Virus record (IMG/VR): IMGVR_UViG_2654587571_000007
Length of the DNA: 19,693 nucleotides
Origin: a virus
Taxonomy: Duplodnaviria; Heunggongvirae; Uroviricota; Caudoviricetes
Reading direction: 5' to 3' (one strand)
The notes under the pieces were generated by a model. That model ran no database searches. It was not told the DNA's origin and saw only the letters and a program-made list of their open reading frames with translations. Positions 1 through 19,693 of the stretch are shown here, piece by piece. The first letter of the stretch is position 1, and every line of letters starts with the position of its first letter. Position numbers and translations under genes: made by a program.

Positions 1-562
1 TGGCTTTTTGAGCGGCCGCAGAAGCCGAGGACGAGGACGCATCCTCTGACTGCTTTGCTGAGGCTGCACTTTCTGCCGCCTGCCGGGCTGACTCCGATGC
101 CTCCCCTGCTGAAGTGTCAGCATTTGCAGCGCTCTCTTCTGCCTGACTGGCTGATATGCCGGCATTCCTCGCTGACGTCTCCGCCTCTCCGGCATTCTTC
201 TTCGCCTCCTCAGCGTGACGCGCCACCTCTTCCACCATCTGTTCAAAACGGCGCAGTGCCTCCGGCCGGGCATCCTCCTCCGTCATGGCACCGAGAAAAT
301 CATTCAGCGTACCCGGCTGAGAATCTTCATACACGGTGATGGTCCCGGCATGTGACGGCGGGACCCCTTCCACCAACAGAATAACGCTGTACTGACCGTA
401 CTCAACGTCCATGCTGTAACGCCCGGCTTCATCCGGATTTTCTGAGGCCAGCGTGTTCACCACCACCGTGGTGCTGTTACGTTTTGCTTTCAGCTGGATT
501 GTGCAGTTCTGTACCGGTTTTCCTGTGCCGTCTTTCAGTACACCTGAAATCTTTACTGCCAT
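1..562 (-). CDS. stf: Side tail fiber protein Stf, N-terminal ~187 codons; gene continues beyond the window start
   Basis: Minus-strand ATG at 562-560; frame stays open to position 1 (absent from the ORF track because no stop lies in the window). Translation MAVKISGVLKDGTGKPVQNCTIQLKAKRNSTTVVVN...GRYSMDVEYGQYSVIL...PSHAGTITVYEDSQPGTLNDFL matches the lambda Stf N-terminus as I recall it, followed by an Ala/Ser/Glu-rich shaft segment. Position after lom matches lambda order. Confidence 0.8.
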   Translation of the reverse strand, partial: MAVKISGVLKDGTGKPVQNCTIQLKAKRNSTTVVVNTLASENPDEAGRYSMDVEYGQYSVILLVEGVPPSHAGTITVYEDSQPGTLNDFLGAMTEEDARPEALRRFEQMVEEVARHAEEAKKNAGEAETSARNAGISASQAEESAANADTSAGEASESARQAAESAASAKQSEDASSSSASAAAQKA

Positions 563-573
563 ATTCACCCCAC

Positions 574-600
574 AAAAAAGCCCGCCTGAACCGGCGGGCT
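574..600 (-). terminator. Putative rho-independent terminator downstream of lom
   Basis: Minus strand reads AGCCCGCC-GGTTCA-GGCGGGCT followed by TTTTTT (plus-strand A-run 574-579, stem-loop 580-600), between the lom stop (627) and the stf start (562). Confidence 0.5.
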
Positions 601-626
601 GTCATAACACTGTGTTACCTGGCTAA

Positions 627-1250
627 TCAGAATTTATAGCCGACACCCACGATGAAACCGTCAGTGCGCCAGTCGCCACTGCCGGAACCTTCATAAGCAA
701 GGTCAATAACCACCGTCTCTACGGGACTGAACTGAATCCCGGCATTCCAGGCCGGCGACAGATGACGCGCAGTATGACCATCACTGGCGGTGGTGGTCTC
801 CTTCACATACCCCGGTTTCACTTCATCACGCCGGTAATCCTGAACACTGTCAGACCAGCGGGTGTACGCCATCCCGGCCATGCCATAGAGACTGACCCGC
901 TCACTGAGCTGCCAGACAGGGCCGGCCATCAGACTGACATAACGACCGCGCAGGCTTTCATAATGGAAGGTATTTTCACCCGTCTTCATCGTGTCACTTT
1001 TCTTCACCGATGCATAACTCAGCGCGACAATGCCGCCCAGGTGATCCGTGAACTCATAACGGTATTTCACATTAATCCCTTTTAAATCACCTGCACGCGC
1101 ACCGGTACCGGACAATGCCGGTACGCCGCCCGGGTGAACCTGAGCATATCCCACGGAAAATGCACCGTGTCCGTTTTCAGCCTGTGCAGGAAAGGCAATT
1201 CCTGCCAGCAGGGTAGTAAACAATAATATCGTTGCGTATAAATGCCGCAT
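627..1250 (-). CDS. lom: Outer membrane protein Lom (Ail/Lom/PagC family beta-barrel), lysogenic-conversion moron
   Basis: ORF 627..1286; I place the start at the internal Met (MRHLYATILLFTTLLAGIAFPAQA, a typical Sec signal peptide). C-terminal ...GSGSGDWRTDGFIVGVGYKF ends in an aromatic residue as in OM beta-barrels and matches lambda Lom from memory. Lies between J and stf as in lambda. Confidence 0.9.
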   Translation of the reverse strand: MRHLYATILLFTTLLAGIAFPAQAENGHGAFSVGYAQVHPGGVPALSGTGARAGDLKGINVKYRYEFTDHLGGIVALSYASVKKSDTMKTGENTFHYESLRGRYVSLMAGPVWQLSERVSLYGMAGMAYTRWSDSVQDYRRDEVKPGYVKETTTASDGHTARHLSPAWNAGIQFSPVETVVIDLAYEGSGSGDWRTDGFIVGVGYKF

Positions 1251-1275
1251 GATTACCTCTTTGTTTTCAGTCAAT

Positions 1276-1299
1276 AAAAAAGGCACCTCCTGAGGTGCC
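1276..1299 (-). terminator. Putative rho-independent terminator between J and lom
   Basis: Minus strand reads GGCACCTC-AG-GAGGTGCC followed by TTTTTT (plus 1282-1299 stem-loop, A-run 1276-1281), 20 nt downstream of the J stop and just upstream of the lom start. Confidence 0.5.
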
Positions 1300-1318
1300 C
1301 GTCCGGGTTAATAAACCG

Positions 1319-4300
1319 TCAGCTGATACTGATCCCTGCCGTGGATTTTTTCATGACCACAACCAGTAAATCACTGATGTACGTTGTCGGCGTCCAGTTG
1401 TTCGCACCGGCCGACGACACATTAAACGTCAGGGTGACATGACCCCGCCCTGCCGGCATATCTATCACCGATGAGAACACCCGGCTGACATCCGTTGCCG
1501 GTTCATGGAAAATCTCAACCCCGTTCTTCAGCACCTGCAGCTTACAGGTGGAATACCAGTACGACTGCTGATTCGGGCTGTTGAAATTCTGGTGTTTCGT
1601 CCCGCGAAACAGCACCGGGGGAATGATAATCTGCCGGTCGAAGCCCTGGTCATCGTAAACTGTGACGGTTACCGTCCCGCTGGCATAACTGTTATTCCGG
1701 GGAAAGGCTTTCCCCACCGTCTTCACCAGGTCGCCTTCAATCTGGTTTGCAGACAGTTTCCCTCTGATGACACAGTTCTCGTTAATGGTGACATTATTGA
1801 GCGTGCCGGTATTCGCGGTAATTGCTCCGCTGATATCCGCGTTCCTGGCTGTCAGCTTCCCTTCCGGCGTCAGGGAAAACGTCGGGGGGTTGCCGGATGA
1901 CGTGATACTCGCCGCAAACAGACGCTTCAGGAACACGTCGTTCATGAACAGCTGATTCCCCTGCGCCACAAATAACGGAGTGCTGTTGCCGCTCTCCGGA
2001 TTTATCATCGCGATACGGTCAGCCAGCAGCAGTATGTTGCTCAGTGGCTGGCCATCAGTATCCTCAATCCCTGCACCAATCCCGGCCACATAGGGAATGC
2101 CGTCTTTCGTTTTTTGAACCTTCAGCATGTACAGCGCAGCCAGGTCATCATTTGTGTCCTTCTGCACGCGCTGTATCTGCTGAATGGTGGCGCTCTGGTC
2201 TTCCAGCGTTTTACTGACCGTCTGTGTGATTTCATTGCGGGTTTCGGTGATGGTGGTCTTCATCTCCGCCATCTCATCCGCAAGCTGGCTGTTGTCTATC
2301 AGCTCCCATAGCCCCTGAGCCAGATGCAGTTTTCCTATTTTTTCCCGGAAAAATTCCAGATACCCTTCACCATCATTGCTGGGCTGCCCGCTGACTTCCA
2401 CAAACGCAGATTTCCCCACCAGGTTGACGCTGCGCACGTAAAACCAGAAATCCTTCCCGGGCTTAATGTGCGGGCCGGATACACTCCACTGACTGCCGGT
2501 CCCCAGATAACGGGCAGAGGTTTCCACCTGAGATGTGTCTGCGATTTTTGCCTCCGAAAACCAGAACTCAAACTGTACCGTCGGGTCATACACCGCAAGA
2601 CGCGGGACCGCCGTTATCTGAAAATACCCCGGCGTCAGTTCAATGGTGGCGGGTTTTGCTGGCGCGTTAATCCGGAAGGTGGTGGTGGCCGGTTCGCCCT
2701 GCTGGCCATAACTGTTAATTGCCCGGACTGTCAGGGTGTATTCCCCGAGCGGCAGACCACTGAAACGATGCTCTGTATCCGCAGTGATGGCGGTGGTCAC
2801 CAGACGGCTGTCTTCTCCGCTTCCGTTGGTCAGGCGCAGACTGAAGCGCACCCCCTTCACCACCCGCGGCGTGTCCCATTTCGCCTGTGCCAGATACTGA
2901 CCGTCAGCCGCGCTCACCTCCACCGTCAGGTGCTGCACAGCCGGCGGGATGACGCTGTTCAGCGAACCGGACAGTGGCTCAAAGCTGGCCCCGTTATCCA
3001 CAATGGCTTCTTTTTCCGGTACGTGCTGCACCGCCGTGATGGCAAAGGTGCCGTCCGTGTTTTCCCGGATGGAGACACAGCGGAACAGGCGACAACGCAG
3101 TGACGGCAGGGAGAGTCCCCATACACCGTATGTCTCCACACCATCAGGCAGGGTGCTGACCTGTATCCGGTCCGGCGCGGGGTGTGCAGTGATGGCCACG
3201 CTCACCGGCTTACCGCTGCCGTTAATCAGGTTCACCGTGGCGGCACCTGTCTCCGGCAGGGTCACCTCACGGTCCAGTGTCAGGGTGCGGCTGGCGGCAT
3301 CGATGGACAGGATACGTCCGCCGGTCATGGTCCCGGCATAGTCGTTATCACAGATTTCAATAATGTCACCGGGTGTGTGACGCAGCCCCTGTGACCCGAG
3401 CGTGAAATCCACCGTCTGCGTTTCCAGCAGTCCGGTCTTTATCACCCACAGCCCGGCACGGTGGGCCTGACCGCGACTGGTGCAACCGAACGCATCCATC
3501 TTCAGCAGGTTGCGCCCGTAGCGCAGTATGGCTTCCGGGTCTTCCACCAGTTCCGTGGAGGTCTGCCAGCCGTTCTGCGGGTCGGTGTAATTCACCTCCA
3601 CCGCCGTGTGACGGTCCTTCAGGGCGCTGAAGCTGTAGCGAAACCCCACGCCGTTATCATCCACCACCACATCGCAGTTGGTGTACGGCCACACCACATC
3701 CGACGGGCGGTCCTGAACGAACGTCAGCGTCTGGCCGTTCCATACCGGCATACAGCGCATCGCCGAGCAGAAATCACTGAGCACATCCCATGCCTTACGC
3801 TGTTGTGACAGGTACGCATTAAAGGTCATCCGCGGCTCTGTGCCCCCGAAACCATCCGGGACCGTCTGGTCGCAGTACTGCCCGATGGCATACAGCGCCC
3901 ACTTGTCAACATCCGCCGCCACCAGACGTTTTCCCATGCCGTAGCGCGGGTGAGTCAGCATGTCCCACAGGCACCAGGCCGGGTTGTTGCTGTATGCCGG
4001 TTTCAGGCTGCCGTCCCAGATGCCGCTGTACGTGCGTTTTTCCGGGTCATAGTTTGACGGCACCTGGATGATGCGACCTCGGATATGGTAGTTCACCGTC
4101 ATCTGCTGACCGCCAAACTGCTCCGCATCCACCTGCAGCCCCACAATCGCCGTGTTCGGGTAGCACTGTTTCACATCGATGATTTCGGTGTATGACGACC
4201 AGAGCGTCTTATTCTGCAGCTGGTCCGAGGTGCTGTCCGCTGTCTCCCGGACCATCCGGATGTTAAAGGGCCGCTCAGGCAGATTCTCCAGAATCACCGA

Positions 4301-4795
4301 CGCCAGGTACTGTGAGGTGGTCTTGCCGTTAATGGTGACATCCTTTTCCGTCACCCAGTTACCGTTACGCTGCAACTGAATCAGCAGTCGGACAGAAGAG
4401 GGATTACGGTCGCCCTTTGAGGTGGTCTCCAACAGTGACTGCACCCCGAAGGTGACCCGCAGGCGGTCAATGTTCGCGGATGTAATGGTGCGCGTTACCG
4501 GCTTTGCCTTCGTCACTTCCACGCCCAGTCCGGTTTCAGCTCCGGAGGACTCAAAGCCTTCCGGTGGTGTCTGCTCCTGCTCCCCGGCGCGCCAGACCGC
4601 GGTCACACCGTGTATCACAGGATTGCCGTCCGTGTCCGTCAGCGGGGTTTTGTTCACCAGGATACTCTGCAGCCCCTTCACCGGGCCTTCTATCGGTCCC
4701 TCACCAATCGCATCAATCACACTCATCATCTGCGTGGATTTGAGATTATCCTTCGCCTCTCGAGGCGTGTGCGCCCTGCCGCCACCTTTGCCCAT
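1319..4795 (-). CDS. J: Tail tip / host specificity protein J (central tail fiber)
   Basis: 1158-aa ORF with RBS GAGAGGAA before the ATG. N-terminus [39 protein letters not shown] and overall length match lambda J (1132 aa) from memory. Follows I as in lambda. The C-terminal ~250 aa differ from lambda J as I recall it. Confidence 0.95.
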
Positions 4796-4815
4796 AATGT
4801 TCCTCTCAATTGGTA

Positions 4816-4928
4816 TTATTAATCGCAGTGATAGGATATTGCACAGCTATTGCGCGATATCATCAGAACGCTGTTTGTTACCCTGTAACCAGCAAGCTCA
4901 GTCTGTTAACGGAATTAATGAGGGTTTT
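4816..4928 (+). promoter_or_regulatory. Putative promoter region and RBS of sodC
   Basis: AT-rich 113-bp stretch upstream of sodC with weak sigma-70-like hexamers (TTGCAC, TATCAT, TAGGAT) but no canonical -35/-10 pair at proper spacing; RBS GAGGG 6-9 nt before the ATG. Exact promoter not determinable by eye. Confidence 0.3.
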
Positions 4929-5456
4929 ATGAAATGTAAAATCATTGCTGCCATTGCCATGCTGACAGCAGCATCATGCGGATACGCAGCAGAACAGGAA
5001 GTCCCAATGAACCTTGTCAGTGCTGACGGAAAAGAAGTCAGCATTGGAAAAATAACCATTCAGGAGACCCCCTACGGTCTGCTGTTCACACCAGCCCTTC
5101 ACTCTCTGTCTGAAGGCATTCATGGTTTTCATGTGCACGAAAAAGGAAATTGCGCCCCGGCACTGAAAGACGGAAAACCGGTCGCAGCATTATCGGCTGG
5201 CGGTCACTTTGACCCGAAAAACACCGGCAAACATCTTGGCCCCTGGTCTCCGGATGGACACCTGGGCGACCTCCCTGCGCTGTTCGTGACGCATGACGGA
5301 AAAGCGAACTACCCGGTCCTGGCCCCGAGACTGAACTCATTAAAAGAGATTAAAGGGCGTTCTCTCATGCTTCATGCTGGCGGTGATAACCATCATGACC
5401 ATCCGGAGCCCCTGGGCGGTGGTGGTGCGAGAATGGCCTGCGGCATCATTCAATAA
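4929..5456 (+). CDS. sodC: Periplasmic Cu,Zn superoxide dismutase (prophage-encoded SodC)
   Basis: Start ATG at 4929 ([20 protein letters not shown] signal peptide), in frame with the 3' part of track ORF 4422..5456. His-rich metal-ligand blocks [48 protein letters not shown] visible in the translation; resembles Salmonella Gifsy-2 SodCI from memory. Opposite strand to all flanking phage genes; visibly more AT-rich than the tail genes. Confidence 0.93.
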
Positions 5457-5463
5457 TCAGTCA

Positions 5464-5490
5464 GGTAAGGGGCGGGCCCCTTACCTTTAT
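5464..5490 (+). terminator. Rho-independent terminator of sodC
   Basis: Perfect 9-bp stem GGTAAGGGG / CCCCTTACC with loop CGGG, followed by TTTAT, starting 8 nt after the sodC stop. On the minus strand it is not followed by a T-run, so late-operon readthrough is not blocked. Confidence 0.65.
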
Positions 5491-5604
5491 TCCTCAGGAC
5501 GATAAATCCTTTCTCCCTGAAAAGAACGGCACATCCTCCCTCTCTGAGTTAATGTTTTTGTCGTGACATAAGAATAATTCCTTACACTCAATCTTCGTAA
5601 CGCT

Positions 5605-5641
5605 CCCGCAGTTCCTGTCCGTGAGCACTGCGGGATTTTTT
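5605..5641 (+). terminator. Second plus-strand hairpin plus T-run (orphan terminator-like element)
   Basis: Stem CCCGCAGT (5605-5612) / ACTGCGGG (5627-5634) with a 14-nt loop, followed by ATTTTTT. No plus-strand ORF lies between it and the sodC terminator. Confidence 0.4.
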
Positions 5642-5646
5642 CGCTT

Positions 5647-6327
5647 TTATGCCTGCCGCCCGATAACCACGACCTTTCCGCCCCCGCCTTCATCACGGGT
5701 ACTGATGTCCTGGGATATACGGCGGGAGCCAACCAGCATTTCCCCGTAAGGCACCGGCATCGGGTTACCCTGGGCAATCATGTTGTCCAGTGACGAAAAA
5801 TACGTGTTCTGTCTGCCGTTATCCGTGCTTTTGTACTCCGGTACTTTAGCCTTCGGGGCCAGCATCTGAGCCACACCACCCAGAATCATGCTGGCCCCCA
5901 GAGAAAACAGCATCGTGGTGGCAGAAAAACCACCGGCTGCCAGGGCTGAACCCCATAACGCCATTGATGCCCCGGCAGTGAAGAAAGAGCCCACGATGGC
6001 TGCCGCCCCCAGCACAATCTGCAGTCCACCCTTTCCGGCCCCGGCCAGTCGCGGCACAATGTGGATGACCGTTCCCTCACCCAGCTGTTCGTGAAGACGG
6101 GCGTACACCGCCTCCGGTGCCGTGTCCTCACCGCGAATACGTATCTGGTACCAGCCTTCGTTCATCTGACGGCGGAATCCCGGCATCTGCATCGACAGGG
6201 CACGGATGGCTTCCGCTGCCGTGTTCACATACAGGCTGAGGCGGCGGCCAAATCGTTGTAAATCCCCGTGAAGGCAGATACGTGCCAGTGGCGGTGACGC
6301 CAGGCTGAATGCGTTCGTCGTTGCCAT
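5647..6327 (-). CDS. I: Tail tip assembly protein I
   Basis: 226-aa ORF; size and sequence (…GGVAQMLAPKAK… hydrophobic Gly/Ala-rich C-terminal half) match lambda gpI (223 aa) from memory. Lies between K and J and overlaps the K 3' end as in lambda. Confidence 0.9.
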   Translation of the reverse strand: MATTNAFSLASPPLARICLHGDLQRFGRRLSLYVNTAAEAIRALSMQMPGFRRQMNEGWYQIRIRGEDTAPEAVYARLHEQLGEGTVIHIVPRLAGAGKGGLQIVLGAAAIVGSFFTAGASMALWGSALAAGGFSATTMLFSLGASMILGGVAQMLAPKAKVPEYKSTDNGRQNTYFSSLDNMIAQGNPMPVPYGEMLVGSRRISQDISTRDEGGGGKVVVIGRQA

Positions 6328-6968
6328 TTTTCGGAATACCTCTCCCGTTTACTCAGTTGTTCAGGCAGATGGTGAAGCAGCTCACCGTTGCCGCAGTATA
6401 TGGCGGCATGATTGGCCACCGATGCGCCAAAGCAGCACAGCAGGATATCGCCAGGCTGTGCGGAAGGCAGGGAAATCCTGTAAAAACCAGTCGCCTCCAT
6501 ATTGTCCAGGTACAGGTTCTGACCGTTGCGCCACCAGTCATCCTCACGCTCAAAATCCGGCATATCAATTCCCGCCAGATGGTAGGCATCCCGGAACAGC
6601 GTGTAACAGTCCGTCACCCCGTGCTCAAAGCGCCGTCCTGTCAGATGTGGCACACAGCGGAATTTATGAATTTCCCCCCGGCAGACCAGCCACCAGGACA
6701 GTGCACTTTTTATCTGCAGCCGCCGGTCGGCCTCGCTCAGCCAGGGCAGACCACCGGGATGACTGTGGACCAGTGCCACAATCTCCCCCTGCATCTCTGC
6801 CCGCAGCCAGTCTTCCGGTGCAATACGAAAATACGCCTCCGGCTCTGCAGAGATATTCACACAAGGGATATACCGCTCCCCCTCCGGCGTTCTCACCACG
6901 AAGCCGCACGACTCCGCAGGCACACACCGCCGGGCATGCGCCAGAATCGCTGATTCTGTCTGTGTCAT
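6225..6968 (-). CDS. K: Tail tip assembly protein K (JAB/MPN metalloprotease-like plus NlpC/P60 domains)
   Basis: 247-aa ORF starting 5 nt after the L stop. JAMM-type motif HSHPGGLPWLSEAD (H-x-H-P-x6-S-x2-D) and NlpC/P60-type Cys (GVTDCYTLF) and His (NHAAIY) visible. The 3' end overlaps I by ~100 nt in another frame, as in lambda. Confidence 0.9.
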   Translation of the reverse strand: MTQTESAILAHARRCVPAESCGFVVRTPEGERYIPCVNISAEPEAYFRIAPEDWLRAEMQGEIVALVHSHPGGLPWLSEADRRLQIKSALSWWLVCRGEIHKFRCVPHLTGRRFEHGVTDCYTLFRDAYHLAGIDMPDFEREDDWWRNGQNLYLDNMEATGFYRISLPSAQPGDILLCCFGASVANHAAIYCGNGELLHHLPEQLSKRERYSEKWQRRTHSAWRHRHWHVSAFTGIYNDLAAASACM

Positions 6969-6973
6969 TGGAT

Positions 6974-7672
6974 TTACTGCGAAAGTTTGTTAATGGAAAG
7001 GAAACCGCCAAAATTAGCCACCATGCCGCGCATCTCACACCCGCGCATGCACTTGCTGCATCTGTCCTTACGGATATCGGTGGTGGGTTTATCGAACTCA
7101 TCCGCCACCGCAGGACCGTTATACCCGCATTCATCTCCCCGGTAATCCCACATACAGGTGTTCGCCAGCATGATGCGACCGGGAAACAGCGCTCCGTCCG
7201 TCTCCGTCGGTGTTGCCAGCACAAACGAGGCTGTCATGGCCGTCAGCTCTGACATCTGCTCCACCACCCAGCGGTCGCTCAGCTCCTGCTCCGGGTCCGC
7301 TTCCGGATTGCCCGCCACAAAATTCACCGCATCCAGAAAACGGGCATACACCCGGCGGCGGACCACCGTGGCCCCCACCAGGCTCTGCAGGTCCTCCGCC
7401 ATTCCGGTGACCAGACCGAACAGATTGGACACCGTCAGCGACGGGCGGGCACTGCTGCCCTTCCCGTTCATCTCAAAGCCACTGCCGTCAATCGGGTATG
7501 CCTGATATTGCCGCCCCTGCCAGGTAACCGCCTCCCCTTTTTCATTCAGCTCATTGCAGAAAAAATACCGCTCACCACCCTGTACCGTCAGGTCGATTTC
7601 CCAGAGTACCACCCGCGGTGACTGCTCTGATTTAACCGACTCGTTCAGACTTTCTTCGTGAATATCCTGCAT
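6974..7672 (-). CDS. L: Tail tip protein L
   Basis: 232-aa ORF, same length as lambda gpL; conserved Cys cluster near the C-terminus (DRCSKCMRGCEMRG); start overlaps the M stop (TGATG). Confidence 0.93.
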   Translation of the reverse strand: MQDIHEESLNESVKSEQSPRVVLWEIDLTVQGGERYFFCNELNEKGEAVTWQGRQYQAYPIDGSGFEMNGKGSSARPSLTVSNLFGLVTGMAEDLQSLVGATVVRRRVYARFLDAVNFVAGNPEADPEQELSDRWVVEQMSELTAMTASFVLATPTETDGALFPGRIMLANTCMWDYRGDECGYNGPAVADEFDKPTTDIRKDRCSKCMRGCEMRGMVANFGGFLSINKLSQ

Positions 7673-8001
7673 CAGTTCACCACCTGCTTAAACTCCGCGC
7701 TGAATTCAACCCGCAGCATGCGAACCCGTGATGACCAGGCGGCACAGGTCACCTTTATCTGCCGCCAGGCATAAGGCGGTGTCCACAGAAACGCCTTCCA
7801 GCCACCGTGCTCTGCCAGGAATGCCTCCAGATGTCGGGCCTCCTCCCGGGTCACGGAAAGCGTCACACGGTATGTTTTCAGGTCAGCATTCAGCCCCGCC
7901 GCCATACGCTGCGAATACCCGTCACCAAAACGCACTTCACGCACCGATGGCTGCGAGTTCACCTCCATATCCGGCTTCACTTTCCAGCGAAATGTTTTCA
8001 T
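7672..8001 (-). CDS. M: Tail tip protein M
   Basis: 109-aa ORF, same length as lambda gpM; MKTFRWKVKPDM... matches from memory; overlaps the H stop by 4 nt. Confidence 0.93.
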   Translation of the reverse strand: MKTFRWKVKPDMEVNSQPSVREVRFGDGYSQRMAAGLNADLKTYRVTLSVTREEARHLEAFLAEHGGWKAFLWTPPYAWRQIKVTCAAWSSRVRMLRVEFSAEFKQVVN

Positions 8002-10577
8002 CGCCTGCCTCCGGAAAAGACGCCGCCATCACGCATCTGCGCCTGAATCTCATCCTGCGCCCCCTTGCGGGCCATGTCATACACCGCCTTCATCAGCTGC
8101 GGCCCCGCCTGTCCGTTGGTGCCGTCGTTCTGAATCACCACGTGATTGTTCTGATTAAAACTAATGCCTTCCGCCCGCCGCATCTGCGCCGGACTTCCGG
8201 CACCGCCCACATAACCACCTTCCGCATACCCGCGCATCAGACGATACAGGTTGCCGACGCCAATCCGGCTGGTTGCCTCCTTCGTGAAGACAAACTCCCC
8301 GCGGTGGACAATACCGGCAGGTTCGTATTTGCCACCGGTTCCCGTAAATCCTCCGGTCGCGAAATGGAAGTTCGCCGCCGCAGCCTGAATGGCCGTCCCC
8401 GTGGAGGCAGACGCCCCACCACCGAAAGCACCACCCATGGCGCTGCCAATACTCCCGACAATCCCCACCATGGCCTGCTTCAGAAAAATCTCTGTCAGCA
8501 TGGAGAGCACAGAACGGGTGAAACCACGCCAGCTCTGTTCGCTGCCGGTCAGCATCGCTGCCATATTCTGTGCAATACCGTCAAAGGTCTGCGTGGCCAC
8601 GCTTTTAACCTGCGAAAAACTGTCCGTCGCACTTTCTGCCCACTCGCCCCAGCCGGACTTCAGACCGGCCATCCAGCTTCCACGAAGCTGCTCCTCCGCA
8701 GACCAGGTGTTCTTCAGTGCAGATGTGGCCTTCGCCAGCGCATCCGGATTATCACCGTACACGTCACGAAGGCGCTGCGATTCCGACTCCCGCTGTGCCT
8801 GACGGTCCGTCAGCCCCCGGGCTTTTGCGCTGATTGCAGCCTGCTTCGCACTCTGCTGCTGTTCAAACCGCACAGCCTGATTTGCCAGCTCATTCAGCCG
8901 TTTCTGGTATTCAACCTTGTCACCCAGGTCAGCCAGCTGGCGTTTGTACTCCAGCGTCTCTTGCTCATGGGCCAGCAGGGATTTCTCCTGTGCAGACAGC
9001 TGGCGACGTTGCGCCGCCTCCTCCAGTACCGCGAACTGACTCTCCGCCTTCCACAAATCCCGGCGCTGCTGGCTGATTTTCTCATTCGCTCCGCTGTGCT
9101 TCTCCAGCGTCCGGAGCTCGGTTTCAAGCGCCAGCAGCGCCGCATGCGTCAGGTCTTCCTGACGCTCACCGGCTGACACTTTAACACCTGACGACTTCGG
9201 CTTTTTCAGCGTCGATTCATAATCCTTTTTCGCCGCCGCCATCAGCGTGTTGTAATCCGCCTGCAGGATTTTCCCGTCTTTCAGGGCCTTATTCAGCTCT
9301 TCCTGCCGGTTAGTATATTTCTCCAGCGGCGTCAGCAGACGCTCATACGCCTTCTGCGCCTCTCCGGTATACTTCAGCTGTGATGCGTCCCGTTCGGCCC
9401 GGTCCCTGGTAGCCAGTTCACCGGCTTTTTCCATATCCGACTGCAGCGTGGCCGCTGCCAGCCCCAGACGGGCATTTTCCCGGTCATTCCATGCGCCCTG
9501 AAGGTTGGCCCGGAAAGAAGAGGTTTTACCGCGGCGCTGGCTCCGGCTCTGGTACCACTGCCATTTTTTATCCGCCTCATCAAATGCCTTCTGCGCACTG
9601 GCGAGCATATCCGCTGAGGACTCAGGACGACCGATATCCAGAATGGCATCCCACATCGATTTGAATGCCTTCCCGGTTTTATCCGCCCAGGTCTCCAGTG
9701 TCCCCATGTTTTCTTTCAGGCGACGGGTCTGCTCATCAAAGCCTTTCGTGGCGATATCGTTCGCCGCCTGTAAGGCCCCGGCCTCATCACCGGAACGCTG
9801 CAGCTGCGCAACATACGCAATCTGCTCTGCCGTCACGTTACGGAACTGGCGCGCCATCGCAATCAGCCCCGACGTAGAGTCGGTGGTCAGTTTTCCGAAA
9901 GCCTCTGCAACCTTGTCCACCTCCACACCGGATGCAGAAGCAAAACGCGCGACACTCTGGTTGATGGCATCAAACTGTTCACCACCACGCACACCGGCAT
10001 TCACCAGGGCTGCCAGTGACTCACTCGCCTGGTTAAACGTCAGCCCTGCGGCCTGTCCGGCTCTGGAGAGCGTCAGCATGCGATCGGCAGTCAGTCCGGA
10101 CTGATTACCGGAAAGAACCAGGGTTTTATTAAACGCTGAAAGCGTGGAATCCCCCTGGTACCAGGCGTACGCCAGCGCACCTGTCGCCACCGCCAGCGAG
10201 GTGACCCCGACCATCGGCAGGGTGATCGCACCGGCAAGCCCCCTGAACATGGGGATCATCCCGCCGAAGGAGTCCTTCACCTGACCGCCCTGTTGCAGCA
10301 GGATCAGCCAGGGATTCTGACCACCGGCAAGCTGCGTGGCGATATCCGTAAACTGTGCGGGCAGGGTTCGCATGGCCGCTTTATACTGCCCGACGGAAAT
10401 CCCGGCTTTTTGTGCAGCCAGCGCCTGGCGGCTCAGGCCCTGTTCAACAGCACTGGCGGTTTTTCTGGCGTCAGTCTCCAGTCCGGAAAAATGACGCCTT
10501 ACCCGGCTCATCTGCTCATCGAAACGGACCGCATCCAGACTCAGATCAATAACAAGATCACCAACCGGCTGGGACAT
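7998..10577 (-). CDS. H: Tail tape measure protein H
   Basis: 859-aa ORF (lambda gpH 853 aa). Long Ala/Gln-rich coiled-coil-like central region, hydrophobic Gly-rich segment (MVGIVGSIGSAMGGAFGGGASAS) and C-terminal ...GEFVFTKEATSRIGVGNLYRLMRGYA... all match lambda gpH from memory. Confidence 0.95.
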   Translation of the reverse strand: MSQPVGDLVIDLSLDAVRFDEQMSRVRRHFSGLETDARKTASAVEQGLSRQALAAQKAGISVGQYKAAMRTLPAQFTDIATQLAGGQNPWLILLQQGGQVKDSFGGMIPMFRGLAGAITLPMVGVTSLAVATGALAYAWYQGDSTLSAFNKTLVLSGNQSGLTADRMLTLSRAGQAAGLTFNQASESLAALVNAGVRGGEQFDAINQSVARFASASGVEVDKVAEAFGKLTTDSTSGLIAMARQFRNVTAEQIAYVAQLQRSGDEAGALQAANDIATKGFDEQTRRLKENMGTLETWADKTGKAFKSMWDAILDIGRPESSADMLASAQKAFDEADKKWQWYQSRSQRRGKTSSFRANLQGAWNDRENARLGLAAATLQSDMEKAGELATRDRAERDASQLKYTGEAQKAYERLLTPLEKYTNRQEELNKALKDGKILQADYNTLMAAAKKDYESTLKKPKSSGVKVSAGERQEDLTHAALLALETELRTLEKHSGANEKISQQRRDLWKAESQFAVLEEAAQRRQLSAQEKSLLAHEQETLEYKRQLADLGDKVEYQKRLNELANQAVRFEQQQSAKQAAISAKARGLTDRQAQRESESQRLRDVYGDNPDALAKATSALKNTWSAEEQLRGSWMAGLKSGWGEWAESATDSFSQVKSVATQTFDGIAQNMAAMLTGSEQSWRGFTRSVLSMLTEIFLKQAMVGIVGSIGSAMGGAFGGGASASTGTAIQAAAANFHFATGGFTGTGGKYEPAGIVHRGEFVFTKEATSRIGVGNLYRLMRGYAEGGYVGGAGSPAQMRRAEGISFNQNNHVVIQNDGTNGQAGPQLMKAVYDMARKGAQDEIQAQMRDGGVFSGGRR

Positions 10578-11429
10578 ATCTCACACCTCCCGGAATCCCC
10601 GCTGAAGCCATCATTAATGCGACATCATCCTCGCTGACATCCGCCACATCCGCAGACGATAAAATCTCACGCCCTCCGTCCCCACCAAACCGTACGCCTC
10701 CGGCAAGTCCTGCCGCTTTCTGCATCAGCATTTTTTCCTCATCCGGCATCTCCGTCTGCGCTTTCTCACGCCGGGGGGCAAGCAGACTGAAATCAGAGGG
10801 ATGCATATCCGGATCGCAAAAAAACAGGCTGAGTACAGCGTACGTCAGCCCGGAAAAATGCATATCCAGCTGGGTATCGTGAAAATAATGCATGCGGTAA
10901 AAATGTCGCCAGTCGGCATATTCGGTGGATGTCATCCCGGCAAGCATGGCGCGCCAGTCAGGCCTCCCCATCTCACGCGCCAGTCTGAGGGCAAAATTCA
11001 GCTCGCCGTCGAAGACTTTCCCGCAGAAAAATCATCATCAGTCAGCGCGTTATTTTTCGCCACTTCGGTAATATCCGTATCCACATGAACAGGCCCGCTC
11101 ATCCCGGACAGACGCAACACCACATCTTCCGCCCGGGCAATGGCATCAGCAGGCCAGGTGGTCAGGACTTCCTGCTCAATCTGCATCACAGCCTCATTCA
11201 TTGACGGTGACCCCGTTTTCTGCGGATGGTTATGCCACAGGGACATCGCCACCAGAAACGCGCCGGTTCTGACGAGATCTTCCACGCTTACCTGCAGGTT
11301 GCCGCTGGATTCTGCCTGTTCTGCACGCCGTTTCAGGAGGGCAAGATGCTCAATACGCTGCAGCGCAGACAATTCGGAAAGCGTGACAGACACACCGTTA
11401 TATTCAAATTGTTCTGTTTTCAGAAACAT
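10558..11429 (-). CDS. Tail assembly chaperone G-T fusion, produced by -1 programmed ribosomal frameshift (G frame 11429 to the slippery site, then the -1 frame to the stop at 10558)
   Basis: Slippery heptamer G GGA AAG on the minus strand (plus 11016-11022) sits 6 codons before the G stop. After a -1 slip the frame continues GKVFDGELNFALRLAREMGRPDW... into the T ORF (track ORF 10558..10971). Same arrangement as lambda G/G-T. Confidence 0.8.
10998..11429 (-). CDS. G: Tail assembly chaperone G
   Basis: 143-aa ORF MFLKTEQFEYNGVSVTLSELSALQRIEHLALLKR... matches lambda gpG (140 aa) from memory; located between V and H. Confidence 0.9.
   Translation of the reverse strand: MFLKTEQFEYNGVSVTLSELSALQRIEHLALLKRRAEQAESSGNLQVSVEDLVRTGAFLVAMSLWHNHPQKTGSPSMNEAVMQIEQEVLTTWPADAIARAEDVVLRLSGMSGPVHVDTDITEVAKNNALTDDDFSAGKSSTAS
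11016..11022 (-). other. -1 programmed ribosomal frameshift slippery site GGGAAAG (G to G-T)
   Basis: Plus strand CTTTCCC = minus strand GGGAAAG, in the G frame as GCG GGA AAG; identical heptamer to the lambda G-T slip site. Confidence 0.85.
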
Positions 11430-11442
11430 GTATGACCTCCGT

Positions 11443-12195
11443 TTACCCTGCAGCGCCTGCTTCAGTAACGGTGACTTCAGCTACCGTGGCAAACTGACCA
11501 TTACCGGAAATCACGGGGATACTCACTTTTCCAGCCTTAACCCCCGTCACAGTGATCACCATATCTTTCACAGCAATGGTTCCCGTTGACGGATCGGCGG
11601 AAACCGCTCTGAACGTCTTGTCGGTTGCACTTTCCGGCTCAAAAGAAACAGTCAGGGTGGTTGTTTTTCCTTTTTCCACGGTACCGGATGTCGGTGTCAC
11701 CTTAATTGCAGTGGCCGGCGTAATTTCGCTGCGTTCTTCCGCCACGGAAGGTTTACCCACGTTGGTCACTTTCACCGTACGGGTGATCACTTCCTTCGCC
11801 GTTACGGCCTTACCGATACTGCTGACCCAGCCACGGAACACATCCACCGTGCCGTTCGGGAAACGGATTTTATAGGCCCGCACATCCCCGCTTTCAAACC
11901 AGCCTATAAGCCCTTTCTGACCTTCTTCTCCCGGTTTCCAGGCCAGCGTAAAACTGGTATCTCCTGCAGACTTCTGCCCCTGCCCGGTCGCGCTCCAGTC
12001 CGCGTCTTCATCATCCAGGTAGTTATCATCGTAGGATTCTGCCGTCATCTCGCCCGGCGTCAGATCCTTCACCTTAGCCAGTCGCTGCCAGTCATCATCT
12101 GACAACGGGTTTGCATAAGCATCACCCTTGCCGGTGTAAACCCACAGAGTGGTACCGGCACCTTTTACCGGCGCCAGGGGATTTGGTGTTGGCAT
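11443..12195 (-). CDS. V: Major tail tube protein V with C-terminal Ig-like domain
   Basis: 250-aa ORF (lambda gpV 246 aa); N-terminus [50 protein letters not shown] matches from memory; Thr/Val-rich C-terminal ~90 aa typical of the Ig-like extension. Confidence 0.95.
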
Positions 12196-12202
12196 ATCGT
12201 CC

Positions 12203-12598
12203 TCACATCTCGTATGTAATGGAATAAGTCAAATCTGCAGAGCTCCATAACGCCATATCGTCATCACGACGATAGTCATAGCCCTGCTGAACCATCGTGG
12301 TAATCATCCCTGCCAGTGCAGGGATCGCGGACATCGCCGGATAAATCCGGGACTCCATCCACGAATCCAGCTCTGAATCCGGCACCTGAGCAGGCAGGAA
12401 AACTTCAATATGCAGTGTGGCCCGCCAGGTATCCGCATCCAGCTCTTCACCGGTATACTCTGCATCCGTCAGATAAACCGCGACCGCGGGAAAATCCTCT
12501 TCGTCAAAAACAACGGGGCGACCATCAAACAGCGTCGCCCCGTGTTCATGCAGCTCCAGTGCATCCAGCACTGCAGCACGGATATCAGTATGTTTCAT
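12203..12598 (-). CDS. U: Tail terminator protein U
   Basis: 131-aa ORF, same length as lambda gpU; [15 protein letters not shown]...[10 protein letters not shown] matches from memory; start overlaps the Z stop (ATGA). Confidence 0.93.
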
Positions 12599-13170
12599 CG
12601 TTTTATCGCAATCCTCAGTTGTTGTTTCAGCGCATATGCCAGTTCTCCGGGCAGGCGTTCACGCCGGATACGGTCAACGTTTTCATCAAACGCCTGTTTC
12701 AGTGGGGCCGCCATCGGAATTTTAACCACCTGAATGGGAAGACGATTACGCTTTTTCCTTCCTTTATCGTCATTGCCCTTCGCATACCGGGCTTCTGGCA
12801 AACGTTGCATAACATGCCAGCGCCCATTATTTAATCGCTGGATGAATGCCCGCTGATAACGATGCTGACCGGCTTTAAGTATGCTGTTCGGACGATGACC
12901 AAGCATCCTGATCCCCAGCTTAATAGCAGGGAGATCACCGCGGTTAACGATAATTCTGGCATTCGGATTTCTGACCGTCGCCCGTTTCAGTCTGGACCGT
13001 TCCTTTACCAGTTTCCGGCTCACCCTGGTCTCCCGGGCAACCTGTGATGAAGACTGATTAATCGCCGTTGTAGCCACGCGGTTAATAGCCATTGCTGAAG
13101 CCGACGGAATGGCGTTTTTACGAACCCGGCTCAGATTTTCAATCGCCTGATCAAGCCCTTTTATCGCCAT
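12595..13170 (-). CDS. Z: Tail completion protein Z
   Basis: 191-aa ORF (lambda gpZ 192 aa); MAIKGLDQAIENLSR... and C-terminal ...[25 protein letters not shown] match from memory. Confidence 0.9.
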   Translation of the reverse strand: MAIKGLDQAIENLSRVRKNAIPSASAMAINRVATTAINQSSSQVARETRVSRKLVKERSRLKRATVRNPNARIIVNRGDLPAIKLGIRMLGHRPNSILKAGQHRYQRAFIQRLNNGRWHVMQRLPEARYAKGNDDKGRKKRNRLPIQVVKIPMAAPLKQAFDENVDRIRRERLPGELAYALKQQLRIAIKR

Positions 13171-13184
13171 AATTCACCCTGCGT

Positions 13185-13538
13185 TTATCGTCGCCGGTTA
13201 ACTGCGGGTGGTTGCCCACGGTTCAGCCAGAGATAACAACTGCCCCCGTCATCCGGAGAAACACGATCCACCCAGAACGTCTCACCATTAATGGTCAACG
13301 TGTCACCACGCCGCACGGCACGAACCGTATCCGTCCGCACAAATAATGACGGGCTGCTTCCTTCAATACGGATCCCACTACTGGCAAACCCCAGCGACTC
13401 CGGATCGTCAAAAACCCCCTGAACTTCGCCGCCACGCTGTGCACCGGAGGTGAACTGCGCACTGATGCCCATCACTTCAACAATCGTACTGTCCACCCCG
13501 GCAAGGGCGGCATCAAAGGCATTCTGAAAATCACGCAT
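13185..13538 (-). CDS. FII: Head-tail joining protein FII
   Basis: Track ORF 13185..13574; I place the start at the third Met (MRDFQNAFDAALAGV..., ATG at 13538-13536), which aligns with the lambda gpFII N-terminus and overlaps the FI stop by 8 nt. C-terminal ...FWVDRVSPDDGGSCYLWLNRGQPPAVNRRR matches lambda FII. Confidence 0.85.
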   Translation of the reverse strand: MRDFQNAFDAALAGVDSTIVEVMGISAQFTSGAQRGGEVQGVFDDPESLGFASSGIRIEGSSPSLFVRTDTVRAVRRGDTLTINGETFWVDRVSPDDGGSCYLWLNRGQPPAVNRRR

Positions 13539-13905
13539 AAACAGCCATTCCACCATCAACGTGTGTTTTTGCATCTGAGGACATAATCAGAATCACCCGA
13601 CCAACATCCGCAAGCTCAACGGATTCCCCCGTTTCACCATCAACGCCACAGAGATGGAGGCAGGTCAGAACTCTGATGCGCGTTAACGCGCCGGATGTTT
13701 CCTCACGAACATCATGAGCCGCGTTTTCCCTCTCCCGGATATCCATATTCATAACCTGTACATCATCGCCGGATGACTGCATTTCCTCTTCCCATTCTGC
13801 CACCCGCTGCGCTATCTCTGCGGCACTCCCGGATATATCCGGCTCACGCCCCAGAATCAGGGCCAGTTCATCAAGCCGTTTCAGATTTTGCTCTTTCGTT
13901 GCCAT
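13531..13905 (-). CDS. FI: DNA-packaging / head assembly protein FI-like
   Basis: Track ORF 13531..13953; I place the start at MATKEQNLKRLDELALILGR... (ATG at 13905-13903), preceded by RBS GGGGGATGAT. The N-terminal region resembles lambda gpFI in pattern; the C-terminal half is divergent. Position between E and FII fits. Confidence 0.7.
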   Translation of the reverse strand: MATKEQNLKRLDELALILGREPDISGSAAEIAQRVAEWEEEMQSSGDDVQVMNMDIRERENAAHDVREETSGALTRIRVLTCLHLCGVDGETGESVELADVGRVILIMSSDAKTHVDGGMAVYA

Positions 13906-13956
13906 ATCATCCCCCTGTGAAAAAAGACACGGGGGCATTTCGCCCCCGCTCACGGA

Positions 13957-14985
13957 TTATTTCACCTGTACCACCACAAACTCATCCGGGTCCGGCAACA
14001 CCATCAGCGGCGCGGACTGCGTCATGGTAAATTCACGGGCGGGATCCCCCACCGTCAGCCAGTGTTTCGGATAACGGGAAGAGGCCACCACACCTTCGGA
14101 CAACGCCTGCGCATCCTGAATGGCACCATAGCAACGAATGCCCTCTGCTGCCGTATTCCCCAGGACCAGCGAGCCCTCAGGCAGATAACGTTTTTCGGTA
14201 CCGTCCTCTGCCACATAAGACGTTTTTGCCACCACAATGGCCAGATCGCCGTAATACCCTTTGAAGGACACCACCGCGCCCAGGTCTTTCACCGCTGTTT
14301 CGAGTTGAGAATTTGAACCGCGACGGGTATCCAGTTTTTCGCGGAACAATTTAAAGCCATTCAGCAGACGCCAGACGGTACCGTCCATAATGGCAATATT
14401 CACAAGACCGCTGGCCTGGTCGCAGTAGAGGTCAAGATCATGTGTAGGATCGAACGTGTCACGATCCTGTTTTGACCACTCCTTACCACTACCCTGAGTG
14501 ATGTTATTCTTCGTCGACCTGCCAAAATCGACCTCAATTTTCTCGAACTGGTCTCCTTCCATCGTGTATTTGCCATACAGCACGGCATTCACCGCCTGCA
14601 TTTCTTCCACCTGGACAATGGCGTGCTCTTCCTGTTTGAGGTTATCAGTGATGATACGCAGACGACGGTAGGCCGGGTCGTTCAGCTGAGCCGGATCTTC
14701 ACCGGGAAGACGCTCAACCGCCTGCTGGTAATTAAATTCGTGTTTCGGCTTGACGTAGCCCGGACGTAACACGCGGGTTTCACCACCACGATGACGCAGC
14801 ACTTTTCCTTCAACAACCGGGGAAACATAGGCCGCCACCGGCGTTTTTCCGGTAATTTTGTCCAGCATCACCTCTTCGGTATGGAAATTCACCGTACGGC
14901 GGAAAAACAGCTCCAGAAACAGCGCACGAAATTTCACTTTTTGTTCGGTATAACCGAGTAACTGGCGGGTCGTAAACAATCCCAT
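13957..14985 (-). CDS. E: Major capsid protein E
   Basis: 342-aa ORF (lambda gpE 341 aa); ...PGYVKPKHE..., ...AYRRLRII..., ...QVEEMQAVNAVLYGKYTM..., ...KEKLDTRRGSNS.LETAVKDLG..., ...GDPAREFTMTQSAPLMVLPDPDEFVVVQ... match lambda gpE from memory; RBS AAGGA. Confidence 0.95.
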   Translation of the reverse strand: MGLFTTRQLLGYTEQKVKFRALFLELFFRRTVNFHTEEVMLDKITGKTPVAAYVSPVVEGKVLRHRGGETRVLRPGYVKPKHEFNYQQAVERLPGEDPAQLNDPAYRRLRIITDNLKQEEHAIVQVEEMQAVNAVLYGKYTMEGDQFEKIEVDFGRSTKNNITQGSGKEWSKQDRDTFDPTHDLDLYCDQASGLVNIAIMDGTVWRLLNGFKLFREKLDTRRGSNSQLETAVKDLGAVVSFKGYYGDLAIVVAKTSYVAEDGTEKRYLPEGSLVLGNTAAEGIRCYGAIQDAQALSEGVVASSRYPKHWLTVGDPAREFTMTQSAPLMVLPDPDEFVVVQVK

Positions 14986-15013
14986 AAATCAGTTCCTTTC
15001 ATTCAGAAATCAG

Positions 15014-15035
15014 TCAGGCCACCGCGGTGGCCTGA
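15014..15035 (-). promoter_or_regulatory. Perfect 22-bp palindrome (mRNA hairpin) in the D-E intergenic region
   Basis: TCAGGCCACCG|CGGTGGCCTGA is its own reverse complement; 8 nt after the D stop and ~30 nt before the E RBS. Confidence 0.4.
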
Positions 15036-15042
15036 TAACGTG

Positions 15043-15390
15043 TTACGGCAGCGCCGCGTGACTCAGGGCACTGCCGGCAAAGGCATTTGCCTTTTTGTGT
15101 TCATCCACACTGTCAGGCCAGCGGATTGCCTCCGTCGCAAAGGTCCCCGACTTGTAATACGTCAGTACCGTCTCTGTGCCTTCAAGCGGCAGTACCAGTA
15201 TGCCAACCGCACTACCGGCTTTCTGTCCGTCCCAGACCACCAGTTTCCCGGTAGCTTCATCCAGCATCAGGGGCGTCAGTGCCGGTGTTGCCGAGGAAAT
15301 CCCGCTGCTGCCTGTGGCGGTATGAGCCGGATCATTACCGGCAAAAATACGTACTTCCGCACGCTGTTCAGTGATGGTTTTCGTTACCAT
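15043..15390 (-). CDS. D: Head decoration protein D
   Basis: 115-aa ORF (lambda gpD 110 aa); ...NDPAHTAT..., ...TPLMLD...KLV.WDG...A.VGIL..., ...YKSGTF... match lambda gpD from memory; strong RBS AGGAGG. Confidence 0.9.
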   Translation of the reverse strand: MVTKTITEQRAEVRIFAGNDPAHTATGSSGISSATPALTPLMLDEATGKLVVWDGQKAGSAVGILVLPLEGTETVLTYYKSGTFATEAIRWPDSVDEHKKANAFAGSALSHAALP

Positions 15391-15426
15391 ATTGTAAAAA
15401 CCTCCTGTTGATGGTCAGCACTGACT

Positions 15427-16932
15427 TCATGGCATAGCCATGAGCATTTTCACGTCCGCATCACCGTCTGCTGACGTCTGTGGCACGCCACCCTGTACCG
15501 CTGCCGGTGAATGGTTCGCCATGATGCGTTCAAACAGGGCGGTTGTGGATGCAGAGACCGGTTCTGCCTTACCTGATCCCGCAGCCAGCACAGCCCGGGC
15601 GCTCTCCACAGTTATTCCCGGGCAGGCAGCCAGCTGTTCAGCCTGCGCCTCAGCCCCTTTTGCCTCATCCAGTGCCATGATCTGATCACGGAGTGAGGGT
15701 CCGGCATCCGCCTGCGGTGAAGCAGCCAGGATCGGGCGGGCTTTTTCCACCGTCATCTCCGGCATCGCCGCCAGCGTTGCCGCCAGTTGTTCACGACCTT
15801 TCGCTTCTTCACACGCCATAATGCGATCGGCTTCACTCTGCGCGGATGCCACCGGCTGCTGTGGTGCCGCCGCGGCCAGAATCGCCCGGGCCTGTTCAAC
15901 GCTCATGCCCTGTTGTCCTGCCAGCATCGTGGCAAGCTGTTCACGTCCTTTCGCTTCCTGGCATGTCAGGATCCCCATCACTCGCTGGTTCTCCTGCGCG
16001 GCGGCTTCCGTTGCAGTTAATTGCGGCATAGTGCCTCCTCTGACATTACTGTTCAGCGCCGTGGCCATCACACTGATGGCATCCGACGCATTGATTAATT
16101 CATCCGCCAGCCCGGCCTCAATGCCGGACTGACCTTCAAAAACGGCGGCCTCTGTTCCCGTGACAGCATCAACAGACAGACCGGTATACATCGCTACTTT
16201 TTCAGCAAACATCCGGCGCGCCGCATCAATGCGCTGTTGCATGTCCTGGCGAACCTCTGCCGGCAACGCTTCAAACTGATTGCCATCCACCTTGTGCGCC
16301 CCTGAGTAAATCAGCGTGATATCAACACCGGCCTGCGCCAGATGACCGGCATAGCTGACATGGCTCATCATCACGCCAATGGAGCCGATACGGGATGTCT
16401 GGGTAACCAGCCGTCGGGAGCAGGCCGACGCCAGCAGCATGGCTGCAGAGCAGGCCGTGTCATTGCACAGTGCCCAGACCGGCTTCTGCTGACGGAGGCG
16501 GTAAATCATGTCAGCGCAGTCAAACGCGCCGGCGGCCTGCCCGCCCGGACTGTCAATGTCCAGCAGTACGCCCCGCACCTGGCTATCCGCCATTGCCTGC
16601 TGAAGACAGGCGACAATGCCGTCATAGCCTGTCATTCCGGAAAATGGCCGCATACCCCCCAGCCGGTGCACCAGCGTGCCGGTCACCGGCAGTACAGCAA
16701 TACCGTTCACCACCCGGTAAACACGGGCCGGTCGTTTACCTCCGGCCATGTACTCGTCCGTTTCAGCCAGCATTCCGGGAGCATCAAACTGTACCTGCTG
16801 TTGTGGTACCGAAAGACTTGATGCCCCCATCTCGCGCCCGAGCGCGCAAAAGAAAACCCGCGCATAGGCGGGCTCCAGAAGCAGCGGTTCATTGAATGCT
16901 GCGGCAATAATGTGTGAAAGATTACGTCTCAC
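15427..16932 (-). CDS. C: Capsid assembly protease C (S49-like) with C-terminal scaffold (Nu3-equivalent) region carrying an amplified repeat
   Basis: 501-aa ORF (lambda gpC 439 aa as I recall). N-terminal half ...AFNEPLLLEPAYARVFFCAL..., ...LLDIDSPGG..., ...KVDGNQFEALPAEVRQDMQQRIDAARRMFAEKVAMYTGLS... matches the lambda C protease domain. C-terminal third holds three to four tandem copies of an EEAKGREQLA...ARAILAA-type module. Overlaps the B stop by 11 nt. Confidence 0.9.
   Translation of the reverse strand: MRRNLSHIIAAAFNEPLLLEPAYARVFFCALGREMGASSLSVPQQQVQFDAPGMLAETDEYMAGGKRPARVYRVVNGIAVLPVTGTLVHRLGGMRPFSGMTGYDGIVACLQQAMADSQVRGVLLDIDSPGGQAAGAFDCADMIYRLRQQKPVWALCNDTACSAAMLLASACSRRLVTQTSRIGSIGVMMSHVSYAGHLAQAGVDITLIYSGAHKVDGNQFEALPAEVRQDMQQRIDAARRMFAEKVAMYTGLSVDAVTGTEAAVFEGQSGIEAGLADELINASDAISVMATALNSNVRGGTMPQLTATEAAAQENQRVMGILTCQEAKGREQLATMLAGQQGMSVEQARAILAAAAPQQPVASAQSEADRIMACEEAKGREQLAATLAAMPEMTVEKARPILAASPQADAGPSLRDQIMALDEAKGAEAQAEQLAACPGITVESARAVLAAGSGKAEPVSASTTALFERIMANHSPAAVQGGVPQTSADGDADVKMLMAMP
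15514..15984 (-). repeat. Tandem in-frame coding repeats (~150 bp, ~50 aa unit, about 3.3 copies) in the scaffold part of C
   Basis: Protein-level periodicity: RVMGILTCQEAKGREQLATMLAGQQGMSVEQARAILAAA (from residue 317), RIMACEEAKGREQLAATLAAMPEMTVEKARPILAAS (370), QIMALDEAKGAEAQAEQLAACPGITVESARAVLAAG (417), ERIMAN (469). Matching imperfect DNA repeats are visible by eye. Confidence 0.7.
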
Positions 16933-18514
16933 GTGGTGTTGTCTCCTCTTCCGGCCTGCGACTCTCCGCTATCTGCTGCTCATACGCCTGCGCTATCCAC
17001 ACCGGACGTGAGAGTCCGGCTTTTTGTCGCTCAGCAGATTCCCTGACCTGCTGGCGGAAAATGTCCTGATAATCCTCGCCCATCAGCGCCAGCTCTTTCT
17101 CATACGTGCTCAGTCCGGCCTCAATGCGCATCACTGATTCCTGGACTTCCTTGAGCCCGTCAATGGCCATTCTTCCGGCTCCAATCCACTCAGCCCGTGA
17201 CCAGGCTGATCGCGCCTGATAAAAATCAAAACGCGCCCGTGGCGGACGAATAATCCCCCGAAGAAGTGCCTCTTCCAGCCAGCAGGAAAACATCTGCGTG
17301 GCCAGCCGGGACGCAATAAATTTTCGTCGTCCCATAAAATAGCGCCACGACTCATTGGCGGAGGCGCGGGCACTTGAATAACTGACCTTCGAGTAATCCC
17401 GGGACAACTGTTCGTAGGAAACGCCAAGACCGGCGGCGATATACCGCAGCAGCGCCTGTTCAAGCGCCGAAAATCCATTGTCTGAATCCTGCGCAGTCTG
17501 CAGTTTCAGATCATCACCGGGGAAAAGGTGCGGAATTTTGACACCGCCCAGCGTCACGTTATTCGTGTCATACCAGGTGGAGAACTTATCCAGAATATTA
17601 ATAAGCGGATTATCCTTCTGCCCCTGCGGCGCACCGGCGATATATTCAAAGGCCTTTTCGGTATCAAGTTCACTTTCAATCGTCGCTGCATACATGGCTT
17701 TCACAATGGCCGACTGAAGCTGTGTTGCCTGCAGGGAATCCAGCATCTTCAGCCGTTCCATGACGCTGTAAAACTGATTAGCCCCACGGGTCTGCCCGTC
17801 CTCCACCGGCTCGAAAATATGCAGCATGGCCGGACGCCCGGTGGGTAGTTCACGCGGGATCCGTTCCCATCGTCCACTACCAGAGAACGGAAAATCATCC
17901 TCACAGATATGGTACGCAACGGCACGGCCATATCGATCGACCTCCACCCCGGCCCGCAGAAAACGGTTCCCCATACCGTGTCCTGGCGTGTCCACCCGTT
18001 TCGGACTCACGGCTTTAAAACGCGTACGAAACAGTTGCGTGCTCTCCGTATCCCAGACCGGCTGCACAAAGATTTCGCCGTTAAACGCATGAACGCCCAC
18101 ACCTTCACGAATAAATTCCGTAAACGTGCGTTTCTCTTCCACGTCGATCTCGCCAGACATCCCTTCGGCGTATTCCGACCAGGCCGCCTCCACCTCATCG
18201 ACAAAACTTTTTGCCGCAGTCTCCCGCATCCCCAGCCAGCGCCAGTTCGGACGGTAGCTGATCAGAAACATATGCCCGACAATATGATCCTTATGCAGGG
18301 CCACCGCATTGGCCGCTATCCCGTTATTGCGCACCAGATCATCTGCCCGGGCATTCCCCAGACGCAACGCAGGCAGCAGGGCTGCATCGGCACTCTGCGC
18401 CGGTGGCAACCACTCCGCCATTTGCCCGCCAAATCCTGCGCCGCCCCCGTTGTAGCTGAGACTCTCACGAAGCGGAACGCCGTTCACATCAATCAGGACA
18501 GGCGTTCGTTTCAT
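16922..18514 (-). CDS. B: Portal protein B
   Basis: 530-aa ORF (lambda gpB 533 aa); MKRTPVLIDVNGVPLRESLSYNGGGAGFGGQMAEWLPPAQSADAALLP... matches lambda gpB from memory; overlaps the W stop by 4 nt. Confidence 0.95.
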   Translation of the reverse strand: MKRTPVLIDVNGVPLRESLSYNGGGAGFGGQMAEWLPPAQSADAALLPALRLGNARADDLVRNNGIAANAVALHKDHIVGHMFLISYRPNWRWLGMRETAAKSFVDEVEAAWSEYAEGMSGEIDVEEKRTFTEFIREGVGVHAFNGEIFVQPVWDTESTQLFRTRFKAVSPKRVDTPGHGMGNRFLRAGVEVDRYGRAVAYHICEDDFPFSGSGRWERIPRELPTGRPAMLHIFEPVEDGQTRGANQFYSVMERLKMLDSLQATQLQSAIVKAMYAATIESELDTEKAFEYIAGAPQGQKDNPLINILDKFSTWYDTNNVTLGGVKIPHLFPGDDLKLQTAQDSDNGFSALEQALLRYIAAGLGVSYEQLSRDYSKVSYSSARASANESWRYFMGRRKFIASRLATQMFSCWLEEALLRGIIRPPRARFDFYQARSAWSRAEWIGAGRMAIDGLKEVQESVMRIEAGLSTYEKELALMGEDYQDIFRQQVRESAERQKAGLSRPVWIAQAYEQQIAESRRPEEETTPRET

Positions 18515-18717
18515 AACCTCACTCCCAGCGGACGACGGCGACGTCGGGTTGTCCCCAGTACCGACTCCGCATCATTGATCGCCCGGTTAAGCTCATCCAG
18601 AGAAGCCGCCGTATATTCAATTCTGCGACCATCTTTCTGGACAGACACCACCCGTTTACCGGTTAATAAATCAAGGCGCGCCTGACGTAGCGCCTGTAGT
18701 TCAGCGACTGTAACCAT
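18511..18717 (-). CDS. W: Head completion / head-tail joining protein W
   Basis: 68-aa ORF, same length as lambda gpW; MVTVAELQALRQARLDLLTGKRVVSVQKDGRRIEYTAASLDELNRAINDAE... matches from memory. Confidence 0.9.
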   Translation of the reverse strand: MVTVAELQALRQARLDLLTGKRVVSVQKDGRRIEYTAASLDELNRAINDAESVLGTTRRRRRPLGVRL

Positions 18718-19598
18718 TCACTCCTCCGGACAGCTTCGCTGCCAGTTCTTTCAGGGTTGGCCGGGTCGTCTCTTCTTCCCGGGATTTTGCCAGTACAGCC
18801 AGATCAAGCTGCCAGCGTTGCACGGACACACGTAATGCCGCGTAGGCATACACCAGGCAGTCCAGCGCTTCGTTACGCCGCTTTTTGTTATCCCACAGCA
18901 GACGCATCTTTCCTTTTTCCCACTTCTCCACAAGCTCTTCCGCGACCAGTTGCTGCGCCTCTGTCTGCGAAAAAATCTCCGGATCATCAGGAAAACGGAT
19001 GGCATACGACGTGGCTTCATCCGCAGGAGTGGGATCGGCTTTCATACGGGCATAGAGAATTTCTTTTGCGGTGTCCGTCCCCACTTCACACAGATACACG
19101 CCCCGCTGATTGCGGGTTTTCGGCATGGTGATCACCGGCTTGCCATAGACAGATGCGCCTTTTACCGGCAGCACCCGGAAAACACCGTGTTTTTTTGACC
19201 TCTGATAGACAATTTCACCATCGATCCCCCCGGTGTCCCAGCAGACACGGGAAATGGTCATTTCGGTTCCGTCTGCATGGCAGTATTTTTTGTTGATCGC
19301 CGCATCCACACGTAACAGCGTCTCTTCCTCATCGGGACGGCCCATAATGATGATTTTATCCACCAGAAAGGCTTCCTCTCCCTGTGCCCATCCCCAGACA
19401 TACATCTCAAAACGGTTTCGCTGCGAGTCAATGCCCGCCGTCAGATAAACCACCCGAGCAGGCACCGCCGCCGTGTAACGCACCACCTTATCCATCAGTA
19501 CCTGGTGATCGAGTTTTTCGCCCACGGCCTCTTCCCAGGTCTCGCCCAGCGTGGTGTTCACAAAGGTTTTCAGGCCGTTGGGATCTTTCAGTGCATCC

Positions 19599-19600
<2 letters not shown>
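18701..19600 (-). pseudogene. A: Terminase large subunit A, C-terminal ~300 codons only; 5' part of the gene absent or interrupted
   Basis: Track ORF 18701..19561; homology to lambda gpA extends upstream in frame to ~19600 (...QDALKDPNGLKTFVNTTLGETWE... versus lambda ...KTFVNTTLGETWE...). An in-frame TGA lies at 19609-19607, and upstream of it no frame resembles the N-terminal two-thirds of gpA. Confidence 0.75.

Positions 19601-19693
<93 letters not shown>

Follow-up and report, generated by a model that had tools for sequence, protein, structure and literature searches.

The 851-bp spacer between tail genes I and J of this lambda-like prophage very probably carries the known moron sodC-F in its F1 allele, which codes for a Cu,Zn superoxide dismutase and is expressed autonomously at the I-J junction of lambda-like E. 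coli prophages. As judged from sequence comparison, the locus is the already characterised prophage sodC-F1 of E. coli O157-type lambdoid prophages, and at that level its product is confirmed as a bacterial periplasmic Cu,Zn superoxide dismutase of the SodC-F1 allele. This identification annotates the prophage correctly and adds no new biology. The analysis also defines the true module boundaries of the I-J spacer, and places beside sodC a small RNA gene of the PasB family.

The analysed window (the whole stretch of DNA, 19,693 nucleotides; Table 1) has a late operon of the lambda type on its minus strand, of which positions 4796-5646 are exactly the I-J spacer. The genes K, L, M, H, V, E, D and C and those for portal and terminase lie beyond I on the same strand, and the I/K overlap of 103 nt is the same as in lambda, where the I-J gap measures 60 bp. 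The left boundary of the variable spacer is the start codon of J. The preliminary description had placed an antisense, comparatively AT-rich sodC between I and J, and both points hold: the reading frame is on the plus strand, and its GC content is 52.8% (GC3 50.6%) against 57.8% in J and 59.6% in I, with GC3 values of 63-71% across J, I, K and L. The nucleotide composition of sodC therefore differs from that of the flanking phage tail genes, which is one mark of a moron in the Hendrix/Juhala sense.

Table 1 Features of the I-J spacer and its flanking genes (positions in the window)
Feature	Position	Strand	Details	Basis
Tail tip/host-specificity gene J	1319-4795	-	1158 aa	Pfam FNIII-A_GpJ, Ig_J, Phage-tail_3, Ig_GpJ_C
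sodC upstream region	4796-4928	+	133 bp, 39.8% GC; includes the J RBS (opposite strand) and a candidate extended -10	GC computed
sodC Shine-Dalgarno	4920-4924	+	GAGGG, 4 nt 5' of the ATG	Read from sequence
sodC-F1-type Cu,Zn superoxide dismutase gene	4929-5456	+	175 aa + stop	Pfam, NCBIfam and PDB matches; ligand alignment
T1, sodC intrinsic terminator	5463-5492	+	10-bp GC-rich stem, 4-nt loop, then TTTATT	Fold, -17.4 kcal/mol
Junction segment, pasB promoter site in relatives	5493-5545	+	45-nt gap; -10 TATAAT replaced by TCCTCC	
PasB-family sRNA gene body (variant) with terminator T2	5563-5641	+		Alignment to E2348/69 PasB; synteny
Tail assembly gene I	5647-6327	-	Right boundary of the spacer	Pfam Lambda_tail_I

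The SodC product matches Pfam Sod_Cu (PF00080) over profile positions 3-133 of 133 (E = 3.9e-32; 111.9 bits, cutoff 28.9), the NCBIfam SodC equivalog NF007628 with 218.4 bits (cutoff 165), and bacterial SodC structures in the PDB, SodCI structures included, at E of about 1e-62. Residues H68, H70, H93, H102, H111, D114, H149, C75, C171 and R168 occupy alignment columns that show no variation, and all of them align gap-free with the solved SodC structure 1z9n. By analogy to SOD1 numbering, we take H68, H70 and H149 to be the Cu ligands, H93 the bridging histidine, and H102, H111 and D114 the Zn ligands; C75 and C171 presumably form the disulfide pair and R168 the active-site Arg, on the same SOD1/SodC analogy. 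The full set of Cu/Zn ligand histidines claimed earlier is thus present on alignment, with SodC family matches above curated cutoffs. The gene is likewise intact as described, although its product is 175 aa rather than 176 aa, since the 176 codons include the stop.

At the N-terminus, a signal peptide can be read as residues 1-20, followed by AEQE, with a hydrophobic core, an AXA-like site and a lipobox A14-A15-S16-C17; codon 112 encodes Leu. A longer frame of 344 aa is open from a GTG at 4422, and was rejected as the gene because the Pfam domain, the RBS, the signal peptide, the homologues and the RefSeq annotation all fit the ATG at 4929.

sodC has its own expression signals, as first described: a ribosome-binding site, an AT-rich upstream region and a one-directional terminator. 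The upstream region also contains the RBS of J on the opposite strand (GAGAGGAA, the complement of 4801-4808). A strict sigma-70 scan of 4600-5900 returned no promoter-like site, upstream of sodC or elsewhere in that interval. A relaxed scan gave several weak candidates, of which we retained solely the one conserved in the divergent sodC allele of strain cM8a (see below), an extended -10 element TGgTATTAT at 4811-4819 that appears there as TGaTATGAT. We infer that the sodC promoter may lie at this element. A 299-bp fragment from upstream of sodC-F has been shown to drive lacZ (PMC2569942). The T1 hairpin proper occupies 5463-5486 with 10 pairs, is followed by a T-run on the plus strand and by none on the reverse strand, and is also kept in the cM8a allele. 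Its one-directionality, which had been put forward as sparing late transcription towards J, matters little, since transcription of lambdoid late genes is antiterminated by Q.

That sodC genes are known from prophages, and that the gene class is not novel, had been recognised, and three prophage loci make the point. The closest is ECs_1989 of Sakai Sp10, whose product is identical to SodC at 175 of 175 residues; Sp10 has the same I/J context and an identical 851-bp spacer within a diverged surrounding backbone. Fels-1 sodCIII (STM0924) also encodes a Cu,Zn superoxide dismutase, of only 60% protein identity, and it too runs against the late operon exactly between the I and J homologues. There, the sodCIII stop is 53 bp from the I stop, which leaves no room for a PasB-like gene, and a late-strand terminator-like hairpin, read by eye, sits just upstream of J. 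Gifsy-2 sodCI (STM1044) encodes a prophage SodC of the dimeric type, 59% identical; the gene is again antisense to the tail operon, but its site is not the I-J junction and lies between the L homologue and a lom homologue/M. Gifsy-2 sodCI is an established Salmonella virulence factor, and prophage SodC enzymes more generally are accessory fitness or virulence factors, best established for Salmonella SodCI.

The SodC-F1 enzyme of E. coli O157:H7 lambdoid prophages was characterised, together with SodC-F2, by D'Orazio et al. 2008 (BMC Microbiol 8:166; PMC2569942). The present protein shares with SodC-F1 the lipobox AASC after 16 residues, the signal peptidase I site at 20/21, a mature length of 155 aa and the F1 marker Leu112; the link to that work is made through Sakai ECs_1989 and these matching described features rather than through the EDL933 sequence itself. 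SodC-F1 was reported as a dimeric enzyme of 19380 U/mg, and chromosomally tagged SodC-F was detected in O157 lysogens, in part membrane-associated or lipidated, in experiments that tested its export features (PMC2569942). It is expressed in log phase, in stationary phase and anaerobically, independently of RpoS, and sodC-F mutants are peroxide-sensitive (PMC2569942); the RpoS dependence that the preliminary description proposed to test had already been reported absent. The E. coli chromosomal SodC (PDB 1ESO) has the same fold and belongs to the same family (E = 1.4e-56); in contrast to SodC-F it is a less stable, fully soluble monomer whose expression depends on RpoS, and the two mature proteins are 61% identical (D'Orazio et al.; PMC2569942).

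Comparison with relatives lacking sodC delimits the cassette. In JLK-2012, PhiR5_1, E2348/69 PP6 and Sakai Sp11, Sp14 and Sp15, I and J are 94-97% identical to those of the window and sodC is absent, a second mark of a moron; the I-J spacer is 240 bp long and encodes PasB. Homology with these relatives stops right at the J ATG and restarts at about 5546, which indicates that a sodC cassette of about 750 bp has replaced the J-proximal part, about 140-145 bp, of the 240-bp spacer. In the sodC-less spacers, that part includes a late-strand terminator-like hairpin, and its sequence has no counterpart in the sodC alleles. The element had been described as an 851-bp insert; a pure insertion of that length was rejected, as the roughly 100 bp at its right end (5546-5646) belong to a resident PasB-like sRNA gene outside the cassette. 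We thus regard the I-J spacer as a recombining cargo slot, whose alleles fall into three classes or more: those with PasB alone, those with sodC and a PasB that keeps its promoter, and those with sodC and a promoter-less PasB.

Among 5426 complete E. coli genomes, 547 (~10%) carry the cassette, at 724 of about 5800 I-J junction places, as do 2 of the 149 matching phage records. Identity reaches at least 99% in 542 of 549 records, and EDL933 carries the cassette at 99.9%; RefSeq and Stx2a phages have sodC annotated between a tail assembly protein and gpJ. Sakai Sp10 and Stx2a phage EH2201 match the complete 851-bp unit at 100%; in the same comparison, identity is 94% in I, 97% in the 5' part of J, 92-93% in L and 64-67% in the 3' part of J. 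A divergent sodC allele, 79% identical, occupies the same I-J junction in strain cM8a and has kept the pasB promoter. The antisense placement within the tail-tip cluster, which had been singled out as a point to examine, is accordingly not peculiar to this phage and is shared with Sp10, the Stx2a phage, the cM8a allele and Fels-1. The Sp10/Stx2a identity, the presence in about a tenth of genomes, the 79% allele and the Fels-1 placement together argue that the sodC spacer is an old, widely exchanged alternative allele and not a recent private insertion. A scan of GTDB species representatives with SodC yielded 80 loci, from Serratia, Pseudomonas and others, none of which exceeded 69% identity; no homologues of I, J, K or L stood beside any of them, and neither a donor nor further phage contexts were found among these loci.

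Downstream of sodC, the PasB-like body aligns to positions 8-82 of E2348/69 PasB with 59 of 71 aligned bases identical; the link to PasB was made via a published northern-probe sequence. With PasB of EPEC E2348/69 PP6 (Pearl Mizrahi et al. 2021; Zhu, Shabalina & Storz 2026 preprint) it shares its site, the terminator stem and the AATCTTC motif, the 5' half being a divergent variant; the motif, AATCTTCGT, is single-stranded. Its place in the I-J spacer is syntenic with that of PasB: it lies on the strand opposite the tail genes, ends at the I stop codon, from which it is 6 nt away, and converges with I. T2, a Rho-independent terminator of the kind that serves as an Hfq-binding module, has its stem at 5605-5611/5628-5634 and a U-tract of six U at 5636-5641 (-16.1 kcal/mol). 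At gathering thresholds, Rfam gave no match in the window or in two sodC-less loci; it has no family for PasB.

The JLK-2012 copy, which does have the promoter, differs from this body by no more than a single T in the T-run. In promoter scans, the pasB promoter is TTCACA-N16-TATAAT in cM8a (11/12) and TTCACA-N16-AATAAT in JLK-2012 (10/12). Neither a strict scan nor the alignments found TTCACA-N16-TATAAT in the window. Given this loss of the promoter motif from the dominant allele, the PasB-like gene is probably silent, or made by read-through only. A weaker element, TGaGTTAAT, can be read by eye at about 5546-5554.

Three other readings of the locus were weighed. One, in which the sodC frame is a decayed or non-expressed remnant carried passively, could appeal to the strict scan, which gave no consensus promoter. 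The frame is nevertheless full-length, with intact catalytic residues and a score above the equivalog cutoff; no promoter mutation was seen, the region being 100% identical to Sp10, and the cassette is near-identical in hundreds of genomes. Detection of the SodC-F protein in O157 lysogens (PMC2569942) effectively refutes a pseudogene, and we consider this reading extremely improbable. If instead I-sodC-J were the ancestral arrangement, the 240-bp sodC-less spacers would have arisen by deletion, and it would make little sense to call sodC an insertion. Antisense sodC lies between I and J in Fels-1 too, at 60% protein identity, and the 79%-identical E. coli allele at I-J has the same left junction at the J ATG, which together imply that occupancy of the site by sodC is old. 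Simple deletion, however, can derive neither the sodC-less spacers' own J-proximal sequence nor its late-strand hairpin. Moreover, sodC is the minority state among both junction places and phage records, backbones 3-8% apart share the cassette at 100% identity, the composition of sodC is unlike that of the tail genes, and the lambda gap is only 60 bp. We therefore judge an ancestral I-sodC-J distinctly unlikely, and retain replacement of the J-proximal spacer by the cassette.

The remaining alternative concerns transcription: sodC and the PasB-like element would form one unit, in which read-through of T1 continues to T2 and an Hfq-binding, 3'UTR-derived sRNA of roughly 85 nt is processed out. 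Such RNAs are an established class. The two genes share a strand and are separated by about 100 nt, RNAs of the PasB family depend on Hfq and are abundant in EPEC and EHEC, and body and terminator have stayed the same as in JLK-2012 bar one T even though the gene's own promoter is missing. That near-identity may, on the other hand, merely reflect recent spread of the cassette, and T1 looks efficient, its GC-rich 10-bp stem (-17.4 kcal/mol) being followed by UUUAUU. In the cM8a allele, T1 and an intact pasB promoter occur together, which suggests two separate units as the ancestral design. Among the Hfq peaks listed by Tree et al., none lies 3' of ECs1989 in Sakai Sp10, and no such homologue note is made for EcOnc22, a silence to be read with their filter (>100 bp from coding regions) in mind, as it may hide a peak. 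Taken together, a single unit seems unlikely to us, and it is similarly doubtful that the promoter-less PasB-like gene, if expressed, is a 3'UTR-derived sRNA of the sodC mRNA made by T1 read-through and processing. If true, an antioxidant moron associated with virulence would be regulated jointly with a prophage sRNA regulator, the two making up a single accessory unit within a tail operon. Co-expression of the sRNA with sodC would add a small, testable element to how EHEC/EPEC prophage cargo is regulated.

In the favoured reading, that of an autonomously expressed sodC-F1 moron, transcription would start at the gene's own promoter, run away from J and head-on toward I, and stop at T1. The product would be exported and either processed by signal peptidase I, with cleavage after residue 20, or lipidated at Cys17, to give a stable dimeric enzyme, periplasmic or membrane-anchored, that would remove superoxide and raise the peroxide resistance of the lysogen. 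With its antisense orientation, the gene would be expressed in lysogens whether or not the phage late genes are transcribed. In the lytic cycle, RNA polymerase modified by Q may read through the spacer, because neither T1 nor T2 terminates in the late direction, and J would be translated from its own RBS. The 851-bp unit may behave as an exchangeable I-J spacer allele, moved from one phage backbone to another by homologous recombination in the conserved 5' end of J and in PasB or the 3' end of I, the cassette having displaced the J-proximal half of a PasB-encoding spacer.

The PasB assignment also bears on Hfq-bound RNAs of strain Sakai. EcOnc22, EcOnc23 and EcOnc24 map to the I-J spacers of Sp15, Sp14 and Sp11, and E2348/69 PasB and EcOnc22 were seen by northern blot as Hfq-dependent RNAs of roughly 83-85 nt (Pearl Mizrahi et al. 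2021; Tree et al. 2014), from a family abundant in both EPEC and EHEC. Taken at face value on NC_002695.2, the published coordinates would put the peaks +22 to +84 from the start of J, at the J-proximal hairpin, a placement rejected after calibration with AgvB. Rfam places AgvB at 1941920-1941981, where the published position is 1941783-1941835; this shift of about +137 to +146 was measured at 1.94 Mb, away from the three EcOnc loci, and the genome is now 128 bp longer. After a Sakai version shift of roughly +128 to +146, all three peaks land on the PasB homologue, and EcOnc22/23/24 are very likely members of the PasB family. The PasB and EcOnc22 papers do not mention sodC (0 occurrences in the Zhu preprint); in the publications searched, sodC-F, EcOnc22/23/24 and PasB are treated in three literatures without cross-reference, which are linked here at a single spacer.

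On its minus strand, the window carries the head and tail genes of a lambda-like prophage, its late operon, in the order terminase, portal, protease C, D, major capsid E, tail tube V, tape measure H, M, L, K, I, J and a Lom homologue. As the preliminary description had it, sodC lies antisense to the operon and between I and J. It points away from J and towards I. The predicted product of 176 aa requires a small correction, as the codon count includes the stop. The sodC frame is mechanically open for a further 507 nt upstream, on the strand opposite the 5′ end of J, so that a naive longest-ORF call from GTG 4422 (4422-5456, +) gives a spurious 344-aa protein; the RBS, signal peptide, homologues and RefSeq annotations all agree on ATG 4929 as the real start.

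Features of the I-J region and its neighbours in the window
Feature	Position	Strand	Remarks
Ail/Lom-family gene	627-1286	-	downstream of J
J	1319-4795	-	
J, 3′ receptor-binding half	1319-3000	-	
I-J spacer	4796-5646		851 bp, exactly between I and J
Candidate extended -10 of sodC	4811-4819	+	TGgTATTAT, 16 nt from J start codon
Conserved 32-nt block	~4847-4878		CTATTGCGCGATATCATCAGAACGCTGTTTGT
sodC RBS	4920-4924	+	GAGGG
sodC ORF	4929-5456	+	176 codons including stop, 175 aa
sodC terminator hairpin (T1)	5463-5486	+	
Junction before the sRNA body	5493-5545		
PasB-family sRNA body and terminator	5563-5641	+	between sodC terminator and I stop
I	5647-6327	-	longest ORF, 226 aa
K	6225-6968	-	

Two further observations concern the neighbouring genes. 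The longest I ORF and the end of K share 103 nt, an overlap also present in lambda; in several relatives RefSeq annotates I as shorter (193 aa, 579-582 bp), the start-site annotation being inconsistent between records. A second cargo gene, of the Ail/Lom outer-membrane protein family (Pfam Ail_Lom, E=6e-51), differs from sodC in sharing the strand of the late operon; its product is only 46% identical to the Lom of Sp10, a prophage of E. coli O157 Sakai.

The sodC product matches Pfam Sod_Cu over the whole domain (E=3.9e-32), scores 218 bits against the NCBIfam SodC equivalog (cutoff 165) and aligns gaplessly with known bacterial SodC structures, those of Salmonella SodCI and E. coli SodC among them (E=1e-56 to 1e-62). 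The predicted Cu/Zn ligands His68, His70, His93, His149, His102, His111 and Asp114, along with the putative disulfide pair Cys75/Cys171 and active-site Arg168, all fall in invariant columns of an alignment of the window SodC, Fels-1 SodCIII, Gifsy-2 SodCI and the divergent E. coli allele; a further row, for E. coli chromosomal SodC, was not relied on. The proposal of a complete Cu,Zn superoxide dismutase thus holds.

The gene class is not novel, as had been anticipated, and the window gene is itself a prophage gene already characterised and annotated: all 175 of 175 residues are identical to ECs_1989, the SodC of Sp10. It shares with SodC-F1 of O157:H7 the lipobox AASC, in which Cys17 is exposed once 16 residues are removed, a signal peptidase I site between residues 20 and 21, a mature length of 155 aa and Leu (CTG) at codon 112 (PMC2569942). 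SodC-F is a dimer, partially membrane-associated, whose stability and activity are far above those of chromosomal SodC; lysogens produce it in log phase, in stationary phase and anaerobically, it is raised relative to chromosomal SodC inside intracellular bacteria, and it contributes to peroxide resistance (PMC2569942). RpoS dependence had been proposed as a point to check; expression of SodC-F is reported as RpoS-independent (PMC2569942).

Composition and signals agree with the initial account. The sodC CDS (52.8% GC, GC3 50.6%) is more AT-rich than J and I (57.8-59.6% GC; GC3 63-71% for J, I, K and L), and the 133 bp upstream, which include its own RBS, are at 39.8% GC. T1 is a GC-rich hairpin of 10 bp (-17.4 kcal/mol). 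On the plus strand TTTATT comes directly after it, and on the minus strand no T-run does, so that it is one-directional. Six terminator-like sites occur in the region, where shuffled sequence would give 1.6 ± 1.3. A scan of the sodC region returned no consensus sigma-70 promoter. The best candidate is an extended -10 close to the J start codon, kept as TGaTATGAT in the 79%-identical sodC allele of E. coli cM8a; the only experimental fact on the promoter is a lacZ fusion driven by the 299 bp upstream of the sodC ATG (PMC2569942). The 32-nt block downstream of this element is fully conserved and may be a regulatory site.

In a comparison of I-J junctions, the spacer length of 851 bp stands, but the insert is smaller than first described. 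In close relatives, spacers lacking sodC measure 240 bp (JLK-2012, PhiR5_1, E2348/69 PP6 and Sakai Sp11, Sp14 and Sp15), and the lambda gap is 60 bp. In alignments, homology between the window and the sodC-less relatives runs through the J CDS to its ATG, ends there, and restarts at ~5546 to continue into I. These break points delimit a cassette of ~750 bp that replaced ~140-145 bp of J-proximal spacer, and, by the same alignments, the last ~100 bp of the supposed insert is resident sequence. The break at the J ATG also makes the J RBS part of each spacer allele. As the J-proximal sequence of the sodC-less spacers has no counterpart in the sodC alleles, neither state can have come from the other by deletion alone.

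The window, Sp10 and the Stx2a phage EH2201 share the entire 851-bp unit at 100% identity, while the flanks differ (I 94%, J 5′ 97%, L 92-93%, J 3′ half 64-67%), a pattern as would be expected for a module swapped by homologous recombination in conserved flanks. The divergence of the receptor-binding half of J beside an identical spacer is typical tail-fibre mosaicism. In cM8a, the backbone around the divergent sodC allele is 95-97% identical and the left junction is unchanged; in Salmonella Fels-1, sodCIII (60% protein identity) is likewise antisense between I and J. Judged from these two placements, occupation of the site by sodC is old. Gifsy-2 sodCI is also antisense, but sited between L and lom/M. 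In the cM8a prophage (L012), a P22AR C-terminal-domain (antirepressor-like) gene is annotated upstream of K (4769-5691), at the expected position of minor tail gene L.

Many E. coli chromosomes carry the I-sodC-J stretch at 100% identity; in these, as in two Stx2a-converting phages, the gene is labelled sodC. Of 5426 complete E. coli genomes, 547 have the cassette (4796-5550), at 724 places in all, and identity is at least 99% in 542 of 549 cassette records. Set against ~5800 I-J junctions of this phage family in 1890 genomes, sodC is a minority allele, at about one junction in eight. SodC relatives are encoded in only nine of 50,697 phage records. The 80 closest SodC relatives from GTDB species representatives (up to 69% identity) all lack flanking tail genes, and thus no donor was found among them.

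Beyond the corrected module boundary, the analysis links the spacer to the PasB/EcOnc22 sRNA locus. PasB of EPEC E2348/69 is Hfq-dependent and northern-validated (NC_011601.1, 1466343-1466261, -; Pearl Mizrahi et al. 2021, Table S6); in the RefSeq record it lies 6 nt past the I stop, upstream of gpJ and antisense to both. Window 5563-5641 aligns with PasB positions 8-82 (59/71 aligned bases identical) and conserves the terminator stem matched by the published probe; apart from a single T of the T-run, it equals the JLK-2012 copy. PasB is not represented in Rfam, and its entry in Table S6 notes no EHEC homologue. In Sakai, EcOnc22 (~85 nt, less stable when Hfq is absent), EcOnc23 and EcOnc24 were assigned to Sp15, Sp14 and Sp11, respectively (Tree et al. 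2014), and in NC_002695.2 all three fall within I-J spacers (L005, L006 and L007), antisense to the tail genes. The published coordinates follow an older Sakai version, shorter by 128 bp, and are ~128-146 nt lower; for AgvB (L008), the present position exceeds the published one by ~137-146 nt. Once the AgvB-derived shift is applied, the PasB homologue lies under the Hfq peaks, so that EcOnc22/23/24 and PasB are very likely one family.

Upstream of the sRNA body stands TTCACA-N16-AATAAT (10/12) in JLK-2012 and TTCACA-N16-TATAAT (11/12) in cM8a. The window junction, identical in Sp10 and the Stx2a phage, lacks 45 nt that include the -35, its -10 reads TCCTCC, and a scan found no promoter upstream of the PasB-like gene. 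Likely, sodC and T1 were first placed ahead of a pasB unit that was still intact, the arrangement of cM8a, and the pasB promoter was then lost in the allele that later spread. The PasB-like RNA could now be a 3′UTR-derived sRNA made by read-through of T1, which we consider unlikely given that T1 looks efficient and that the Tree et al. list holds no peak 3′ of ECs1989, although their filter (more than 100 bp from coding regions) may have hidden one. It might instead arise from a residual weak element, TGaGTTAAT, or be silent.

The observation of an antisense sodC was right and its interpretation essentially so. In the lysogen, the late operon would be silent, with sodC transcribed from its own promoter and ended at T1; the exported SodC, partly lipid-anchored, would detoxify periplasmic superoxide. 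Upon induction, Q-modified polymerase arriving from I would cross the spacer. On the minus strand, T1 and the sRNA terminator both lack a trailing T-run, and J carries an RBS of its own, GAGAGGAA, at a distance of five nt from its ATG. Polymerases would be expected to collide head-on, and the late RNA to be fully complementary to the sodC and PasB-like transcripts.

The sodC-less spacers carry, in their own J-proximal sequence, a late-strand terminator-like hairpin that is missing from the sodC alleles. In one such locus (L002, 1737-1760, -), the hairpin and T-run, GCAGGCACC..GGTGCCTGT TGTTTTTGTG, lie just upstream of the J RBS. Fels-1 has a comparable hairpin upstream of J (L011, ~3868-3890), and the window's sodC allele has none. 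Such a hairpin might insulate J-lom from read-through in lysogens.
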